Source: Alphaproteobacteria bacterium (GTDB taxonomy: Bacteria > Pseudomonadota > Alphaproteobacteria > UBA828). From it: a DNA stretch of 64,000 bases. The stretch is taken from positions 480,001-544,000 of the forward strand of contig CBDCQT010000010.1 in the NCBI GenBank assembly GCA_965220745.1. Direction: 5' to 3'. Under the pieces are notes generated by a model. It was not told the origin of the DNA. It made no database searches and saw only the letters and a list, made by a program, of their open reading frames with translations. The position numbers were made by a program, and so were the translations under genes. Shown in pieces: positions 1 to 64,000 of this stretch; within the stretch, counting starts at the first letter, position 1, and every line of letters starts with the position of its first letter.

Positions 1-192
1 CGCTTCGTGGAGGAGCGCATGATCCCCATGAACCAGCCGGTCCTGGACGCTTACATGGCCGAGCTCAACGGCATCCTCAACGACCCCATCGCCTACCATC
101 AGATGGGCTACAGCATCCTGGAGCGGCGCAAAGTGCTCTACGAGGAGTTCTTCGGGAAATGCCTCATCGGGGCTGTGGAGGGCGCACAATGA
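1..192 (+). CDS. Hypothetical protein, probably 5'-partial (IS passenger)
   Basis: Open frame from the window start. Its stop overlaps the ATG of the next gene (ATGA at 189-192). Confidence 0.45.
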   Translation, partial: RFVEERMIPMNQPVLDAYMAELNGILNDPIAYHQMGYSILERRKVLYEEFFGKCLIGAVEGAQ

Positions 193-653
193 AGTCCCCG
201 ACGCGCCTGATCGCCACGGCCATCCTTTCCATGCTGATTGCAGCCCCCGCAACCGCACATATTCCGAAGCACTGCCAGTCCGACGCCCTCACGCTTGTGA
301 TAGAACTTGAGGTCGAACGCCGTGCCCGTGTGGCTCTGAACAAGACGGCATCGGACAAAGAGGACTTGGTCAGAAAGCTCTCGGCACACTGGAAGGCAAG
401 CGACGACGTGGCAGTGACAGCCGAGCGCTTCTTACTATGTGCCGAGGATCGATCCGAGGACCAATGTACTACGGGAGGAGAAATGACCGAGCCAAGTGAT
501 AAGCGTCCCGAGTCAGTCCCGGATGACTACGGACCGATCTACATCACGGCGAACGATGGCACGCGCATTCTCGTGTGGGGACGTGTCGTGGAAACAGTGC
601 TCCCTGACGGCACGAAGAAACTTGTGATCGAGGGGATTGTCCCTGAGGAGTAG
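189..653 (+). CDS. Small secreted protein (signal peptide, AHIPxxC motif), in frame with a second small ORF starting at 483
   Basis: MKSPTRLIATAILSMLIAAPATA signal peptide followed by HIPKHC. Internal RBS GGAGGAG at 474-480 precedes ATG 483. Confidence 0.6.
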   Translation: MKSPTRLIATAILSMLIAAPATAHIPKHCQSDALTLVIELEVERRARVALNKTASDKEDLVRKLSAHWKASDDVAVTAERFLLCAEDRSEDQCTTGGEMTEPSDKRPESVPDDYGPIYITANDGTRILVWGRVVETVLPDGTKKLVIEGIVPEE

Positions 654-854
654 CTCCGACTCGTCTGCGTTGAGGGCAGGCCCTTCGCCGGGAGGCCAGT
701 CGAAGGTTACTCCTCTCTCACCGTTCTCAAAGGTAAGGATGATGCCACCGATCTCTCTGGACATGGCTCTGGGCTCCGGCTAGGTTCTTCCAACCGGAGC
801 TTCACTCGCCTATTCGCCGCCCGCCTGGGCCGTCAAACCTGCGGGGCGCTTACT

Positions 855-1835
855 TTAGGCTCTCGCGCCGGACGGAAGCCCATTGTCCGCGATCAAGTCC
901 GCGTAGGTTAGCCGCTTCCCGGCCATCCGTCTAACGGTCTCTGCCATAATGTCGATAGTGTTCAGAGGGCGCAGGTTGTGGCGCGTAACGAACTCGGCGA
1001 GGTATCGGTGGAGGTGCTTGGGGCTGAACTTGTGGTAGGTCCCTTTGTGGGATCGCTTGATCGTTGCCCAGAAGCTCTCAATGCCCTGCGTTCCGACGCC
1101 GTCCCGGTAGTACTCACCGGCGCTGTGTCGGACGGTGTCGTGCTCGAAGGGCATGCCTTTGTAGGCTCTCCACTCGTCGGTGTAGACCTGAGCGCCGGGC
1201 AAGACATGCTCGCTGAGAAAGCCGTGCAGGGTATCGCGATCGGCCGACTCGATGACCTTGGCGCTGACCTTGTTGGAGGCACGGTCTTTGATACCGAGGA
1301 CGGCGGTCTTGCCGTCGCTGCCGCTGGCCTTGAGAGCCTTGCGCCTGGAGTAATGCATGCTCCTCATCTTGCCCCCGATGTAGACCTCATCGGCCTCTAC
1401 TGGTCCGGCCATGTTGCCGGGCATATCGCCCCACGCTTCCCGTAGACGCTGAGCCATGAAGTAGGCGGACTTCTGGGTGATACCCAGGTCTCGGTGGAGC
1501 TTCATGGACGAGACGCCCTTGAGGGACGTAGACCAGAGGTAGATGGCGACGGCCCACTTCTGGGCTCCGATCTTGGAGCGGTGCATGACGGAGCCTGTTT
1601 TCACACTGAAGTGCCGCCGGCAGTCGCCGCACCAGTAGGGGAGGGGATTGCGGGAGGCCACAGGGCGGAGCTTTTCGGAACAGCCGCACAGGGGGCAGTG
1701 GGAGGGCTTTCCGGCCTCTCCCCAGCGCTGCGCCTCGAACCAGCGCTCTGCGGTGGGGTCGTCGGGAAACAGATCAAACAACTCGACAAGCGAGATGCCC
1801 TCGCGGAATGCCTTGCCGGGTGCTTTTGCGGTCAT
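855..1835 (-). CDS. IS1595-family DDE transposase
   Basis: N-terminal Zn ribbon (CPLCG...WCGDC), HTH (SSMKLHRDLGITQKSAYFM) and catalytic motifs EADE / YTDE / GIES, plus KHLHRYLAEF. Confidence 0.95.
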   Translation of the reverse strand: MTAKAPGKAFREGISLVELFDLFPDDPTAERWFEAQRWGEAGKPSHCPLCGCSEKLRPVASRNPLPYWCGDCRRHFSVKTGSVMHRSKIGAQKWAVAIYLWSTSLKGVSSMKLHRDLGITQKSAYFMAQRLREAWGDMPGNMAGPVEADEVYIGGKMRSMHYSRRKALKASGSDGKTAVLGIKDRASNKVSAKVIESADRDTLHGFLSEHVLPGAQVYTDEWRAYKGMPFEHDTVRHSAGEYYRDGVGTQGIESFWATIKRSHKGTYHKFSPKHLHRYLAEFVTRHNLRPLNTIDIMAETVRRMAGKRLTYADLIADNGLPSGARA

Positions 1836-1905
1836 AGCTGTTTACTCCCTGGGCTGTCTGCAATACCGTTGACGGACGGACGACCAGCCGTAGAGACGAG
1901 ACCCC

Positions 1906-2109
1906 ATGGCCCTAATGCTGTCGAAGACCTACGATGCCCTGCGGGCCGCCGGGGCGCCCGCAGACCTTGCGCGAGAAGCCGCCGAGGAGATCGCCAGTTT
2001 GGACGAGAGGCTGAGCCGCCTCGACCGGCGATTGGCTATCCTGGACATCAAGGTAACGCTCATCGGCGCGGCCACCCTTGCACTCGTCGTCAAGGCGTTT
2101 GCCCTATAG
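1906..2109 (+). CDS. Small coiled-coil protein with C-terminal TM helix (DUF1640/CCDC90-like passenger)
   Basis: YDALRAAGAPADLAREAAE head, heptad-like middle and hydrophobic C-terminus. Confidence 0.6.
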   Translation: MALMLSKTYDALRAAGAPADLAREAAEEIASLDERLSRLDRRLAILDIKVTLIGAATLALVVKAFAL

Positions 2110-2141
2110 CCCGACAACTCCCATCTTCTCCTCGTCTGGAA

Positions 2142-2465
2142 TCAGCCGATACACTCGAACAACAAGACCAGAGCACCATTGGCCTCCAGCTCGGCTACGT
2201 CCCGGTCTCGAACCATCCGCACGATGTCGGCCGCTTCCTCTGGAGTGAGGCGATGCACACGATCCCTCCTGGCTTCGAGCCAGTCACCATAGGCATCCAA
2301 AGCCTGATCGACCTGGGATTGAGCGGCGGCGAAGCGATCAATGGCAGGATCGCATCGGGCAGGGATGTGGGCACTTGCCGTTGTGCTGAACGACAGTGCT
2401 GCCGTCAGAGCGAGAACCCCGCTCAACATTGATGTGACCGCTCTACCCGGTGCCCCACGCATCAC
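2142..2465 (-). CDS. Small secreted protein with AHIPxxC motif (paralogue-like of 189-653)
   Basis: GGAGG RBS upstream; signal peptide ending TASA, then HIPARC; C-terminal FECIG. Confidence 0.65.
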   Translation of the reverse strand: MMRGAPGRAVTSMLSGVLALTAALSFSTTASAHIPARCDPAIDRFAAAQSQVDQALDAYGDWLEARRDRVHRLTPEEAADIVRMVRDRDVAELEANGALVLLFECIG

Positions 2466-2504
2466 CCGATCCTCCTAGTCATCTTCATTCTAGGCTCCGC
2501 TGCC

Positions 2505-2528
2505 CGCTTAGTCAAGGATATAATGTCC
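2505..2528. repeat. Putative IS1595 terminal inverted repeat
   Basis: CGCTTAGTCAAGGATATAATGTCC, whose reverse complement begins GGACATTAT. The partner end is not visible. Confidence 0.6.
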
Positions 2529-4813
2529 AATATTTCGCATGTCTCATCAGACAGGACGAGAGCCCGTGGCGTTCCGGTTCCACCTATCTCGTGACCCTGA
2601 CGCACGACGGCAGGGTGTTCGTCCACGCGAAGGACATGTCCTTGTCGGGCAGGAAACTCAAGCCCTCGATCTACAGAGGGATCCTTCGAGCGTTGGGAAT
2701 CAACCCTGCCGACCTGGCGAACCCCGCTGCGTTCCGGGCTGCGTTCGCTGCAGCCGAAGCCGGGAACGGCGGCTCGTTCGATATTCCAAGTGTCCCCGGT
2801 GCTTCGGGCTACGCGAGCGCCTATACCTCGCTTAGTTTCAGGACTCCCGCCGTTCTGCTCGCAGGATTCGATCTCAACGAGTCTCACTTGGCTGCGGAAC
2901 AAATCGATTACGGCGACCCGGCAGTTACTGCCGCGGACGTGGTGGACCGCGCGACCCTGAAGGCCTTCGTCACGGAAGCGGGAAACTACTTCATGGAGCT
3001 TGTGTTAACCGGCGACCCAGCCGCTGTCTCGAAGGCCAGGATCGCCATGCGCGATCCCAACGGGCCGTGGCGGCACGGTTCGGTGTACCTCTATGTCTGG
3101 AATTTGACCAGCGAGGTAATCCTGTTTCACGCCGGGTTCCCGGACACGTACGAGTTACAGCCTCTGTATCCGCCGCGCGCCCATGACGCCGTGACCGGAG
3201 AGCCAATTCTGCCGCAGCTGGTCGAGGCGGCGAAAAGCGGCCCGGAAGGCGGCTTCGTGGAGTACCATTTCGACGATCCGACAGACGACACCGATAGCGT
3301 CGACATCCCCAAGGTGGGCTATGTCCGCACGTTCTCCGATCAAATCCAGAGGGCGGACGGAAGCATTAGGCCGGTCTCTTTCGTCGTCGGCTCGGGATTC
3401 TACGGAAGTGCGCCGGAAGTGGTCGCCGAGGGCGGCAACGCGGTCATCGAGGCCGTGCTGCCGCAGGTGATGCGGGCCATGACCGCGAGCACGGTCGATG
3501 CCGTATCGGGCCGTATCGAGCGGGCAACCTCAGACACTGCGCCGGACGCAGCGTTCAGCTTCGGCGGTGCCTCCTCCCTCTCCGATGCCCTGCTGGCCAA
3601 CGGACATGCGCTGGGCAACGGCACGTTGGATTTCAGCCGGCTGCTGGCGGGCTCGTCCTTCACCATGACCCTCAATGCGGCGGGTAACGGGGGCAGTGGC
3701 CTCTTCGGAGACTTGACGTTCTGGGGCAGCGGGGACTACCGCAACATCGCCGGCGGCAACCCGCAGTCCGTCGACTACGACGGCAGCGTGGTAAGCGCCA
3801 ACCTGGGGATCGATACAAAGCTGGGTGACGACATGCTCGCAGGTGTCGCGCTGTCACAGGCGCGAGGGACGGTGGATTACACGGCCTCCAACGCGTCAGG
3901 CGAGCTCACGACCTCTCTGACCAGCGTCAACCCCTACGTGGGCTGGCAGATGGCGGGTGGCATGAACCTGTGGGCCATGGCCGGCCTTGGCTCGGGCGAG
4001 GTTGAGATCGACGATGACTCGGCGGGAGCACAGTCCAGCGACCTGACGCAGCGGATGGTGGCGGCAGGCGTGAGCGGGCCGCTGATGTCCAGCGACGAGA
4101 TGATCGCGGGCGGCACGACGACGCTGAACCTCAAGGGCGAGGTGGCCTTCACGTCGGCTGATGTCGATGGCTCCGGGAGCATTGAGAGCACGTCCTTGAG
4201 TGCCAGCCGGCAGCGTCTGCTGCTGGAAGGGGCGCACGTCCAGAAGCTCGCCTCGGGGTCGACATTCACGCCCTCGCTTGAGCTTGGCGTGCGCAACGAC
4301 GGCGGGGACGGCGAGACCGGCACCAGCATCGAGGCCGGGGGCGCTTTGCGCTATGCCGACGAGGCGTCGGGGCTGACCGTCGAGGGCCGTGTCCGGACCC
4401 TGCTCAGCCACAGCGGCGACTACGAGGAGACGGGCGTGAGCGGTCTGGTGCGTCTCGCACCGGGCGGGTCGGGCCAGGGTCTCGCGCTCGTGGTGCAGCC
4501 GGCGTGGGGCCAGACGGGCAGCGGTGTAAACCAGCTGTGGGAGAATGGCGTCACTGCTGGAGTGTCACCGGACAAGCAGGCGCGCCTGAACACGGAGGTC
4601 GGCTACGGTCTCGGCGTGGCGCCCGGCATGGGCGTGGTGACGCCCTATGCGGGGCTCGGGCTTGCGGGCGAAGGTGCGCAGTGGTGGCGCATGGGTGCGC
4701 GCTGGCAGCTTGCGTCAGCGGCGAGTGTGAGCGTCGAGGGCAGTCTGTACGAGGCCGCCAACGACAACAGGCCCGCGCACGGCCTGACGCTACGCGGCGC
4801 CTTGCGCTGGTAA
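2529..4813 (+). pseudogene. Autotransporter-domain protein with Cache-like passenger domains, 5' end apparently removed by IS insertion
   Basis: Two related segments (SPWRSGSTYLV..VFVHA; GPWRHGSVYLYV..ILFHAG..GGFVEYHFDDP..KVGYV..VVGSGFY). C-terminal beta-barrel ends in LRW. No credible start or signal peptide after the IS end. Confidence 0.7.
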
Positions 4814-4876
4814 CGCATCAGGGTCGTAACCCGCGTCACACCGGGCGCGGGTTGCGGCCGTCGCGGTATACCCGGT

Positions 4877-5269
4877 CTAGAACTTGCGGTACGCCCCGTT
4901 GAGGTCGGACATCGGGTGGCGGGGCGACATCTGAAACTTCACCAATAGCTCGCGGGCGAGCATGTCGCGATCCTGCTGGTTGTCGGGCAGCTCCAGATCC
5001 TCGGGCACCGTGACCCAGCCGTTGATATTGCGGTCGAACACCGCCGGCCGGCCTTCCTCGTAGCCCATGTGGACGTCTTCCAGCCAGTTCAGGTCGGTCC
5101 AGCCCATGGTCTCGATGTAGCGCTTGAGGAAGGGCGTGAGTCGCTCGTAGTCGGGCACCAGGTTCACATCGTAGCGATAGCCGATGTGTTGGCCGATCTC
5201 CTTCTCGCGCTCGCTGTCGAGGCCGCTCTGGCTCAGGAAGTAGTCGACGTCGCCGGTCTTGTCGCTCAT
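4877..5269 (-). CDS. Hypothetical protein, last gene of the glx-like operon
   Basis: Clean 130-aa ORF with host-like codon usage, RBS GGAG, 22 bp after glxD. Confidence 0.75.
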   Translation of the reverse strand: MSDKTGDVDYFLSQSGLDSEREKEIGQHIGYRYDVNLVPDYERLTPFLKRYIETMGWTDLNWLEDVHMGYEEGRPAVFDRNINGWVTVPEDLELPDNQQDRDMLARELLVKFQMSPRHPMSDLNGAYRKF

Positions 5270-5291
5270 GGCGCTTCTCCGGTCTGGGCTT

Positions 5292-6659
5292 CTAGTAGCG
5301 GTTCATGTCGGGGCGGCCGACGGTGTGCTGAGAGCCCGCGAGCGGCACCTGGGCCATGGCCGAGGCCTCCATGGTGAGCGCGGCGAGATCCTCCGGCTCC
5401 AGGCTGTGCACGTCGGTCTTGCCGCAGGCGCGCGCCATCATCTGGCATTCCAGCGTCAGCGTGTGCAGGAAGTTGTAGACCCGCTCCGCCGCCTCGTCAG
5501 GGTCGAGCCGCTTGCGCAGCTCCGGGTCCTGGGTGGCGACGCCCACGGGGCAGCGCCCGGTGTGGCAGTGGTAGCAATAGCCGGCCTCGACCCCGATCTC
5601 GGCCTCGAAGTCGGCCTCCGGGATGTCCTTGTTGCAGTTGAGCGCCATCATCACCGAATGGCCGATGGCGACCGCATCGGCGCCCAGGGCGAGCGCCTTG
5701 GCGATGTCGCCGCCGTTGCGCACGCCGCCGGCGTAGACGAGGCTGATGCTGCCGGAGGCGCCGAGGTCGTCCAACGCCTTGCGCGCCTGGCGGATCGCCG
5801 CGATACCGGGCACGCCGGTCTCCTCGGTCGCGAGATGCGGGCCGGCGCCGGTGGAGCCCTCCATGCCGTCGATATAGATGCTGTCCGGGCCGGTCTTGAT
5901 CGCCATGCGCACGTCGTCATAGACGCGGGCGGCGCCCAGCTTGAGCTGGATCGGGATCTCGGCGTTGGTGGCCTCGCGAATCTCGTTGATCTTGAGCGCG
6001 AGGTCGTCAGGCCCCAGCCAGTCGGGATGGCGCGCCGGCGAGCGCTGGTCGATGCCGGCCGGCAGCGAGCGCATCTCCGCCACCTGGTCGGTGACCTTCT
6101 GGCCCATCAGGTGGCCGCCGAGCCCCACCTTGCAGCCCTGGCCGATGAAGAACTCGCAGGCATCCGCGAGCCGCAGGTGGTGCGGGTTGAAGCCGTAGCG
6201 GGACTGGATGCACTGGTAGAGCCACTTCTCGGAGTAGCGGCGCTCGTCGGGGATCATGCCGCCTTCGCCGGAGCACGTGGCGGTGCCGGCCATGGTGGCG
6301 CCGCGCGCGAGCGCGGTTTTGGCCTCGTAGGAGAGCGCGCCGAAGCTCATGCCGGTGACGTAGACCGGGATGTCGAGTACCAGCGGCCGCTTGGCCTTGG
6401 GCCCGATCACCGTCGTGGTCGTGCACTTCTCGCGGTAGCCCTCGATGACGAAGCGCGTGAGCGTGCCCGGCAGGAAGGTGAGATCGTCGAAGGTCGGGAT
6501 ATTCTTGAAGAGCGAGAAGCCGCGCATCCGGTAGCGGCCGAGCTCCGCCTTGATGTGGATGTCGTCGATCACCTCCGGCGAGAAGATGCGGCTCCGCCCC
6601 AGGATGTGACGGTTGCGGCTGGGCCGGTTGGCGACGGCTTCGCGTCTGTCGCTGGCCAT
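5292..6659 (-). CDS. glxD: FMN-binding glutamate synthase family protein (GlxD/MgsC-like)
   Basis: GMSFGALS, SGEGG, IGQGCKVGLGG, DGMEGSTGA, CYHCHTGRCPVGVATQ (3Fe-4S). Start set at MASDRR. Confidence 0.85.
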   Translation of the reverse strand: MASDRREAVANRPSRNRHILGRSRIFSPEVIDDIHIKAELGRYRMRGFSLFKNIPTFDDLTFLPGTLTRFVIEGYREKCTTTTVIGPKAKRPLVLDIPVYVTGMSFGALSYEAKTALARGATMAGTATCSGEGGMIPDERRYSEKWLYQCIQSRYGFNPHHLRLADACEFFIGQGCKVGLGGHLMGQKVTDQVAEMRSLPAGIDQRSPARHPDWLGPDDLALKINEIREATNAEIPIQLKLGAARVYDDVRMAIKTGPDSIYIDGMEGSTGAGPHLATEETGVPGIAAIRQARKALDDLGASGSISLVYAGGVRNGGDIAKALALGADAVAIGHSVMMALNCNKDIPEADFEAEIGVEAGYCYHCHTGRCPVGVATQDPELRKRLDPDEAAERVYNFLHTLTLECQMMARACGKTDVHSLEPEDLAALTMEASAMAQVPLAGSQHTVGRPDMNRY

Positions 6660-6697
6660 GACGGGCTCCTTGCAGGGTAGCGAGAGGCTGCGCTCGG

Positions 6698-7549
6698 CTA
6701 GAGCGCGATCTTCTTCTCGGTCGGCTCGAGGTTGTCGTAGTTCCAAAGCTGCTTGCCGGCGACGATCTTGGTCAGGTTCGCGACGCTGTTGGGCGCCTCC
6801 AGGCCGTAGGTCGCGAGCTTGTTTTCGAGCCAGCGCGCTTCGACGTCGGTCATCTCGCCGGGGACGGCATCGACACCGAGGGAGGCGATGGTGCCGCCGA
6901 CGAAGATCGTGCCGTCATAAAGCGAATCGCCGAGGTTGATACCGGCGTCACCGAGAATGACGATGCGCCCGCGCTGCATCATGAAGCCGGTGAACGCGCC
7001 GGCGCGGCCGCCGATGATGATGGTGCCGCCCTTCATGTCGATGCCGGTGCGCGAGCCCACGTCGCCCTTGCAGACGAGATCGCCGCCCCTGAGCGCTGCG
7101 CCGAAGGTGGAGCCTGCGTTCTTCTCGATCACCACGACGCCCGCCATCATGTTCTCGGCGCAGGACCAGCCGACGCGGCCCTTGATGTGAATGTTCGGGC
7201 CATCGACCAGGCCGCAGCCGAAGTAACCGAGGCTGCCCTCGAAATCGAGCTTGAGGCGATTGAGGATGCCGACGCCGAGGGAGTGCTTGGCGAGCGGATT
7301 CTGGACCACGATGTGGCCGTAGCCCTCGCCCATCAGCTCACGGATGCGGAGGTTGACCTCGGGCCCGTCCATCTCGGCTGCGTCGATCGTCGCCTTCTTG
7401 GTGAAATCGACATCGAAGCCCTCGGGATAGGTGTAGTTGTCGCCCTCCTCGGGATAGAAGAAGACCTGCTGGGTGCGGCCGGCGAGCTGCTCCGCGTGCA
7501 GCCCCATGTCATGGGATTTGTGCCGGTCGTCGGGGCTCAGTTCTGCCAT
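6698..7549 (-). CDS. glxC: GXGXG-repeat glutamate synthase alpha C-terminal-like protein (GlxC/MgsB-like)
   Basis: GSLGYFGCG, AENMMAG, GIDMKGG, GFMMQRG beta-helix repeats; ends KQLWNY. Confidence 0.85.
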   Translation of the reverse strand: MAELSPDDRHKSHDMGLHAEQLAGRTQQVFFYPEEGDNYTYPEGFDVDFTKKATIDAAEMDGPEVNLRIRELMGEGYGHIVVQNPLAKHSLGVGILNRLKLDFEGSLGYFGCGLVDGPNIHIKGRVGWSCAENMMAGVVVIEKNAGSTFGAALRGGDLVCKGDVGSRTGIDMKGGTIIIGGRAGAFTGFMMQRGRIVILGDAGINLGDSLYDGTIFVGGTIASLGVDAVPGEMTDVEARWLENKLATYGLEAPNSVANLTKIVAGKQLWNYDNLEPTEKKIAL

Positions 7550-8493
7550 ACCTTGACCTCCCCTTCGTAGGGATCCCAGGTGTCGATCTCGTCCGGCATG
7601 ATGCCGCGGATCGCGACCTCCTCGGAGGCGAGGCCGACGAAATCGTCGCTCTCGTAGAGCACCATGGGCTTGGCGGCCATGGTGTCCTTGGCCATGCCCA
7701 GGCTGTCCGCCGTCGCCACCAGATAGGTGAAGACGCCGTCGAGCTCGCCCACCGAGCGGTCCATCGCCTCCTTGAGCGTGTCGCCCCGTTCGATGCGGTC
7801 CGCCAGATAGACGGCGATCAGCTCGGAATCGCAGTTGGACATGAAGCGATGGCCCCGGTGCTCCAGCGCCCGGCGGAACTTCCAGTAGTTGGTGAGCTGG
7901 CCGTTGTGGACCACCGAGATGTCGTTGAAGGGATAGGCCCAGTAGGGGTGGGCCGAGCGGATATCGACGTCCGATTCCGTGGCCATCCGGGTGTGGCCGA
8001 TGGCGTGGGTGCCCTGGAAGCCGGCGAGGTCGTACTGCTCGCTCACGATGCCGGCGTCGCCGAGATCCTTGATCAGCTCCAGCGCGCGGCCGAGGGATAG
8101 AATCTCCGCGCCTTCGACATCCTCGATGTAGTCGGCGAAGCGCTTGAGCCGCTGCTGGCCGCCATCGTCATCGGCGGGGAAGCGCAGGCGATAGCGGTAC
8201 GCGTACTCGGTCGCCTGTTCCTCGCTGACGATCTCCACATCCATGCTGCGGATGCGCTTGTCCACCTCGGCCTTGCGGTCCTTGATCTGCTGGTGGATTT
8301 CGAAGCCTTTGCCGATGTCCTCCTGCTCCGCCACCTTGAAGCGCATCACGTGGTCGCTCTCGACCGGGATGCCGTAGATGGCGAAGCCGGTGGAATCCGG
8401 CCCGCGGTGTTTGAGCGCCTGGAGCATCGTGGTCATCTCCGCCCCGATGTCGCCGCTCGATCCGCGATGGATCAGTCCTGCTATCCCGCACAT
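7537..8493 (-). CDS. glxB: Class II (Ntn) glutamine amidotransferase (GlxB/MgsA-like)
   Basis: N-terminal MCGIAG, HRGPDSTG, GHTRMATES, AHP, VHNGQLTN, DSE. Confidence 0.85.
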   Translation of the reverse strand: MCGIAGLIHRGSSGDIGAEMTTMLQALKHRGPDSTGFAIYGIPVESDHVMRFKVAEQEDIGKGFEIHQQIKDRKAEVDKRIRSMDVEIVSEEQATEYAYRYRLRFPADDDGGQQRLKRFADYIEDVEGAEILSLGRALELIKDLGDAGIVSEQYDLAGFQGTHAIGHTRMATESDVDIRSAHPYWAYPFNDISVVHNGQLTNYWKFRRALEHRGHRFMSNCDSELIAVYLADRIERGDTLKEAMDRSVGELDGVFTYLVATADSLGMAKDTMAAKPMVLYESDDFVGLASEEVAIRGIMPDEIDTWDPYEGEVKVWQN

Positions 8494-8526
8494 GGGCGCC
8501 TCGTCTTATCCGTTGGTTAGGGCAGG

Positions 8527-9996
8527 CTACGGCAGGCAGTCGAGATAGGTCTCGACGTCCCACTCGGTGACCGTGGACATGAAGCGCTCCCACTCGTCGC
8601 GCTTGTAGTGCATGAAGACCTTGAGCATCTCGTCCGGCATCGCGGCCTTGATCACCTCGTCGCGCTCCAGCGCATCGAGCGCCTCGCCGAGCGACATCGG
8701 CAGCTTCTTCACCAGCTTGCCGGCCTCCATGGCCTGGTAAATGTTGCGCTCCTCCGGCTCGCCGGGGTCCAGATCGCGCGCGATGCCGTCGTCGAAGGCC
8801 TTGATGATGGCGCCGGCCATCAGGTACGGGTTGACCATCGAATCGACCGAGCGGTACTCGAAGCGACCCGGTGCCGAAACCCGCAGGCCGCAGGTCCGGT
8901 TCTGATAGCCCCAGTCGGCGAAGACCGGCGCCCAGAAGCCGGTGTCCCAGAGACGCCGATACGAGTTCACCGTCGAAGAGCCGAGCGCGGTGAGCGCCGC
9001 AAGGTGCTCCATCACGCCGCCGATGCACTTGAGGCCGACCGGGCCGGGCTTGTGGTCGTCGATCGACGGGTCCGGCATGAACAGGTTCTCGCCGCCCTTC
9101 CAGTAGCTGAAGGTGTCTTCCAGGCCGGGCATCGGGTCCTGGTGCAGCGCGTTGACCCGTTGCTCGCCGCCGGTCCAGAGCGAGACGTTGTGATGGCAGC
9201 CGCTCGCCGAGACCCCCATGAAGGGCTTCGACATGAAGCAGGCGATGACGCCGTGCTCGCGGGCGACCTGGGCGCAGATCTGGCGGTAGGTGGTGAGCCG
9301 GTCGGCGGTACGGAGCGCATCGTCGAAGGTGAAGTTGAGCTCAAGCTGGCCGGGGGCGTCCTCGTGGTCGCCCTGGATCATGTCGAGTCCCATGGCCTGG
9401 CCGTACTCGATCACCTGCATGAAGATCGGCCGGAGCTCCTCGAACTGGTCGATGTGATAGCAGTTGGGCTTGGTGACACCGCCGTCGGTCCCGCCGTCCG
9501 CGCCGCGCTTGAGCCACATCATCTCGGGCTCGGTGCCGTGGCGCATTTGCATCCCGTGCTTGGCCTGGAACTCGTCGTGGATGATCCGCAGGTTGCCGCG
9601 GCAGTCCGAGGTCAGGTGGCCGCCGGGGTTCTCGCGCTCTTCCCGGTTGCGGAAGCAGGTGCAGAAGACGCGGGCAACGCGCTTGTCCCAGGGCAGCTGG
9701 ACGAAGGTCTCGGGGTCGGGGATGCCGACCAATTCAGACGCTTCCGGCCCGTAGCCGATGTAGTTGGAGTGGCGGTCGGTGAAGAGATTCGCGGTCGAGC
9801 CGTAGACCAGCTGGAAGCCGCGTTCGGCGATCTGCTCCCAGTGATCGGCGGGCATGCCCTTGCCGACGATCCGGCCCGTGACGGAGACGAACTGGTAGTA
9901 GATGTAGGTGACACCGAGCTCCTCGATCTTGGCGCGTACCTGCCGCACCAGTTCGTCGCGGCCTTCCCTGTTCACATGGGCTTCAAGATCGGTCAT
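8527..9996 (-). CDS. Glutamine synthetase-like gamma-glutamyl-amine ligase (GlnT/GmaS-like)
   Basis: GTEPE, DHEDAPGQLE, FMSKPF..SASGCHHN, NSYRRL, NRTCGLR, EYRSVD, NPYL. Start at MTDLEAH with RBS GGAG. Confidence 0.85.
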   Translation of the reverse strand: MTDLEAHVNREGRDELVRQVRAKIEELGVTYIYYQFVSVTGRIVGKGMPADHWEQIAERGFQLVYGSTANLFTDRHSNYIGYGPEASELVGIPDPETFVQLPWDKRVARVFCTCFRNREERENPGGHLTSDCRGNLRIIHDEFQAKHGMQMRHGTEPEMMWLKRGADGGTDGGVTKPNCYHIDQFEELRPIFMQVIEYGQAMGLDMIQGDHEDAPGQLELNFTFDDALRTADRLTTYRQICAQVAREHGVIACFMSKPFMGVSASGCHHNVSLWTGGEQRVNALHQDPMPGLEDTFSYWKGGENLFMPDPSIDDHKPGPVGLKCIGGVMEHLAALTALGSSTVNSYRRLWDTGFWAPVFADWGYQNRTCGLRVSAPGRFEYRSVDSMVNPYLMAGAIIKAFDDGIARDLDPGEPEERNIYQAMEAGKLVKKLPMSLGEALDALERDEVIKAAMPDEMLKVFMHYKRDEWERFMSTVTEWDVETYLDCLP

Positions 9997-10030
9997 CTCC
10001 GCATCCTCCCAGACGATCCGGCTGGTCCCG

Positions 10031-11374
10031 TCAGCTCCACGGGAAGGGGCTGTTCGAGACCGGGTGAAGGCGGCCCTCCGCAAAGCGCGAGAAGCGGAAA
10101 GGCTCGAGCAGGGCGCTTTCGCGGCCCATCAGCTCGTCGGCGACCAGCTTGCCGACGGCCATCATCTTGTAACCGTGGTTCGAATCGGCGATCACGTAGC
10201 AGTTCTCGCGGAAGCGATCGAACACGGGAAAATTGTCGGCGGCGAACGCGCCGATGCCGCCGGAGGGCTCATCGAGCCAGTGCCCGATCTGGCCCTTGTA
10301 GCGGCTCTGGCAGTGGGCGAGCGCCGAGCACCACATCTCCCTGAATGCCTCGTCGACCACGAATTCCGGCGACTCCGGTCCGTAGGGGTCGATCGCCACC
10401 TCGGGCACCGCAGTCTTCACCTTGTAAGGCGTGGCGCCGCCCTGGACGCCGCCGAAGTTGAAGTCCGGCTTGTAGTAGATGCCCCACATCTCGTCGGTGA
10501 TCAGCTTGCCGTCCACGTCGGAGTAGAGCGGCTCGTCGGAATCGACGTGAATGACCGGCGGCATGGAGCCGTCGTCCGCCATGCCGTAGGAGGGCTCGAC
10601 CGCGATCGTTCCTTCCTGCAGGCACCAGAAGCGCCACATGTCCACATCGCGGTGCAGGGTGCCTTCCAGGTCCTTGACGTCGATCCGTTCCGGCAGGTCG
10701 AGCATCTCCCAGATTCGCGGCACCCAGGGCCCGACCGCGACGATGACCTGGTCGACGTCGATGGAGCCCTGGTCGGTCTCGACCGAGGTCACCGCCTTGG
10801 AGTTGGCGCCGAAGCCGAAGCCCTTGACCTCGACCCCGGTAAGGATGCGCACGCCGGCGCCCCTCGCCTTGTCCGCGAGCCCCAGCATCGAGGCCTTGTT
10901 GTGGGCGTAGCCGCCCCTCTTCTCGTGCAGGACGGAGGTGATGCCGGGCGCCTGCCAGTCGTCGAACAGACCCCGCATGTAGCGTGTACAGTCGGCCTCG
11001 CCCTCGATGAACTCGGATTCGTAGCCGATCGCCCGCTGCTGCGCGGCGATCTCGGCAACGTCCGCATGCATGCTCTCGGGGCTGATCTGCATGTAGCCAA
11101 CGGAATGGTAGTGGTAGGCCTCGGGATCGCTCTCCCACTCCTCCACGCAGGCCGCCATCAGCTCGCGCATGGCCGGCTGATAGTAGTTGTTGCGGACGAC
11201 GCCGCAGGCGATGCCGGAGGCTCCGGCGGCGATGTCGGTCTTGTCCACCACCAAGATGTCTGCGGCGGCGCCGTTGCCCTTTGCCTTGAGCGAGGAGGCG
11301 AGGTGATAGGCGGTACTGAGGCCGTGGATTCCGGCCCCGATGATCAGATACTTGACGTGCCGCGGAAGCGTCAT
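10031..11374 (-). CDS. FAD-dependent oxidoreductase (sarcosine oxidase beta / DAO family)
   Basis: IIGAGIHGLSTAYHL dinucleotide fold, GASGIACGVVRNNY, HGYKM. Confidence 0.85.
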   Translation of the reverse strand: MTLPRHVKYLIIGAGIHGLSTAYHLASSLKAKGNGAAADILVVDKTDIAAGASGIACGVVRNNYYQPAMRELMAACVEEWESDPEAYHYHSVGYMQISPESMHADVAEIAAQQRAIGYESEFIEGEADCTRYMRGLFDDWQAPGITSVLHEKRGGYAHNKASMLGLADKARGAGVRILTGVEVKGFGFGANSKAVTSVETDQGSIDVDQVIVAVGPWVPRIWEMLDLPERIDVKDLEGTLHRDVDMWRFWCLQEGTIAVEPSYGMADDGSMPPVIHVDSDEPLYSDVDGKLITDEMWGIYYKPDFNFGGVQGGATPYKVKTAVPEVAIDPYGPESPEFVVDEAFREMWCSALAHCQSRYKGQIGHWLDEPSGGIGAFAADNFPVFDRFRENCYVIADSNHGYKMMAVGKLVADELMGRESALLEPFRFSRFAEGRLHPVSNSPFPWS

Positions 11375-11447
11375 GCGTTCCTCTCCCCGACCTTGATCGG
11401 CCGATGTTCGGGGGCGGACTCAAGCCCCCGCCCCAAGATTTGTCAAG

Positions 11448-11487
11448 CCAATTGTCGCCCAATCGGCGGGACCAATTGTGAACCAAT
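11448..11487. promoter_or_regulatory. Four phased CCAAT boxes, putative GntR operator array
   Basis: CCAAT at 11448, 11459, 11472 and 11483 in the AT-rich divergent intergenic region. Confidence 0.5.
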
Positions 11488-11629
11488 ATGAATGAATGGT
11501 TGAACGTCACGTCAAAATTGATTAAAGCAAAGAAGCCCGCATGCGGCCTGCGTCGTGGCGTAAGACGTTTTGGGAGGCGATTGGGTCACGGGCCGGCGGG
11601 CGGCGCGCAACAGGAAATGGGCTGGCGCC

Positions 11630-12349
11630 ATGGAGATCGAAGGCACACAGGTCGGCAACCAGAACGGCGGAATTCCAAGGCCGGCCGATTCGGCGGCCGA
11701 TGTGATCGCGGCGCAGCTTGCCCGACGCATTCTCGACGGGTCGCTCGCGATGGGCGACCGATTGCCGCCGGAACGCAGCCTCGCCGAGTCGTTTTCGGCC
11801 TCGCGCGGCACGGTGCGTGAGGCCCTGCGCTCGTTATCGGCGCGCGGGCTGGTGGCACGCCGGGTGGGCAGCGGCACATTCGTCATCTACGAGCCCGACG
11901 CGGGCGAGACCGACGTCTCCGAAATTACCTCGCCGCTGGAACTGGTCGAGGTCCGCGCCGCCATCGAGCCGCAGATGGCCCGGCTCGCGGTGCGCAACGC
12001 CACGGCGCGCGACATGGCCGCGCTGCAGCGCGCGGTCGCCGAGATGGAAGGGGTGGAAGACGCCGAGAGCTTCTCGCTCGCCGACGAAATGTTCCACCTG
12101 AGGCTCGCAGAGGCGACCCACAATCCCCTGATCGTCGAGATCTACCACCGCATCAACCACGTCCGCGCCCACCAGCAATGGGACTCCATCAAGAACAAAA
12201 TTCTGACGCCGGAGCAGATCACCGCCTACAACGCGGAGCACCGCGCGCTGCTCGCGGCGCTCTCCCGCCGCGATGCGGAGCGCGCCGTGGAAGTGCTCTC
12301 CGCCCACATGGACCGCGCCCGCGCCGACCTGCTGGCCAGCGCCGGCTGA
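11630..12349 (+). CDS. FadR/GntR family transcriptional regulator
   Basis: LPPERSLAESFSASRGTVREAL wHTH and FCD domain (FH..LAEATHN, EH). Confidence 0.9.
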   Translation: MEIEGTQVGNQNGGIPRPADSAADVIAAQLARRILDGSLAMGDRLPPERSLAESFSASRGTVREALRSLSARGLVARRVGSGTFVIYEPDAGETDVSEITSPLELVEVRAAIEPQMARLAVRNATARDMAALQRAVAEMEGVEDAESFSLADEMFHLRLAEATHNPLIVEIYHRINHVRAHQQWDSIKNKILTPEQITAYNAEHRALLAALSRRDAERAVEVLSAHMDRARADLLASAG

Positions 12350-12552
12350 GACGCTCCCCCTGCGGCGGCCGTCGCCGCCGCTTATCTCTGCGGGCGATTT
12401 CGGGATGAGACGCCGCTCCGATTGTGTTTAGATTGACGGGATCGTCGCCTCTGCGATCGTGTAGAGAGCGGCTGGCGCGTCACGACCATTAGTTGCCGCC
12501 TTCACGGGGCTGGACGCGGGCCCCATCGCGCGGCGCCACAGAGGAGAAGACT

Positions 12553-13746
12553 ATGAACGAGGACAAACTTCTCAAGCAGATGGTGAAGCGCGACCCGGTG
12601 CGCGGCGCGGCCGCCACCCGGCGCCAGGTGCTTCAAGGGATCGGTGCAGGCGCGTTGGCGCTGGGAGCGGGCGGCGCCCTCGCGGGCCGGGCCCGTGCCG
12701 CTGACGAACTGACGATGCTGACGTGGGACGGCTACGTGGACCCGCGCGTGCTCGACGGCTTCACCGATCAGTACGACACGGGGATCAAGTACGAGCTGCA
12801 CACGTCGGACCCGGATTCGGTCAACAAGCTCCGCGCCGGCGAGACCGCCATCTGGGACATCATCAACCTGAACAATCCCTGGGCGCGTGAGATGATGTGG
12901 CCGGAGGGGCTGATCGTCGAGCTCGACCGGGCCCGCTTCGAGCCCTACTTCGAGCAGATGCTGCCGATGTTCCATCCGCCCTACAAGTGGGCGATGAGCC
13001 TCGACAACGAGCACCTGCTGGGGGTCTGCCAGCGGGTGGATACCTTCGACTTCGTGGTCAACACCGATGTCATCTCGGCCGAAATGGCGAAGGACGAAGG
13101 CTGGGATCTGTTCAACAATCCCGACATGGCCGGCCGCTACGGCATTCTTGCCTACGACAACTGGAACATCATGCACATCTGCATGGCCGCCGGCCTGCAC
13201 CCGTTCAAGATGAAGTCCGACGACGAGGTCGCCACCTTCGAGGAGACGGCGCGGCGGCTCATCAACGGCGCGAAGATGGTCTCGGACGACTTCGTCGCCG
13301 TGAACCTCGCCGTGATCAACGACGAGATCGACATGTACTTCGGCGGCGGCACGTACTCGATCTCGGCGGCGCGTCTCGACGGGCTCACCAACCTCTATCA
13401 CGTGGTGCCGAGGAGCGGGCCTGCCGACGGCAAGGGCGGGATCAACTGGATCGAGCTCAGCTCGGTGGTCAACAATCCCGATCTCCACCCGAAGGCCTTC
13501 GACTGGATGGAATACATCCTCCAGCCCGATACCTCTTACGCCGTGGCGACCGCCGGCGGCTTCCTGCTCCCGGTGGGGCAGATGTCGCAGCCCGAGCTGC
13601 TCGCCAAGTTCACGGCGGAAGAGCTCGACTCCTTCCAGTGGGACGAGTTCGACTACCGCATCTCGCACTCCGTCGAGTACGACGTGGTGCCGGACTACAA
13701 CCGGCTCTACGACATCTACACGGCGGCGCGGCGCGAGAAGTCCTAA
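12553..13746 (+). CDS. ABC transporter substrate-binding protein, PotD/PotF-like, Tat signal
   Basis: TRRQVL twin-arginine motif, LTWDGY, RBS GAGGAG. Confidence 0.85.
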   Translation: MNEDKLLKQMVKRDPVRGAAATRRQVLQGIGAGALALGAGGALAGRARAADELTMLTWDGYVDPRVLDGFTDQYDTGIKYELHTSDPDSVNKLRAGETAIWDIINLNNPWAREMMWPEGLIVELDRARFEPYFEQMLPMFHPPYKWAMSLDNEHLLGVCQRVDTFDFVVNTDVISAEMAKDEGWDLFNNPDMAGRYGILAYDNWNIMHICMAAGLHPFKMKSDDEVATFEETARRLINGAKMVSDDFVAVNLAVINDEIDMYFGGGTYSISAARLDGLTNLYHVVPRSGPADGKGGINWIELSSVVNNPDLHPKAFDWMEYILQPDTSYAVATAGGFLLPVGQMSQPELLAKFTAEELDSFQWDEFDYRISHSVEYDVVPDYNRLYDIYTAARREKS

Positions 13747-13763
13747 GCCCGGCCGGCAGCGAT

Positions 13764-13793
13764 GGGGGCGCGCGGCAGCTACCGCGCGCCCCC
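13764..13793 (+). terminator. GC-rich hairpin after the SBP gene (terminator or mRNA stabiliser)
   Basis: GGGGGCGCGCGG-N6-CCGCGCGCCCCC followed by GCTTT. Confidence 0.6.
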
Positions 13794-13863
13794 GCTTTGA
13801 TCGCACGCCCGGCCGGTCCCGGCCGGGCGGCGCATTTGCGGAGAGAGGATCGAGACGAGCGCC

Positions 13864-14934
13864 ATGGTGGATGCCGCGCCCATCCTGCGCATGGTCAGCC
13901 TGACCAAGCAGTTCGGCCGACTGGTCGCCGTGAACGACGTCACCCTCGATATCCAGGAGGGCGAGTTCTTCACCATCGTCGGCCCCTCCGGCAGCGGCAA
14001 AACCACGCTGCTCCGCATGCTGGGTGGGCTGGAGAAGCCGACCGCGGGCGACATCTACTTGCGCGACGAGCGGGTCAACCAAGTGCCCGCGAACCGGCGG
14101 CCGACCTGCATGGTCTTCCAGTCGCTTGCGCTCTTCAATCACAAGACGGTCGGCCAGAACATCGAATTCTCGCTGAAGATGCGGGGCGAGAGCCGCCGCG
14201 CCCGCCGCGAGCGCGGCCTCTCGCTCATGAACGTGGTGCAGCTGCCAGAGGACTACTACGACAAGTCCGTGACCAAGTGCTCGGGCGGTGAGCGCCAGCG
14301 CGTGGCGCTGGCCCGCGCCCTTGCCTCCGATCCGGACATCCTGTTCTTCGACGAGCCGCTATCCGCCATCGACTATCGGCTGCGCAAGCTGCTGGAGGTC
14401 GAGCTCAAGGACCTGCACCGCACCACCGGCAAGACCTTCGTCTACATCACCCACAGCCTCGAAGAGGCGATGGTGATGAGCGACCGCATCGGGATCATGC
14501 AGGAGGGACGCCTGATCCAAATCGGCTCGCCCAACGAAATCTATCTGCGCCCGCGCAACAAGTTCGTCTCCGAATTCATGGGGGAGGTAAACACGCTCGC
14601 GGTGCAGGCCGGCGCGGACGGCGGCATCGACTGCCCCGCCTTCCAGCGCCGCTTCACCAGCCCGACCCGGCGGCCGGACGGCTTCTCCCACGGCTATCTC
14701 GTGATCCGGCCCGAATCGATGCGCTTCCTCAACGACCCCTCCGAGGCCGAGAACCATCTGGAGGGCTCGCTCTTCAACGAGTACGCGCTGGGCTCCCGGG
14801 TGCAGTACCACGTGAGCGCCGGCGGCTCGATGTTCGTCGTCGAGAAACTGCGCGAGCAGGCCTATCGGGGTTCGCTCAACGACGACGTGCTAATCGGCTG
14901 GGACGCCAAAGACAGCGTGCTCGTGACCGACTGA
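13864..14934 (+). CDS. ABC transporter ATP-binding protein (PotA-like)
   Basis: GPSGSGKTT, SGGERQRVALARAL, FFDEP, C-terminal TOBE-like region. Confidence 0.9.
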   Translation: MVDAAPILRMVSLTKQFGRLVAVNDVTLDIQEGEFFTIVGPSGSGKTTLLRMLGGLEKPTAGDIYLRDERVNQVPANRRPTCMVFQSLALFNHKTVGQNIEFSLKMRGESRRARRERGLSLMNVVQLPEDYYDKSVTKCSGGERQRVALARALASDPDILFFDEPLSAIDYRLRKLLEVELKDLHRTTGKTFVYITHSLEEAMVMSDRIGIMQEGRLIQIGSPNEIYLRPRNKFVSEFMGEVNTLAVQAGADGGIDCPAFQRRFTSPTRRPDGFSHGYLVIRPESMRFLNDPSEAENHLEGSLFNEYALGSRVQYHVSAGGSMFVVEKLREQAYRGSLNDDVLIGWDAKDSVLVTD

Positions 14935-15848
14935 TGACCGACCGCGCAGAGGCTCCTGCACCGCTGATCCGGCAGCCGGGGGTCGGGTCGCTTCTGCTCG
15001 GCTGGCTGCGCTCGCCCGGCGTGCTCAACGCCACGCCCGTTCTGATCTTCTTCCTGATCGGTTTCGTCGGCCCGCTGGTGATCGTGCTGGCCTTCAGCTT
15101 CACCCCTGAGCGCACCTTCGACCTCGGCGCCGGCTTCACCACCGAGAACTACGAGCACATCTTCACGGAGAGCTACTACATCTCCTTCATCTGGTCGTTC
15201 GCTCTGGCCGGGCTCACCGTCGCCTGCAACCTGCTGATCGGTTACCCCATTGCCTACGGCCTCTCCAAGCTGTTCGGCCGCTGGGCGGCGCCAGTCATGC
15301 TGGTGCTCGTCATTCCGCTCTTCGTCTCCGAGAACGTGCGGCTCTTCGGTTGGTACCTCTTCCTGATCAAGGGCGGCGGCATTCTGGCGGGCGGCCTCAA
15401 GACCGCCTTCGGCATCGACACCGGCACGTTGCTCTACGAGCCCGGCACCATCCTGATGGGCATGATCTACGTCTATCTGCCCTTCACCCTCTTCCCCATC
15501 GTTTTAGGGCTTTCCATGGTGCCGCGCGACCAGGTGGAGGCCTCGCGCGACCTCGGCGCGAGCCGCTTCCAGATCTTCCGCGAGGTCGAGCTGCCGATCG
15601 CCATGCCGGGCATCCTGATCGGGGCGCTGCTGACCTTCGTGCTCGCGGTGGGCGCGATCTCGGAGGCCAAGCTGCTCGGCGGCCAGAACACGCCGGTGAT
15701 CGCCCAGGACATCCAGCACGAGTTCACCTACGCCCAGAACTGGCCGCTGGGCTCGGCGATCTCGGTGCTGGCCATCGTGGTCACCGGCTTCCTCGTGGTG
15801 CTGGTGATGCGCCGGCTCGATCTCGACCGGCTGCTGGGCCGACGATGA
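14934..15848 (+). CDS. ABC transporter permease (PotB-like)
   Basis: TM helices, EASRDLGA loop, NWPLGSA. Confidence 0.9.
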   Translation: MTDRAEAPAPLIRQPGVGSLLLGWLRSPGVLNATPVLIFFLIGFVGPLVIVLAFSFTPERTFDLGAGFTTENYEHIFTESYYISFIWSFALAGLTVACNLLIGYPIAYGLSKLFGRWAAPVMLVLVIPLFVSENVRLFGWYLFLIKGGGILAGGLKTAFGIDTGTLLYEPGTILMGMIYVYLPFTLFPIVLGLSMVPRDQVEASRDLGASRFQIFREVELPIAMPGILIGALLTFVLAVGAISEAKLLGGQNTPVIAQDIQHEFTYAQNWPLGSAISVLAIVVTGFLVVLVMRRLDLDRLLGRR

Positions 15849-15869
15849 TGCGCGGCGGTAGGCACTGAG

Positions 15870-16676
15870 ATGGAAAGCAAGCGCTGGGTCATAAGCCTGA
15901 TCGCGGTCTGGACCGGCGTGATCGCGCTCTTCCTTTACATCCCGATCTTCTCGGTCATCACGAGCTCGTTCGGCAAGTCCCGCTACTTCCGCTTCCCCGT
16001 GAAGGCGTGGAGCGACAAGTGGTACGACCAGACCCTGGACGCCAACCTGACCACGGACCTGCACCTCACCTCGTTCTATGTCGCGGGTTGTGTCGCGCTG
16101 ATCGCGGTCGTGCTGGGCTTCTTCGGCGCCTTGGCGTTCGCCCGCTACAACTGGCGCGGGCGGCAGTTCTACCAGCGCCTCATCATGCTGCCGATCTTCT
16201 TCCCCCAGGCCGTGCTCGGTTTGGCGCTTCTGCTCTGGTTCACCTACGTGGGCGTGCTGCCGAGCTGGGAGGCGGCGGTCTTCGCCCATCTGGTCTGGAT
16301 CGTGCCGATCGTGACCCTGGTGATCTCGATCCAGGTCTATGGCTTCGACGCCGCGCAGGAGGAAGCCGCCTACGATCTCGGCGCGAGCCGCTGGCAGGCC
16401 TTCCGCGAGGTCACGCTGCCGGCGCTCGCCCCCGGCCTCTTCTCCGGCGCGCTCTTCGCCTTCCTGCTCTCCTGGGGCAACTTCCCACTCTCCACCTTCA
16501 CCACGGGCGCCGACAGCACGGTGACCGAGTGGCTCTACACCAAGATGGGCTCCGGCTACACGCCGATGATCCCGACCATGGGCGCGCTCTCGGTGTTCGG
16601 CGCCATCGTCATTCTGTTCGGCGGCTACATGTTCCTGATCGTCCAACGACGGCGGCGGCTGGAGCGAGGTGACTAG
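15870..16676 (+). CDS. ABC transporter permease (PotC-like)
   Basis: TM helices, EEAAYDLGA loop. Confidence 0.9.
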   Translation: MESKRWVISLIAVWTGVIALFLYIPIFSVITSSFGKSRYFRFPVKAWSDKWYDQTLDANLTTDLHLTSFYVAGCVALIAVVLGFFGALAFARYNWRGRQFYQRLIMLPIFFPQAVLGLALLLWFTYVGVLPSWEAAVFAHLVWIVPIVTLVISIQVYGFDAAQEEAAYDLGASRWQAFREVTLPALAPGLFSGALFAFLLSWGNFPLSTFTTGADSTVTEWLYTKMGSGYTPMIPTMGALSVFGAIVILFGGYMFLIVQRRRRLERGD

Positions 16677-16692
16677 CCCGGCCCGCTGCCGA

Positions 16693-17616
16693 TCAAACGG
16701 CGTTCCGAACCAGCGTCGAGTTCCGGCACCAGTCCCGCAGCGAATGGCTGATTTCGGCTAATACGTCGCGGTCCAGATGGACCCCGCGATAGACGGCGTG
16801 CCACCTGAGCGGCAACCCCTCTTCGGTCACCTTGATCTGCGCGATATCGTCTCGAAACTGGAAGTGCGCGACCGCCCACCGGCTCAGGATCGACAAGCCG
16901 AACTCGGCCCGCACGAGCTCGATCACGGCTTCGGTGTGACCCGCATTCAACATCACGCTCGGCCGCTTTCCCGACCGCCTCCATAGTTGGTCCTGCTCAA
17001 ACCCGTCTTCCTTGTGAGCTGAGTAGGTGATGTACGGGTAGTCCATGAAATCGTCGGCTTCGAGAAAACGCTTCGCGGTCAGCGGGTGATTTCTGGGGCA
17101 AATGCAGACCAGCTCGTCGTCGAACAGCGTCACGGTCTCGACCTGCTTGGACGTGATCTGCCCCGCCATGATGCCAAGATCGGCCTCTCCGCTCTCGATC
17201 GTGCGCACTGGCAGGCCGGGTGCGCTCGCGACGAACTCGAAGGCGAGGTTGGGCCGCTTCTCCTTCACGATCTTCAGGAATGCAGGCAGCCAGCGATACG
17301 AGTTGTAGGCGAAGGTCGCGATCCGCACGATCTGGCTCTCTTCGCGTTCGCTGCCGGAGAGCAAGTGGGTTTCGACGTGGTTTGCCTCGTTCAGGATTGA
17401 ATCGGCGCTCGACGCCAGGAGCTCACCTGCCGTGTTCAGCCACACCTTGCGCCCGCTTCGCACCGTCACCTTGCGCCCAAGCCGCCGCTCCACCTCGCTC
17501 AAGCGATGGCTGATCGCTGATTGGGTCACGCCGAGCGCCGCGGCGGCGGCGGTGACGGAATGGTGGTGACGCAGGGCCAGCACGGCGCGGTAGTGGCGAA
17601 GCTCCAACCGTGTCAT
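16693..17616 (-). CDS. LysR family regulator, MetR-like
   Basis: LELRHY...AAAALGVTQSAISHRL HTH and LysR substrate domain. Confidence 0.85.
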   Translation of the reverse strand: MTRLELRHYRAVLALRHHHSVTAAAAALGVTQSAISHRLSEVERRLGRKVTVRSGRKVWLNTAGELLASSADSILNEANHVETHLLSGSEREESQIVRIATFAYNSYRWLPAFLKIVKEKRPNLAFEFVASAPGLPVRTIESGEADLGIMAGQITSKQVETVTLFDDELVCICPRNHPLTAKRFLEADDFMDYPYITYSAHKEDGFEQDQLWRRSGKRPSVMLNAGHTEAVIELVRAEFGLSILSRWAVAHFQFRDDIAQIKVTEEGLPLRWHAVYRGVHLDRDVLAEISHSLRDWCRNSTLVRNAV

Positions 17617-17739
17617 GCAACGAGGCCCTCGGCGGGTGCGTCGCGGACGCCGGGTCTATCTTGGCTTGTCATCCAACACCCCGAATTCAGAATCACGGAC
17701 AGCAACGACGCCCCCTCCCTGTACCATCATCCGACAATA

Positions 17740-17756
17740 CATGAAATTGGTTCATG
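17740..17756. promoter_or_regulatory. MetR-type LysR box
   Basis: Palindrome CATGAA-ATTGG-TTCATG fits TGAAnnTnnTTCA, located between divergent lysR and mttB. Confidence 0.65.
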
Positions 17757-17840
17757 GATTTGCAGAATATTATGAATTCTGGACAGCTCCTGGCGCGGCT
17801 TAGCCTAGTGTCTGCGCGGGGTTCTTGAGGGACGTCGGGG

Positions 17841-19367
17841 ATGGCTAGAGCCAGGAGCCGAGGCAGGCGGGTCGCAGACCGGAACGCTGTCGAACAATCG
17901 CCCTTCGGGCAGGTCCCCAATCCCTATGACCCGATGCGGGTTCTCTCCGACGATCAGGTCGAGGCCCTTCATCATGCCTCGCTGCGGGTTCTCCGTGACA
18001 ACGGCATGGAGTTCCAGCTACCGCGCGCGGTGGAAATCCTGCGCGAGGCCGGTGCAACGGTCGGCGAGGACGGCAAGCGGGTTCATTTCGATCCCGCCTT
18101 CGTCGAGGAGAAGCTCGAGACGGTGCCGCGCAGGTTCACGCTGCACGGCCGCTCCAGCCATCGCGATCTCGAATTCGGCGGCAACGATGCCATCTGGGGC
18201 AGCGTGGGCTCGGCGCCCAATGTGTCGGATCGAGAGCGCGGCAGGGTCACGGGCAATTTCGAGGATTACAAGAATCTCATCCGGCTCTGTCACGCGCTCA
18301 ACGCGGTGCACGCGCTCGCCGGCTACCCCGTGGAGCCCGTCGACCTGCCGGTTCGCACGCGCCATCTGCACGCGGTGGCCGCGTCGGTCACGCTCACAGA
18401 CAAGCCCGTCTTCGGCTACGCGATCGGCCACGAGCGAATGGCGGATGCGATCGAGATCGCGCGCATCGCGCGCGGCATCGGTCACGACGATCTCCTGCGC
18501 CAGCCTTCGATCCACACGGTCGTCAATTCCAACTCGCCCCTGATCTACGACGGCGGGCTCCTGGAAGGCGCGATCGTGATGGCAGAGCTGAATCAACCGG
18601 TGGTTTACACCCCGTTCACTCTCTCGGGCGCCATGGCGCCGATCAACGTCGCAGGCGCGCTCGTGCTCCAGAACGCCGAAGCGCTCGCCGGGATCGTCTT
18701 CTCCCAGTGCGTCAATCCCGGTGCGCCGGCCGTCTACGGCAGCTTCACCTCGAACGTGGACATGAAGTCGGGCTCGCCGGCCTTCGGAACGCCGGAATAC
18801 GCCAAGGCCACCATCGCCACCGGCCAACTCGCGCGGCGCTACGGCATCCCGTGGCGCTCATCCAACGCCACAGCGTCCAACGCGGCCGACGCCCAGGCGG
18901 CATACGAATCGCAGATGTCCATCTGGCCGGTCGTCCTCGCCCAGGCCAACTACATCATCCACGGGTTCGGCTGGATCGAAGGCGGGCTTTGCGCGTCCTA
19001 CGAGAAGTTCATCATGGACGCCGAAATGGTCCAGATGATGCAGGCGTTTCTGAAGCCTCTGGATACCAGCGAGGAAGAGTTGGGTCTCGACGCCATCGCC
19101 GAGGTCGGCCCCGGCGGCCACTTCTTCGGCTGCGACCACACGATGGCACGCTACGAGACCGCCTTCTACCGGCCGATGCTCTCGGACTGGCGCAATTTCG
19201 AGAACTGGCGCGACGCCGGCGCGGTCGAGACATCGGACCGGGCCACGCGCATCTGGAAGCAGCTTCTTGCCGACTACGAAGCACCGTCGCTCGACCCCGC
19301 CATCGCCGAGGAGCTTGACGCGTTCGTGGCGCAGCGTGTCGCCGAAGGGGGCGCCCCGGAACGCTGA
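17841..19367 (+). CDS. Trimethylamine methyltransferase family (MttB superfamily, non-pyrrolysine)
   Basis: NSNSPL, LSGAMAP..AGALVLQNAEALAG, VDMKSGSPAFGTPE, GWIEGGL, GPGGHF. No in-frame TAG. Confidence 0.9.
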   Translation: MARARSRGRRVADRNAVEQSPFGQVPNPYDPMRVLSDDQVEALHHASLRVLRDNGMEFQLPRAVEILREAGATVGEDGKRVHFDPAFVEEKLETVPRRFTLHGRSSHRDLEFGGNDAIWGSVGSAPNVSDRERGRVTGNFEDYKNLIRLCHALNAVHALAGYPVEPVDLPVRTRHLHAVAASVTLTDKPVFGYAIGHERMADAIEIARIARGIGHDDLLRQPSIHTVVNSNSPLIYDGGLLEGAIVMAELNQPVVYTPFTLSGAMAPINVAGALVLQNAEALAGIVFSQCVNPGAPAVYGSFTSNVDMKSGSPAFGTPEYAKATIATGQLARRYGIPWRSSNATASNAADAQAAYESQMSIWPVVLAQANYIIHGFGWIEGGLCASYEKFIMDAEMVQMMQAFLKPLDTSEEELGLDAIAEVGPGGHFFGCDHTMARYETAFYRPMLSDWRNFENWRDAGAVETSDRATRIWKQLLADYEAPSLDPAIAEELDAFVAQRVAEGGAPER

Positions 19368-19463
19368 CCGGCGGCAACGCAGGTGTTGTCTCGCCCGGCG
19401 CATTTCGGTCTAATCCCCCCGCCTTAAGGGGAAGCGCAGGTGCCGCGCCACAGGGAGTCACCG

Positions 19464-19766
19464 ATGGCCTATCAAGTCACGGAAAAGGACCTTTACGTCG
19501 TCGACGAGTTCATGGCCAAGCCGATTGGCCACCACAGCCCCGACCTGCAGCGGGTACTCAACACGCTGAGGGGTGCCGACGTGAAGGGCAAGCACTGCCT
19601 GGTCTGCACCAAGCCGGGCCGCGAATGGCGCCTGGCCCAGCTCTCGGGCGTGCGCGGCAAGCCCGTGAAGCTGCTCGACAAGACCTTCGACAATATCGAC
19701 GACGCCGAGCGTTACGTCTTCCGCTTGCGCTGGAAGCAGCACACCGGCAAGGCGCTGCCTGAGTAA
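19464..19766 (+). CDS. N,N-dimethylformamidase small (alpha) subunit-like protein
   Basis: EF..PIGHHSPDLQRVLN.LR...AE..VFRLRW pattern, directly upstream of the large subunit. Confidence 0.75.
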   Translation: MAYQVTEKDLYVVDEFMAKPIGHHSPDLQRVLNTLRGADVKGKHCLVCTKPGREWRLAQLSGVRGKPVKLLDKTFDNIDDAERYVFRLRWKQHTGKALPE

Positions 19767-19841
19767 CCGCCGCAATCGCCACCGCGCGCGCGGCCCTCTG
19801 CACCACCGACAATCTACCGCCAGGCCCTGGGGGAGCTACAC

Positions 19842-22094
19842 ATGACCAGAATCGCGGGCTATGCCGACCGCGTCAGCGTGACGCCGGGAGAGACCATCAA
19901 CTTCATGGTGAGTTCCGAAGCCCCCTCCTACAAGTGCGACATCGTTCGCCTCATCTGCGGCGACGAAAACCCCGACGGCCCCGGCGTCAAGGAGCAGGTG
20001 GTCCGCACCAGCGCGAGCGGCACCTACAAGGGGCGCAAACAGGTCTGTTACGACGGCTCCTTCATGGAGGTCCCGGCTCATCCCGCGATCCAGGGCTTGG
20101 AGAGCTTCACCTTCCAGGCCTTCATCTGGCCGACGACGCCCGATCGCGGCACCCAGGCGCTGATCTCCAACTGGCGCGACCGCGACAAGGCGGGTGCCGC
20201 GCTCATCATCACCAAGCAGGACGGCTCGCTCGCGCTCTGCCTCGGCGACGGCGACGGCAATATCGAGGTGACCGCCACCAATCGGCCGTTGATCCCGCAC
20301 CAGTGGTATTTCGTCGCCGCGACCTACAACGCCGAGACCAAGCAGATCACGCTGGTGCAGCAGCCGATCAACGACTACCCCAACGTCGACCACGCCCGCG
20401 TCCTGAAGAAGAAATCGGAGCTCAGCGGGCCGGGCAAGCACGACGCGCCGCTCACCATGGGCGGCTACTTCCGGCGTGTCGACAAGGGCCGCACGGTCTG
20501 CGGCGGCTTCTACAACGGGCGCATCGACAGCCCCCGCGTCGCTAACCGCGTGCTGACCCCGGCGGAGATGGAGCTTGCCAAGACCCGCCCGGTGGACGGC
20601 GCGCTCGCCACCTCCATCGTCGGCGCCTGGGACTTCTCCCAGGGCATCAAGACGACGACGGCGACCGATCTCTCCGCCAACGCCTTGCACGGCAGCCTCG
20701 TCAATCTGCCGACCCGCGCCGTCACCGGCTGGTGCTGGGACGGCAGCGAGATGAACTGGCAGAACGCGCCGGAGCAATACGGCGCGATCCACTTCCACGA
20801 GGACGACGTCTACGACGCGCGCTGGGAAGTCGACTTCTCGCTCACCTGCCCGAAGCGGCTGAAGAGTGGCGTCTATGCCGCGAGGCTCCGGGGCGAAGGC
20901 GGCGGCGAGGAATACATCCCCTTCGCCGTACGCGCCCCGCGCGGCGCGCCGACCGCGAAGATCTGCTTCCTGCTGCCGACCGCGAGCTACATGGCCTACG
21001 CCAACACCAACATGTCCACCAACATGGGCGCGGCGCAGATTCTCACCGGCCGGCTAACGGTGCTGAACGAGAAGAACCTTCAGCGCAGCGAGCACCGGGA
21101 GTACGGCACCTCGCTCTACGACAGCCACATCGACGGCAGCGGCATCTGCTACTCCTCGCGGCTCAGGCCGGTCCTGAATTTCCGCCCGAAGGCGCTGGAA
21201 TGGATCGGCGGCAGCGAATCCACGCTCTGGCAGTTCAACGCCGACACCCACCTCACCGAGTGGCTGGAGGCGAAGGGCTTCGAGTACGACGTCGTCACCG
21301 ACGAGGACCTGCACTACGAGGGCCTGGCGGCGATCCAGGACTACACGGTGGTGCTCACCGGCTCGCATCCCGAGTACCACTCCAAGGCGATGTGGGATGC
21401 GATGTACGCTTACCAGCAGCGCGGCGGGCGGCTCATGTACATGGGCGCCAACGGCTGGTACTGGCGCATCGCCTACCACACCGAGGTGCCGGGCTGCATC
21501 GAGGTACGCCGCGCCGAGGACGGCATCCGCACCTGGATCGCCCGCCCCGGCGAGTACTATCACAGCTTCACCGGCGAGTACGGCGGCCTCTGGCGGCGCA
21601 ACGGCCGCCCGCCGCAGGTCATCGCCGGCACCGGCTTCAGCGCTCAGGGCTTCGACATTTCGTCCTACTACGTGCGCCAGCCGGACAGCTTCAAGAAGGA
21701 GGTCGCCTGGATCTGCGAAGGCATCGGCAAGGACGAGAGGATCGGCGACTTCGGGCTGATCGGTGGCGGCGCGGCGGGGCTGGAGCTCGACCGGGCCGAC
21801 CCGCTATTGGGCACGCCGCCCAACACGTACGTGCTCGCGAGTTCGGAAGGCCACACCGACCTCTACCTCGTGGTCTGCGAGGAGCTCGACGTGAACCGAC
21901 CTAACTGCGACGGCACGCAGGACCCGCTGGTGCGTGCCGACATCGTGTTTTACGAGACCCCGAACGGCGGCGCCGTGTTCTCTACTAGCTCGATATCCTG
22001 GTGCGGGAGCCTCGCTCACAACGACCACGACAACAACGTCTCGCGCATGACCGAGAACGTCCTGCGCCGCTTCGCCGATCCGACCCCGTTCTGA
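19842..22094 (+). CDS. N,N-dimethylformamidase large (beta) subunit family protein
   Basis: LamG-like N-domain, AIHFHEDD, SYMAYAN, SLYDSH, GSHPEY, GLELDR. Confidence 0.9.
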   Translation: MTRIAGYADRVSVTPGETINFMVSSEAPSYKCDIVRLICGDENPDGPGVKEQVVRTSASGTYKGRKQVCYDGSFMEVPAHPAIQGLESFTFQAFIWPTTPDRGTQALISNWRDRDKAGAALIITKQDGSLALCLGDGDGNIEVTATNRPLIPHQWYFVAATYNAETKQITLVQQPINDYPNVDHARVLKKKSELSGPGKHDAPLTMGGYFRRVDKGRTVCGGFYNGRIDSPRVANRVLTPAEMELAKTRPVDGALATSIVGAWDFSQGIKTTTATDLSANALHGSLVNLPTRAVTGWCWDGSEMNWQNAPEQYGAIHFHEDDVYDARWEVDFSLTCPKRLKSGVYAARLRGEGGGEEYIPFAVRAPRGAPTAKICFLLPTASYMAYANTNMSTNMGAAQILTGRLTVLNEKNLQRSEHREYGTSLYDSHIDGSGICYSSRLRPVLNFRPKALEWIGGSESTLWQFNADTHLTEWLEAKGFEYDVVTDEDLHYEGLAAIQDYTVVLTGSHPEYHSKAMWDAMYAYQQRGGRLMYMGANGWYWRIAYHTEVPGCIEVRRAEDGIRTWIARPGEYYHSFTGEYGGLWRRNGRPPQVIAGTGFSAQGFDISSYYVRQPDSFKKEVAWICEGIGKDERIGDFGLIGGGAAGLELDRADPLLGTPPNTYVLASSEGHTDLYLVVCEELDVNRPNCDGTQDPLVRADIVFYETPNGGAVFSTSSISWCGSLAHNDHDNNVSRMTENVLRRFADPTPF

Positions 22095-22128
22095 GCGAGA
22101 CCCGGACCGGACGTCACCGGGGGCCGCG

Positions 22129-22881
22129 ATGAGCGGCCCCGTCCTGGAGGTCGAGGCCCTCACCAAGCGTTTCGGCAAGGTCACCGCCGTCGATGCGGTG
22201 AGCTTCGCGGTCGGACGCGGAACGACCGCAGCCCTGCTCGGCGCCAACGGCGCCGGCAAGACCACCACCCTGGCGATGGTCCTGGGTCTGCTGCTGCCGA
22301 GCGCGGGCTCGGTGCGCATCTTCGGCCACGACCTGGCGTCCAACCGCTATGCGCTGCTGCCGCGCATGAACTTCTCCTCGCCTTACACGGACCTGCCGCA
22401 CCGGCTCACGGTGCGCGAGAACCTCACCGTCTACGCCAGGCTCTACAACCTCGACGGCGTGCGAGGGCGGATCGAGCGGATGGCCGAGACCCTCGATCTC
22501 GGCGACTTCCTCAAGCGGCCCACGGGCAAGCTCTCGGCCGGGCAGCGCACGCGCGTCGCGCTCGCCAAGGCGCTACTCAATGATCCGGAGCTGCTGCTGC
22601 TTGACGAGCCCTCCGCCTCGCTCGATCCCGACACGGCCGACTGGGTGCGGGGCGTGATCGAGCGCTATCGCGCCGAGACCGGCGCCACGATCCTGCTCGC
22701 TTCGCACAACATGGCCGAGGTCGAGCGGCTCTGCGACGACGTGTTCGTGATGGCAGGCGGCCGCATCGTCGAGAGCGGCACGCCCAAGGCCATGATCGAG
22801 CGCCACGCCCGCAGCACGCTAGAGGAGGTCTTCCTCGAAATCGTGCGGGGCAAGGCCGGCTTAGAGGAGGCGGCGCAATGA
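22129..22881 (+). CDS. ABC-2 exporter ATP-binding protein
   Basis: GANGAGKTT, LSAGQ, LLDEP. Confidence 0.85.
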   Translation: MSGPVLEVEALTKRFGKVTAVDAVSFAVGRGTTAALLGANGAGKTTTLAMVLGLLLPSAGSVRIFGHDLASNRYALLPRMNFSSPYTDLPHRLTVRENLTVYARLYNLDGVRGRIERMAETLDLGDFLKRPTGKLSAGQRTRVALAKALLNDPELLLLDEPSASLDPDTADWVRGVIERYRAETGATILLASHNMAEVERLCDDVFVMAGGRIVESGTPKAMIERHARSTLEEVFLEIVRGKAGLEEAAQ

Positions 22882-23708
22882 TGGGGGACGATGCGACACG
22901 GACTTTGCCCTTGCATGGCTCCGCACAGCGGATCGGTGCGATGGTGCTGCGCCATACCTACCTGCTGCGGCGCTCCTGGCCGCGCCTGCTGGAGCTCACG
23001 TACTGGCCCACGGTGCAGATGATCATCTGGGGCCTGGTCACCATGTTCCTCGTCACCAACAGCACGTGGTTCGCGCAGGCCGCAGGCGTCCTGCTTGCAG
23101 GCGTCATCCTCTGGGACGTGATGTTCCGCGGCCAGATCGGGCTTTCCCTCGTGTTCATCGAGGAGATGTGGGCGCGCAATCTCGGCCACCTCTTCGTGAG
23201 CCCCTTGCGCCCGTGGGAGCTGATCTGCGCGCTCATGCTGATCAGCCTGATTCGCACGCTGATCGGGATGACCGGCGCGGTGGGCCTCGCCTTCGTGCTC
23301 TACGCGTTCTCGATCTTCGATCTCGGCTTCGCGCTGATCGGCTTTTTCGTGAACCTGATCGTGATGGGCTGGGCCGTGGGATTCTTCGTCTGCGGCCTGG
23401 TGCTGCGCTACGGCCTGGGCGCGGAGAGCCTCGCCTGGTTCCTGATCTTCGCGCTGGCGCCGTTCAGTTGCGTCTATTATCCGCTCTCGATCCTGCCGGA
23501 CTGGTTGGAGCCGGTGGCCGCCATCCTGCCGTCGGCCCACGTCTTCGAGGGGATGCGCGCGCTCCTGGTGGACGGCGTCTTTAGCGGCGATCACATGATG
23601 CGCGCGACCGCGCTCAACATCGGCTGGATGGCGGTGGGCATCGGCACGTTTCTCGCTTTCCTGCGCAGCGCCCGCAATCGCGGCCTGCTGCACCAGATCG
23701 GAGAGTAA
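22878..23708 (+). CDS. ABC-2 exporter permease
   Basis: Six TM-like segments, YYPLSILPDWL..LPSAHVFEGMR. Confidence 0.85.
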   Translation: MMGDDATRTLPLHGSAQRIGAMVLRHTYLLRRSWPRLLELTYWPTVQMIIWGLVTMFLVTNSTWFAQAAGVLLAGVILWDVMFRGQIGLSLVFIEEMWARNLGHLFVSPLRPWELICALMLISLIRTLIGMTGAVGLAFVLYAFSIFDLGFALIGFFVNLIVMGWAVGFFVCGLVLRYGLGAESLAWFLIFALAPFSCVYYPLSILPDWLEPVAAILPSAHVFEGMRALLVDGVFSGDHMMRATALNIGWMAVGIGTFLAFLRSARNRGLLHQIGE

Positions 23709-23712
23709 GACT

Positions 23713-24741
23713 CTAATCTGCGGGGCCGCTGACGCCCGCCGAATCGAAGGTCGCCATGCCGTTGTGCGCGGCCACCGCCATGCGCACGAGCGCGGCGGCG
23801 AGCGCTGCGCCCGAGGCCTCGCCAAGGCGCAGGCCGAGATCGAGCAGTGGGTCGAGGGAAAGCGCATCCAGCAGCAGCCGATGCCCCGGCTCTGCGGAGC
23901 GGTGGGCGACCTGTGCGTGGTCGAGGCCGTCGTCGCGCAACCTCGCAATGACGGCGGCAGCGGCGGTGCAGGCGAAGCCGTCGAGCAGCACGGGCACGCG
24001 GCAATGCCGCGCCTGGACGACCGCGCCCGCGATCGCCGCAAGCTCCCGCCCGCCGACGCAGCTGAGCGCGGCCAGTGGATCGCGGCGTGCGTCGGGATGA
24101 CGGGCGAGCGCCGCGTCCACCACCGCAGCTTTGCGCGCGAGACCGTCGGAATCGACGCCGGTGCCGGGCCCCACCCAGGAGGCACCGTCGCCGCCACAGA
24201 GCACCGCCGCGAGCGCGGCTGCGGCAGTGGTATTGCCGATCCCCATTTCGCCGAGGCAGAGCAGGTCCGCGCCCTCGTCGACCGCGGCTATCCCCGCCTC
24301 CAAGGCCTTGACGCAATCCGCCTCGCTGAGCGCCGGCGCCTGCGTCATGTCTTCGGTGGGCGTGTCGAGATCGAGGGGCACCACCGTCAACGCTGCGCCC
24401 AGCACGTCGCAGAGCTGGTTGATCGCGGCACCGCCCGCCTCGAAGTTGGCGACCATCTGCGCCGTGACCGCTGGGGGATAGGCCGAGACACCGCGCACCG
24501 CGACCCCGTGGTTGCCGGCGAAGACGACGACCTGAATACGGTCCGCGCGCGGCGGATGGCGCCCCTGCCATGCGGCGGCCCAGGTGGCGAGCGTTTCGAG
24601 CCGGCCGAGGGCGCCGGCTGGCTTGGTGAGCAGCGCATCGTGTGCCCGCGCCCGCTCCGCCGCCCGCTCGTCCGGCCCCGGCATGGCGGCCACGCGCGCG
24701 CGAAAGGCGCTCAACGAACCGAGCTGGACGTCATCGGGCAT
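23713..24741 (-). CDS. cobT: Nicotinate-nucleotide--dimethylbenzimidazole phosphoribosyltransferase
   Basis: LTKPAGALGRLE, FAGNHGV, GEMGIGNTT, GPGTG, LRLGEASGA. Confidence 0.93.
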   Translation of the reverse strand: MPDDVQLGSLSAFRARVAAMPGPDERAAERARAHDALLTKPAGALGRLETLATWAAAWQGRHPPRADRIQVVVFAGNHGVAVRGVSAYPPAVTAQMVANFEAGGAAINQLCDVLGAALTVVPLDLDTPTEDMTQAPALSEADCVKALEAGIAAVDEGADLLCLGEMGIGNTTAAAALAAVLCGGDGASWVGPGTGVDSDGLARKAAVVDAALARHPDARRDPLAALSCVGGRELAAIAGAVVQARHCRVPVLLDGFACTAAAAVIARLRDDGLDHAQVAHRSAEPGHRLLLDALSLDPLLDLGLRLGEASGAALAAALVRMAVAAHNGMATFDSAGVSGPAD

Positions 24742-24861
24742 GGCGGTTCCGCAGGCCGGTTGCCGCAAGGGGGAAAACGTGGGCTTTCTTGGCGGCGACA
24801 GCACCCTAGCCTATAAGGCCGGGGGAGGATGCCGGGCCGGGGCAGCCCGGACAAGAGGCAC

Positions 24862-25668
24862 ATGCGTTACGACGACGGCGACGAGGCTCCCCTCCAACAG
24901 AAGGCGTACCGCGCGGTGCGGCTCTGGCGGAGCGACCTTCGTGCCGCCCTGCTCTTCCTCACACGGGTGCCGTTGAAGGCGGCACGACCAGAGGGCGACG
25001 CGCGGTCCCTCGGGCGCGCGGTCCGCGCCTTCCCCATCGTGGGCGCGCTGATCGGGCTCGTCGCGGGGATCGTCTATGCGATCGCCGCTGGCATCGGCCT
25101 GCCCGACATCGTGGCGGCGGTGCTCGCCGTCGGCGCCGGCGCGCTCATCACCGGCGCGCTGCACGAGGACGGCCTCGCCGACATGGCGGACGGCTTCGGT
25201 GGCGGCAGCACGCGGGAGCGCAAGCTCGCGATCATGCGGGACAGCCGCATCGGCGCCTACGGCGTGATCGTGCTGGTGGTGGTGCTGGCGGCCAAGGTGG
25301 GCGTCATCGCCGACCTGGAGGAGATCGGCCTCGTGATCGCCTCGATGGTTGCCGCTGCCGGCGTCTCGCGCGCGGCGATGCCCGCGGTCATGCTCTGGCT
25401 GGACCCGGCACGGGACGACGGCCTCGCCGCCGATGCCGGCCGTCCGCCCTCGACCCACGTGTGGACCGGCCTCGCCATGGCGGCGGTGCTCGCCGTCGGC
25501 CTCCTGACCTGGAGCGGCCTCGTCGCCTTCCTCATCGCGGGCATCGGCACCGCCGCAGTCGCCTGGCTTGCGGAACGGCAGGTCAGCGGCCACACTGGCG
25601 ACGTTCTCGGCGGCGTCCAGCAGTTCTCCGAAGTCCTGTTCCTACTCACGCTTGCGGCGGTTCGATGA
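24862..25668 (+). CDS. cobS: Adenosylcobinamide-GDP ribazoletransferase (cobalamin synthase)
   Basis: FLTRVP, TGALHEDGLADMADG, IMRDSRIGAYG, GHTGDVLG. Confidence 0.93.
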   Translation: MRYDDGDEAPLQQKAYRAVRLWRSDLRAALLFLTRVPLKAARPEGDARSLGRAVRAFPIVGALIGLVAGIVYAIAAGIGLPDIVAAVLAVGAGALITGALHEDGLADMADGFGGGSTRERKLAIMRDSRIGAYGVIVLVVVLAAKVGVIADLEEIGLVIASMVAAAGVSRAAMPAVMLWLDPARDDGLAADAGRPPSTHVWTGLAMAAVLAVGLLTWSGLVAFLIAGIGTAAVAWLAERQVSGHTGDVLGGVQQFSEVLFLLTLAAVR

Positions 25669-26297
25669 CCACCACGACAACTGTGACCCGGTGGTGGTGG
25701 GTGCGCCACGCACCCGTCACCGACCACGGCGGCCGGCTCTACGGCCGCACCAACGTGCCCGCCAACACCAGCGAGCGGCCGCGTTTCGAAGGGTTGGCCC
25801 GTGCGCTGCCGCAGGATGCCGTGTGGCTCACCAGCAACCTGCTGCGCACCCACCAGACCGCCGATGCGATTGCCGAGGCGGGCCACGCGGTGCCCGAGCG
25901 GGTCATCGAGGCGGACCTGGACGAGCAGGATTTCGGCGCCTGGCATGGCCTCACCTGGAGCGAGGTCGCCTCCGAGCGGGGCAGCAGCCTCGCCCACAAG
26001 TACTGGGTCGCGCCTGCGCACATCACGCCGCCGGAGGGCGAGAGCTTCGTCCAGGTCGTCGAGCGCGTCACCGCCGCGGTCGAGCGCAGCACGACGCAGC
26101 ACGCCGGCCGGGACATCGTGGCCGTGGCCCACGGCGGCTCGATCCGCGCGGCGCTTGCGCTGGCGCTCGGCCTCGATGCGGAGCGCGCGCTCGCCTTCAG
26201 CATCGACAATCTCTCGATCACTCGCATCGACCACGTAGACGGCCCCGCCAGGGGCCAGGCTTGGCGCGTGGCCGCCGTCAACCTGCCGCCGGATTAG
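25665..26297 (+). CDS. cobC: Histidine phosphatase (alpha-ribazole phosphatase-like)
   Basis: VRHAP, EQDFGAW, PPEGES, AHGG. Coupled to cobS by ATGA overlap. Confidence 0.75.
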   Translation: MTTTTTVTRWWWVRHAPVTDHGGRLYGRTNVPANTSERPRFEGLARALPQDAVWLTSNLLRTHQTADAIAEAGHAVPERVIEADLDEQDFGAWHGLTWSEVASERGSSLAHKYWVAPAHITPPEGESFVQVVERVTAAVERSTTQHAGRDIVAVAHGGSIRAALALALGLDAERALAFSIDNLSITRIDHVDGPARGQAWRVAAVNLPPD

Positions 26298-26360
26298 AGC
26301 GCGTCCGACTTTGACGGTCGCGCGGCTGCGCAGGGCGGGCGGAGCGCGTAGACTCGCGCC

Positions 26361-27683
26361 ATGACACCCCAGGACGCGCCGAGCCTGTTCGAGAACGCAG
26401 CGCCGAGGCCGCTGGCCGACCGGCTGCGGCCGCGCACGCTCGACGAAGTGGTGGGTCAGGACCATCTGCTTCGCCCCGACGGCCCGCTCGGGCGGATGGT
26501 GGCGAGCGGCGCACTGGCGTCGACCGTCCTCTGGGGGCCGCCGGGCTGCGGCAAGACCACCATCGCGCGCCTGCTCGCCGATCACACGGACATGCTGTTC
26601 GCGCCGCTGAGCGCGGTCTTCTCCGGCGTCGCCGAGCTGCGCAAGGTGTTCGCCGATGCGCGCGAGCACCGCGCCGGCGGCACCGGCACCCTGCTCTTCG
26701 TCGACGAGATTCACCGCTTCAACCGGGCACAGCAGGACGCGTTCCTGCCCGTGGTCGAGGACGGGACGGTCGTGCTGGTGGGCGCCACCACCGAGAACCC
26801 TTCCTTCGAGCTCAATGGCGCCCTGCTCTCGCGTTGCGCGGTGCTGGTGCTCAACCGGCTGGACGACGGCGCGCTGGAAACGTTGCTGACCCGCTGCGAG
26901 GAAGCCGAGGGCCGCACGCTGCCACTCGAGCCCGACGCCCGCCCCATGCTGCGCGCCATGGCCGACGGCGACGGCCGCGCGCTGATCAACATGGCCGAGG
27001 CCCTGTTCGCGGCTGGCGCCACCGTGCCGCTCGACGTGCCGCAGCTGATGGAGACCGTGCAGCGCCGCGCGCCCCTCTACGACAAGTCGCAGGAGGGCCA
27101 CTACAACCTGATTTCGGCGCTGCACAAGTCGCTGCGGGGCTCGGACACCGACGCGGCGCTCTATTGGCTCGCGCGCATGCTCGCCGGCGGCGAGGACCCG
27201 CGCTACATCGCGCGGCGCCTGGTGCGCTTCGCGGTCGAGGACGTGGGGCTCGCCGACCCGGACGCGCTGCCCCAGGCGCTCGCCGGCTGGGAGGCCTACG
27301 AGCGGCTGGGCTCGCCGGAAGGCGAGCTCGCCATCGCCCAGACCGTGATCTATCTCGGCACCGCCGCGAAATCGAACGCGAGCTACCGCGCCCTCGGCCG
27401 GGCCATGCAGTCCGCGCGCGAGACCGGCTCGCTGATGCCGCCCAAGCACATCCTCAACGCGCCGACGCGACTGATGAAGGACCTCGGCTATAGCGAGGGC
27501 TACGTCTACGACCACGACACCGAGGAGGGTTTCTCGGGCCAGAATTACTTCCCCGAAGAGATGCCGCGCCGCAGTTTCTACGCGCCGCGGGCGCGCGGCT
27601 TCGAGCGGGAGGTGCGGAAGCGCCTCGCCTACTGGCAGAAGCTGCGCGAAGGCGGCGACGCCGGGCCGGAGGACGAGGCGTGA
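26361..27683 (+). CDS. rarA: Replication-associated recombination protein A
   Basis: PLADRLRP, WGPPGCGKTT, DEIHRFN, ISALHKSLRGSD. Confidence 0.95.
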   Translation: MTPQDAPSLFENAAPRPLADRLRPRTLDEVVGQDHLLRPDGPLGRMVASGALASTVLWGPPGCGKTTIARLLADHTDMLFAPLSAVFSGVAELRKVFADAREHRAGGTGTLLFVDEIHRFNRAQQDAFLPVVEDGTVVLVGATTENPSFELNGALLSRCAVLVLNRLDDGALETLLTRCEEAEGRTLPLEPDARPMLRAMADGDGRALINMAEALFAAGATVPLDVPQLMETVQRRAPLYDKSQEGHYNLISALHKSLRGSDTDAALYWLARMLAGGEDPRYIARRLVRFAVEDVGLADPDALPQALAGWEAYERLGSPEGELAIAQTVIYLGTAAKSNASYRALGRAMQSARETGSLMPPKHILNAPTRLMKDLGYSEGYVYDHDTEEGFSGQNYFPEEMPRRSFYAPRARGFEREVRKRLAYWQKLREGGDAGPEDEA

Positions 27684-28069
27684 AGGTCGCACTCGCCATC
27701 GCGCTGGGCGGTGCATTGGGCTCGGTCGGGCGCTACTACGTCATGGGTGCGGCCGAGCGCTGGCTCACCTCGCTGATCGGCGCGGGCTTCCCCTACGGCA
27801 CGCTCACCGTGAACGTTGTGGGCTCCTTCATCCTGGGCGCGCTGGTGCACGGCCTCGCGGTCGCATTCGATGCGGGCGAGGTGGTGCAGCGTTTCCTCTT
27901 CGTGGGCCTGCTCGGCGGCTTCACCACCTTCTCCGCCTTCTCGGCGGACAGCATCGCGCTGCTGGAGCGGGGCGAGGTCGGCCGGGCGCTGCTCTACATC
28001 GTGCTCTCGGTGGTGCTTTCGGTCGGCGGGTTCTACTGCGGGCTTAGGCTGATCCGCGCGGTGCTCTGA
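27680..28069 (+). CDS. crcB: Fluoride efflux channel Fluc
   Basis: GGALGSVGRY, FPYGTL.VN, GGFTTFSAF. Confidence 0.93.
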   Translation: MKVALAIALGGALGSVGRYYVMGAAERWLTSLIGAGFPYGTLTVNVVGSFILGALVHGLAVAFDAGEVVQRFLFVGLLGGFTTFSAFSADSIALLERGEVGRALLYIVLSVVLSVGGFYCGLRLIRAVL

Positions 28070-28071
28070 CC

Positions 28072-29067
28072 GTGAGCGGCGTCGCCACCCTGGAGATCGC
28101 GCCGGAGGACGGCGACCAGCGGCTCGACCGCTGGTTCAAGCGGCACTACCCCGCCCTCGGCCACGGCCGGCTGGAGAAGCTGCTGCGCACGGGCCAGATC
28201 CGCGTCAACGGCAAGCGCGCCCGCGCCGGCACGCGCCTTGCGCCCGGCGACCGGGTCCGCGTGCCGCCGCTGCCCGATCGGGACGAGGGCCGGGCGCCAC
28301 GTCGCGCCCCGCCGCCGCCGGCAGACGAAGACGCCGCCATGATGCGGGCGGCGGTCATCTACCGCGACGACGACCTGATCGCGCTCAACAAGCCGCCGGG
28401 CCTGCCGGTGCAGGGTGGGAGCCGCGTCGCCCGCCACCTCGACGGGCTGCTCGGCGCGCTCCGCTTCGATGCGGCGGAATCGCCCCGCCTGGTTCACCGG
28501 CTCGACCGCGACACCAGCGGGGTCCTGCTGCTCGCCCGCCACACCGCAGCGGCCCGCGACCTGACCAAGCTGTTCCGCTCGCGCAGCCTGCGCAAGCTTT
28601 ACTGGGCGCTGGTGGTCGGCGTGCCGAGACCTGCGCAGGGGCGGATCGACGCGCCCCTCGCCAAGCGTCAGGTGAGCGCAGGTGAGCGGGTGGTCGCGAC
28701 CGCCGAGGGCGGCCAGCGCGCGATAACGGACTACGCGCTGATCGAGAGCGCCGGGCGGCGCCTCTCCTGGCTCGCGCTGATGCCGCGCACGGGCCGCACC
28801 CATCAGCTTCGGGCGCACACCGCCTCGGTCTTCGGCCATCCCGTGGTGGGCGACGGCAAGTACGGCGGCGAGGCGGCGTTCCCGGCCGGCTTCGAGCCGC
28901 GCCTGCACCTCCACGCCCGCGCGCTGGAGCTGCCGCGGCCCGGCAACAAGCTGCCGCTGGTCCTCACCGCGCCACTGCCGCCGCACATGGCCGCCGCGTG
29001 GCGCTTCCTCGGCTTCGATGTTTCGCCCGCCGGCGACGATTTCGCGCCCTTCGAGGACGCGCCGTGA
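28072..29067 (+). CDS. rluC: RluA-family pseudouridine synthase with S4 domain (RluC-like)
   Basis: RLDRW S4 domain, NKPPGL, HRLDRDTSG, GRTHQLR.H. Confidence 0.8.
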   Translation: MSGVATLEIAPEDGDQRLDRWFKRHYPALGHGRLEKLLRTGQIRVNGKRARAGTRLAPGDRVRVPPLPDRDEGRAPRRAPPPPADEDAAMMRAAVIYRDDDLIALNKPPGLPVQGGSRVARHLDGLLGALRFDAAESPRLVHRLDRDTSGVLLLARHTAAARDLTKLFRSRSLRKLYWALVVGVPRPAQGRIDAPLAKRQVSAGERVVATAEGGQRAITDYALIESAGRRLSWLALMPRTGRTHQLRAHTASVFGHPVVGDGKYGGEAAFPAGFEPRLHLHARALELPRPGNKLPLVLTAPLPPHMAAAWRFLGFDVSPAGDDFAPFEDAP

Positions 29068-29774
29068 ACGCCGCCAAGCCGAAGCGCTTCTACAAGACGG
29101 CGGAGGCAGTGGAGGCCGACGGCGGGCACGGCATCGCGCTCGACGGCAAGCCCGTGCGCACCCCGGCAAGCAGGCCGCTCGCGGTATCCGGCGCAGCGCT
29201 CGCGAATGCCGTCGCCGACGAATGGGCGGCGCAGGGCGAGACCATCGACCGCGAGACCATGCCGCTCACCCGCCTCGTCTGCACCGCGCTGGACCTTGTG
29301 CCGGAGCGGCGGGCCGACATCGTGGCCGAGACCGCAGTTTACGCCGAAACCGACCTCGTCTGCTACCGGACCGACGCGCCGCCGGCGCTCGCCCGCCGCC
29401 AGACCGCCGCTTGGGAGCCCTTGGTGACGTGGGCGGCCGAGCGTTACGGCGCCCGCCTCGCGGTCACGACGTCAATCACGCCCCTCGCCCAGGCGCCGGA
29501 GGCGCTCGAAGCCCTGCGGGAAGCGGTGGCGACGGAGGACGATTTCGCTCTCGCCGGCCTGAGCATGACGACGAGAGCCTTCGGCTCGCTGGTGATCGCG
29601 CTCGCCATGCGGGACGGCCGGCTCGATGCGCGGGCCGCCGCCGATGCCTCGCTTATCGACGAGCGCTATCAGCTGGAGCGCTGGGGCGAAGACGCGGAGC
29701 TCGCCGCCCGCTGCGCCCGCGTCGCTCGCGACGCCACAGACGCCGAACGCCTGTTTCGCTTGCTCGCCACGTGA
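29064..29774 (+). CDS. ATP12 family chaperone
   Basis: KRFYK, LDGKPVRTP, MPLTRL, ETDLVCYR, YQLERWG. Confidence 0.88.
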   Translation: MNAAKPKRFYKTAEAVEADGGHGIALDGKPVRTPASRPLAVSGAALANAVADEWAAQGETIDRETMPLTRLVCTALDLVPERRADIVAETAVYAETDLVCYRTDAPPALARRQTAAWEPLVTWAAERYGARLAVTTSITPLAQAPEALEALREAVATEDDFALAGLSMTTRAFGSLVIALAMRDGRLDARAAADASLIDERYQLERWGEDAELAARCARVARDATDAERLFRLLAT

Positions 29775-29879
29775 CCGCGCGCCTCAGATGGCGGTGATGC
29801 TTGCATCCGGCAGGCCCTGCGGATAGGGTGACGCGCCGCCGGGCCAAGGCCGGGCCGGCTCACACGAGGAGTGCGACCT

Positions 29880-30281
29880 ATGGCACGCGTGACGGTCGAA
29901 GATTGCGTTGGCTTGGTGCCGAACCGGTTCGAGCTGGTGCTGCTCGCCGCACAGCGCGCCCGCGACATTCGTTCCGGCGCGGAGCTCACGGTCGAGAAGG
30001 ACAACGACAAGAACGCCGTCATCGCCCTCCGCGAGATCGCCGACGAGACGATCGATCTTGAGACGCTCCGCCATGAGTTGGAGCACGGGCGCGAGGTAGA
30101 CACCGAGATCGACGAGCCGGACGAGGATGCCATGGCGGTACTGGCGGCCGAGGCTGCCTGGGCCGGCGTAACCGGCCAGTCCGCGCCCGTCGAGGAGGAG
30201 GTTGGGGCGCCCGACAGCGAGGACGAGCCGGCAGAAGAGCCGGCGGTCGAGGCGGAAACGGCGGCGGAACTGGAGGAGTAG
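29880..30281 (+). CDS. rpoZ: RNA polymerase omega subunit
   Basis: [33 protein letters not shown]. Confidence 0.95.
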
Positions 30282-30366
30282 CGCCGGCCGGCGGCGCATC
30301 GGGCGCGGCAGGGTCGCCGCCCTCACTGAGGATTTCCGCCGGCGCCGGCCTGGCGCGTCAGCGGAC

Positions 30367-32517
30367 GTGATCCGGCAATACGAACTCGTCGAACGCGTCA
30401 AGAGCTACGAGCCCTCAGCGGACGAAGCTCTGCTGAACCGCGCCTACGTCTTTTCCATGAAGGCGCACGGGACACAGACCCGCGCCAGCGGCGACCCCTA
30501 TTTCGCCCATCCGATCGAGGTCGCCGGCATCCTGACCCAGCTCAAGCTGGACAGCACCTCGATCGCGACCGCCTTGCTCCACGACACCGTGGAGGACACG
30601 GTCGCCACCATCGAGGAAATCAGCGACCTCTTCGGCGAGGAGACCGCCCGGCTCGTCGACGGCGTGACCAAGCTGAGCCGGCTGGATCTGCAGTCGGACC
30701 AGGCGCATCAGGCGGAGAACTTGCGCAAGTTCCTGCTCGCGCTGTCGGAGGACATCCGCGTCCTCCTGGTCAAGCTCGCCGATCGGCTCCACAACATGCG
30801 CACGCTGCACTATGTGCCGAGTGACAAGAAGCGGCAGCGGATCGCCAGGGAGACCATGGAGATCTACGCGCCGCTCGCGGAACGGATCGGGCTCCAGGCC
30901 TTCAAGGCGGAGCTGGAAGATCTCGCCTTCAAGGAGCTCAACTCCGACGGCTTCCACACCATGGAGACACGGCTCAAGGCGCTCCGCGACCAGGCCGGCG
31001 GCATGGTGGAGCGGGTTACCGAATCCCTCACCGAGACGCTCCGAAGCAAGCGACTGCGGGCGACCGTCACGGGCCGTGAGAAACGGCCCTACTCCATCTG
31101 GCAAAAAATGCAGCGCAAGAAGCTCGCCTTCGAGCAGCTCACCGACATCGTGGGCTTTCGCGTCGTCACCGAAGACGAGGAGGACTGCTACCGGGCGCTC
31201 GGCATCGTGCACCGCGCCTATCCGATGGTGCCGGGCCGCTTCAAGGACTACATCTCGACCCCCAAGCCCAACGGGTACCGCTCGCTCCACACCGCGGTGC
31301 TCGGTCCCGAGCAGCGGCGCATCGAGATCCAGATCCGCACCCGCGACATGCACGAGGAGGCCGAGTACGGCGTCGCTGCCCATTGGTTGTTCAAGCAAGC
31401 GGGGGACGTTCACGACGACCGTCAACAGCGCTGGCTTCGCCCGCTACTCGAGATCCTCGACAAGGCCTCGGGGCCGGAGGAGCTGCTCGAGCACGCCAAG
31501 CTCGAGATGTTTCGGGACGAGGTGTTCTGCTTCTCGCCCCGGGGAGCGCTGATCACGCTCCCGCGTGGAGCGACGCCGGTCGATTTCGCCTATGCGGTGC
31601 ACACCGATGTGGGCGACACCACGGTCGGCGCCAAGGTCAACGGGCGCATGGTGCCGCTCTGGACTCAGTTGGAGAACGGCGATCAGGTGGAAATTCTGCG
31701 CTCCAGCGTGCCGCAACCGCAGCCCAACTGGGAAAGCTTTGTCGTGACTGGCAAGGCGCGAACCTGCATCCGCCGCTTCACCCGGCTCAAGGAGCGGGAG
31801 CAGTTCATCACCCTCGGCCGGGCCGTCGCCGAGAAACTCTGTCGAGAGGCCGGCGCGGACTATTCCGAGAAGCTGCTGGAGGACGCTCTCTCGCAGCTCA
31901 AGCAGCGCTCTGTGGGCGACCTGTTGGCGGCTCTCGGGCGCGGTGACCTCACCAGCGGCGAGGTGGAGGACGCGCTCTTCCCCGCCCGCAGGCTCCAGGG
32001 CATCGCCCGCCGTGCGCTCTCGGTCGCGCGCGGCCGGCGCGGAACCAAGGCCGGCGACAGCGGCATTCCCGTGCGCGGGCTGATTCCGGGCATGGCCGTG
32101 CATCTCGCCGAATGCTGCAATCCGCTGCCCGGCGAGCGCATCGTCGGCATCGTCACCACCGGCAAGGGCGTGACGATCCACACCATCGACTGCGACACGC
32201 TGGAGAGCTTCAGCGACACGCCCGAACGCTGGCTCGACCTTGCCTGGGAGGCGGACGCGGACGAGAAGGGCGTCCATGTCGGCCGCCTCAACCTGGTGGT
32301 CGCCAACGAGACCGGCAGCCTCAGCAAGCTGACCACGGCCATCGCCAAGAACAATGGCAACATCAGCAACCTCAAGATCACCAATCGCTCGCTCGATTTC
32401 TTCGAGATGCTGGTCGATATCGAGGTCAAGGACGCGAGACACCTCGGCAACATCGTGGCTGCCTTGCGGGCAGTGACGTCGGTGAGCAGCGTCGAGCGGG
32501 AGCGCGCGCGCCACTGA
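30367..32517 (+). CDS. rsh: Bifunctional (p)ppGpp synthetase/hydrolase (Rel/Rsh)
   Basis: HD hydrolase (LLHDTVED), synthetase RFKDY..NGYRSLH..EIQIRT, TGS and ACT domains; follows rpoZ. Confidence 0.92.
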
Positions 32518-32621
32518 GCGGGACCCGGCCAACCGGGCGTAAATTGTATAATTCGGGCTCTGGCCCTATGATCCAGGCCCCCGGCCGGCCGCCGGCACGG
32601 GGCAACAAGGAGGGAGATGGG

Positions 32622-33956
32622 GTGTCTCAGGCACACCAAACGAGGCTCGCCGGGCAGGGCAACGAGGCGCCCAGCGCCGTGCTCACCGATCGGGAGACCG
32701 GGAGCACGGTCGAGTTGCCTGTCCTCGAGGGGACGATGGGCCCGCCGGTGATCGATATCCGCTCGCTCTACGCGGGGACGGGCAAGTTCTCCTACGACCC
32801 CGGCTATACCGCGACCGGCTCGTGCAAGTCGAATATCACCTATATCGACGGCGAACAGGGCGTGCTGCTGCACCGCGGCTACCCTATCGACGAGCTGGCC
32901 GCATACAGCGACTTCCTCGAAGTCTCCTACCTATTGCTCCACGGTGAGCTGCCGAACGCGGCGGAGAAGGACCACTTCGTCAACACCATCACCAAGCACA
33001 CGATGGTGCACGAGCAGATCAACTACCTCTATCGGGGGTTCCGGCGCGATTCCCATCCGATGGCGGTGATGATCGGCGTGGTGGGCGCGCTTGCCGCCTT
33101 CTATCACGACACCACCGACATCGACGATCCGAAGCAGCGCATCATCGCCTCGCACAGGATGATCGCGAAGATGCCGACGTTTGCGGCGATGGCGTACAAG
33201 TACAATATCGGCCAGCCGTTCGTGTATCCGCGCAACGACCTCACGTACGCGGAGAATTTCCTGCACATGATGTTCGCGGTGCCGTGCGAGGACTATCAGA
33301 TCAACCCGATCCACGCGCGCGCCATGGACCGCATCCTGATCCTCCATGCGGACCACGAGCAAAACGCCTCGACGTCGACGGTGCGCCTCGCCGGCTCTTC
33401 CGGCGCCAACCCCTACGCCTGCATCGCGGCCGGCATCGCGACGCTCTGGGGGCCTGCCCACGGCGGCGCCAACGAGGCGGTGCTCCAGATGCTGGAGGAG
33501 ATCGGCACGGTCGAGAACATCTCGGAATTCATCAAGCGGGCGAAGGACAAGGACGACCCATTCCGGCTCATGGGCTTCGGCCACCGGGTCTACAAGAACT
33601 ACGACCCGCGGGCGACGGTCATGCGGGAGACCTGCCACGAGGTGCTCGACGATCTCGGCATCAGCGACGAGCTGCTCAGGATCGCCATGGAGCTTGAGCG
33701 GATCGCGCTGGAGGACGAGTACTTCGTCGACCGCAAGCTCTACCCCAACGTCGACTTCTACTCGGGCTTGATCCTGCAGGCGCTCGGCATCCCGACGCAC
33801 CTGTTCACGGTGATCTTCGCGCTGGCGCGCACCGTGGGCTGGGTCGCCCAATGGAACGAGATGATCGCGGATCCCGAGCAGAAGATCGGCCGACCGCGCC
33901 AGCTCTACACCGGCCCGGCGCAACGCGGCTTCGTCCCGTTGAGGGATCGGCCGTAG
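32622..33956 (+). CDS. gltA: Type II citrate synthase
   Basis: [43 protein letters not shown]. Start approximate. Confidence 0.95.
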
Positions 33957-33973
33957 CCGCACGCCTGATGGAC

Positions 33974-33986
33974 TGGCGTCCCCAGG
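33974..33986. repeat. att-like duplication of the tRNA-Glu 3' end
   Basis: TGGCGTCCCCAGG is identical to 35039-35051. Confidence 0.75.
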
Positions 33987-34106
33987 AGACCTTACTTTAC
34001 TCATATATTTCAACATCTTAGTTTGACCAACCGCACTAACATTCTACCCGCCCCAGTCGACGGGGGCAGGTCTGGGCCGCTAGCGACGCGTTGATGGAGG
34101 TTGCCC

Positions 34107-34823
34107 GTGGGTGGCGTTCTCGTTCTCGGCCTCTTGGTCGGCATGCGTCATGCGCTGGAAGCTGACCATGTCGCCGCCGTCGCCGCGCTGACGGCGCGTA
34201 GTCGGAAGCTAGGTGGCGCCCTTCGCCTCGGTGCGGCATGGGGACTGGGGCACACACTGACGCTCTTCGCTGCGGGCACCGTGGTGCTCTCGCTCGACGG
34301 CGTCATGCCCGAGCGCATCGCGCACCTCTTCGAGTTTGCCGTCGGCATCATGCTGGTGCTGCTGGGGGCCGACCTGCTGCGGCGCCTGATCGCGGCGCGC
34401 GTTCACTTCCACATGCACCGCCACGGCGACGGCACGACGCACTTTCATGCTCACAGCCACGCCGGCGAGGCCGATCACGCCGGATCGCGCCATGACCACG
34501 TGCACGCGCGCGGCCTGCCCGTGCGTGCACTCGCGGTCGGACTGATGCATGGGCTCGCGGGGTCTGCGGCGCTGATCCTGCTGACGGCGGGGCAGATCGA
34601 CTCGCTTGTCTGGGCGCTCGCCTACCTTGCGCTCTTCGGCATCGGCTCGATGATCGGCATGGCCGCACTCTCGGTTGTCATCGCGATTCCGCTACAGCGG
34701 CTGGCGCGAAGCCTCTCCTGGGCACACAACGCGCTGGGTGCCGCCGTCGGGCTCGGCACCATCGGTCTCGGCGCCTGGATTGCTTACCGGATCGGCATCG
34801 TCGAAGGGCTGACGCTTGGCTAG
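34107..34823 (+). CDS. Ni/Co permease-like membrane protein (UreH/NiCoT-like)
   Basis: RHALEADHVAAV, WGLGHT, His-rich loop, HGLAGSA. Confidence 0.8.
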   Translation: MGGVLVLGLLVGMRHALEADHVAAVAALTARSRKLGGALRLGAAWGLGHTLTLFAAGTVVLSLDGVMPERIAHLFEFAVGIMLVLLGADLLRRLIAARVHFHMHRHGDGTTHFHAHSHAGEADHAGSRHDHVHARGLPVRALAVGLMHGLAGSAALILLTAGQIDSLVWALAYLALFGIGSMIGMAALSVVIAIPLQRLARSLSWAHNALGAAVGLGTIGLGAWIAYRIGIVEGLTLG

Positions 34824-35038
34824 AGCTTTTCCGTCCCACACGGAGGCATGTCGTTTCTCGCGCACGCGAGCGCGAGGGAGGCCAGCCGGTACGTCGCAGC
34901 CGCAAATCGGGCGCGGCTCACGAGCTCGGGCATGGCGAAACTGAGGACGGAACCGGAACAAGTTTTGTCCAACCTTTCCGAAAGGTTAGACAAAAGGGGG
35001 TTCTAGGCCTTTGAAACGTAAAGAAAAAGCAAAATGGA

Positions 35039-35114
35039 TGGCGTCCCCAGGGGGACTCGAACCCCCGTTTCCGGCGTGAGAGGCCGGTGTCCTAGGCCAC
35101 TAGACGATGGGGAC
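35039..35114 (-). tRNA. tRNA-Glu(CTC)
   Basis: Canonical cloverleaf GTCCCCA...CT-CTC-AC...TTCGAGT...TGGGGACGCCA. Confidence 0.95.
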
Positions 35115-35267
35115 GCGGCCCCCTGGAGATAGCCCAGAAAGGCCGCGAACTCAACCGTCGGCAGGGACGGCCTTGACGAGAGCCCGGTCGGACTTTCGCT
35201 CCCCGGTCGAGGACGTTCCGGGTATCGTGCGCCCGGCGGCGCTGCCGCCGGGAGGAGGCGGTTCCCC

Positions 35268-36293
35268 ATGTTCGAGGAGTTCGGGTTCGAGGAGCTGACG
35301 CCGATCACGGCCTCCGTGCTGCTTGGGCTGGTGCTCGGCCTGGCCTATGGCGCGCTCGCGCAGCGCAGCGCGTTCTGCCTGCGCCGCAGCCTGGTGGGCC
35401 AGTGGCGCGACTGCCTGCCGGCGCTGGGCACATGGGTGATGGCGCTGGCGACCGCGATCGCCGGCACCCGCGTGGCGGTTGCTTTCGATCTGATCTCCTT
35501 CGAGGCGCATCGCTTTCTCGCGGCCGACCTGCCGGTCGCGTCAGCGCTGCTGGGCGGCGCGCTCTTCGGAGCCGGCATGGTGCTGACGGGCGGCTGCGTC
35601 TCGCGCCTCACGGTGCTGGTCGGCACCGGCAATCTGCGCGCCTTGCTCGTCCTGGTCGTCTTTGCCGTCACCGCCCACGCGGTGATGAAGGGCGCGCTGG
35701 CCCCGATCCGCGAGGCGGTGGGGGACGCGACCGTCCCCGGCGGTGCAGCGACGGCACTCGCGGCCTGGCCCGGCGGCGAGGTCTGGCCGGCGATCGTCGC
35801 GAGCGCCGCGTTTCTCTTCGCGCTCTTCTCCCGTGCGCGTATCTCCCATCTGGCAATGGCAGCCGCGATCGGGCTGCTGGTGCCGCTCGGCTGGATCGGT
35901 ACGGGGTTCGTGCTGCTGGACGATTTCGACCCGATCCCCGTGGCGTCCATGGGCTTCACCGGGCCGATGGCGGACACGCTGTTCTGGGCCGTGGCGGCGA
36001 CCTCGATTCCGGCGGGCTTCGGCACCGGCCTCGCCGCGGGCGTCCTGCTCGGCAGCCTGGCGGCGGCGCTCGCCGCGGGCGAGTTCCGCTGGCAGAGCCT
36101 GGAAGGCCCGCGCCAGACCGGGCGCTACCTCGCCGGCGCCGTGATGATGGGCGTGGGTGGCGTGCTGGCGGGCGGCTGCACGGTGGGCGCCGGTCTTTCC
36201 GGCGTCTCGACCGCGAGCCTTGCCGCCCTGCTCGCGCTCGCCGCCATGGCCGTCTCGGCGCGGGCCACAGGGGTGCTTCTCACCGCGCGTTAG
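35268..36293 (+). CDS. YeeE/YedE sulfur-compound (thiosulfate) transporter
   Basis: RSAFC, GMVLTGGC, GGVLAGGC.VG.GLSG motifs. Confidence 0.88.
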   Translation: MFEEFGFEELTPITASVLLGLVLGLAYGALAQRSAFCLRRSLVGQWRDCLPALGTWVMALATAIAGTRVAVAFDLISFEAHRFLAADLPVASALLGGALFGAGMVLTGGCVSRLTVLVGTGNLRALLVLVVFAVTAHAVMKGALAPIREAVGDATVPGGAATALAAWPGGEVWPAIVASAAFLFALFSRARISHLAMAAAIGLLVPLGWIGTGFVLLDDFDPIPVASMGFTGPMADTLFWAVAATSIPAGFGTGLAAGVLLGSLAAALAAGEFRWQSLEGPRQTGRYLAGAVMMGVGGVLAGGCTVGAGLSGVSTASLAALLALAAMAVSARATGVLLTAR

Positions 36294-36335
36294 AGCGGGA
36301 GCCGATCTCGTCTGATCAAGGCGGCCCTAAGATTC

Positions 36336-36540
36336 CCACCGCCCCCTATCCCCCTCCCAACTATTCATTTCCCTCAAGCGCCGGGCGCTCGCTCCGCTCG
36401 CTTGGCTACGCGCATTCGCGCGCGGCGCAGTCGCGCCGTCCGGGCCTGCGGCCCGGGAGGGAGGAGGGGGAACGCTGACGGCGCCACCCGTTCTCCCTCT
36501 CCTCCCCGTTGGGGAGGAGAGGGCCGGGGTGAGGAGGGGG
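36336..36540. repeat. Palindromic intergenic repeat (REP/MITE-like) between convergent genes
   Basis: 13-bp stem CCCTCTCCTCCCC-GTT-GGGGAGGAGAGGG (36495-36523) followed by CCGGGGTGAGG, plus further GC hairpins. Confidence 0.6.
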
Positions 36541-36541
36541 C

Positions 36542-37837
36542 TTAGCTGAACATGTCGCCGGTGATGGCGGCGTACCAGCCGAGCGATTCCTCGTAGGTCG
36601 CCTTGCGCAGCTCCGCGCTCTCCCCGGTCTTGGAGATGAAGCCGTCGGTCTTGGCGATCTTCTCGTCGGTCGCCTCGTAGGAGGCACCGACCTTGACTCC
36701 GTCGTCGGTGCCGATGAGCGACCAGCAGGTGTTGGAGTAGCGCGGCGGGAACGTCGAGGACCCGGTGAGCGCACCCCGCACCGCCATGGCGCAGGCCTTG
36801 GCCTGACTGTTGGCCGAGAAGCCCGACTTCGGCATGTCGCCCTGCTGCGAGGCATCGCCGAGGACGTGGATGTTCTCGTCGGCCCGACTCTGCATGGTGT
36901 GCGGCACGATCGGCGCCCAGCCAGCCTCGTTGGTGATGCCCGCGACCGCGGCGATGCGCCCGGCCTGCTGCGCGGGGATGACGTTGCAGACATCCACCTC
37001 CGTCGCCTCGCCGTCGATCACCACCTCCATGGCCTCGGGCCGCACCTCGACCTTGTCGCCGCCGAAGTCCGGGCCAACGCGCTCGATCATGCCGGCGTAA
37101 TGGCGCTGCCAGCCCTCCTCGAACAGGCCCTGCTTGGAAAACTTCGCCTTGGGATCGACGATCAGGATCTTGGCGGTCGGGTTCGACTGCTTCAGCACGT
37201 GGGCCACCATCGAGATCCGCTCGTAGGGCCCGGGCGGGCAGCGGAACGGGTTGGGCGGTGCCACCATGCAATAGGTGCCGCCTTCCGGCATGGCCTCGAT
37301 CTGCGCCTTGAGCAGCTGGGTCTGCGAGCCCGCCTTGTAGGCGTGCGGCATGCGGTTTTGCTGCGACAAGTCCCATCCGGGAACGGAGCCATCGCGAAAG
37401 TCGATACCCGGCGAGAGGATGAGGCGGTCGTAGGCGAGGCTGCCCCCGCCAGCGAGCCCCACGCTGCGCGCGTCGCGGTCGACGGAGACCGCCCAGTCGT
37501 GCACCACGTTGATCCCGTGATTCGCGGCGAGGTCCCCGTAGCTGTGGCCGATCGACGCGTACTCGCGGAAGCCGCCGATATAGAGGTTCGAGAAGAAGCA
37601 GCTGTAGTAGGCGCGGCTCGGCTCCACGAGCGTCACGTCGATGGCGCCATCCGAATCCTTGGCGATGTAACGCGCCGCCGTCGCGCCGCCCGCACCGCCG
37701 CCCACGACCACGACGCGCGGTCGCCCCTGTGCGAGCACCGTGGGCGCCGACAGCGCCGATACCGCCGTCGTCGCCGCTGCTGCGGATGCGAGGAAGTGGC
37801 GCCGGTTCAAGCCGCTCTTTCCGTTCGGTTTGCTCAT
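36542..37837 (-). CDS. soxF: Flavocytochrome c sulfide dehydrogenase flavoprotein subunit (SoxF/FccB)
   Basis: Tat NRRHFL, GGGAGGAT, CFFSN, RCPPGPYER, PKSGFSAN, NTCWS. Confidence 0.9.
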   Translation of the reverse strand: MSKPNGKSGLNRRHFLASAAAATTAVSALSAPTVLAQGRPRVVVVGGGAGGATAARYIAKDSDGAIDVTLVEPSRAYYSCFFSNLYIGGFREYASIGHSYGDLAANHGINVVHDWAVSVDRDARSVGLAGGGSLAYDRLILSPGIDFRDGSVPGWDLSQQNRMPHAYKAGSQTQLLKAQIEAMPEGGTYCMVAPPNPFRCPPGPYERISMVAHVLKQSNPTAKILIVDPKAKFSKQGLFEEGWQRHYAGMIERVGPDFGGDKVEVRPEAMEVVIDGEATEVDVCNVIPAQQAGRIAAVAGITNEAGWAPIVPHTMQSRADENIHVLGDASQQGDMPKSGFSANSQAKACAMAVRGALTGSSTFPPRYSNTCWSLIGTDDGVKVGASYEATDEKIAKTDGFISKTGESAELRKATYEESLGWYAAITGDMFS

Positions 37838-37854
37838 GACGTGTCTCCCCTGGC

Positions 37855-38589
37855 TCACGGATCGTCGTCCGCCTTGCGGAAATGCGCAGCGAGGGCGGCA
37901 ATCTCTTCGTCCGACAGGCGCCCCGCCACCATCTGCATGACGGGATGCACCCTCTTTCCGCCCTTGTACGCGTGCAAGGCTATCACGAAGTCATCGAGCG
38001 GCCATCCGGTTATCGAGGGGATGCCCTCGTCGGTGCCGTCCGTCCGGTGGCAGGTGGTGCATTCGCCCGCGAGATAGGCGCCGTACTCGGGGTCACCCTC
38101 GATGGCGAGGATCTGCGGATCGAGGCCGTATTCCTCGGGCGTGGCGGTCGGCTCTGCCGCTGACTGATTGGAGTGGTCTCCCGAAAAGCCGACGAGCCAC
38201 GCCAGGAGCGCGGCCCTGTCGTCCGCTCCCTCCATGCCGTCGAAGCTCATGCGCGAGTGCGGCACGAAAGTGTGCGGATCGGCGAGGAAGGCGTCGAGCG
38301 CCTCCTCGCTCCAGACCAGGCCACCGGACCCGGCGTCCTTCATCGCGTCGGAATAGCGGAAGTCCGCGAACGAGCCGGCCGTGCGGCCGAAGACATCGTT
38401 GAGGTGCGGGCCGATCCGATGTGCCGCGCCGCTGCCGACCTGGTGGCAGCGCTTGCACTGGCCGAAGAGCGCCTTGCCGCGCTCGGCCTCGGCGCCCCAA
38501 GCGTTGAGAGCGGGGAACGCCAGCAGAAGCGCCACGGCGAGCATCCCGGAGGCGGCCCATGCCGCGAGTCCGGCCGCCCGGTGTCCCAT
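37855..38589 (-). CDS. soxE: Di-haem cytochrome c (SoxE-like)
   Basis: Two CxxCH motifs (CKRCH, CTTCH), signal peptide, adjacent to soxF. Confidence 0.8.
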   Translation of the reverse strand: MGHRAAGLAAWAASGMLAVALLLAFPALNAWGAEAERGKALFGQCKRCHQVGSGAAHRIGPHLNDVFGRTAGSFADFRYSDAMKDAGSGGLVWSEEALDAFLADPHTFVPHSRMSFDGMEGADDRAALLAWLVGFSGDHSNQSAAEPTATPEEYGLDPQILAIEGDPEYGAYLAGECTTCHRTDGTDEGIPSITGWPLDDFVIALHAYKGGKRVHPVMQMVAGRLSDEEIAALAAHFRKADDDP

Positions 38590-38596
38590 CGCGGCC

Positions 38597-38923
38597 CTAG
38601 TCGACCTCAACCTGTTTGCTGAGGCTGTAGACGGAGCCGTCGTCGTCGAACCACTGGAACTCCAGAAGACCCGAGTCCGGGACGGCCAATTGGAATTGAA
38701 CGTAGGGGTCGGCCGAGACCGCCGGTTCCAGATCGACGGAGATCGCCACCTCGCCGTTATAGCTGACCACGAAGCGGTTGATGATCCGGCGGGGCACGAG
38801 CACGCCGTCGCTGTCGTGGCGCTCCCCGGTGTGCATCGGGTGGGTGATCCGGGTCTTGACCGTGAAGGGGACGCCCGCCTCGATCGACCTCGGCAGCTTC
38901 ACGCGCGGCCTGGGTTGCGCCAT
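38597..38923 (-). CDS. soxZ: Sulfur carrier protein SoxZ
   Basis: ITHPM.TG.R.D..G..VPR.II, AVSADP, WFDDDG. Confidence 0.9.
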   Translation of the reverse strand: MAQPRPRVKLPRSIEAGVPFTVKTRITHPMHTGERHDSDGVLVPRRIINRFVVSYNGEVAISVDLEPAVSADPYVQFQLAVPDSGLLEFQWFDDDGSVYSLSKQVEVD

Positions 38924-38933
38924 CGCCTGCTCC

Positions 38934-39353
38934 TCAGCCGCAGCCGCCAACGGTGACCGCGATCTTCTGGGAGGCCTCGCGGAACGTGCCGTCCGCCATC
39001 TCCGCCACCGCGTAGACGGTCTGGCTCTGCGCGAGCCGGATGCGGATCGTGGCTTCGGGCCGCACCAGCCTGCCGAAGTTGAAGACCGCGACGCCGGGAT
39101 TCGGGTTTCCGTCGTTGAAGAGGGCGATGCGTCGCGCGCCCTCGGCCACGACCCGGATCGGCACGGCGCCGCCGTTGTCGAAGATTTCGGGCGCGTCGAG
39201 CAGCACGCCGCCTTCTAGCCGCAGCGCGCTTCCGGTGAATTCGTCGATGGCCTGCCAGACGCCGTTGGAGGCCTGGGCCGCACCGGCCGGGATCAGCGCA
39301 GCCGCCGTGGCGGAAGCGCTGAGCAGCAATACATCCCTGCGTGTCGGTGCCAT
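38934..39353 (-). CDS. soxY: Sulfur carrier protein SoxY
   Basis: Tat TRRDVL, PEI..NG..VP, NPNP, RIRLAQ, C-terminal VTVGGCG. Confidence 0.92.
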   Translation of the reverse strand: MAPTRRDVLLLSASATAAALIPAGAAQASNGVWQAIDEFTGSALRLEGGVLLDAPEIFDNGGAVPIRVVAEGARRIALFNDGNPNPGVAVFNFGRLVRPEATIRIRLAQSQTVYAVAEMADGTFREASQKIAVTVGGCG

Positions 39354-39489
39354 CGTGCAGCCTTCTCCCGCTCGCGGGGTCATGGGCGATATGGCGCCCC
39401 TTGGCGGCACCCGTCAAGCCCCCGGTGCGCGGGCGCTCGCATGCGTCTGTCGTCAAGCACTATGTTCAGTTACTTTCGACTACCGACCT

Positions 39490-40281
39490 TTAGTCGTCGC
39501 CTGTCCATCGTTCTTCTCGCTCTTGATCGCGCGCCTCCGCAGTGCGCCCTTCCGCATCGTTGGTGTATTCGGTGGCCATGACTCCCTGAACCGGAGCGAT
39601 CATGACTTTGTTTAAGTTGAGAAATTGGACGAGGGTATCAATCTCTTCCGCTGTGGTCAGGCGAAAGGAGCCCTCTAGGGCCGTCCCATCAAACGCCGCA
39701 CGGAATGGCGTTCCCTGTTGCGGAGGTGGTGGCGGCGCCAAATCGGCACCCGACGACATGCTCGGTTGCATTGTTTGGTCCGCCTCTTTGCCAAGTTCAG
39801 CAGGACCTTGATCGTAGAAAGCACTCTCGCGTTCGGCAAGCTCCATTGTTTCACGATAGGCGAGCAAAGCGATGCCTGCCGCCCCACTATTGAAGTTATT
39901 TCGCAAAAGATAGTTCCGCAGAAGTCCCTCGTTGTCCCGGCCGCCGGGGAAACGCTCGGTTAGGGTCGCGAAGAGTTCCGGGTCAGATGCAGCATCCTGG
40001 ATGGCGCTCACACGCTCCTGGGGAGATTCAGGGTGGAGGCACTTCATCCCGCGCTCACTGATCTTGAGGTCGCTTCCCTGGCGCTCCAAAAGACCGTATT
40101 TCTTCAAAGCTGATACGGCCGTCGCAGACTTGCCATGCAGACCGGAATAGCCCAGCCCCGTCGCTATGTCCTCTCGCGGCGCGGGGTGCGCCTGGACCGC
40201 GTTCCACAGCCTCTGCAGGCGCTCCAACGCCTCCGGTAGCCCGAGGGCAGGGTAGTTCGGGGATCGCGCTCGCTTGCTCAT
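39490..40281 (-). CDS. Hypothetical protein, probable winged-helix N-domain (DUF5343-like, tentative)
   Basis: RSPNYP..L.EAL...IATGLGY....SALKKYGLLE. Codon usage less GC3-biased than neighbours; RBS GGAG. Confidence 0.7.
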   Translation of the reverse strand: MSKRARSPNYPALGLPEALERLQRLWNAVQAHPAPREDIATGLGYSGLHGKSATAVSALKKYGLLERQGSDLKISERGMKCLHPESPQERVSAIQDAASDPELFATLTERFPGGRDNEGLLRNYLLRNNFNSGAAGIALLAYRETMELAERESAFYDQGPAELGKEADQTMQPSMSSGADLAPPPPPQQGTPFRAAFDGTALEGSFRLTTAEEIDTLVQFLNLNKVMIAPVQGVMATEYTNDAEGRTAEARDQEREERWTGDD

Positions 40282-40359
40282 CGTTATTCTCCACTCGTAC
40301 GTGGTGGGGAGAATAACACGCTCCCTCGTGTACGTAAAACTTTTTTCACGACTTCCAGG

Positions 40360-40388
40360 TTGACGAGAGACTCTGGCAATAGCAGAAT
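40360..40388 (+). promoter_or_regulatory. Putative sigma70 promoter
   Basis: TTGACG-N17-CAGAAT, upstream of the structured RNA / tRNA-like element. Confidence 0.55.
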
Positions 40389-40415
40389 GAGCCCCAGAGC
40401 GAGTCGGAGGCGCAT

Positions 40416-40505
40416 ATGAACAGAAGAGAGTGGAGCCCCCACCGGTATCGCCGAGCGCTGGCGGGGGCGAGGACAAACAGCAGGGGCCGCTGCCCAGCTC
40501 CCTAA
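40416..40505 (+). CDS. Putative 29-aa leader peptide
   Basis: GGAGG at 40406-40410, ATG at 40416, MNRREWSPHRYRRALAGARTNSRGRCPAP, TAA stop. Confidence 0.3.
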   Translation: MNRREWSPHRYRRALAGARTNSRGRCPAP

Positions 40506-40541
40506 GACGCAAGCAGCGGCCCCGAATCGGCCCGTCTTAGG
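40483..40541 (+). ncRNA. Predicted H-type pseudoknot abutting the tRNA-like element
   Basis: 40483-40493 pairs with 40513-40523 (11 bp, perfect); 40501-40509 pairs with 40533-40541 (9 bp, perfect). Confidence 0.5.
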
Positions 40542-40630
40542 AGGCGTAGCAGAGCGGTCGAATGCAGCGGTCCTTAAAAACCGCCGGACCTCCCTTGGTC
40601 TCGTGGGCTCGAAGCCCACCGCCTCCGCCA
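40540..40630 (+). tRNA. Non-canonical tRNA: serine-type body, 8-nt anticodon loop CCTTAAAA
   Basis: Acceptor GGAGGCG/CGCCTCC-G-CCA, D arm GCA..TGC, anticodon stem GCGGT/ACCGC, long variable arm GGACC/GGTCT, T arm GTGGG-CTCGAAG-CCCAC. Confidence 0.75.
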
Positions 40631-40847
40631 GACCCCACTAAGGCCGATGTGTCCATAGCACGTCGGCCAACTTTTTAAAATCAATCTTTTGCCCAGCGTT
40701 TCGAAGCGGCCTTCCGCACGATTTCCCGCCGCCGCTCGGGCGAGAGGGGCGGACTTCGAACTGACGCAGTACCGTGCATTGACGCGCCCCGGCCTTCGCG
40801 CGAGCATAACAGATTCCGCGAGTGTGGCTCTCAGGGAGGAACGGGAC

Positions 40848-42122
40848 ATGGCGCGCACCGTCTTCACCAACGTCAGCATCTTCGACGGCACCGGCAAGAG
40901 GCCCTTCCGGGGCGAGGTGTCGATCCAGGGCAACCGTATCGAGAAGGTCGCCAGGAACGGCCAGAAGCTGTCGCGGCGGGGCGCTGCGGTGGTGGACGGC
41001 GACGGCGCCACGCTGATGCCGGGGCTCGTCAACGCCCACTGCCACATGAGCTACACCGGGCCGGAAGCGATGTCCGAGATCCCGCCCGAGGAGCACACGC
41101 TCATCACCATGCACAACGCCAAGACGATCATCGATCACGGCGTGACCGCGGCTGTGGGCGCGGGCGCGGCGAAGACACGCCTCGATATCGTGATCCGGAA
41201 CGAGATCGACGCCGGCCGCATCCCCGGTCCGCGCTACCGCGCCTGCTCGCCGGAGATCACGGTCACCGGCGGCCTCGGCGACCAGCGCATGCTGCACTAC
41301 TACAAGAACGACCTCTCGCTCTTCGCCGATGGGCCGGAGGAGATCCGCCAGGCCTGCCGCATGCTGGTCCGCGAAGGCGTGGACATCATCAAGCTCATGC
41401 CGTCGGGCGATCACCTGATCCCCGGTGCCTGCGATGCCACCCAGAGCGCGATGGACGAGGACGAGATCGCCGCCGGCGCGCGGGTCGCGCACCAGCGGGG
41501 CCGCCGCCTCGCCGCGCACGCGCGCAATCCGGAATCGATCCGGCTCTGTATCAAGTACGGGATCGAGCTGATCTACCACGCGACCTACGCGGACGAGGAA
41601 TCTCTCGACCTGCTGGAGGAGCACAAGGACAGGCACTGGGTGGTGCCGGCGATCGGCTTCACCCACGCGACTGCCTACGAGGCCGGCGAGTTCGGCATCT
41701 CGCCGGCGGAAGCCGAGTCATGGGGCTTCGTCCGCGAGCTCGAGATCGGAGCCGAGACCCTGAAGAAGATGCACGCGCGCGCAATCAAGGTGCTGCCCTT
41801 CGGCGACTACGGCTTCCCCTGGACGCCGCACGGCCAGATGGCGCGGGACTTCGAGCACTTCACCAACTACCTCGGCATGAAGCCCTACGAGATCATGCGG
41901 GCCGCGACCCACTACGGCGCCCAGGCCTTCGCTGCGCCGGACGAGCTGGGCCGCGTCAAGCCGGGCTGCCTCGCCGACCTGCTGCTGATCGACGGCAATC
42001 CGCTCGCCGATCTCACGCTCTTCCAGGACGAGGCGAACATCCTGATGGTCATGAAGGACGGCGCCTATCACAAAGCGCCGCAGGCGCGGCAGAGGGTCGT
42101 GCAGCAGGCCGCAGCCGAGTAG
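40848..42122 (+). CDS. Metal-dependent amidohydrolase
   Basis: MPGLVNAHCH, IIKLM, AAHA, YHAT, ADLLLIDGNPL. Confidence 0.88.
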   Translation: MARTVFTNVSIFDGTGKRPFRGEVSIQGNRIEKVARNGQKLSRRGAAVVDGDGATLMPGLVNAHCHMSYTGPEAMSEIPPEEHTLITMHNAKTIIDHGVTAAVGAGAAKTRLDIVIRNEIDAGRIPGPRYRACSPEITVTGGLGDQRMLHYYKNDLSLFADGPEEIRQACRMLVREGVDIIKLMPSGDHLIPGACDATQSAMDEDEIAAGARVAHQRGRRLAAHARNPESIRLCIKYGIELIYHATYADEESLDLLEEHKDRHWVVPAIGFTHATAYEAGEFGISPAEAESWGFVRELEIGAETLKKMHARAIKVLPFGDYGFPWTPHGQMARDFEHFTNYLGMKPYEIMRAATHYGAQAFAAPDELGRVKPGCLADLLLIDGNPLADLTLFQDEANILMVMKDGAYHKAPQARQRVVQQAAAE

Positions 42123-42137
42123 CCCAGCAGACCCGCG

Positions 42138-43310
42138 ATGGCGGCGCCCGACCGGGAGACGCTGCTCGCCGGCGCGGAAGCGCTGATCCCCGTGCTGCGC
42201 GAGCGGGTGCCGGAGGCGGAGTCCCTCCGGCGCATTCCCGACGCGTCCATCGCCGACCTCGTGGACAGCGGCCTGATCCGGGCGACGCTGCCGGCGCGCC
42301 TCGGCGGGGCCGAGGTGGACTATGGCACGATGATGGAGATCGTGGCGCTGCTCTCGCGCGGCTGCGCGTCCACCGGCTGGGTCTACTGCAACCTCGCGAG
42401 CTGCACCTTCAAGCTCGCGCTCTGGCCCGAGCGGGCGCAGGACGAGATTTGGGACGCGGACAAGGACGCGCTGCTGACCGGCAATCTGATCTTCCCCTGC
42501 GGCAAGGCGACACGGGTGGACGGCGGCTATCGCCTAAGCGGGCGCTGGCCCTTCGGCAGCGGCATCGACCACGCCTGCGCCAACTTCTTCGGCGCCATGG
42601 TGGTGGACAGGGAGCCGCAGGAGTTCCGCATCTTCCTGGTGCCGAAGGGCGAGTACACCGTGCTCGACACCTGGCACGCGTCGGGCCTGCGCGGCACCGG
42701 CAGCAACGACGCCGCGGTGGATGACCTGTTCGTGCCGGAATACCGCACCATCGACGCGGCGAGTACGCGCCACGGCGCCGCACCCGGCAACGCGTTGAAC
42801 ACCGGCGCGGTCTACCGGCTGCCGCTCTTCGCCATGTTCTTCACCTGGGTCGGCGCGGCGGTGCTGGGCATCGCCGAGGCGGCGGTCGAGGGCTATGTCG
42901 AGGCCACCCGCACCCGCGCCGCGCACTATTCGGGCCAGCGGCTCGCCGAGCTCGGCACCATCCACGTCAAGATCGCCGAGGCCCGCGCCGCCGTGGCGAC
43001 GGCGCGGCGCATCTACCTCGGCAACTGCGCCGAGGCGACGGCGATCGCCGAGGGAGGCGCGCTGCCGGATGCCGAGGCCCGCGCCCGCTACCGGGCCGAG
43101 GGCGCCTACGCCGCCAAGCTCTGCTGCCAGGCGGTGGACATGATCACCGCGGCGAGCGGCGGCGGCGGCGTCTACGACCGCAACCCCCTCTCCCGTGCCT
43201 TCCGCGACATCCACGCGGGCTCGGCCCACATCACCCAGACCTGGGACCCCAACGCGATCACCTACGGCCGCTTATCGCTCGGCCTGGAAACCGACAACCC
43301 GCTTCTCTAG
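42138..43310 (+). CDS. Flavin-dependent monooxygenase, acyl-CoA dehydrogenase fold (HsaA/HpaH-like)
   Basis: LSGRWPFGSG.DH, W..SGLRGTGSND, RAFRD.H.G.AH. Confidence 0.85.
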   Translation: MAAPDRETLLAGAEALIPVLRERVPEAESLRRIPDASIADLVDSGLIRATLPARLGGAEVDYGTMMEIVALLSRGCASTGWVYCNLASCTFKLALWPERAQDEIWDADKDALLTGNLIFPCGKATRVDGGYRLSGRWPFGSGIDHACANFFGAMVVDREPQEFRIFLVPKGEYTVLDTWHASGLRGTGSNDAAVDDLFVPEYRTIDAASTRHGAAPGNALNTGAVYRLPLFAMFFTWVGAAVLGIAEAAVEGYVEATRTRAAHYSGQRLAELGTIHVKIAEARAAVATARRIYLGNCAEATAIAEGGALPDAEARARYRAEGAYAAKLCCQAVDMITAASGGGGVYDRNPLSRAFRDIHAGSAHITQTWDPNAITYGRLSLGLETDNPLL

Positions 43311-43322
43311 CCCGGCGAAGAA

Positions 43323-43952
43323 TCAGTGGCGCTTGAGCGCCGGGAAGCCGGGGTATTCCGAGGCGTGGTCGCCGGCGTGGTTCGCCATGCCGAGCTTGGT
43401 GAGGCAGCCCTTGGGCGCCGCAAAGCTCTCGATGCGCCGGTTGGGCTGCTCGCACCAGCGAAGATTGAAGGCGGCGTAGGTGGGGAAGAACGCCATGTCC
43501 GAGTACGGCAGGTTGTCGTGTATCCACCAGGCGAGGGCCTGCCAGGGCGTGCCCGCTTCGTAGCGCGGGATGAACCAGGGAATCACGATACAGGCGGTCG
43601 CCCCCATGTGGCCCTCGGCATCGCGGCGATCCCACACGTGGCGGGCATAGTTCCAGGTGGTCTCGCCGCAGTTGTAGCCTTTGTCCGACCGCTCGTGGCC
43701 GTAGGTGTTGACCTCGACGGAGCGGAAGGCGGAGCGGATCGAGACATGGCCGAAGGTGGCGTGCAGGGGCTCCAGCAGCTCCTCGCAGAGCCTAGTCCCG
43801 GCCGCGACGGCGAGATCGGGATCGTCCGGAATGTTGGGTATCCCGTGGAAGTTCGCGATCTCGCTATGGAGCATCTCGCGCATGAAGAAGTGCTCGGACA
43901 GCCGGACTCGGCCGAGCCTTTCGAGGGCCTTCATGGAGGCGGGCTTGCGCAT
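43323..43952 (-). CDS. Conserved hypothetical protein, peptidase M15-like
   Basis: RLSEHFFMRE, LCEELLEPL, IRSAFRS.EVN, H.W. Confidence 0.65.
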   Translation of the reverse strand: MRKPASMKALERLGRVRLSEHFFMREMLHSEIANFHGIPNIPDDPDLAVAAGTRLCEELLEPLHATFGHVSIRSAFRSVEVNTYGHERSDKGYNCGETTWNYARHVWDRRDAEGHMGATACIVIPWFIPRYEAGTPWQALAWWIHDNLPYSDMAFFPTYAAFNLRWCEQPNRRIESFAAPKGCLTKLGMANHAGDHASEYPGFPALKRH

Positions 43953-44145
43953 GGGCTACTCCTTTTCGGGACGGGACCGCAGGCAGGATACGCAATCCGG
44001 AGCCGACCGTGACAGTACCCGTCTGCAGCGTTCTTCGGCGCGGGCATGTGCCGCGCGACCCGCTGGCGTTGCGGCACTCTTGCGACCGTGGAGCGATTTG
44101 GATAGGGTCCGCCGCGTGGCCGGCGCCGGGCGCCGCGCCCCTCGC

Positions 44146-44222
44146 GCGCTCGTAGCTCAGCTGGATAGAGCACCAGACTACGAATCTGGGGGTCGGGGGT
44201 TCGAATCCTCCCGAGCGCGCCA
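44146..44222 (+). tRNA. tRNA-Arg(ACG)
   Basis: GCGCTCG TAGCTCAG...CT-ACG-AA...GTTCGAATC...CGAGCGC GCCA. Confidence 0.96.
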
Positions 44223-44509
44223 ATCCTTCACGGGACTTACGGGATTATTCGCCGATTTCAGGGGTCCGATTTGCCACTTTAGTCACCCCCAATTCTCCCT
44301 TTTGGGCACTATTCGGCGATTGTGTTCCCGATTCCAGCCTCACCATCGATATCGGCGACCAACACGTCAGCGGCTCTGTCCTCGTTCGGCTTGGGCGTAC
44401 TCTGCTGCACGACTGCCGCTCTGCACGTAAGATGCTTGATTCAAAGCCGGAACCTGCACCAAGTTCCGGCTTCGACGCCATACCCGAGACTCGAGGAGCG
44501 ACACCGACG

Positions 44510-44650
44510 ATGAGCCAGCCTGCCGAAATCTTCGGACGCGACCCGGTCGCGATCGTCGATACCCTGGTCCGTCGCGGGCGCGCGGCCATGGAGGCCTTCG
44601 CGGCCTCGGATCAGCCGCGGGTGGACGAGGCGGTGACCGCTTTGGGATAT
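44510..44650 (+). pseudogene. N-terminal fragment of an acylating aldehyde dehydrogenase (SauS-like)
   Basis: RBS GAGGAG; LVRRGRAAMEAFAASDQPRVDEAVTAL, after which similarity is lost. Confidence 0.55.
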
Positions 44651-44815
44651 ACTGCGGGTGCACGCACGGCTCGGCCGGGCTCGGCGCTATGCCAACCGTC
44701 GCGGTGGCAGCAGGTGCCGCTTGGCTTGCCGCACACACGGCCGTGTGGTGCTTGGCCGGACCCCTTGCTAAAGGGGCGAACAGCGCCCGCAGCATAATTT
44801 GCACGGGAACTCGGA

Positions 44816-45874
44816 ATGCCCGAACGCAGATCACTGCGGAGCAAACAGTCCTCGCGAAGGATCACTTTGCGGGATGTTGCGCGCGAGGCTGGGGTCTCGG
44901 TCGCCACCGCATCGCGGGTCCTGAACAACTCACCATCCGTTTCACCGGAAACCCGCGAGGACGTGCTGCGAGTCTTCGCCAAGCTCGATTTCGCGCCCGA
45001 CCCGCTCGCGCGTGCGCTCAACGCAGGCGGCACCAACACGGTTGGCGCGGTGATTCCCACCATTAATCACGCCATTTTTGCGGCGTTCCTGGAAGCGCTG
45101 GAGGCCAGACTGGACGCCAACGGCTATCGCCTGCTCATTGCCACGACGGGCATGGACCGCCGCGTGGAACTCGAGCGCGCCCGATCGTTGCTCGAAATGG
45201 GCGCGAGGGCACTGATCGTAACCGGGCTGGATCACGAACCCGAGCTCACCGGCCTGGCCAAACGGTTCGGAGCGCCCGTGGTCGCAACCTCGATCTACGA
45301 GGCCTCCGCCTCGATGCCGACCATCGGCTACGACAACGTCGAGCTCGGGCGCCAGGCCATGCAGCATCTGCTCGACCTCGGCCACAGGGATGTCGCCCTG
45401 GTCTCCGGGCCCACGGCGCAGAACGACCGAGCCCGTTTCAGGATTCGCGGCGCGGAATCCGTCGATGGCGTGCGTTCGCTGCGAATTATAGAGACGGAGC
45501 TGAGCGTCGGGGGCGGCGTCGTTGCCGCGAAGCAGGCTCTGGCGTGGGACCGTCGGCCGACGGCACTGCTTTGCGTCACCGATCTCGTCGCGCTCGGAGC
45601 GATGTTCGAGCTTCAGCGCAGCGGGCTCCAGCTGCCTCAAGACATGTCGGTCCTGGGGTTCGATCACATCTCGTGGTCCGAACACAGCTATCCGCGCTTG
45701 ACCTGCATAAGCTTGCCCGTCGCCGCGATGGGCCAGGAGAGCGCGCAGGCGATCTGCGACTTTCTCACAGACGGCACGCCAATCCCCTCGGTTCGGTTGC
45801 AGGGTGAAATCAAGGTGCGCGGCTCTACCTGCCCACCACCGGACGTGTCCCAAACCTCGGGTGGGCCGGCATGA
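44816..45874 (+). CDS. LacI family transcriptional regulator
   Basis: TLRDVAREAGVSVATASRVLN HTH; DMSVLGFD, PRLT. Confidence 0.92.
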   Translation: MPERRSLRSKQSSRRITLRDVAREAGVSVATASRVLNNSPSVSPETREDVLRVFAKLDFAPDPLARALNAGGTNTVGAVIPTINHAIFAAFLEALEARLDANGYRLLIATTGMDRRVELERARSLLEMGARALIVTGLDHEPELTGLAKRFGAPVVATSIYEASASMPTIGYDNVELGRQAMQHLLDLGHRDVALVSGPTAQNDRARFRIRGAESVDGVRSLRIIETELSVGGGVVAAKQALAWDRRPTALLCVTDLVALGAMFELQRSGLQLPQDMSVLGFDHISWSEHSYPRLTCISLPVAAMGQESAQAICDFLTDGTPIPSVRLQGEIKVRGSTCPPPDVSQTSGGPA

Positions 45875-46152
45875 GCCGCGGGTAGCACGCGGGTTTTCCC
45901 GCCAGACGATCGGACAAAGCTACTCGCCCCCGAGCGTCGACTGCGGACATTGAGAATTCTTCGGCAATCCGAGCAGTTTGCTGCGGTCTATTGGGAGTTG
46001 CGCGAATGCCACTTCGGGATCAGGTCGGTCACGTCGTGACGGTAACCTCTGTGGCTGGTAGCCGGTGAACATTCCGGCGTCGGGGAATGCGCAGTTATGG
46101 GCATTCCTAACGTGAATGCGGGGATCCCCAGCGATAGGCACACCTATCGCGA

Positions 46153-47763
46153 TCAACCGTCCTGGGGTCCACTAAGGGTGAAGCCCTCATAGCCCTTGGC
46201 TGCGATTTCATCACAAATACCGCGGTAAACGCCGACGCCGCCGACATAGGGATAAATGACGCGCGGCTTGCCCGGGATGTTCGCGCCGACATACCAGGTG
46301 TTGGACTGAAAGAAGAGCGTCTTGTCGGCCGCGTCATTGACGTGGTGCATCCACTCGTCTTCGGCCTCCACGGACGCCTCGATGCTGTCGAGTGCGTGCT
46401 CCCCCAGGTAGTCGATGCAGTCGGCGATCCATTCGATGTGTTGCTCGAGCGAGTTCATCATGTTGCTGAGCACCGAGGGGCTGCCGGGGCCCGTGACGGT
46501 AAAGAGGTTGGGGAAGCCCGCGACCGCGAGCCCCAGATAGGACCTCGGGCCATTCGACCATTTCTGCTTGAGCCGAATGCCGTCCCGGCCCCGAATGTCG
46601 ATGTTGAAGAGCGCACCGGTCATGGCGTCGAAGCCCGTGGCGAACACGATGGCGTCGAGCTCGTACTCTTTGCCGCCGGCCTTGAGGCCGCTCGGTGTAA
46701 TCTCTTCGATTGGCGTAGCCTTCACGTCCACCAGGCTGACATTGCTGCGGTTGAAGGTCTCGTAATAGTCAGTATCGACGCACATCCGCTTTGTGCCGAG
46801 CGGGTGATCCTTTGGACACAGCAGCTCCGCGACCTCGGGGTCGTCGACCCGCTGGCGGATCTTGTCGTGCACGAACTCTACGGCAAAATCGTTCGAAGCC
46901 TTATTGGTGATGAGGTCGTTGAAGGACTGCAGGAAATTGAAGGAGCCCTCCCGCCACCGCCGCTCGAACGTCCCCTCGCGTACTTCCGGCGAGACTTCGA
47001 GCGCCGAAGTTTCGGAGATCTCGAAGATATCGCCGACGCGCGTGCCGCGGGCGCGCTGTCGCAGCTCGGGATAGCGCGACTTCCACATCTGCACGTCGTC
47101 GTCGCTGAGCGGGCCGTTCCACGCCGGAATGCTGAAGTTCGGTGTACGCTGGAAGACCGTGAGGTGAGCCGCCTGCGCGGCAATCACCGGTATCGACTGA
47201 ACACCGGACGAGCCCGTCCCAATCACGGCGACGCGCTTGCCTGTGAAGTCGATCTGCTCATGCGGCCAGAGGCCGGTGTGATACCAGTCGCCTTCGAAGC
47301 GTTCCAAGCCCTCGTAATCGGGGATGTGCGGGGTCGACATACAGCCCGTCGCCATGATGCAGAACCTGGCGGAGAGGCGCTCACCGCGGTTTGTGTCGAC
47401 GATCCACCGGTTCGCGGCATCGTCGAACACCGCGCTCGTGACACGGGTCTCCAACTGTATGTCTCGTCTGAGGTCGAATCTGTCCAGAACGTGCTCTATG
47501 TAGCGCAGGATCTCCGGCTGTCTCGCGTAGCGCTCGGTCCACGTCCACTCTTGCTGGAGTTCGTCGGAGAACGAGTAGGAATAGGTCATGCTCTCCACGT
47601 CGCAGCGCGCACCGGGATAGCGGTTCCAGTACCAGGTGCCGCCGGCGCCGCCGCCCGCCTCGATCACCTGAGCGGAAAGTCCCAACTCGCGGCAGCGCTT
47701 CAGCATGTAGATGCCCGAGAAGCCGGCGCCAACGATGATGGCGTCGATGTTGGCCCGTTGCAT
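46153..47763 (-). CDS. Type I Baeyer-Villiger monooxygenase
   Basis: GAGFSG, GGTWYWNRYPGARCD, FEGDWYHTGLWP fingerprint, GTGSSG, ATGFDA. Confidence 0.93.
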   Translation of the reverse strand: MQRANIDAIIVGAGFSGIYMLKRCRELGLSAQVIEAGGGAGGTWYWNRYPGARCDVESMTYSYSFSDELQQEWTWTERYARQPEILRYIEHVLDRFDLRRDIQLETRVTSAVFDDAANRWIVDTNRGERLSARFCIMATGCMSTPHIPDYEGLERFEGDWYHTGLWPHEQIDFTGKRVAVIGTGSSGVQSIPVIAAQAAHLTVFQRTPNFSIPAWNGPLSDDDVQMWKSRYPELRQRARGTRVGDIFEISETSALEVSPEVREGTFERRWREGSFNFLQSFNDLITNKASNDFAVEFVHDKIRQRVDDPEVAELLCPKDHPLGTKRMCVDTDYYETFNRSNVSLVDVKATPIEEITPSGLKAGGKEYELDAIVFATGFDAMTGALFNIDIRGRDGIRLKQKWSNGPRSYLGLAVAGFPNLFTVTGPGSPSVLSNMMNSLEQHIEWIADCIDYLGEHALDSIEASVEAEDEWMHHVNDAADKTLFFQSNTWYVGANIPGKPRVIYPYVGGVGVYRGICDEIAAKGYEGFTLSGPQDG

Positions 47764-48030
47764 CAGTCCGCCTCCTAAGCCGTCTCAAACGCTTCCCGGC
47801 GCGCCGCGCGAGCGGTCGCCTGGGCCTCAGCCTCGATATCATCGCTTGGATTGTCAACGGCGGCCGGACTATGTACCGGCGCGGCTGCATCTCAACCTAA
47901 CCAGTGATACCGAATTAGAGGCTCAGTTCAGAAGGTCCAAACCCGGAAGTTATCCGCGAAATGCGGGCCCAAGAAAAGCCCGGCCGCAAAGAACGGCCGG
48001 GCCAATAATTCTCGGGCTGGCGACCGGGTG

Positions 48031-49422
48031 TCAGTCGTCGTAGTACCCCGAATCCTCCATGATGCGACGGCACCGCCTGTCCATCGCCTCCAGGGCGTCT
48101 TCGATATCCTTTTGATCGTTGACGTAATCGGCACCCTCCTCACCGAATGCCGAGACCAGCGGGATGGCTTCCGGCACCAGCATGAGATAGGGCGTTGCAA
48201 CCTGGATCGCCTTCGCCAATCCCTTGAAGAAGTTCCGCTGATCGGCGTACTTGCTGAGAAGCGATACGCGCGATGGCTGACCGCCCGCTTCCACCATGGC
48301 TTCGCCGATGCGCGGATCGGTCATGTCGCCGGAGTTGATCCATTTGATCCACTCCCACGCCGCCTGGTGGTCGGCGCTCCACGGCGGGATGAACTGGCCG
48401 AGCCCGCCAGTCAGAGCCTTGTGGACACCTTCCGGATTGCTGCCGCGCGGCGGAACATCCCAGTGGAACTCCTCCGGGAATTTGCTGTACTCCGGTTTGT
48501 TCAGGACCGCGGTACCCCAGGTGTTCGGACCGAGGAGGGCACTGCCGTTCGCGAACGCCCGGTTCACTTCGTCCTCGGTCGCGTTGCTGGTGACCGGGTG
48601 CGCGTAGGCCTGCAGCCCCTTCATCGCCTTGAGGGCGAGATACCCGGCTTCGGTGTTGAACGTCGGGTTCCAATACCCCTTCTCCATCCGGTCGAACCAC
48701 GAGCCGCCATGGGCTGCCAAGGCTGCCCAGAAGTTGAATCCGAACCAGGCACCGCGCTGTAGCGAAGCGCAGTAGGCGTACACCTCGTTGTCGGGGTCAT
48801 GGACCTCCTTGGCGGCCTCGATCCACTCTTCGAATGTCTCCGGATACGAGATTCCATGCTTGTCGAGAACGTCCTTGCGATACGTCGCCAGAAGGGCATT
48901 GCCATCAGGTGTCAGGCCATAGAGTTCGCCGTCCTGCTCGGGCGGCACGCGATACAGCTTGGAGATCTCCCGCGGCACGTCGTTCAGGTAGTCTTCGAAC
49001 CATGCCGGATCCTGATCGGCGAACGGCTGAAGCGGGGTAAGCGCCTCTTTTACGTACATGCTCGGCCATTGGCCGTAGTCGGTGTAGATCACGTTGAAGG
49101 TGTCGATCTGCGACTCCATCATCACGTTGATCTTCGGGAACGTTTCGCCGATGGGCTCGGCGACGAAGTTGACGTCGATGTTGGGATAGACCTGCTCGAA
49201 CAGCGGAAGGGCCGCCCGCATCGAGCCTTCCCAACGCAGGCCCGACGATGTGTAGACGTTCACCGAACCGGACACGTCGGCGCGCACCTCTCTCGGTTTC
49301 CAGGTCGCGGCAAGTGCCGCCGCAGACGCCACCGCTCCCTGCATCACGTGGCGCCGGGTGATCCTGTAGCGCCGGGTCTCCTCTAGCGTCCGTTTGAGAA
49401 CCTCGTCTGACTTGTCAGCCAT
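48031..49422 (-). CDS. Sugar-type ABC substrate-binding protein, Tat signal (orphan)
   Basis: TRRHVM, YRKDVL..G...PETFEE, AWEWIKW. No permease genes adjacent. Confidence 0.8.
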   Translation of the reverse strand: MADKSDEVLKRTLEETRRYRITRRHVMQGAVASAAALAATWKPREVRADVSGSVNVYTSSGLRWEGSMRAALPLFEQVYPNIDVNFVAEPIGETFPKINVMMESQIDTFNVIYTDYGQWPSMYVKEALTPLQPFADQDPAWFEDYLNDVPREISKLYRVPPEQDGELYGLTPDGNALLATYRKDVLDKHGISYPETFEEWIEAAKEVHDPDNEVYAYCASLQRGAWFGFNFWAALAAHGGSWFDRMEKGYWNPTFNTEAGYLALKAMKGLQAYAHPVTSNATEDEVNRAFANGSALLGPNTWGTAVLNKPEYSKFPEEFHWDVPPRGSNPEGVHKALTGGLGQFIPPWSADHQAAWEWIKWINSGDMTDPRIGEAMVEAGGQPSRVSLLSKYADQRNFFKGLAKAIQVATPYLMLVPEAIPLVSAFGEEGADYVNDQKDIEDALEAMDRRCRRIMEDSGYYDD

Positions 49423-49594
49423 GTCTCCTCTCCTTGGGGCGGTTGTGGTTCGTTTTTGGCCCACATTAAGACTAAGCGCACTAGCCCAAGGAAGCGTAAG
49501 TGCACCGAACAGAAAGCGTCAAGTCGCGCATCAGACGCTGAATCTTCTCGTGGTTCACGATCCAGCCGCGATGCCTGAGCGCCGCCTGTATGCG

Positions 49595-49799
49595 GCGCCT
49601 CGTCGTTCTCGAGGTGGGTCTTGAACGTCACCGGGTTCGCGGTCTCCCGGCGCGCGACCATCTGCGCGACGGCGGCATAGATGCCGCGATGGACCGGCAA
49701 GATGTAGTGTTCCGTTTCCAGGAAGTTGGCAACCGGATGGATGGCTTCGTCGTTGACGAGAGGCGCCTGCTCAGCCGCCAGGTCGTTCGGCGGCAGACG
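49595..49799 (-). pseudogene. dnaB: Fragment of replicative helicase DnaB N-terminus
   Basis: RLPPNDLAAEQA-LVNDEAIHPVANFLETEHYILPVHRGIY...ANPVTFK. No start, short deletion, truncated. Confidence 0.65.
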
Positions 49800-49831
49800 T
49801 TAGCGGCCGGCGCGATGTGGGACGGAATTCC

Positions 49832-50404
49832 TCAGCGAAGAATGTGCCAGTGGCCGCCCCTGCCCCGGCAGGCAACGACCGGCCGTGCACCGTGTTCGAG
49901 GACGCGACAATCCCGATGCGTGTTGTGGCCGTACACGGGGCGGTGGTGGTGGCGGTTCCGATCGCGCGGTCTCGGTTGCACCAGGACCGGGGGGTGCGCG
50001 TGGGGCCGCTTCCATCCGCGGTGATAGCCGTGGTGGTGGTGGCCATGACGGTGCCGCCGGGGATGCACGTACCAGTGCTGCCGATGGCCCCTGCGGTCGT
50101 GCCACCAGCGCTGATGATGCATCGGGCGCTGATACACCCATGAATGCTGACGATGACCCACGCGGTGATCAAAGTACAGGCCGCCCGACACCGTGCTGGT
50201 GCCGACCCTGGTCACGTGGCCGGGCTCTTGGTCCATCGCCAAGCCGATCAAGCCGCCGATGACAGCACCCATCAGCGCGGCATCCCACACATGCGTGTGG
50301 TCGGCCCGGGCGGACGTCGACGCCATGGTGGAGGCGAGCGCGATGGCAGCCGCGAACGTGATCCCGCCGACAATGCCGTGTCTCCAGCTTCGCTTCATCA
50401 TCAT
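49832..50404 (-). CDS. Secreted His/Arg-rich protein with glycine-zipper-like segment
   Basis: Signal peptide ending ARA, GAVIGGLIG, low-complexity H/R/W tail. Confidence 0.6.
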   Translation of the reverse strand: MMMKRSWRHGIVGGITFAAAIALASTMASTSARADHTHVWDAALMGAVIGGLIGLAMDQEPGHVTRVGTSTVSGGLYFDHRVGHRQHSWVYQRPMHHQRWWHDRRGHRQHWYVHPRRHRHGHHHHGYHRGWKRPHAHPPVLVQPRPRDRNRHHHRPVYGHNTHRDCRVLEHGARPVVACRGRGGHWHILR

Positions 50405-50583
50405 TCTCCGCTCTCAAGCGTCGGCTTGTCTCAAGCGCTGGCAACCTCATCCATCGAGAATATTAGGCGAGTCGCCAACCCTATCGTCCGGTGAGCGGAG
50501 TTTTCGATCAACCAATAAGCGACATCTGCGCGGTAAAGAATTGTAAAGAAATGTGTCTCCGGACGGAACGCCTGCGGGCCAAG

Positions 50584-51348
50584 TCAGCGGTTCCACCAGG
50601 GCGTGTCGGAGAACGGCCGCAGATCGATCTCGTGGGTCCACGCGGAGCGGTGCTGCTGGGCAAGCTGGAAGTAGGTGTCGGCGATCTCGGCGGGCAGCAG
50701 CAGGCCGTCCTGCTCCAGTCCGCGCTCTTCTCGAAGCTTCTGGAACGCCTCCTCGCCGAGCATCCTGCCCAGGGTATCGGGCGCATCGACCATGCCGTCG
50801 ATGATGATGTGCGCGACGTGAATGCCCTTGGGGCTGAACTCCGCATTGAGACTCTGGCACAGCATGCGCCGCCCGCCCATGGCGGCCGCATGGGAGTGCT
50901 GGCCCTTGTTGCCGCGCATCGCTGCGGTCGACGAGGTGACGAGGATGGTGCCGCTGCCGCGCTGCTCCATCAGCGGACAGACGGCGGACGCCAACCGAAA
51001 CAGGCCGAAGGTCCCCAGCCGCCAGCCCAGCTCGAAGACCTTGTAGCTGGTCTCCGCCAGCGACCGATCGCCGATCTGTGCGCCCAGGTTGTAGACCGCC
51101 ACCTCGATCGGGCCGATGTCCGCTTCGACCGCGGCGATCCGGTCCTCAATGGTCTCGGGGGCCACGGCGTTGAGCAGGAAGCCGGATGCGGCACCGCCAT
51201 CCTCGGCAATGCGGGCGACCGAGCGGCTCAGCCCTTCTTCGTCCGACCGCCGGCAGAGCACCGCATGGTAGCCCGCGCGGGTGAAGCGGCTTCCCACATG
51301 GCTGCCGATGCCCGCGCCGGCACCGATGACAAGACAGACACGTTGCAT
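50584..51348 (-). CDS. Short-chain dehydrogenase/reductase
   Basis: GAGAGIG, VYNLG, HVAHIIIDG, WTHEIDLRP. Confidence 0.88.
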   Translation of the reverse strand: MQRVCLVIGAGAGIGSHVGSRFTRAGYHAVLCRRSDEEGLSRSVARIAEDGGAASGFLLNAVAPETIEDRIAAVEADIGPIEVAVYNLGAQIGDRSLAETSYKVFELGWRLGTFGLFRLASAVCPLMEQRGSGTILVTSSTAAMRGNKGQHSHAAAMGGRRMLCQSLNAEFSPKGIHVAHIIIDGMVDAPDTLGRMLGEEAFQKLREERGLEQDGLLLPAEIADTYFQLAQQHRSAWTHEIDLRPFSDTPWWNR

Positions 51349-51446
51349 CGATTCCTTGCTCCATGAGGTTGGTCGGCTGGCGAAGCGCCGCCGCACCATT
51401 ACAGTCTATACTCGGACGCGCCAGCCCAACGCATTCGCAGGTTGCC

Positions 51447-53165
51447 ATGTCCGTCGTCCCCGTCGCCCGCGGTCATCACTACGTCGTCAGCACGGGCCAT
51501 GAGCTCGCGACGCTCGCCGCGTTCGAAGCGCTTGAGAACGGCGGCAACGCCATCGACGCGGGCGTCGCCGCGATCCTGACCCTCGGCGTGGTCTACAGCG
51601 ACCAGGTGAGCGTGGCGGGGGTCGCGCCGATGATCGTCCGGCTCGCGGAGACCGGCGAGATCGTCACCATCGCGGGCGTCGGCGGCTGGCCGCAGGCACT
51701 CGACCCCGACGCCTTCATCGCACGCCACGGGGGTGCGATCCCGCTCGGGGTCCGGCGCACAGTGGTGCCGGCCGCTCCCGATGCCTGCCTCCAGGCGCTG
51801 GAGCGCTGGGGCAGGATGACCTTTCGCGACGTGGCGGCGCGCGCGGTGCGCTATGCCCGCGAGGGATTCCCGCGCCACCCGGTCATGCTGGACTACGTGC
51901 GCAAGCACGCCGACGAGTTCCGTAATTGGCCGGAGAACGTCGCGATCTGGATGCCAGGCGGCGAGGTGCCGGCACCGGGCGACCGGCTGGTCCAGGCCGA
52001 TCTCGGCCGCACGCTGCAGTTCCTTTGCGACGAGGAACGTGCGGCCGGCAACGATCGCATGGCGGGCCTCGCGGCGGTGCGGCGCGCGTTCTACCAGGGC
52101 GACATCGCGAGCCAGATCCTCGCGCACCAGCGGGAGCACGACGGGCTGCTCGCGGCGGAGGATCTGGAGGAGTTCCGCTGCCAGATCGTGCCTTCGGTCT
52201 CGCGGCGCTTCCGCTTCAACGGCGAGGAGGTCGAGGTGCATACCTGCGACGCCTGGTGCCAGGGGCCGTTCCTGCTGGAAGCGCTCGCCATCGCCGAGGC
52301 GGCGGGCGGCGGGACGCTGGAGCACGGCTCGGACGCGTACCTCCATGCGGTCGCGGAGAGCCTGAAGCTCACCTTCGCCGACCGGGAGGCCTATCTCGGC
52401 GACCCGGACTTCGTGGACGTCCCGCTCGATGCGCTCATCGGCTCCGCCTACGCGGCCGAGCGGAGCAAGGCGATCGATCCCGACAAGGCGGCGCCGAGCA
52501 TGCCGCGCCCCGGCCGGATTCCCGGCTACGAGCCATACGCTGCGCCGGCTGCCGCGTGCGGCGCGCCAACCGGGCCCTCGCCCGACACGTCGATCGTCTG
52601 CGTCATCGACGGCGAGGGGAACGCGCTCTGCTCGACACCGTCCGACACGAGCTGGGATACGCCTGTGGTGCCGGGAACCGGGCTCGCGGTGTCCTCGCGG
52701 GGCGCGCAATCGTGGGCCGTGCGGGGCCATCCCTCCTGCATCGCGCCGGGCAAGCGGCCGCGACTCACCCCCAATCCCTGCTTCGCGTTCTCGCCCGGCC
52801 GCTGGATCATGCCGTTCGGAACGCCGGGCGGCGACACGCAGATCCAGGCCAACCTGCAAACGCTCTTGGGCCATCTGGCCTTCGGCATGGAACTGCAGGA
52901 CGCGGTGGAGGCCCCGCGCCTGGTCACATACAGCCATCCCGATTCCTTCGCGCCCCACGCCGCGCATCCCGGCCGCGTCACCCTGGAAGGGCGCATCGAC
53001 GAAGCCACCAGCGACCGGCTCGCCGCGCGCGGGCACGAGATCGAGCTGCTGGACGACTGGTCGCACTGGACAGGCGGCGTCTGCGCGGTGCGCAAGGACC
53101 TTGAGACGGGCGAGATCGAGGGCGCCGCCGACCCCCGGCGCATGAGCCGCGCGCTGGGCTGGTAG
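51447..53165 (+). CDS. Gamma-glutamyltransferase family Ntn hydrolase
   Basis: GGNAIDAGVA, VVP, DTS autoprocessing Thr, PGKRPR.T..P, GTPGGD, GAADPR. Confidence 0.88.
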   Translation: MSVVPVARGHHYVVSTGHELATLAAFEALENGGNAIDAGVAAILTLGVVYSDQVSVAGVAPMIVRLAETGEIVTIAGVGGWPQALDPDAFIARHGGAIPLGVRRTVVPAAPDACLQALERWGRMTFRDVAARAVRYAREGFPRHPVMLDYVRKHADEFRNWPENVAIWMPGGEVPAPGDRLVQADLGRTLQFLCDEERAAGNDRMAGLAAVRRAFYQGDIASQILAHQREHDGLLAAEDLEEFRCQIVPSVSRRFRFNGEEVEVHTCDAWCQGPFLLEALAIAEAAGGGTLEHGSDAYLHAVAESLKLTFADREAYLGDPDFVDVPLDALIGSAYAAERSKAIDPDKAAPSMPRPGRIPGYEPYAAPAAACGAPTGPSPDTSIVCVIDGEGNALCSTPSDTSWDTPVVPGTGLAVSSRGAQSWAVRGHPSCIAPGKRPRLTPNPCFAFSPGRWIMPFGTPGGDTQIQANLQTLLGHLAFGMELQDAVEAPRLVTYSHPDSFAPHAAHPGRVTLEGRIDEATSDRLAARGHEIELLDDWSHWTGGVCAVRKDLETGEIEGAADPRRMSRALGW

Positions 53166-53579
53166 TCAGAGGATCCTCTGGCCCTCCTCGATCGGGAGGT
53201 CGTTGGCGGAGAGATCGAGCACGCTCTGCAACCCGTCGGGGTCGAACTCCCAGTGCTCGTTGCCGAATGTCCGGTACCACTGGCCGGTGTCACGGTGGCG
53301 CCATTCGCTGACGAAGCGCACCGAAATGCGGTTCGCCGTGAAGCTCCAGAGCTCCTTCCTGAGCCTGTAATGCTGCTGGATCGGCCAGCGCGCAAGCAGG
53401 AACGGCACGATGTTCTCCCGCCCTTCGACGAACGCGTCGCGATAGCGCCAGCGCGTGTCCGGCGTGCAGGTGAGCGGGATTTCGTCGGCGACCCCGCGGT
53501 TCCAGGCGTCCTCGAAGGCCTGGACGACGGCGCGGGCGGCGGCCTCGCCAAAGGGCGGCGCGATGGGGCCGGCGCTCAC
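53166..53579 (-). CDS. NTF2/SnoaL-like protein (DUF1348)
   Basis: EDAWN, YRLRKELW, RISVRF..EW, QWYR..GNE.WEFD. Confidence 0.8.
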   Translation of the reverse strand: MSAGPIAPPFGEAAARAVVQAFEDAWNRGVADEIPLTCTPDTRWRYRDAFVEGRENIVPFLLARWPIQQHYRLRKELWSFTANRISVRFVSEWRHRDTGQWYRTFGNEHWEFDPDGLQSVLDLSANDLPIEEGQRIL

Positions 53580-53600
53580 AGCGGTCTCTCCGTCCGGCGC

Positions 53601-53933
53601 CTATTCGGTCGGCAGCCGGAAGCCCATGTCGCGCTTGCCGCTCACGTCGTAGATCTCCGCCGAGTAATGGGTGATGTCGCCGCGGATGTTGGCCGCGCTG
53701 AGCGCCGCAACCAGCGTGTCCATGTAGGGATGGGTGAAGTGCGCATCGAGCGCCGCCTGATCGTCCCAGACCTCGAAGATGATGGCCCGGTTGGGCGCGG
53801 TGACATCGATGGCCCAGTCGTAGATCTGGGCGCCGGGCTCCTTGCGCGAGTTCTCGATGGCATCGACGACCGCGGCCTTGATGCGGTCGAACCCGCCAGG
53901 CACGAACTCGAAAACGACGGCGACGATCAGCAT
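53601..53933 (-). CDS. Putative quinol monooxygenase (ABM family)
   Basis: SRKEPG..Y, E.W.D.AAL.AH. Confidence 0.8.
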   Translation of the reverse strand: MLIVAVVFEFVPGGFDRIKAAVVDAIENSRKEPGAQIYDWAIDVTAPNRAIIFEVWDDQAALDAHFTHPYMDTLVAALSAANIRGDITHYSAEIYDVSGKRDMGFRLPTE

Positions 53934-54042
53934 GGAGTGCTCTCCCTCAACTCTGTTTCGTCGGTCATTGTCGCACATCCATGAGCGAGCCGTCCGTCGG
54001 CCTTGCGTCGCGGGCGCGGGCGGCGCAGATATCCGGCCAGCC

Positions 54043-55920
54043 ATGCTGACCCTGCAGAACATCGCCTACCGGGTCGAGGGACGCCTGCTCTTCGAGGGCG
54101 TGACCGCGCAGATCGGCGCCCGTCAGAGGCTCGGGCTGGTGGGGCGTAACGGCTGCGGCAAGACGACCCTTCTCCGCCTCGTCGCGCGCCGGCTCGAGCC
54201 CGACGAGGGCACGATCCTGCGCACGCGCGGGCTTTCCGTCCGGCTGGTCGATCAGGAGGTGCCGGGCGGGCCGGAGACGCCGCGCGCCGCCGTGCTCGCA
54301 GCGCACGAGGAACGCGCGACCCTGATCGCTGAGACGGAGAGCGCCGAGGGCGCGCGCCGCGCCGAGATCGAGGCCCGGCTCGCGGAGATCGGCGCGCACG
54401 CGGCCCCGGCGCGGGCTGCCCGCCTGCTCGCCGGCCTCGGCATCGACGAGGCGATGCAACAGGTGCCGCTCGCGGATCTCTCCGGCGGCTGGCGCATGCG
54501 GGTCGCGCTCGCCGCCGCGCTCTTCGTTGAGCCCGACCTGCTGCTGCTGGACGAGCCGACCAACCACCTCGATCTCGAGGCGGCCGCGTGGCTGGAGGCC
54601 CACCTGAAGCGCTACCCGCGTGCGCTGGTCGTGGTAAGCCATGACCGCACCCTGCTCGATGCGGTGCCCGACGGGATCCTCCACATGGCGGGCGGGGGGC
54701 TGACCCACTACCCCGGCAACTATACGCGCTTCGCGAAGACCTATGCCGAGTCCCTCGCCACGGCGCGCGCCCAGCAGGCCCGTATCGACGCCAAGCGGCG
54801 CCACCTCCAGGGCTTCGTCGACCGCTTTCGCTACAAGGCGAGCAAGGCGCGGCAGGCGCAAAGTCGCCTCAAGGCCCTCGCGAAGCTCGCCGACGTGCCG
54901 ATGGTGATCGACGAGCGGACGCCGGACCTGACCTTCCCCGAGCCCACAGCGCTGGCGCCGCCGCTGATGAGCCTCGCGGGCGTGGCGGTCGGCTACGAGC
55001 CGAGCCGTCCCGTGCTGCGCGGGGTCAGCCTGCGCATCGACCCCGACGAGCGGGTGGCGCTGCTCGGCGCGAACGGCAACGGCAAGTCCACCTTCGCCAA
55101 GCTGCTGGCCGACATGCTTGCGCCGGAGCGGGGCACGGTGACGCGGGCGCCGAGCCTCGCGGTCGGCTACTTCGCGCAGCACCAGATCGACACGCTGGAG
55201 CCCGAGGGCACGGCGTTCGGCCACCTCGCGCGCCTCATGCCCGACGCCGCGCCCCACCGCGTCCGCGCGCGCCTCGGCGCCTTCGGCTTCGGCGGGGAGA
55301 AGGCGGATGTGGAAGTCGCCGCGCTCTCGGGCGGAGAGAAGGCGCGGCTCAACCTCGCGCTAATCTCGCGCCGCTCGCCGCAGCTGCTGGTGCTGGACGA
55401 GCCGACCAACCATCTCGACATTCAGAGCCGGCACGCGCTGGTGGAAGCGCTGGAGGCTTACGACGGCGCGGTCGTGCTGATCACCCACGACATGCACCTG
55501 GTCCAGCTCGTGGCCGACCGACTGTGGCTGGTGCAAGACGGCACGGTCCAGGCCTACGACGGCGACCTCGCCGACTACCGCGCCGAGATCCTCGGCAGCG
55601 AAGGGAAGCGGGCGGATGGCAACGGCCGCGAGAGCCGCCCGCCGCCCGCGCGCAAGGCCGTGCGTCAGGCCGCGGCCGCAGTCCGCGCCAGGCAGAAACC
55701 CCTCAAGGATGCCGTGGCGGCGGCGGAGCAGCGGATCGCCCAGGCGCAGGAGGCGCAGCGCTCCCTCCAGGCCGCGCTTGCCTCGGCCGCCCAGAAGAAC
55801 GACGCTGCGCGGATCGCCGCCCTGGGCAAGGAGCTGGCGGCGGCGAAGCGGGCCGAGGCGGCGGCCGAGGGCGATTGGCTCGCCGCCGCCGAGGCACTCG
55901 AACGTGCGGAGCCGAGCTAA
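54043..55920 (+). CDS. ABC-F family ATPase (YheS-like)
   Basis: Two NBDs (GRNGCGKTT / GANGNGKST), LSGG, DEPTNHLD twice, RFRYKASKARQAQSR linker. Confidence 0.92.
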   Translation: MLTLQNIAYRVEGRLLFEGVTAQIGARQRLGLVGRNGCGKTTLLRLVARRLEPDEGTILRTRGLSVRLVDQEVPGGPETPRAAVLAAHEERATLIAETESAEGARRAEIEARLAEIGAHAAPARAARLLAGLGIDEAMQQVPLADLSGGWRMRVALAAALFVEPDLLLLDEPTNHLDLEAAAWLEAHLKRYPRALVVVSHDRTLLDAVPDGILHMAGGGLTHYPGNYTRFAKTYAESLATARAQQARIDAKRRHLQGFVDRFRYKASKARQAQSRLKALAKLADVPMVIDERTPDLTFPEPTALAPPLMSLAGVAVGYEPSRPVLRGVSLRIDPDERVALLGANGNGKSTFAKLLADMLAPERGTVTRAPSLAVGYFAQHQIDTLEPEGTAFGHLARLMPDAAPHRVRARLGAFGFGGEKADVEVAALSGGEKARLNLALISRRSPQLLVLDEPTNHLDIQSRHALVEALEAYDGAVVLITHDMHLVQLVADRLWLVQDGTVQAYDGDLADYRAEILGSEGKRADGNGRESRPPPARKAVRQAAAAVRARQKPLKDAVAAAEQRIAQAQEAQRSLQAALASAAQKNDAARIAALGKELAAAKRAEAAAEGDWLAAAEALERAEPS

Positions 55921-57791
55921 GGGGCCGATGCCTCTCCGGCGGCGCGGCGGGCGCGGTTGGCTTGCGCCGCGGCGACGAGGTCGTCCTCGCTCGCGTTAGC
56001 CCAGTAACAGGCGCTGATCCGGCCGTCACCCCGGCTCTCCAGGTCGGGCTCCTCCGTCGTGCAACGCTCAAACGCGAGCGGGCAGCGCGAGCTGAAGCTG
56101 CATCCCGGCGGAATGCCGATGGGGCTCGGCGGCTCGCCCTCCAGCAGGTTTTCCTCGGCGTCGTAGCGGCGCTCCTCGATGGTGGGCACCGCGCTCAGGA
56201 GCGCCTTGGTGTAAGGATGGCCGGGGTTGAAGAAGACCGTGTGGTTGTCGGCGAGCTCGACGATCTTGCCGAGATACATCACCGCGATCCGGGTGCAGGC
56301 GCGTCGCACCATGGCGAGATCGTGGGAGATGAAGATGTAGGTGAAGCCGTGCTCGGCCTGGAGCTTGTCGAAGATCTCCAGCAGGCGCGATTGCTCCACC
56401 TGGTCGAGCGCGGACAGCGTCTCGTCCAGGATCAGCAGGCGAGGCTCCAGCACCAGCGCGCGGGCGAGGTTGATCCGCTGGCGCTGGCCGGCGCTCAGCC
56501 CGATCTGCAGATGGTCGTAGATATCGGCAGGCAGGCCGACCTCGCTCATCACTTCCAGCACGCGGTTCCGCATCGCGCGGCGCCCCATGCCGCCGTGGAT
56601 CAGCAGCGGTTCCAGGATGGTGCGGCCCACTGGCATGTGCGGCGGCATGGCGTTGTAGGGGTCCTGAAGCAGGAGCTGGAAGCGGTGCCGGAGCCCGAGC
56701 AGCCGGCGCCGGTTCATCTTGGCGACGCTCTCGCCCTCGAAGTTGATCGAGCCCTTGTCCGGTGCCTCGATCCAGCTCAGCAGGCGAGACAGCGTCGACT
56801 TGCCGCAGCCGGACTCGCCGACGATGCCGAAATTCTCGCCCGCCTTCACGTTAAATGTGACGCCGCGGACTGCCTCGACGTCGTTGTGGCCGAAGAATCT
56901 GGTCGGGTCGTTAACCCGGTAGGTCTTGTAGACGTCGTCCACCTCCAGCAGCGCGGCCTCGCCCTCGGTCTTGGGCTGGGCGCGCTCCTCCACCGCCCAG
57001 ATGCGCGGGATACGCTCCAGCAGCCGCTTGGAGTAATCGTGCTCGGGTCGGCTGACGATGGCCTCCGGCGTCGAGCGCTCAATGATTCGCCCTTCCTGGA
57101 GGACGATGATGTCGTCCGCGATCTCGCGCACGATAGCGAGCGATGACGAGATGAAGATGATCGCCGTGTCCAGTTGGTCGCGCAGGTCGTGCATCAGGCG
57201 GATGATCTGCGCCGCGACGGTGACGTCGAGCTGCTGGGTGACGTTGTCGGCGATGAGGAAGGTGGGGTTGCTGACCAGCGCATCGACAATCAGCGCGCGT
57301 TGCATCATGCCGCCGGAATACTGGAAGGGGAACTCGTCGAAGCGGCGCTCGGGGCGCGGCATGCGCACCGCGCTCAGCACCTCCAGCGCGCGCTCGCGCG
57401 CGGCCTGCTTGGACATGTCGGGCTGGACCGCGCGCAGCTTTTCAACGATCTGATGGCCGACGGGGATGGTCGGATCCAAGGCGCTGCCGGGGTCTGAGCC
57501 GATATAGCCGATCTCGCGACCGCGCAGCGCCTGCATCTCGGCCGCGGGGATGGTGAGCAGGTCCCGCCCGTGATAGCCGACGCTGCCGGCAGTGATCTCG
57601 AGCGGCTCGGTGATCGCATTGCAGAGCACGCGGCTCAGCACGGTCTTGCCCGAGCCGCTTTCGCCGATGATGCCGAGCACCTGACGCTCGCGCAGCTGGA
57701 AGCTCACGTCGCGCAGGATCGGCTCGCTCACGCCGCGGCGGACGAGGTCGACCGAAATGCCCTGCGCGTCGAGGAGCGGCGGCGCCGACAT
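55917..57791 (-). CDS. Peptide/nickel ABC transporter fused double ATPase
   Basis: GESGSGKT and GESGCGKST, HPYTKALL, GC.FSSRC. Confidence 0.9.
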   Translation of the reverse strand: MSAPPLLDAQGISVDLVRRGVSEPILRDVSFQLRERQVLGIIGESGSGKTVLSRVLCNAITEPLEITAGSVGYHGRDLLTIPAAEMQALRGREIGYIGSDPGSALDPTIPVGHQIVEKLRAVQPDMSKQAARERALEVLSAVRMPRPERRFDEFPFQYSGGMMQRALIVDALVSNPTFLIADNVTQQLDVTVAAQIIRLMHDLRDQLDTAIIFISSSLAIVREIADDIIVLQEGRIIERSTPEAIVSRPEHDYSKRLLERIPRIWAVEERAQPKTEGEAALLEVDDVYKTYRVNDPTRFFGHNDVEAVRGVTFNVKAGENFGIVGESGCGKSTLSRLLSWIEAPDKGSINFEGESVAKMNRRRLLGLRHRFQLLLQDPYNAMPPHMPVGRTILEPLLIHGGMGRRAMRNRVLEVMSEVGLPADIYDHLQIGLSAGQRQRINLARALVLEPRLLILDETLSALDQVEQSRLLEIFDKLQAEHGFTYIFISHDLAMVRRACTRIAVMYLGKIVELADNHTVFFNPGHPYTKALLSAVPTIEERRYDAEENLLEGEPPSPIGIPPGCSFSSRCPLAFERCTTEEPDLESRGDGRISACYWANASEDDLVAAAQANRARRAAGEASAP

Positions 57792-57794
57792 GGG

Positions 57795-58703
57795 CTAGAC
57801 GATCCCCTTGAAGAGCTTGTTACGGGCGCGCTCCAGCGAGGCGCCCATCAGGTTGATGCTGATGAGCGTGAGGATGAGGAAGACCCCGGGCATCGTCGGG
57901 ATCCACCAGCTGTTCACCAGGTACTTGTAGCCGTCGGCGATGATGTTGCCGAAGGTCGGCGTCGGCGGCTGAATACCGATTCCGAGGAAGCCGAACAGCG
58001 CCTCGAAGATCATCATGCGGGCGATGTCGAGCACAGCGACGAAGGCAATGGGCGGCAGGATGTTGGGCGAGATCATCAGCGCGGCGATCCTGAGGTCGCT
58101 CGCGCCCAGAATCTTCGCCCCCCTGACGTATTCGCGCTCGCGCTCGGCGAGCGCGATGCTTCGCACCACGCGGGCATAGATCGGCCAGCCCGCCAGCACC
58201 AGCACGGCGGTCACCGTGAAGGGGTTGGGCCGGCTCACGCTCAGGATCGTGATCGCCAGCACGATCACCGGGATCGAGAGCTGCGCGTCGGTGATGCGCA
58301 TCAGGACGATGTCGACCCAGCGGCCCCAGTAGCCGGAAATCACGCCGAGCGCGCAGCCGATGACGAACATGATCGCGACGGCGGCCGCGGCGATGCCGAG
58401 CCCGTTGCGGAGACCCACCAGCGAGCGGACGAAGAGGTCGCGGCCCAGCTGGTCGGTGCCGGCGAGATGAGCCCAGGTGCCGCCCTCCAGGAAGATGGGC
58501 GGCAGGAAGCGCTCGCGCACGCTGATCTTCATGGGATCGTAGGGCGAGAGCTCCGGCCAGATGATCGCAGCACCCACGAGCACGACGAAGACGCCGAGCC
58601 CGATCTTGAAGCTCGTCATCTCCCAGGCGAGGCGGAACATCCGCCGGGTGACGGATTCGCCCCGCCCTCGCTTTGTGCCGGTCGTGCCCGTCTCGGCGGC
58701 CAT
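57795..58703 (-). CDS. Peptide ABC permease (DppC-like)
   Basis: HLAGTDQLGRD, GA..LGAS, FLGIG..PP.P. Confidence 0.9.
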   Translation of the reverse strand: MAAETGTTGTKRGRGESVTRRMFRLAWEMTSFKIGLGVFVVLVGAAIIWPELSPYDPMKISVRERFLPPIFLEGGTWAHLAGTDQLGRDLFVRSLVGLRNGLGIAAAAVAIMFVIGCALGVISGYWGRWVDIVLMRITDAQLSIPVIVLAITILSVSRPNPFTVTAVLVLAGWPIYARVVRSIALAEREREYVRGAKILGASDLRIAALMISPNILPPIAFVAVLDIARMMIFEALFGFLGIGIQPPTPTFGNIIADGYKYLVNSWWIPTMPGVFLILTLISINLMGASLERARNKLFKGIV

Positions 58704-59722
58704 CAGAACTTGAGCCTGCGGTCGATGAAGGTGGACGCGAGGTCCACCATGATGTTGGCGAGCACGAGAATGCTCGCCGCCAGGATGGCGACGCCCTGAA
58801 TCACCGGGAAGTCACGCTGCAGCACCGCCTGCACGGTGGACCGCCCGACACCGGGATAGTCGAACACGAACTCGGTGACGAAGACGCCGCCGAGCAGCAG
58901 GCCGCCGATCTGCACGCCGAAGAGGTTCAGCATGGGAATCGACGAGTTGCGCAGCACATGGCGCACGATGATCTGCCGCCAGGGCAGCCCGCGCACGATG
59001 CCGCCGGAGACGTAGCCCGCCTGCAGCGCCTGGGCGATCGACATCGAAAGCCCGCGGATGATGATGGGTGCCAGCTCCACCGCCAGCACGATGGCCGGCA
59101 GGATGACGTAGCCGAAGCCCTTGTAGCCGATGGAGGGCAGCAGGCCCGCGCGCGCCGTGATCAGCAGGATCAGCACCAGGGCTAACCAGAAGTTTGGCAG
59201 CGATATGAAGACCGAACCTATAAAGAATGCTAATCGGTCTTGCCACTTCTCCTGATTGAGGCCGGCCGCAATTCCAAGCGGCACCGCCATCAAGAGCGTA
59301 AACAGCAAGCCCATGCCCGCCAGCATCAGCGTGTACGGCAGACCGTCGGCGATGACCTTGAGCACGCCGGCGCGGGTCATCTTGGCCTCGCGCTGCTCGG
59401 TGGCGGTGTCCTGCCCCTTGCCGCCGACGACGTTCTGCGCCGTGAGCGCGATGCCGGTCTCGCCGATGAAGTAGGATTCGCCGAAGTCGCCCTGCACCGC
59501 CTTGGCGATGTAGCGGACGAACTGCTCGGGGATCGAATCGCGCAGGCCCAGCTCCTGCGCGCGGGCCTCGACCACCGCCTGGGTGGTGGCGGGCCCCAGC
59601 ATGATCCGCACGGGATCGCCCGGAATGACCCGCAGCAACGTGAAGATCAGGAACGTCACCAGCAGCACGATGACCACGCCCTGCGCAAGGCGGCGGATCA
59701 GGAACGTGAGGACGAATGCCAT
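58703..59722 (-). CDS. Peptide ABC permease (DppB-like)
   Basis: PGDP, GDFG.S, SLPNFWL, H.LRN, RDFPVIQG. Confidence 0.9.
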   Translation of the reverse strand: MAFVLTFLIRRLAQGVVIVLLVTFLIFTLLRVIPGDPVRIMLGPATTQAVVEARAQELGLRDSIPEQFVRYIAKAVQGDFGESYFIGETGIALTAQNVVGGKGQDTATEQREAKMTRAGVLKVIADGLPYTLMLAGMGLLFTLLMAVPLGIAAGLNQEKWQDRLAFFIGSVFISLPNFWLALVLILLITARAGLLPSIGYKGFGYVILPAIVLAVELAPIIIRGLSMSIAQALQAGYVSGGIVRGLPWRQIIVRHVLRNSSIPMLNLFGVQIGGLLLGGVFVTEFVFDYPGVGRSTVQAVLQRDFPVIQGVAILAASILVLANIMVDLASTFIDRRLKF

Positions 59723-59756
59723 GCTGGGACCGTGCTACGCGGCGGGATGAAGAGAG

Positions 59757-59786
59757 GCGGGGGCTCCGCCTGCCCGGAGCCCCCGC
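59757..59786 (-). terminator. Hairpin after the SBP gene
   Basis: GCGGGGGCTCCG-N6-CGGAGCCCCCGC. Confidence 0.6.
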
Positions 59787-59796
59787 AAAGGATCGG

Positions 59797-61359
59797 TCAA
59801 GACGTGAGCGTCGCTTTGACCTTGTCCACCGGCCCGTTGGGCAGAAAGTAGATCCCCTCGATAGCCGGATGGTGGGCGTGGATCAACACCGAGGTGAAGA
59901 GCCCGAAGCTCGGCAGATGGTCGGCCAGCGCCGGCATCAGCTCGTTCTGGATCGACGCGCGCCGCGCGTCCACGTCGGTGATCGTCTGCTGCTTCTCGAT
60001 CGCCGCATCCACGGTGTCGCTGCCGCAGTTGGTCAGGATCAGGCCGTCCGAATGCCACATGGGCCTGAGCACCAGGTTGGGCTCGGGCGATCCGGTCATC
60101 CAGCCGGTATCGGCAAGCTGAGGCGCGGTCTCGTCGCGGACGAACACGCGCTCGATCCAGGAGGCGACCTCCATCACCGTGAACTCTACCGGGAAGCCCT
60201 GCTCCTGCAGCAGCGCGGTGATGACCTCGCCGTACTCCTTGGTCTTCGGATAGAAGCCTTGCGAGGTCAGGTACTCGATCGGCGGCAGGCCGTCGCCGCC
60301 GGGGTAGCCGGCCTCGGCCAGAAGCTCCTGACAGCGCTCTGGGTTGTATTCCGGCGAGTTCGGGATGGTGTCGGTGTAGCCGAACTTCGCCGAGGAGAGC
60401 TGCCCCACCGTCGGGTGCCCGGCCGGCCCCATCAGCTCGAGGATGAGGTCGCGGTCGATGGCGTGGGCCGCCGCGTGGCGCAGGCGCACGTCGTCGAACG
60501 GCGGCTCGTAGCAGCGGAAATGGAGGTACTTGTTCTCGGTCGAGACCGTGCGCGAGGTCGTGACGTCCTCCTCCAGCAGGGTCTCGTACTGCTCGGGCTC
60601 GACCCGCTCGATGATGTCGAGCTCGCCACTTATCAGGCTCACGAGGCGCGTGCTGGCGTCGGGCACGAACTGGTAGACGACCTCCTCGATCTCGGGCGTG
60701 CCGAGAATGTAGTCGGGGTTGGCGTTGAGGATTGTCGTCGGCCCGTCACGGCTGATGAACTTGTACGAGCCCGAGCCGTTGGGGAACTCGTCGATGGCCT
60801 TGGTCTCGATATCGTCCTTGGACAGGATCGGCAGGAAGCCAGCGAGGAACCAGAACAGAGAGCCCGGATAGGAGCCGCCTTCGCCGCGCACCCGGCAGGT
60901 GTAGTCGTCGACCACCTGCACCTCGGCCTGGCCGGGGTACCAGGTGCCGGACGGCCGCTCGGGGTTGGACGCGTACTCGAAGGTCGCCTTCACGTCGTGC
61001 GCGGTGAAGGGCTGGCCGCGGTGGAACTTGATGTCCTTGCGCAGCGTGTATTCGAGCCAGCCGTCCTCGACGACGTTCTGGCTCGTCGCCATCTCGTACA
61101 CGATCTCGTCGGGCTGGGCCTGCGACATCGGCGTGCGGATGAGCTGGCCGAACACGTCGTAGTCGAAATAGATCTGAGCCAGGATGGTGTGGCTGCTGGG
61201 GTCCCAACTCGACGTGAAGGGCTCCGTCTGCCCCCACACGACGCTCTTCTTCCCTTGGCCGAGCGCCTTCTTGAAGAAGGGCGCCTGGCCGCCGAACGCG
61301 GCGATCGTGCCCGCTGCGGCGGTACCCTTCAGAAAATTGCGCCGTGTGGTCTTGGTCAT
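59797..61359 (-). CDS. Peptide ABC substrate-binding protein (family 5), Tat signal
   Basis: TRRNFLK, LRK.IKFH.G.PFTA.DV, GSG.YKF, PFDDVR.R.A..AIDR. Confidence 0.9.
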   Translation of the reverse strand: MTKTTRRNFLKGTAAAGTIAAFGGQAPFFKKALGQGKKSVVWGQTEPFTSSWDPSSHTILAQIYFDYDVFGQLIRTPMSQAQPDEIVYEMATSQNVVEDGWLEYTLRKDIKFHRGQPFTAHDVKATFEYASNPERPSGTWYPGQAEVQVVDDYTCRVRGEGGSYPGSLFWFLAGFLPILSKDDIETKAIDEFPNGSGSYKFISRDGPTTILNANPDYILGTPEIEEVVYQFVPDASTRLVSLISGELDIIERVEPEQYETLLEEDVTTSRTVSTENKYLHFRCYEPPFDDVRLRHAAAHAIDRDLILELMGPAGHPTVGQLSSAKFGYTDTIPNSPEYNPERCQELLAEAGYPGGDGLPPIEYLTSQGFYPKTKEYGEVITALLQEQGFPVEFTVMEVASWIERVFVRDETAPQLADTGWMTGSPEPNLVLRPMWHSDGLILTNCGSDTVDAAIEKQQTITDVDARRASIQNELMPALADHLPSFGLFTSVLIHAHHPAIEGIYFLPNGPVDKVKATLTS

Positions 61360-61507
61360 CTGTATCTCCCCTCTGCGTCGTGCGGGTTCTTGTCGATAAG
61401 GGATGCTAATACAGCCTTGGCGGAAGTGTACAGCCCGACTATCGCCCTTGGTTGCCGGGCGCTTCCCGGCGGCGATAGGATGGCCCGGAGGCCGGCAGGA
61501 GACTGAA

Positions 61508-62563
61508 ATGGTGGTGGCGGAGGCACGTGCGAAGGCAGCGGTGACGCGGGACGATCTCGCCGCCCGTCTGGCCGTACACCCGCGCATCCGGCTCGCACAC
61601 CTGCCGACGCCGCTCGACCCCTGCCCGAGGCTCGCCGAGGCGATCGGCGCGCGCGCCCTCTACATCAAGCGGGACGACCTCACAGGATTGGCGTTCGGCG
61701 GCAACAAGACGCGCCACCTGGAGTTCACCTTCGCCGAGATCCTGAAATCGGGCGCGGACACGGTGGTGGCGGGCGCCTATACGCAGTCCAACTGGTGCCG
61801 GCAGATCACCGCGGCCGCGTGCAAGCACGGCCTCGCGGTCTCTCTGGTGCTGATCCACGGCGTCAAGGGGCCGAGGGTGCAGGGCAATCTGCTGCTCGAC
61901 CGCCTGATGGGCGCGGACGTGACCGTGGTCGACATCGACAGCATGGAGAAGATCCAGCCGTTGCTGGACGAGAAGGCCCGCGCGCTAGAGGCGGCCGGCC
62001 GAAAGCCCTTCGTGATCGCGCCCTTCGCCCTCGACCAGCAGGTGCTGGCGGCGCTCGGCTACGTCGGCACGGCCATCGAGCTCGACGCCCAGTTCGAGGA
62101 GGCCGCGATCGACCCCACCCAGGTCTTCATCTGCGGCGCCAACAACACCCCGGCGGGCCTCGTCACGGGCCTGCGCGCGCTGGGCCGCCGGGCCCGCGTA
62201 GCGGCGATCAGCCCCATCCGCTGGGAAGAGCCGAGGGAACTCGACATCGCGCGGGTCGCCACGGCGACGGCGCGCGCACTCGATCTCAACCTCGCGATCG
62301 ACCCCGCCGACTTCGTCACCGACGAAGACCATATCGGCGAGGACTACGGCGTGCTCTCGCCGGAGGCGCGCGCGGCCATCGGGCTGGTGGCCGAGACCGA
62401 GGGCATCTTCCTCGACCCCGTCTATTCCGGCAAAGCCATGGCCGGGCTGATCGATCATGTGAAGCGCGGCGCGGTCGGCGCGGACGAGACGGTGGTCTTC
62501 GTCCACACCGGCGGCATGCCGGCACTCTTCGCCTACGCCGAGGATCTGATCGATGACGGCTAA
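61508..62563 (+). CDS. PLP-dependent D-cysteine desulfhydrase / L-cysteate sulfo-lyase family
   Basis: LPTPL, KRDDLTG..GGNK, QSN, LDPVYSGKA, FVHTGG. Confidence 0.85.
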   Translation: MVVAEARAKAAVTRDDLAARLAVHPRIRLAHLPTPLDPCPRLAEAIGARALYIKRDDLTGLAFGGNKTRHLEFTFAEILKSGADTVVAGAYTQSNWCRQITAAACKHGLAVSLVLIHGVKGPRVQGNLLLDRLMGADVTVVDIDSMEKIQPLLDEKARALEAAGRKPFVIAPFALDQQVLAALGYVGTAIELDAQFEEAAIDPTQVFICGANNTPAGLVTGLRALGRRARVAAISPIRWEEPRELDIARVATATARALDLNLAIDPADFVTDEDHIGEDYGVLSPEARAAIGLVAETEGIFLDPVYSGKAMAGLIDHVKRGAVGADETVVFVHTGGMPALFAYAEDLIDDG

Positions 62564-64000
62564 GGCAAGGCCGCTGGAGCGCGCGCCCGCGATTGCCGAT
62601 GACGAGGCTCTGCGACAGCGGATCGCGGCGCTGGAGCAGGCGCTTGCCGAGGCCCGGCGCGACCGCGACGCAGGTCGCACGTCGCGGGGCCGGTTCCGCT
62701 CCCTCTTCGAGATGAGCCGGGACGGGATCGTGTTCGTCGATCTCGAAGGCCACATCGAGGAGATGAACCAGGCCTATCTCGATCTCGTCGGCTACGACCG
62801 GGATGAGATCTCCACGCACACCTATCAGGACCTCACGCCCGAGAAGTGGCGCGCCGGCGAAGCGGAGATCATCGAGACGCAGGTGATGCGGCGCGGCTTC
62901 TCGGACGAGTACGAGAAGGAGTACGTGCGCAAGGACGGCTCGATTGCGCCGATCAGCCTGCGCACCATCCTGGTACGTGACCTGGACGGCCGGCCGGTCC
63001 GCTTCATGGGCATCGTCCGCGACATCACGGAGCTGAAGGAGAAGGAGGAGGCACTCAGGGCGTCCGAAAAGCGCTACCGCAGCCTCTTCGACCTGAGCCA
63101 CGACGGCGTGGTCTTCGTCGGCCTCGACGGCCCCGTCGAAGAGGCGAACGACGCCTACCTCGATATGCTGGGCTATGAGCTCGACGAACTCATCGGCGTG
63201 ACCTATCAACAGCTCACACCGACCCGCTGGGCGGCGATGGAGGCCGAGATCGTCGACAAGCAGCTCATGTCGCGCGGCTACACCGACGAATACGAGAAGG
63301 AGTACATCCGCAAGAACGGGTCGGTCTTCCCCATCGCCGTCCGCTCTATCCTGGTGCGCGACGAGGCGGGCACGCCGGTGCGGATCATGGGGATCGTGCG
63401 CGACATCACCGAGCAGAAGCAGGCCAAGGAAGCGCTGGAGCGCCACGCGCGCGACCTCGCCCGCTCCAACGAGGAGCTTGAGCAGTTCGCCTACGTCGCC
63501 TCCCACGACCTGCAAGAGCCGTTGCGCAAGATCAGGGCCTTCGGCGCCCTGCTCGCGGAGGAGAAGCGGGAGAGCGTGGACGAGGAAGGGCGCCAATACA
63601 TCGACTTCATGACCGACGCGGCGGCCCGGATGCAGACTCTGGTCAGCGACATTCTGGCTCTCTCCCGGGTCACCACGGCGGCGCAGCCCTTCGAGGACTT
63701 GCTTCTGAACGACGTGTTCGACACCGTGCTATCGGACCTTTCCGTGTCCATCGAGGAGGCAGACGGCCAAGTGGACGTTGCCGAGGCGCCGACGATCGAG
63801 GCGGACCGCACCCAGATGGATCAACTCTTCCGCAACCTCATCGGCAATGCGCTCAAGTTCCGCAAGCCGGGCGTCGCGCCGCGAGTCACGGTGCGGATGG
63901 CGGCCGAGGCGGAGCCTCTCGCCGCGACTCCAGGGCCCGCGCACACCGTCGTCGTGTCGGACAACGGCATCGGCTTCGAACCGTCGCAGGGCAGCAAGCT
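62553..64000 (+). CDS. PAS-PAS sensor histidine kinase (3'-partial; absent from the ORF track)
   Basis: Translated from ATG 62553: two PAS/PAC repeats, H-box FAYVASHDLQEPLRK, N-box LFRNLIGNALKF, G1 VSDNGIG. Open to the window end. Confidence 0.9.
   Translation, partial: MTAKARPLERAPAIADDEALRQRIAALEQALAEARRDRDAGRTSRGRFRSLFEMSRDGIVFVDLEGHIEEMNQAYLDLVGYDRDEISTHTYQDLTPEKWRAGEAEIIETQVMRRGFSDEYEKEYVRKDGSIAPISLRTILVRDLDGRPVRFMGIVRDITELKEKEEALRASEKRYRSLFDLSHDGVVFVGLDGPVEEANDAYLDMLGYELDELIGVTYQQLTPTRWAAMEAEIVDKQLMSRGYTDEYEKEYIRKNGSVFPIAVRSILVRDEAGTPVRIMGIVRDITEQKQAKEALERHARDLARSNEELEQFAYVASHDLQEPLRKIRAFGALLAEEKRESVDEEGRQYIDFMTDAAARMQTLVSDILALSRVTTAAQPFEDLLLNDVFDTVLSDLSVSIEEADGQVDVAEAPTIEADRTQMDQLFRNLIGNALKFRKPGVAPRVTVRMAAEAEPLAATPGPAHTVVVSDNGIGFEPSQGSK

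Follow-up and report, generated by a model that had tools for sequence, protein, structure and literature searches.

Background

Amino-acid operon attenuators of the trpL, hisL, pheL and leuL type combine a Shine-Dalgarno (SD) sequence, a short open reading frame (ORF) with tandem 'sensor' codons and stable hairpins, and the sequence of the peptide itself is unimportant. The same features recur in the leader described here, which lies in a 64,000-nucleotide stretch of alphaproteobacterial DNA (the window). Here, however, the product is a tRNA-like RNA rather than an enzyme operon, the fold is a pseudoknot, and no antiterminator/terminator pair, U-tract after the leader or Rfam leader family was found. 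Judged by the defining features of a leader-peptide attenuator, the SD and the ORF with tandem codons are present, and the mutually exclusive hairpins and the U-tract were not found. The erm/cat type of translation attenuation is similar in that a ribosome stalled in the first 5-9 codons would melt the base of an adjacent hairpin. In erm/cat this frees the SD of a downstream ORF, whereas no downstream ORF is present at this locus, and we know of no drug link for the leader family.

Other known RNAs share single aspects of this arrangement. Transfer-messenger RNA (tmRNA) likewise unites a tRNA-like domain, a short ORF with a stop in or near a hairpin loop, and a pseudoknot, but its ORF has neither SD nor AUG and lies inside the tRNA-like domain, whereas the ORF described here lies wholly 5' of a contiguous cloverleaf; an ARAGORN search of the locus for tmRNA found none. 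T-box leaders are also structured and tied to tRNA biology, but the genes downstream of them encode proteins, and they recognise a tRNA in trans by means of a specifier loop and a T-box bulge. The present leader has no Rfam T-box match and no conserved specifier, and is followed by a tRNA-like gene and then a terminator. The IS110 bridge RNA and the IS200/605 omega RNA are structured RNAs encoded by insertion sequences, and resemble the leader as conserved non-coding RNAs on insertion-sequence-like elements; they differ in that no complementarity of a variable loop to element ends or targets was found here, in what was a weak test. To our knowledge, DDE transposases of the IS1 type have no RNA cofactor.

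The cargo of the leader is closest to the irregular or allo-tRNAs (PMC5389517), which have Ser identity or G3:U70, carry nonsense or missense anticodons, are patchily distributed on mobile DNA near transposable elements and toxin-antitoxin loci, are toxic if over-expressed and include inactive copies. When such irregular Ser-type tRNAs were induced in E. coli, growth stopped (Mukai et al. 2016, PMC5389517). Those tRNAs are of the 8/4 or 9/3 type and come mostly from Acidobacteria and Clostridia, whereas the cargo described here is 7/5 and alphaproteobacterial, and the available sections of the main text of that report do not mention a conserved leader or a partner protein.

A mobile cassette carries the leader, a tRNA-like gene and protein A

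Comparison with empty sites delimits an inserted cassette of ~1.33 kb at 39445..40773 (unstranded, boundaries +/- 5 nt), in which the protein A gene, a divergent control region, the leader, the tRNA-like gene, a terminator and a right-end sequence follow one another. In six relatives (G006, G004, G009, G005, G001 and G008) the two flanks are directly joined, with no cassette between them, and alignment of these empty sites places the junctions at ~39444/45 and 40773-77. No transposase gene lies inside 39445..40773; at other loci the leader unit often adjoins IS1-like DDE transposases. The unit of leader, tRNA and protein A is a small mobile element. Literature searches turned up no description of the leader or the cassette. 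A guide-RNA role for the leader was considered and rejected, as the 10-nt, 90% match of the H1 loop (see below) to the left junction was one of eight such pairs.

The protein A gene (39490..40281, minus strand) encodes an uncharacterised protein of 263 aa and is divergent from the leader. Homologue searches returned 474 relatives, every one unnamed or annotated as 'hypothetical', and no family was found in Pfam, NCBIfam, PADLOC or PHROGs. In the AF2 model (mean pLDDT 83) the N-terminal ~150 aa are winged-helix-like, with weak VIA-align similarity (Z ~7) to the FokI recognition domain, BrxA and MarR proteins, and by this weak match to a predicted model the closest likeness of protein A is to winged-helix domains that bind DNA. 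Foldseek found no match at E <= 0.001; among its weaker ones was the Roquin ROQ domain, a winged helix that binds RNA hairpins (E 0.15-0.3). The ESM Atlas returned unnamed clusters, the nearest named entry, DUF5343 at 0.85, being a lead only. A perfect 10-bp inverted repeat surrounds the protein A SD (40283..40317, unstranded, from the list of complementary segments) and is a candidate operator or SD-sequestering hairpin; different palindromes occupy the same intergenic position at other loci.

Related loci were gathered via protein A, independently of RNA sequence, which gave 226 relatives, of which 80 were kept. At every related locus examined a protein A relative stands beside the leader, and the proteins of the family are ~260 aa long and always divergently encoded. 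The leader lies divergently upstream at 49 of the 64 protein-A loci with at least 300 nt of upstream sequence; the other 15 gave no leader match at E <= 0.01. About 60 distinct leaders were compared overall, and the covariation alignment contained 67 distinct rows. A separate scan with the leader stem pattern had no matches in viral contigs and 22 in genome contigs, 11 of which were taken by eye for chance because they had no SD, P1 or tRNA; this pattern fixed the H1 stem, and loci from the scan are uninformative on H1 covariation.

The leader and the tRNA-like gene are predicted to form one transcription unit

A sigma-70-like promoter, TTGACG-N17-CAGAAT, had been read upstream of the leader, and a promoter scan confirmed it (40360..40388, plus strand; TTGACG 40360-65, CAGAAT 40383-88) as the sole promoter-like site in 39800-41200, where shuffled sequences gave 0.3 +/- 0.6. 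The promoter sequence could not be aligned with G008. In 37 of 45 distinct leaders, 17-35 nt separate the end of the best promoter-like match from the ATG, a count made without a shuffle control for that interval. Downstream of the tRNA-like gene, the terminator scan identified an intrinsic terminator with an 11-pair stem followed by a T run (40642..40678, also given as 40642-68, plus strand), which is kept in G008 and G001. No terminator-like site was found on the plus strand between 40389 and 40540. These elements support a single predicted transcription unit of leader and tRNA-like gene, with the promoter upstream and the terminator after the tRNA, and with a predicted transcription start upstream of the leader, near 40395; the 5' leader would thus occupy 40395-40539.

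The tRNA-like gene itself (40540..40630, plus strand) was delimited with ARAGORN and by comparison with relatives. It is of Ser type, with a long variable arm, a 7/5 arrangement and an 8-nt anticodon loop; ARAGORN called it 'tRNA-???' and it fell below the threshold of the Rfam tRNA model. In our own folds the window copy and its homologues in G008, L065 and G001 are all 7/5 with a long variable arm, and allo-tRNA identity, which would require an 8/4 or 9/3 acceptor/T-stem composition, was rejected. More than 20 loci (some counted twice) carry the 7-nt loop CUUUAAA together with a UUCGAAU T-loop. The window copy differs at positions 10, 33 and 54 and by one extra A; its loop of 8 nt and its C residues at positions 33 and 54 depart from what a functional nonsense suppressor should have, namely a stop anticodon in a 7-nt loop with U33, and a canonical T-loop, and by sequence it is probably a decayed ochre-suppressor copy. 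Across loci the cargo consists of varied non-canonical tRNA-like elements, mostly Ser-type ochre suppressors, the anticodon being UUA in 15 and CUA in 1 of the 60 leaders. The leader is joined to the tRNA by a short pyrimidine-rich spacer, seen in the window sequence as 8 nt (40532..40539, plus strand) and measuring 4-13 nt (median 8) in 31/31 of the leaders, among the 60, whose tRNA is callable by ARAGORN.

The leader contains a conserved translation start followed by rare codons

The short ORF of the sequence-only reading was recovered exactly as described (40406..40505, plus strand), with GGAGG as SD at 40406-10, the ATG at 40416, 29 codons and the stop UAA (TAA in the DNA) at 40503-05. Comparison of 45 distinct leaders showed an SD and a start codon in 44 of them, and the mini-ORF is putatively translated. 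Just after the AUG stands a tandem AGA AGA (40422-27); AGA accounts for 0/111 Arg codons in five genes of the window. A hexamer of the form AGR-AGR, AAA-AAA or AAG-AGG is present in 42/60 leaders, and in several leaders the AUG lies 3 nt nearer to the purine hexamer and is still in frame with it.

The remainder of the ORF is variable. Its length ranges from 5 codons to > 80, with ends from codon 5 to beyond H1, and some relatives have a 5-codon ORF that ends at the foot of P1. The stops are TGA in 24 cases, TAA in 9 and TAG in 8, mostly beside UUA-anticodon tRNAs. Across H1 the reading frame varies between loci while the nucleotides stay conserved.

Covariation supports two hairpins and a pseudoknot

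The hairpin P1, claimed in the sequence-only reading at about this position, was found at 40435..40468 on the plus strand (40435-45/40458-68), with one A.C, one G.U and a 12-nt apical loop; it is conserved and covaries, and the leader folded alone contains it at minimum energy. That fold is ordinary against shuffled sequences (z = -1.5). H1, which corresponds to helix 1 of the earlier reading, is a perfect 11-bp stem at 40483..40523 on the plus strand (40483-93/40513-23) and is likewise conserved and covarying in relatives. The alignments behind the P1 and H1 columns were fitted to a covariance model, and the following counts are biased towards structure: over 67 rows P1 is paired in 85.3% of cells, with 10/11 pairs changing on both sides, and H1 in 94.5-95.9%, with 10/11 pairs compensatory and changing on both sides.

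The third conserved helix joins the apical loop of P1, where GCCGA (40450..40454, plus strand) pairs with 40527-31, to the tail after H1, where UCGGC (40527..40531, plus strand) pairs with 40450-54. The pseudoknot had been left out of the covariance model, and the alignment was thus not fitted to it. The five core pairs show CG/UA, GC/CG and GC/AU exchanges; among the 67 rows, pair 66:216 is CG in 40, UA in 14 and UG in 4, and pair 67:215 is GC in 34, CG in 15, UG in 6 and UA in 2. In a comparison that used no alignment columns, the duplex energy was -9.8 kcal/mol for cognate and -7.7 for non-cognate strands, and 0/5000 permutations were as low. The pairings support a predicted H-type pseudoknot, in which the P1 loop pairs with the tail and H1 is embedded.

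Overall, 88.3% of cells are paired, against 71.6% in shuffled alignments and 40-45% when slid (67 rows; 0/500 shuffles as high). A mutual-information scan returned top pairs only from P1, H1 and the pseudoknot, and none of these top pairs belonged to a long-range helix with the SD or AUG. G.U pairs outnumber A.C pairs in P1 (51 vs 16) and in the five core pairs of the pseudoknot (25 vs 4), an excess which indicates that P1 and the pseudoknot act as RNA of the plus strand. H1 shows the opposite (A.C 38, G.U 16); its A.C cells cluster in three columns within a single subgroup, a pattern suggestive of an internal loop or of an error in register. Conserved blocks also lie outside the helices, in the purine-rich linker after P1, the H1 internal loop and the tail.

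Checks proposed alongside the sequence-only reading included an Rfam search and a covariation analysis. The former found no family for the leader: with release 15 nothing in 40300-40720 reached the gathering threshold, and the best matches at E <= 10 were at chance level. The latter bore out helix 1, and found helix 2 of that reading no better than controls. By comparative sequence analysis, the leader is a conserved structured RNA family, previously undescribed and without an Rfam match.

The leader as a putative gate on tRNA release

We tentatively read the leader as a translation-sensing, cis-acting gate on release of the tRNA, a proposal to which we give slightly less than an even chance and whose mechanism is put forward from the layout of the sequence. 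That layout would be an RBS, an AUG, two of the rarest codons of the host, a pseudoknotted fold, a spacer of 4-13 nt and the tRNA. A ribosome starting on the mini-ORF would have to unfold P1, hence the pseudoknot, and usually H1 too. If the ribosome halted on the rare codons, or were missing altogether, the domain would fold directly against the RNase P site, and the balance of folded and unfolded states would set the amount of mature tRNA freed from the precursor. We infer which fold is permissive for processing and what part RNase P and protein A play. A second layer of control is probable, in which the divergent winged-helix protein would act on the shared promoter region. Such tight control would be understandable for a cargo that in most cases is a nonsense-suppressor or irregular tRNA on a mobile cassette.

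The mutual-information and terminator scans found neither a mutually exclusive alternative helix nor an intrinsic terminator between leader and tRNA, so that the only second state identified for the switch is ribosome occupancy. Since ORF length ranges so widely, not every leader can have its H1 unfolded by the ribosome. A translation-coupled switch, as proposed in the sequence-only reading, is still reasonable given the conserved RBS and start codon and the pseudoknotted fold beside the tRNA; what did not survive is the mechanism proposed for it, through helix 2 and read-through (see below).

Two pairings between leader and tRNA were rejected by eye. The minimum-energy fold of the whole transcript pairs the SD region with the 3' strand of the acceptor stem, through a GGAGG-CCUCC match that Ser-type tRNAs offer and other cargo lacks. 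The complementarity of the H1 5' strand to the anticodon-stem region of the tRNA shows no co-variation across cargo types.

Alternative explanations

The leader might instead be the product itself, a structured RNA of ~140 nt freed by RNase P, with the tRNA-like element as a handle for processing or stabilising its 3' end. Under this explanation, which we hold to be unlikely without being negligible, the RNA might partner protein A or an IS1-like transposase, or be antitoxin-like. Conservation is far stronger in the leader than in the downstream cargo, which ranges from Ser-type suppressors to elements that ARAGORN did not call as tRNAs (29/60 cases), and in the window the tRNA copy looks decayed while the leader is intact. 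Its linkage with protein A is strict, IS1-like DDE transposases often adjoin, and the weak fold match of protein A to the Roquin ROQ domain points the same way. Recurrence of the UUA anticodon loop in > 20 loci argues, to the contrary, that the cargo decodes, and the conserved SD and AUG would be left unexplained. Protein A is closest to DNA-binding winged-helix domains, and the H1 loop gave only scattered 8-10-nt matches, same-sense or complementary, to the rest of 19 loci and no guide-like pattern, although this was a weak test.

It is improbable, to our mind, that the pseudoknot is a riboswitch- or T-box-like sensor in which binding of a small ligand, a tRNA or a protein controls tRNA output. 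In favour are the strongly conserved blocks outside the helices and the compact H-type pseudoknot with an embedded hairpin, a fold shared with several riboswitch classes. Against this, the Rfam search gave no match even at E <= 10, the neighbours are protein A and transposases rather than ligand-related genes, and a sensor leaves the conserved SD, AUG and rare codons unexplained.

A functional Arg-rich micropeptide, to which the RNA structure would be secondary, is more doubtful still. The N-terminus M-x-R/K-R/K-V recurs, the third position of the Val codon varies (GUU, GUA, GUC, GUG), and the peptides of the window, G008 and L065 are alike over their full length. Against this, lengths range from 5 to > 80 codons, H1 is read in frames that differ between loci over conserved nucleotides, and the covariation of the helices is that of an RNA. 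Although the hosts are GC-rich, Arg is invariably encoded by AGR and CGN does not occur, which points to selection at the level of nucleotides or codons and not of the encoded residue.

The sequence-only reading had combined helices 1 and 2 into a pseudoknot, with helix 2 competing for the acceptor stem and read-through of the UAA feeding back on folding. Helix 2 (40501..40541, plus strand; 40501-09/40533-41) is indeed a perfect 9-bp helix in the window copy, includes the UAA and G40540-G41 of the tRNA, and can be extended to 20 nt at 75% complementarity. When the whole transcript is folded, the minimum-energy structure contains helix 2 instead of H1, and the helix-2 duplex (-19.0 kcal/mol) is the second strongest of 45. 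Comparison with relatives and permutations showed that it is not conserved in the family. Helix 2 was paired in 48.0% of cells, against 47.7-49.7% with the partner slid by -2/-1 and 45.4% in shuffled alignments. Of the 8 helix-2 pairs within alignment A6, the closest relatives keep 6/8 (G008) and 5/8 (L065), with non-compensating changes on both strands. Duplexes between loop and spacer had an energy of -8.7 kcal/mol for cognate and -9.2 for non-cognate strands, with 1721/2000 permutations as low, which also rules out loop-spacer pairing in shifted registers (a 'sloppy' helix 2). Helix 2 is private to this copy, the conserved second helix being that of P1 loop and tail; H1, which helix 2 would displace, is the best-supported helix; and competition with the acceptor stem is not supported as a family mechanism. 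For read-through, the next in-frame stop is indeed the TAA at 40575-77 in the anticodon loop, but the link between stop and anticodon fails in relatives, where a TAA-ended ORF stands beside a CUA tRNA (G001) and a TGA beside a UUA tRNA (L040). Autoregulation by read-through was rejected on this ground, as stop codons do not track anticodons across loci. By these sequence comparisons the helix-2 model is largely refuted as a family mechanism, and we consider it very improbable.

Hardly credible is the explanation that the inverted repeats act as DNA, as binding sites for transposase or protein A, since, although H1 is a perfect palindrome without a G.U excess over A.C and the cassette is mobile, the stems vary freely in sequence while keeping complementarity, the G.U excess in P1 and the pseudoknot is strand-specific, and the pseudoknot joins two non-palindromic segments 70 nt apart.

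Significance

Beyond gating by the leader, we regard as speculative and unlikely a role of the whole cassette as a mobile 'toxic-tRNA' module for abortive infection or addiction, composed of a repressor-like winged-helix protein, a sensing leader and a miscoding or nonsense-suppressor tRNA as effector. Perturbed translation, whether from tRNAs under phage attack, a lost repressor or stress, would cause the leader to free the tRNA; read-through across the proteome would follow and the cell would arrest. IS1-like transposases would spread the module.

Genes for tRNAs normally have no translated, structured leaders, and a conserved one would be a new form of control of tRNA supply. Gating by the leader, if true, would account for the ability of bacteria to keep nonsense-suppressor tRNAs on mobile DNA and not be poisoned by them. 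The motif of P1, H1 and a loop-tail pseudoknot, with about 60 distinct examples, is new and absent from Rfam, and its loci tie it to IS1-like elements and to a large family of uncharacterised proteins with at least 474 members. For annotation, a class of 'odd tRNA' calls in Alphaproteobacteria would be the cargo of a 1.3-kb cassette.

Organisation of the leader locus

The tRNA-like gene of the window (40540-40630, + strand), which ARAGORN calls 'tRNA-???' with an odd anticodon loop, is preceded on the same strand by a structured leader and followed by an intrinsic terminator (40642-68, +). The leader reads exactly as a sequence-only reading had described it: a sigma-70-like promoter (TTGACG 40360-65, N17, CAGAAT 40383-88), a Shine-Dalgarno (SD) sequence (GGAGG, 40406-10) with a mini-ORF of 29 codons (ATG 40416, TAA 40503-05), a hairpin, P1 (40435-45/40458-68), and two perfect helices, H1 of 11 bp (40483-93/40513-23) and helix 2 of 9 bp (40501-09/40533-41), all on the + strand. 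Helix 2 spans the mini-ORF stop as well as the two G's that open the tRNA, and the next stop in the mini-ORF frame is a TAA within the tRNA anticodon loop. The promoter was the sole promoter-like site in 39800-41200 (shuffles, 0.3 +/- 0.6). The Rfam search that had been proposed for the leader/tRNA region returned nothing at the gathering threshold and nothing convincing at E <= 10. Ordinary tRNA-Glu(ctc) (35039-35114) and tRNA-Arg(acg) (44146-44222) genes, both passing the Rfam tRNA threshold, flank the region.

The SD region GGAGGCG (40406-40412) repeats the tRNA 5' acceptor strand (40540-40546), so that, when the whole transcript is folded to minimum energy, the SD pairs with the 3' strand of the acceptor stem; judged by eye, the pairing comes about as a side effect of Ser-type acceptor stems. 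The H1 5' strand (40484-40493) also shows 90% complementarity to the beginning of the anticodon arm of the tRNA (40564-40573), which resembles the H1 3' strand. This pairing was rejected, as inspection by eye found no co-variation across types of cargo, the tRNA-like elements downstream of each leader.

Distribution of the leader

A 351-nt query comprising leader, tRNA and terminator was searched against 61 related genomes. Matches were found in 21, nearly all to the tRNA part alone at 71-78% identity, and those checked (L002, L005, L006) were ordinary tRNA-Ser(tga) genes. The leader proper was matched in three genomes: G008, at 91% identity beginning exactly at the SD, with unrelated sequence upstream; G001, at 85%, on a contig that begins within H1; and G039, from another family, at 77% confined to H1. 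The homologous tRNAs of G008 and G001 have 7-nt anticodon loops, with anticodons UUA and CUA, respectively. The G039 locus (L020/L059) is a truncated version, in which a TTGACA promoter-like site directly precedes the linker and H1, with no SD, ORF or P1; next comes a 72-nt tRNA-like element whose anticodon stem pairs poorly, and a distant relative of protein A, the divergently encoded protein of the window, lies 4 kb away.

A pattern of H1 and its tail, scanned across 185,579 species genomes, occurred at 22 places. The full architecture was present in 11 (L040-44, L048-51, L054, L059), all in alphaproteobacterial MAGs, with three copies in one MAG; the remaining 11 look like chance matches. 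No occurrence was found in the viral contigs scanned. In the MAG with three cassettes (L042, L048, L054) two leader regions are identical, and one metagenome contig (L136) carries two leaders 1.1 kb apart (906-1053, 2132-2274).

For a sample independent of the RNA, 80 metagenome loci were fetched by protein A alignment, out of 226 relatives, and searched with covariance models built from 11 (R1) and 47 (R2) leaders. Of the protein A loci, 64 had 300 nt or more of sequence upstream; 49 of these carried a leader where expected, divergent from the protein A gene. The other 15 gave no match at E <= 0.01, and a few of them keep the layout by eye. Class-wide, 2 of 151 sampled genomes had the leader and 5 of 401 had protein A; both counts include the genome of the window itself. 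Such patchy occurrence is typical of mobile DNA.

Conserved RNA structure

Standard pairs made up 88.3% of the structure's cells over 67 distinct rows, compared with 71.6% in shuffled controls (0/500 shuffles reached the observed value) and 40-45% when the partner strand was slid. H1, the first of the two helices originally noted, was 94.5% paired and P1 85.3%, each with both-side changes at 10 of 11 pairs; these columns were taken from model-fitted alignments, and a plain MAFFT alignment of 11 leaders also gives P1 and H1. Folded alone, the leader forms P1 and H1 at an unremarkable energy (z = -1.5).

A third helix, absent from the sequence-only reading, pairs the P1 apical loop (40450-54) with the tail behind H1 (40527-31). 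Its strands change together, the main types being GCCGA/UCGGC and GCUCACC/GGUGAGC, with at least four rarer combinations. The covariance model did not include this helix, and the alignment is therefore not fitted to it. Cognate loop-tail duplexes had a mean energy of -9.8 kcal/mol against -7.7 kcal/mol for non-cognate ones, and 0/5000 permutations were as low. A mutual-information scan found no further long-range helix.

Both P1 (51:16) and the pseudoknot core (25:4) had more G.U than A.C combinations, a bias suggestive of + strand RNA. In H1 the ratio was reversed (16:38), mainly through three columns of a single subgroup, and probably reflects an internal loop or a register problem there.

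Helix 2 and stop codon read-through

P1 and H1 were borne out by covariation; helix 2 stayed at control level as a family feature. Across 46 distinct rows 48.0% of its cells were paired, compared with 49.7% and 47.7% when slid by one or two columns and 45.4% when shuffled. In G008 and G001 both strands have changed, weakening the helix rather than compensating. A test that allowed for shifted registers, pairing the H1 loop of every leader with the 16 nt that follow its pseudoknot, gave a cognate mean of -8.7 kcal/mol against -9.2 kcal/mol for non-cognate duplexes, with 1721/2000 permutations as low. The window duplex, at -19.0 kcal/mol, was an outlier, and in the minimum-energy fold of the whole window transcript helix 2 wins over H1. 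Helix 2 is thus real in the window copy but private to it.

Read-through of the UAA by the downstream tRNA had also been suggested. Mini-ORF stops were TGA in 24 leaders, TAA in 9 and TAG in 8, and they do not match the tRNA anticodons: G001 has TAA beside a CUA tRNA, and L040 has TGA beside a UUA tRNA. Self-read-through is therefore ruled out as a conserved circuit.

The mini-ORF and promoter

An SD-like word and start codon were present in 44 of 45 distinct leaders. Directly or one codon after the start, and in frame both ways, lies a purine hexamer. For 42 of 60 leaders it was AGR-AGR, AAA-AAA or AAG-AGG, and no leader had CGN-CGN there. Among the 111 Arg codons of five window genes AGA was used 0 times and AGG 10 times, so the leader begins with a tandem pair of the codons rarest in the host. 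Conservation of the leader peptide is lost after about five residues, mini-ORF length ranges from 5 to >80 codons, and the frame across H1 varies between loci. In 45 leaders the stop fell in the H1 loop (23), before or within P1 and the linker (12), in the H1 5' strand (4), or later or nowhere within the stretch read (5), with one leader lacking a start call and a few automatic start calls being doubtful. Because peptide, length and frame vary, selection seems to act on how ribosomes load and pause rather than on the peptide product.

When the 110 nt preceding the ATG were scanned for sigma-70-like sites, the top-scoring match of 37 of the 45 leaders ended 17-35 nt short of the start codon; the mean score across leaders was 9.5 against 8.3 +/- 0.9 for shuffles, which control the score and not the interval. 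In the 31 of 60 leaders with an ARAGORN call, the tRNA starts 4-13 nt (median 8) past the pseudoknot 3' strand.

tRNA-like cargo

The cargo anticodon was UUA in 15 of 60 leaders and CUA in one; seven carried a 72-76-nt 'Val tac'-like form, eight gave other or odd calls and 29 gave no ARAGORN call. More than 20 of the searched loci, some of them duplicates, carry the anticodon loop CUUUAAA (anticodon UUA). The window tRNA-like is Ser-type (7/5, long variable arm) and differs from the common cargo in an 8-nt anticodon loop with one extra base, A10, C33 and C54. From these features it looks like a decaying ochre suppressor, probably a decaying copy of the common cargo, and this decay may be why helix 2 arose in the window copy. 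One cargo (L042:2059-2150), irregular in body and without an ARAGORN call, can be read as having three features of alanine identity: a G3:U70 pair, A73 and CCA.

Protein A and mobility of the cassette

At every true locus the leader adjoins a divergent gene for a protein of about 260-300 aa, and many loci also have an IS1-like DDE transposase. The window copy, protein A (39490-40281, - strand, 263 aa), has no family in Pfam, NCBIfam, PADLOC or PHROGs, and its 474 homologues are all unnamed. Its AF2 model (mean pLDDT 83) predicts a winged-helix N-terminal half with a weak resemblance to the FokI recognition domain, BrxA and MarR (Z about 7). The transposase, of ~293 aa with an N-terminal HTH (L041-L044, L048-L050, L059; L003:1910-2881), lies either just 3' of the tRNA-like gene or beyond the 3' end of the protein A gene; in G008 the neighbour is an IS1595-family transposase instead.

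The flanks of 39445-40773 are contiguous in six relatives of the same genus, so the protein A gene, control region, leader, tRNA-like gene and terminator form one 1.33-kb insertion, which has no transposase of its own. At its junctions there is an imperfect repeat of 4 nt (ATGC / GTGC, where the empty site has GCGC), its ends are weakly similar when inverted, and the GC content within it falls to 0.59-0.63. A perfect 10-bp inverted repeat (40283-40292/40308-40317) encloses the protein A gene SD and could be an operator or a hairpin hiding that SD. Other loci have different palindromes (e.g. CGTTAGC/GCTAACG) in the two equivalent places, beside the protein start and beside the leader -35.

A model for the leader

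A cis-acting, translation-sensing leader fits these results best. The translation-coupled switch of the sequence-only reading stays plausible in its general form and not by way of helix 2 or read-through. A ribosome on the mini-ORF and the pseudoknotted fold would be mutually exclusive, and the fold would form within a few nt of the RNase P site of the tRNA, RNase P cleavage being a candidate for the regulated step. Protein A is a candidate repressor of the promoter, palindromes being present in the intergenic region.

No account of this leader or of the cassette turned up in a literature search. The closest paper, by Mukai et al. 2016 (PMC5389517), describes irregular tRNAs in Acidobacteria that lie close to transposons and toxin-antitoxin loci, and the parts of it consulted mention no leader. 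According to the same parts, induced irregular Ser-type tRNAs stopped E. coli growth. Uncontrolled expression of the cargo tRNA is likely to be harmful. We rate the leader as a regulatory RNA of the leader-peptide type, a known kind, applied here to a mobile tRNA.

Follow-up and report, generated by a model that had tools for sequence, protein, structure and literature searches.

A Ser-type tRNA-like gene with an eight-nucleotide anticodon loop in an alphaproteobacterial RNA-protein module: possibly a former ochre suppressor

Classical Ser-inserting nonsense suppressor tRNAs include the E. coli amber suppressor supD/serU and psu1 of phage T4. SerRS does not read the anticodon, and 8-nt anticodon loops are a hallmark of classical +1 frameshift suppressor tRNAs. 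Pseudo-tRNAs reportedly also occur as regulatory RNAs, e.g., tRNA-Other of Bacillus cereus. Natural stop-reading tRNAs in standard-code bacteria are rare and poorly understood; the part of PMC13092985 drawn on here gives suppressor tRNAs in about 0.3% of standard-code bacterial genomes. The allo-tRNA passages of PMC5389517 describe a Ser-charged allo-tRNA with a UAA anticodon, which inserts Ser at UUA in E. coli and whose induction resulted in growth arrest and ultimately in death. Yeast mitochondrial tRNA-Thr(UAG), as presented in the excerpts of PMC7609411, has an 8-nt anticodon loop and decodes triplets.

The locus described here is located in the window, i.e., the whole stretch of 64,000 nucleotides that was analysed, from genome G000. 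It consists of the following elements.

39490-40281, minus strand: ORF for P263, a 263 aa protein with a winged-helix N-terminal domain, divergent to the tRNA unit.
40360-40388, plus strand: predicted sigma-70-like promoter, TTGACG-17 nt-CAGAAT (1 site versus 0.0 expected from shuffles).
40416-40505, plus strand: tiny leader ORF of 29 codons, starting with M-N-R-R-E and ending in TAA, behind the SD sequence GGAGG at 40406-40410.
40435-40531, plus strand: pseudoknotted leader, based on covariation among 14 leaders, with which RNAalifold agrees.
40540-40630, plus strand: Ser-type class II tRNA-like gene, a 91-nt cloverleaf with the anticodon loop at 40572-40579 and the T loop at 40608-40614.
40642-40678, plus strand: predicted intrinsic terminator (11-bp stem and T run), which the convergent small gene shares; the hairpin is kept in G008 and G001.
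40681-40779, minus strand: remnant of a convergent tiny basic protein gene, homologous in about the last 23 codons only (...LSPERRREIVRKAASKRWAKD).

The first-pass annotation had described a complete cloverleaf at 40540-40630, and this is confirmed. The acceptor stem has 7 bp (GGAGGCG/CGCCUCC), the D stem 3 bp, the anticodon stem 5 bp (GCGGU/ACCGC) and the T stem 5 bp; the stems are paired, the variable arm is long, and G73 and an encoded CCA are present. Both unusual loops it had pointed out are real as well: an 8-nt anticodon loop (CCUUAAAA) and a T loop CUCGAAG in place of the UUCGAAU of the relatives. ARAGORN reports a single gene with exactly these borders, types it as ‘tRNA-???’ and can assign no anticodon. 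The minimum free energy calculated by RNAfold is -42.1 kcal/mol (z = -3.19), and two of 200 shuffles fold equally well. With the Rfam tRNA model RF00005 the gene scores 43.1 bits (40530-40640 searched; gathering score 29), versus 59.8-61.8 bits for its relatives. It was absent from the output of RF00005 runs on the whole window (gathering score) and on 291 nt (E<=10); since it does score in 40530-40640 alone, these two earlier misses were filter losses. Infernal places the extra base after C32, leaving U33, anticodon UAA and A37.

A Ser-type scaffold had also been claimed, and rightly so: the long variable arm, G73, the G1-G2-A3 acceptor start and the D-arm type with its 3-bp stem are those of the four host tRNA-Ser genes. 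No register of the anticodon loop contains a Ser anticodon (NGA or GCU). The 7/5 branch and the short D stem set the gene apart from tRNA-Sec (8/5 branch, 6-bp D stem, UCA). It departs from the canonical elongator form, with its 7-nt anticodon loop and U33 directly before the anticodon, and has the 8-nt loop of +1 frameshift suppressors. The canonical open T loop (U54-U55-C56-R57-A58) is lost too, as the window copy has C54 and G60; a T arm closed into 7 bp with a 3-nt loop is favoured by 4.5 kcal/mol over the open form and also appears in the RNAfold minimum free energy structure.

The genome already has Ser tRNAs with GCU, CGA, GGA and UGA and Leu tRNAs with UAA, CAA, UAG, CAG and GAG anticodons, so the window gene is an extra. 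Its proposed origin from tRNA-Ser(UGA) by gain of one C did not hold, as the identity to host tRNA-Ser(UGA) is only 74%; a recent duplicate of that gene is ruled out by this identity and by the differing acceptor, D-arm and anticodon stem. The reference loop assumed for it, CT-TGA-AA, was wrong, the relatives showing CT-TTA-AA to be ancestral. The tRNA body shows instead 87-90% identity to members of a Ser-type tRNA family in which the anticodon loop has 7 nt and reads CUUUAAA (anticodon UUA); they come from a sister species, Parvibaculum and Hyphomicrobium MAGs and metagenomes. The window gene shares with this family the body, the leader, the side on which the promoter lies and the neighbours, but lacks UUA in a 7-nt loop; by homology it belongs to this rare Ser-type UUA (putative ochre suppressor) family.

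Loop CUUUAAA together with T loop UUCGAAU is present in nine other family sequences representing about six distinct lineages (CUUUAAA carriers: G008, L158, the identical trio L159/L160/L162, L055 matched by L161, L106, L110, L116 and L163). In the sister species G001 the loop is CUCUAAA (anticodon CUA), and G73 and the encoded CCA are missing. Compensatory stem changes are seen in relatives, pair 31-39 being changed from U-A to C-G in G001 and a T-stem pair from G-C to A-U in L116. If charged by SerRS, as the scaffold suggests, a UUA-family tRNA would place Ser at UAA codons and, through wobble, at UAG codons.

None of 400 other genomes of the class, sampled evenly, had a family member; the 13 two-mismatch matches there are 12 ordinary tRNA-Ser genes and one tRNA-Tyr gene. 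A scan of genome contigs returned at least 117 stretches, and further members may exist. A contig of depth 4012 in X6 proved to be another tRNA (5 mismatches over 40 nt), and in run X20, which is recorded as RNA, 0.04 of the words were found.

Like the classical suppressors, the UUA family is built on a Ser scaffold with predicted SerRS charging whatever the anticodon, and its UUA is one base away from the Ser anticodon UGA. Like the suppressor tRNAs of standard-code genomes, it resides in hosts that still use all three stop codons. Unlike the classical suppressors, it is no laboratory mutant but a conserved natural gene with its own promoter, leader and partner proteins, and the window copy, unlike stop-reading suppressors, has no stop anticodon in a 7-nt loop. 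Allo-tRNAs, as far as described in the passages of PMC5389517, resemble the family in their Ser-type bodies, Leu or stop anticodons, patchy occurrence in environmental bacteria, links to mobile DNA and coexistence of intact and degenerate copies. They differ in having an 8/4 or 9/3 acceptor/T branch of 12 bp, while the UUA family and the window gene have 7/5; T8 of the window tRNA faces C, and the acceptor stem cannot extend. Neither a leader RNA nor a P263-type partner is mentioned in the same passages. With yeast mitochondrial tRNA-Thr(UAG) (excerpts of PMC7609411) and the +1 suppressors the window gene shares an 8-nt anticodon loop in a cloverleaf that is normal in other respects; those tRNAs, however, have a canonical T loop and demonstrated function, while the window RNA has lost U54, its T loop can close and its function is putative. 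The family, the leader and P263 are not described in the literature searched, although the tRNA lists in the supplements of PMC13092985 and PMC5389517 may include such genes.

The tRNA is embedded in a compact module. The promoter boxes recur by eye in L162, and comparable ones lie upstream in the other relatives printed. The SD sequence, ATG and AGAAGAG start of the leader ORF are present in all relatives; the first Arg codon is CGG in L163 versus AGA, a synonymous difference which suggests that the ORF is translated. The predicted leader fold comprises hairpin 1 (40435-40445 with 40458-40468), hairpin 2 (40483-40493 with 40513-40523), whose loop contains the stop codon of the ORF, and a pseudoknot helix (40450-40454 with 40527-40531). 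Over 27 pairs in 14 leaders, pairing is seen in 90.1% of cells, versus 75.7% in shuffles, none of 500 of which reaches this value; 16 pairs have changed on both sides, and slid controls give 32-48%. A leader ‘gate’ codon matched to the tRNA anticodon was considered and is not supported: the leader stop is TAA in the genus clade and L116, including G001 (CUA) and the window, and TGA in Parvibaculum and L163. GTA or GTT stands at leader codon 5 in two modules with ‘UAC’ bodies, and also in one UUA module.

An intact tiny protein gene (74-79 aa) is found in L158, L116, L055 and L163; in the window and G008 it is cut to about its last 23 codons, and in G001 it is frameshifted. Together with the missing G73 and CCA of the G001 tRNA, this points to decay of the module in this genus. 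Homology of the window remnant to G008 and L158 stops at about 40746-40748. The protein belongs to a very large unnamed family (7942 of 8000 candidates scored at E<=0.001), an intact paralogue of which, C13, is encoded elsewhere in G000 with no tRNA adjoining.

P263 has no Pfam, NCBIfam, PHROG or PADLOC family, and its 474 database homologues are all unnamed or ‘hypothetical’. The tiny protein is likewise without a Pfam or NCBIfam family; sub-threshold matches of P263 and the tiny protein are to a CARF-associated HTH, DUF3618 and L4. The P263 gene lies in a low-GC stretch (0.56-0.61) of a genome with 67% GC. Among ten loci searched with tblastn (eight of them family loci), a P263 homologue stands divergently beside the tRNA in L162, L055, L106, L110, L116 and L163. 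Identity across the Ser-type subfamily goes down to 43-51%, and dN/dS versus L162 is 0.24, by which measure P263 is under purifying selection. The AF2 model (mean pLDDT 78.6) gave nothing at E<=0.001 in Foldseek; its best fold matches (VIA) are BrxA, the FokI recognition domain and MarR-type winged helices with Z<=7.3, in the range of common arrangements. All of these matches are winged-helix DNA-binding domains.

There are signs of mobility. In G008 the leader-tRNA cassette abuts an IS1595-family transposase (PF12762, 3.6e-39), and in G020 a further Ser-type tRNA, whose anticodon (AGG) is mismatched, is located about 150 nt from an IS1595 transposase. A search for inverted repeats around the G008 element did not define its ends. 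The window cassette, in contrast to that of G008, has no adjoining transposase, and the idea that it is IS1595 cargo was rejected: the five IS1595 copies of G000 are elsewhere, and no convincing tRNA is carried by any of them. Within the reach of the Parvibaculum, Hyphomicrobium and metagenome loci no IS1595 transposase stands beside the cassette, and the literature searched holds no title on a tRNA passenger of IS1595-family transposons. A phage or plasmid origin was rejected as well, blastn of the cassette finding no match in plasmid and phage collections; an exact-pattern scan of viral contigs gave 0 matches, and PADLOC assigned no family to P263, the tiny protein or the transposase.

More distant P263 homologues keep the divergent layout, and the aligned ones (L185, L188, L189, L193, L194 and L195) keep the pseudoknotted leader, but the tRNA-like body of these six modules is different. 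L185, L188 and L193 have a Glu-like D arm, as read, and ‘UAC’; L195 has ‘UUC’, and L194 an 8-nt loop with ‘CUAC’. The L189 body matches a tmRNA-like acceptor/T region at 28.3 bits, which is under the gathering score of that family (47). By eye, the anticodon stems are imperfect in several distant bodies.

Compared with L162, the closest 7-nt relative, the window tRNA differs in 6 of 91 columns (alignment A2). L162 agrees with the majority of the other seven A2 sequences at all six, so all six changes are placed on the G000 branch. All are in unpaired positions: an extra C 5' of U33 and U35-to-A in the anticodon loop (Infernal reading C32-c-U33-UAA-A37), U54-to-C and U60-to-G in the T loop, G9-to-A, and one change in the variable loop. 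U54-to-C and U60-to-G together let the T loop close into the 7-bp hairpin. The changed positions 33 or 35, 54, 60 and 9 are conserved in tRNAs; U33 or position 35 and U54 are almost never varied in working elongator tRNAs.

Neutral divergence between G000 and L162 is about 0.13-0.29 per site (3' flank 13.1%, promoter spacer 23.9%, P263 dS 0.287). By our own arithmetic, 6 changes in 41 unpaired nucleotides come close to neutral expectation for a single branch, while no change in 91 nt falls on the L162 branch. Of the five substitutions, three change T to C or G, as would be expected if foreign DNA of lower GC content drifts in a genome with 67% GC. None of the 50 stem nucleotides has changed, versus 3.3-7.2 expected neutrally (Poisson P from about 0.04 to 0.0008, post hoc arithmetic), so some function of the folded RNA is likely kept; GC-rich stems may simply mutate less, which is a caveat on this count. 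The earlier argument that intact stems speak against decay thus stands as regards the stems, but not as regards the unpaired positions, which have changed at about the neutral rate, U33/35 and U54 included.

The enlarged loop recurs in a relative. A contig of X5, a sponge metagenome from a separate study, spans 40300-40855 with 33 substitutions and 2 indels relative to the window; both indels are outside the tRNA, and this relative thus has an 8-nt loop (CCUUCAAA) and C54 as well. The extra base is found outside this assembly too. Compared with X5, 1 of 124 leader positions and 3 of 91 tRNA positions differ, against about 7-8 per 110 in the flanks. Flank divergence from X5 is about 6%, and as the window and X5 have the 8-nt loop, A9 and C54 in common, the derived state is no recent lesion. 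Relatives with a normal 7-nt loop, which the first-pass annotation would have taken as a sign of recent drift, do exist; the 8-nt loop is derived and limited to one small lineage.

Our best explanation, to which we give about even weight, is that the window gene is a former suppressor that no longer decodes normally and is retained in a module still under selection. A small module, consisting of P263, a divergent promoter, the tiny ORF with its pseudoknotted leader, the Ser-type tRNA, the terminator and the tiny basic protein, would have moved horizontally. Its ancestral form would have been a natural ochre suppressor with UUA in the 7-nt loop CUUUAAA, presumably charged by SerRS. With the extra C and U35-to-A, ordinary pairing with UAA is no longer possible, and the decoding function has most likely been lost or crippled in the window copy. 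The transcript, presumably still made, and its helices would persist because the rest of the module is under selection, as can be concluded from the presence of the promoter, the nearly invariant leader and purifying selection on P263. Activity would also be costly in this host, either as a Ser tRNA with a UAA anticodon or as a UCA reader: TTG makes up 5.6 per 1000 codons (6854 in 3106 ORFs), and TGA ends 1702 of the 3106 ORFs. Several points count against loss of decoding, among them the unchanged stems, the derived state shared with X5 and the differing anticodon base there. Enlarged loops can still decode, as the yeast mitochondrial tRNA-Thr(UAG) of the PMC7609411 excerpts indicates. The rest of the module is clearly alive (leader versus X5 1/124; P263 dN/dS 0.24).

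A less probable possibility, which we would give about half that weight, is that the tRNA-shaped RNAs of the module are general decoders in no lineage and serve instead as an RNA partner, be it a ligand or target of P263, a regulator, a decoy or an antitoxin-like RNA, the 8-nt loop being a working variant. The anticodon loop would then be a changeable specificity element. Such a role would suit the distant modules, where layout and leader are kept and the body differs, the conserved stems and free loops of the G000 lineage, and the odd Ser-type tRNAs beside IS1595 transposases in G008 and G020. A tRNA shape inside a longer transcript, with loop positions free to vary, is also reportedly what is seen in tRNA-Other of Bacillus cereus, but close relatives of the window RNA, unlike that RNA, look like fully competent tRNAs. 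Indeed, the Ser-type bodies are fully canonical (about 60 bits) and mostly have an encoded CCA, as real decoders do, and CUUUAAA has stayed the same in Parvibaculum, Hyphomicrobium and this genus, over a range in which P263 diverged to 43-51% identity. No binding or regulatory target was found, and P263 is without an informative fold match.

The anticodon loop itself may be under selection. G000 and X5 differ in it at one position only, which in the Infernal register is the middle base of the anticodon: UAA here and UCA (opal-reading) in X5. Across the genus the anticodons are thus UUA, CUA and UCA, all three stop-reading, and one other, UAA. On the alignments, this spread could mean selected switching rather than drift. 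It is doubtful, but conceivable, that the locus is an RNA-protein module with a swappable tRNA-shaped RNA, in which selection acts on the anticodon loop as a switchable specificity element and the 8-nt forms are working, deliberately weak decoders or recognition elements. One gene in one genus would then read UAA (UUA), UAG (CUA) and, with the enlarged loop, UGA (UCA) or UUA/UUG (UAA).

Active reading of Leu codons as Ser, or of four bases, may occur but lacks support. We consider it somewhat less probable still that the RNA is Ser-charged and reads UUA/UUG as triplets (U33, UAA, the extra C being tolerated), acting as a low-level Leu-to-Ser mistranslator. The best Infernal alignment is exactly this U33-UAA register, the Ser identity features of the scaffold are intact and SerRS is blind to the anticodon. 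A triplet-decoding 8-nt loop has its precedent in yeast mitochondria (PMC7609411, excerpts) and Ser insertion at UUA in the E. coli allo-tRNA of the PMC5389517 passages, but that same allo-tRNA arrested growth and killed the cells. TTG is common in the host, and a normal tRNA-Leu(UAA) is present; with C54 and a T loop that can close, folding and ribosome function should suffer, and UAA is not conserved, since the middle base differs in X5. Far less credible is +1 frameshifting or quadruplet reading (UUAA or UUAN), or weak reading of UAA in an alternative register: the 8-nt loop and its self-complementary UUAA would suit it, but the loop is not conserved in X5, the UAA-reading register puts C at position 33 and the T-loop lesions count against it. 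That the window gene is an ordinary suppressor tRNA whose extra base is an error of assembly or sequencing can practically be dismissed, with nothing but prior expectation in its favour, as Logan contigs of runs X1 and X2 span 40300-40853 with 0 differences to the window (the two represent one sample and may be the data behind the window assembly) and the X5 contig from another study has no tRNA indel relative to the window and the same C54.

Overall, a Ser-type putative ochre suppressor is conserved across distant alphaproteobacteria, always with a pseudoknotted leader and usually with P263, and distant versions of the module keep the leader and P263 but have a different tRNA-like body. The window gene shows the fate of such a tRNA over time, with helices kept and decoding loops changed. 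Should the module turn out to govern or exploit readthrough of stop codons, translation termination would be tuned by a mobile system of a new kind; if its tRNA-shaped RNAs are no decoders, they would form a new class of tRNA mimic. Either way, annotation pipelines should not take this gene as evidence of an altered genetic code.

The 91-nt cloverleaf at 40540-40630 that the first-pass annotation had read directly from the sequence is present. Its acceptor, D, anticodon and T stems have 7, 3, 5 and 5 bp, respectively; the anticodon loop has 8 nt (CCUUAAAA), the variable arm is long, the T loop reads CUCGAAG, the discriminator is G73 and CCA is encoded in the gene. ARAGORN places a gene at exactly 40540-40630 with no isotype named ("tRNA-???"), and the fold beats 198 of 200 shuffles (z = -3.19). 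The Rfam tRNA model scores 43.1 bits (gathering score 29) on 40530-40640 alone and misses the gene in the whole-window and 291-nt runs. In the Infernal register the extra base is an insertion after C32, leaving U33, the anticodon UAA and A37. The host genome (G000; 4.8 Mb, 67% GC, with a permuted tmRNA according to ARAGORN) has complete Ser and Leu tRNA sets without this gene, which is therefore supernumerary; its sole paralogue there is a normal tRNA-Ser(UGA) with 74% identity. The locus is organised as follows:

39490-40281, minus strand: P263, a 263-aa protein gene, divergent from the leader-tRNA unit
40360-40388: sigma-70-like promoter, upstream of the tRNA
40416-40505: 29-codon ORF preceded by a Shine-Dalgarno sequence, upstream of the tRNA
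upstream of the tRNA: leader structure of two hairpins and a pseudoknot helix
40540-40630, plus strand: Ser-type tRNA-like gene
40642-40668: terminator, 3' of the tRNA
behind the terminator, opposite strand: remnant of a 74-79-aa basic protein

Runs X1 and X2 (one sample, from which the window itself may derive) have Logan contigs that match 40300-40853 with 0 differences. A contig of X5, a sponge metagenome from another study, spans 40300-40855 with 33 substitutions and 2 indels (40414 and 40680), none of the latter in the tRNA. The X5 tRNA differs by only three substitutions: 40576 A>C turns the anticodon loop into CCUUCAAA, 40614 G>T turns the T loop into CUCGAAU, and 40595 T>C lies in the variable loop. 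Two lineages thus have the 8-nt loop, A9 and C54 in common, and an assembly error as the source of the extra base is highly improbable. A related Ser-type tRNA of another organism lies on a second contig of the X1 sample. Its 5' half has 3 mismatches to 40539-40579; the sequence beyond resumes one base sooner than in the window, as expected of a 7-nt loop, and has another variable arm and a normal T arm.

The tRNA locus was found in three of the genus's 21 genomes and in none of 28 others from the order. No family member turned up in 400 further genomes sampled evenly from the class, and phage, plasmid and viral collections had no match to the cassette or the tRNA. The orthologues in the sister species G008 and G001 look canonical and Ser-type, with the loops CUUUAAA (anticodon UUA, ochre) and CUCUAAA (anticodon CUA, amber), respectively. 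Members found by pattern scanning share an identical acceptor, D arm, anticodon stem, loop CUUUAAA and T loop UUCGAAU. Among the matches listed in the genome scan (at least 117 stretches), they came from two Parvibaculum MAGs, one unclassified alphaproteobacterial MAG and one Hyphomicrobium MAG; at least 84 of the stretches were ordinary tRNA-Ser(UGA) genes of other taxa, with the D arm and anticodon stem of the family and a different acceptor, and at least 25 were chance matches. The metagenome scan gave six contigs with a family tRNA, the seventh match being an ordinary tRNA-Ser. Relatives score 59.8-61.8 bits with the Rfam tRNA model (host tRNA-Ser, 61.0) and include two compensatory stem changes. 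Together with the shared CUUUAAA loop, this marks the family, as judged by sequence, as a Ser-type ochre-suppressor tRNA that is rare, patchy in its distribution and conserved, with the window gene as a derived member. The reference loop assumed in the first-pass annotation, CT-TGA-AA, was wrong; the relatives point to CT-TTA-AA.

We compared the window tRNA with its closest 7-nt relative, the metagenome locus L162 (the same as L159 and L160). They differ in six columns: G9A, two changes in the anticodon loop (an inserted C together with U35A; U33C with an inserted A is equivalent), a variable-loop C>T, U54C and U60G. Since L162 carries the majority state at all six against the other seven sequences of the family alignment, all six changes are put on the G000 branch, leaving 0 changes in 91 nt on the L162 branch. 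Divergence between the two loci is 10.9% in the P263 gene (dS 0.287, dN/dS 0.24), 23.9% in the promoter spacer, 8.1% in the leader, 6.6% in the tRNA and 13.1% in the 3' flank. All six tRNA changes fall in unpaired positions; by our own arithmetic the 41 unpaired nt changed at about the neutral rate per branch, while the stems show 0 changes in 50 nt against 3.3-7.2 expected (P about 0.04 to 0.0008, a post hoc estimate; GC-rich stems may mutate less). T-to-C or T-to-G changes account for three of the five substitutions, which is how foreign DNA of lower GC would drift in this genome; GC content is 0.56-0.61 in the cassette stretch and 0.67-0.70 around it. With C54 and G60 the T arm can close into a hairpin of 7 bp and a 3-nt loop, computed to be 4.5 kcal/mol more stable than the form with an open T loop.

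We take the intact Ser-type form to be a real Ser-inserting ochre suppressor, presumably charged with Ser, because it has all the marks of a working tRNA and keeps an invariant UUA loop across hosts whose P263 proteins have diverged to 43-51% identity. We give roughly even credence to the window gene being a former suppressor that has lost normal decoding, as the loop features needed for decoding were lost at about the neutral rate and the adjoining tiny gene has decayed. Moreover, an active Ser tRNA of either derived type would be costly: the UAA anticodon would misread the common TTG codon (5.6 per 1000 in G000) and the X5-type UCA anticodon would read TGA, the main stop codon, which ends 1702 of 3106 ORFs in G000. 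The G001 copy, which lacks G73 and the encoded CCA, also appears to be drifting. Several features argue against calling the window gene dead: the stems are untouched, the derived state has outlasted a lineage split about 6% deep, G000 and X5 have nearly identical leaders (1 difference in 124 nt) and P263 is under purifying selection (dN/dS of 0.24 against L162). A non-decoding tRNA mimic working with the module is a tentative alternative. A weak Leu-to-Ser decoder is doubtful, since its active form would misread TTG and a comparable induced Ser-charged UAA allo-tRNA is reported to have arrested growth of E. coli and ultimately killed the cells (PMC5389517). Four-base or residual UAA reading is very unlikely. 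The anticodons seen in the genus, UUA and CUA plus UCA and UAA in 8-nt loops, comprise three stop readers and one other. This set could reflect either chance (stops are read by two of the nine anticodons one base away from UUA, both of them observed here) or selected switching.

The leader region (40405-40539) is a conserved pseudoknotted RNA that overlaps the tiny ORF (M-x-R-R...) and precedes tRNA-like genes of different bodies. Across 14 leaders (the window, L162, L010, L158, L055, L110, L116, L163, L185, L188, L189, L193, L194 and L195), the 27 proposed pairs are 90.1% paired versus 75.7% after shuffling, a level reached by none of 500 shuffles, and 16 pairs have changes on both sides (slid controls, 32-48%). 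No Rfam family matches the leader RNA.

A tblastn search of ten loci, eight of them of the family, found a P263 homologue in the same position in L162, L055, L106, L110, L116 and L163 and none in L158, L164, L144 and L032; the L144 contig starts inside the leader, so its upstream side is not judgeable, and L032 is the separate AGG tRNA of the sister species G020. P263 has 474 homologues, all unnamed, and domain searches gave no known domain. Its predicted structure (mean pLDDT 78.6) has an N-terminal winged-helix region, with BrxA, the FokI recognition domain and MarR-type proteins as the best fold matches (Z no higher than 7.3).

Searches of two further orders found P263 homologues in 4 of 73 genomes and in 10 of 401. 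The modules there in which a tRNA-like gene was found keep the divergent layout, and six aligned ones (L185, L188, L189, L193, L194, L195) keep the leader. Their tRNA-like bodies are unlike the Ser type: L185, L188 and L193 have "UAC" and a D arm read as putatively Glu-like, L195 has "UUC", L194 an 8-nt loop with "CUAC", and L189 only a weak match to the tmRNA model, scoring 28.3 bits over the acceptor/T end against a gathering score of 47. No recognisable tRNA-like gene was found in L187, L190, L191 and L192. As P263 and the leader are kept while the bodies differ, the module core is protein plus leader, with the tRNA-shaped part exchanged. P263 is consistently divergent from the leader-tRNA unit, even in the distant orders with another tRNA body. 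By eye, the tRNA-like gene of L185, L188, L193 and L194 is followed by a conserved GC hairpin and then GGATCA...GGGAYTGG, which may be a second RNA element.

The tiny basic protein is intact in L158, L116, L055 and L163, reduced to its last ~23 codons in the window and G008, and frameshifted in G001. In L159/L160/L162 its gene lies ~100-330 nt downstream of the tRNA on the opposite strand, with an in-frame TAG where relatives have Lys. Beside an intact UUA suppressor it may be either a pseudogene or a suppressor-dependent gene, because ochre suppressors read UAG too. An intact paralogue, 49% identical to the L158 form, lies at G000:C13:631862-632083 (minus strand) with no tRNA adjoining; the family is very large and unnamed.

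Homology of the window to G008 or L158 is limited to about 40406-40748, so the cassette sits in different contexts in different genomes. The G008 cassette is at the end of a low-GC island, abutting an IS1595-family transposase. In this locus (L164, G008:C7) the transposase (10325-11296, minus strand) abuts the truncated end of the cassette, and the island (5000-10200, roughly 5 kb, 0.45-0.61 GC) has mostly unknown ORFs, one with a CBS domain. The G020 locus (L032, G020:C7, 1507-1597, minus strand) has a Ser-type tRNA with the loop CUAGGCA, anticodon AGG and C37, ~150 nt from an IS1595-family transposase 49.5% identical to that of G008. Within the extent of the other loci, and in the window, no transposase adjoins the cassette. 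One of five diverged IS1595-family copies in G000 lies at 858-1829 of the window (G000:C10:480858-481829, minus strand); these five copies showed no tRNA-like cargo nearby.

Frameshift suppressors with 8-nt loops are known. An 8-nt anticodon loop is also reported for yeast mitochondrial tRNA-Thr (PMC7609411), and suppressor tRNAs in standard-code bacteria are described as known and rare, in 0.3% of genomes (PMC13092985). Allo-tRNAs are Ser-identity tRNAs with Leu or stop anticodons and, as described, have an 8/4 or 9/3 acceptor/T branch, unlike the 7/5 of the window family (PMC5389517). Titles and abstract openings in the literature gave no description of the tRNA family, its leader or P263; supplementary tRNA lists may include such genes. 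Overall, the 8-nt gene appears to be a variation on a known tRNA type and the surrounding module appears to be undescribed and is a more interesting result than the 8-nt gene itself.
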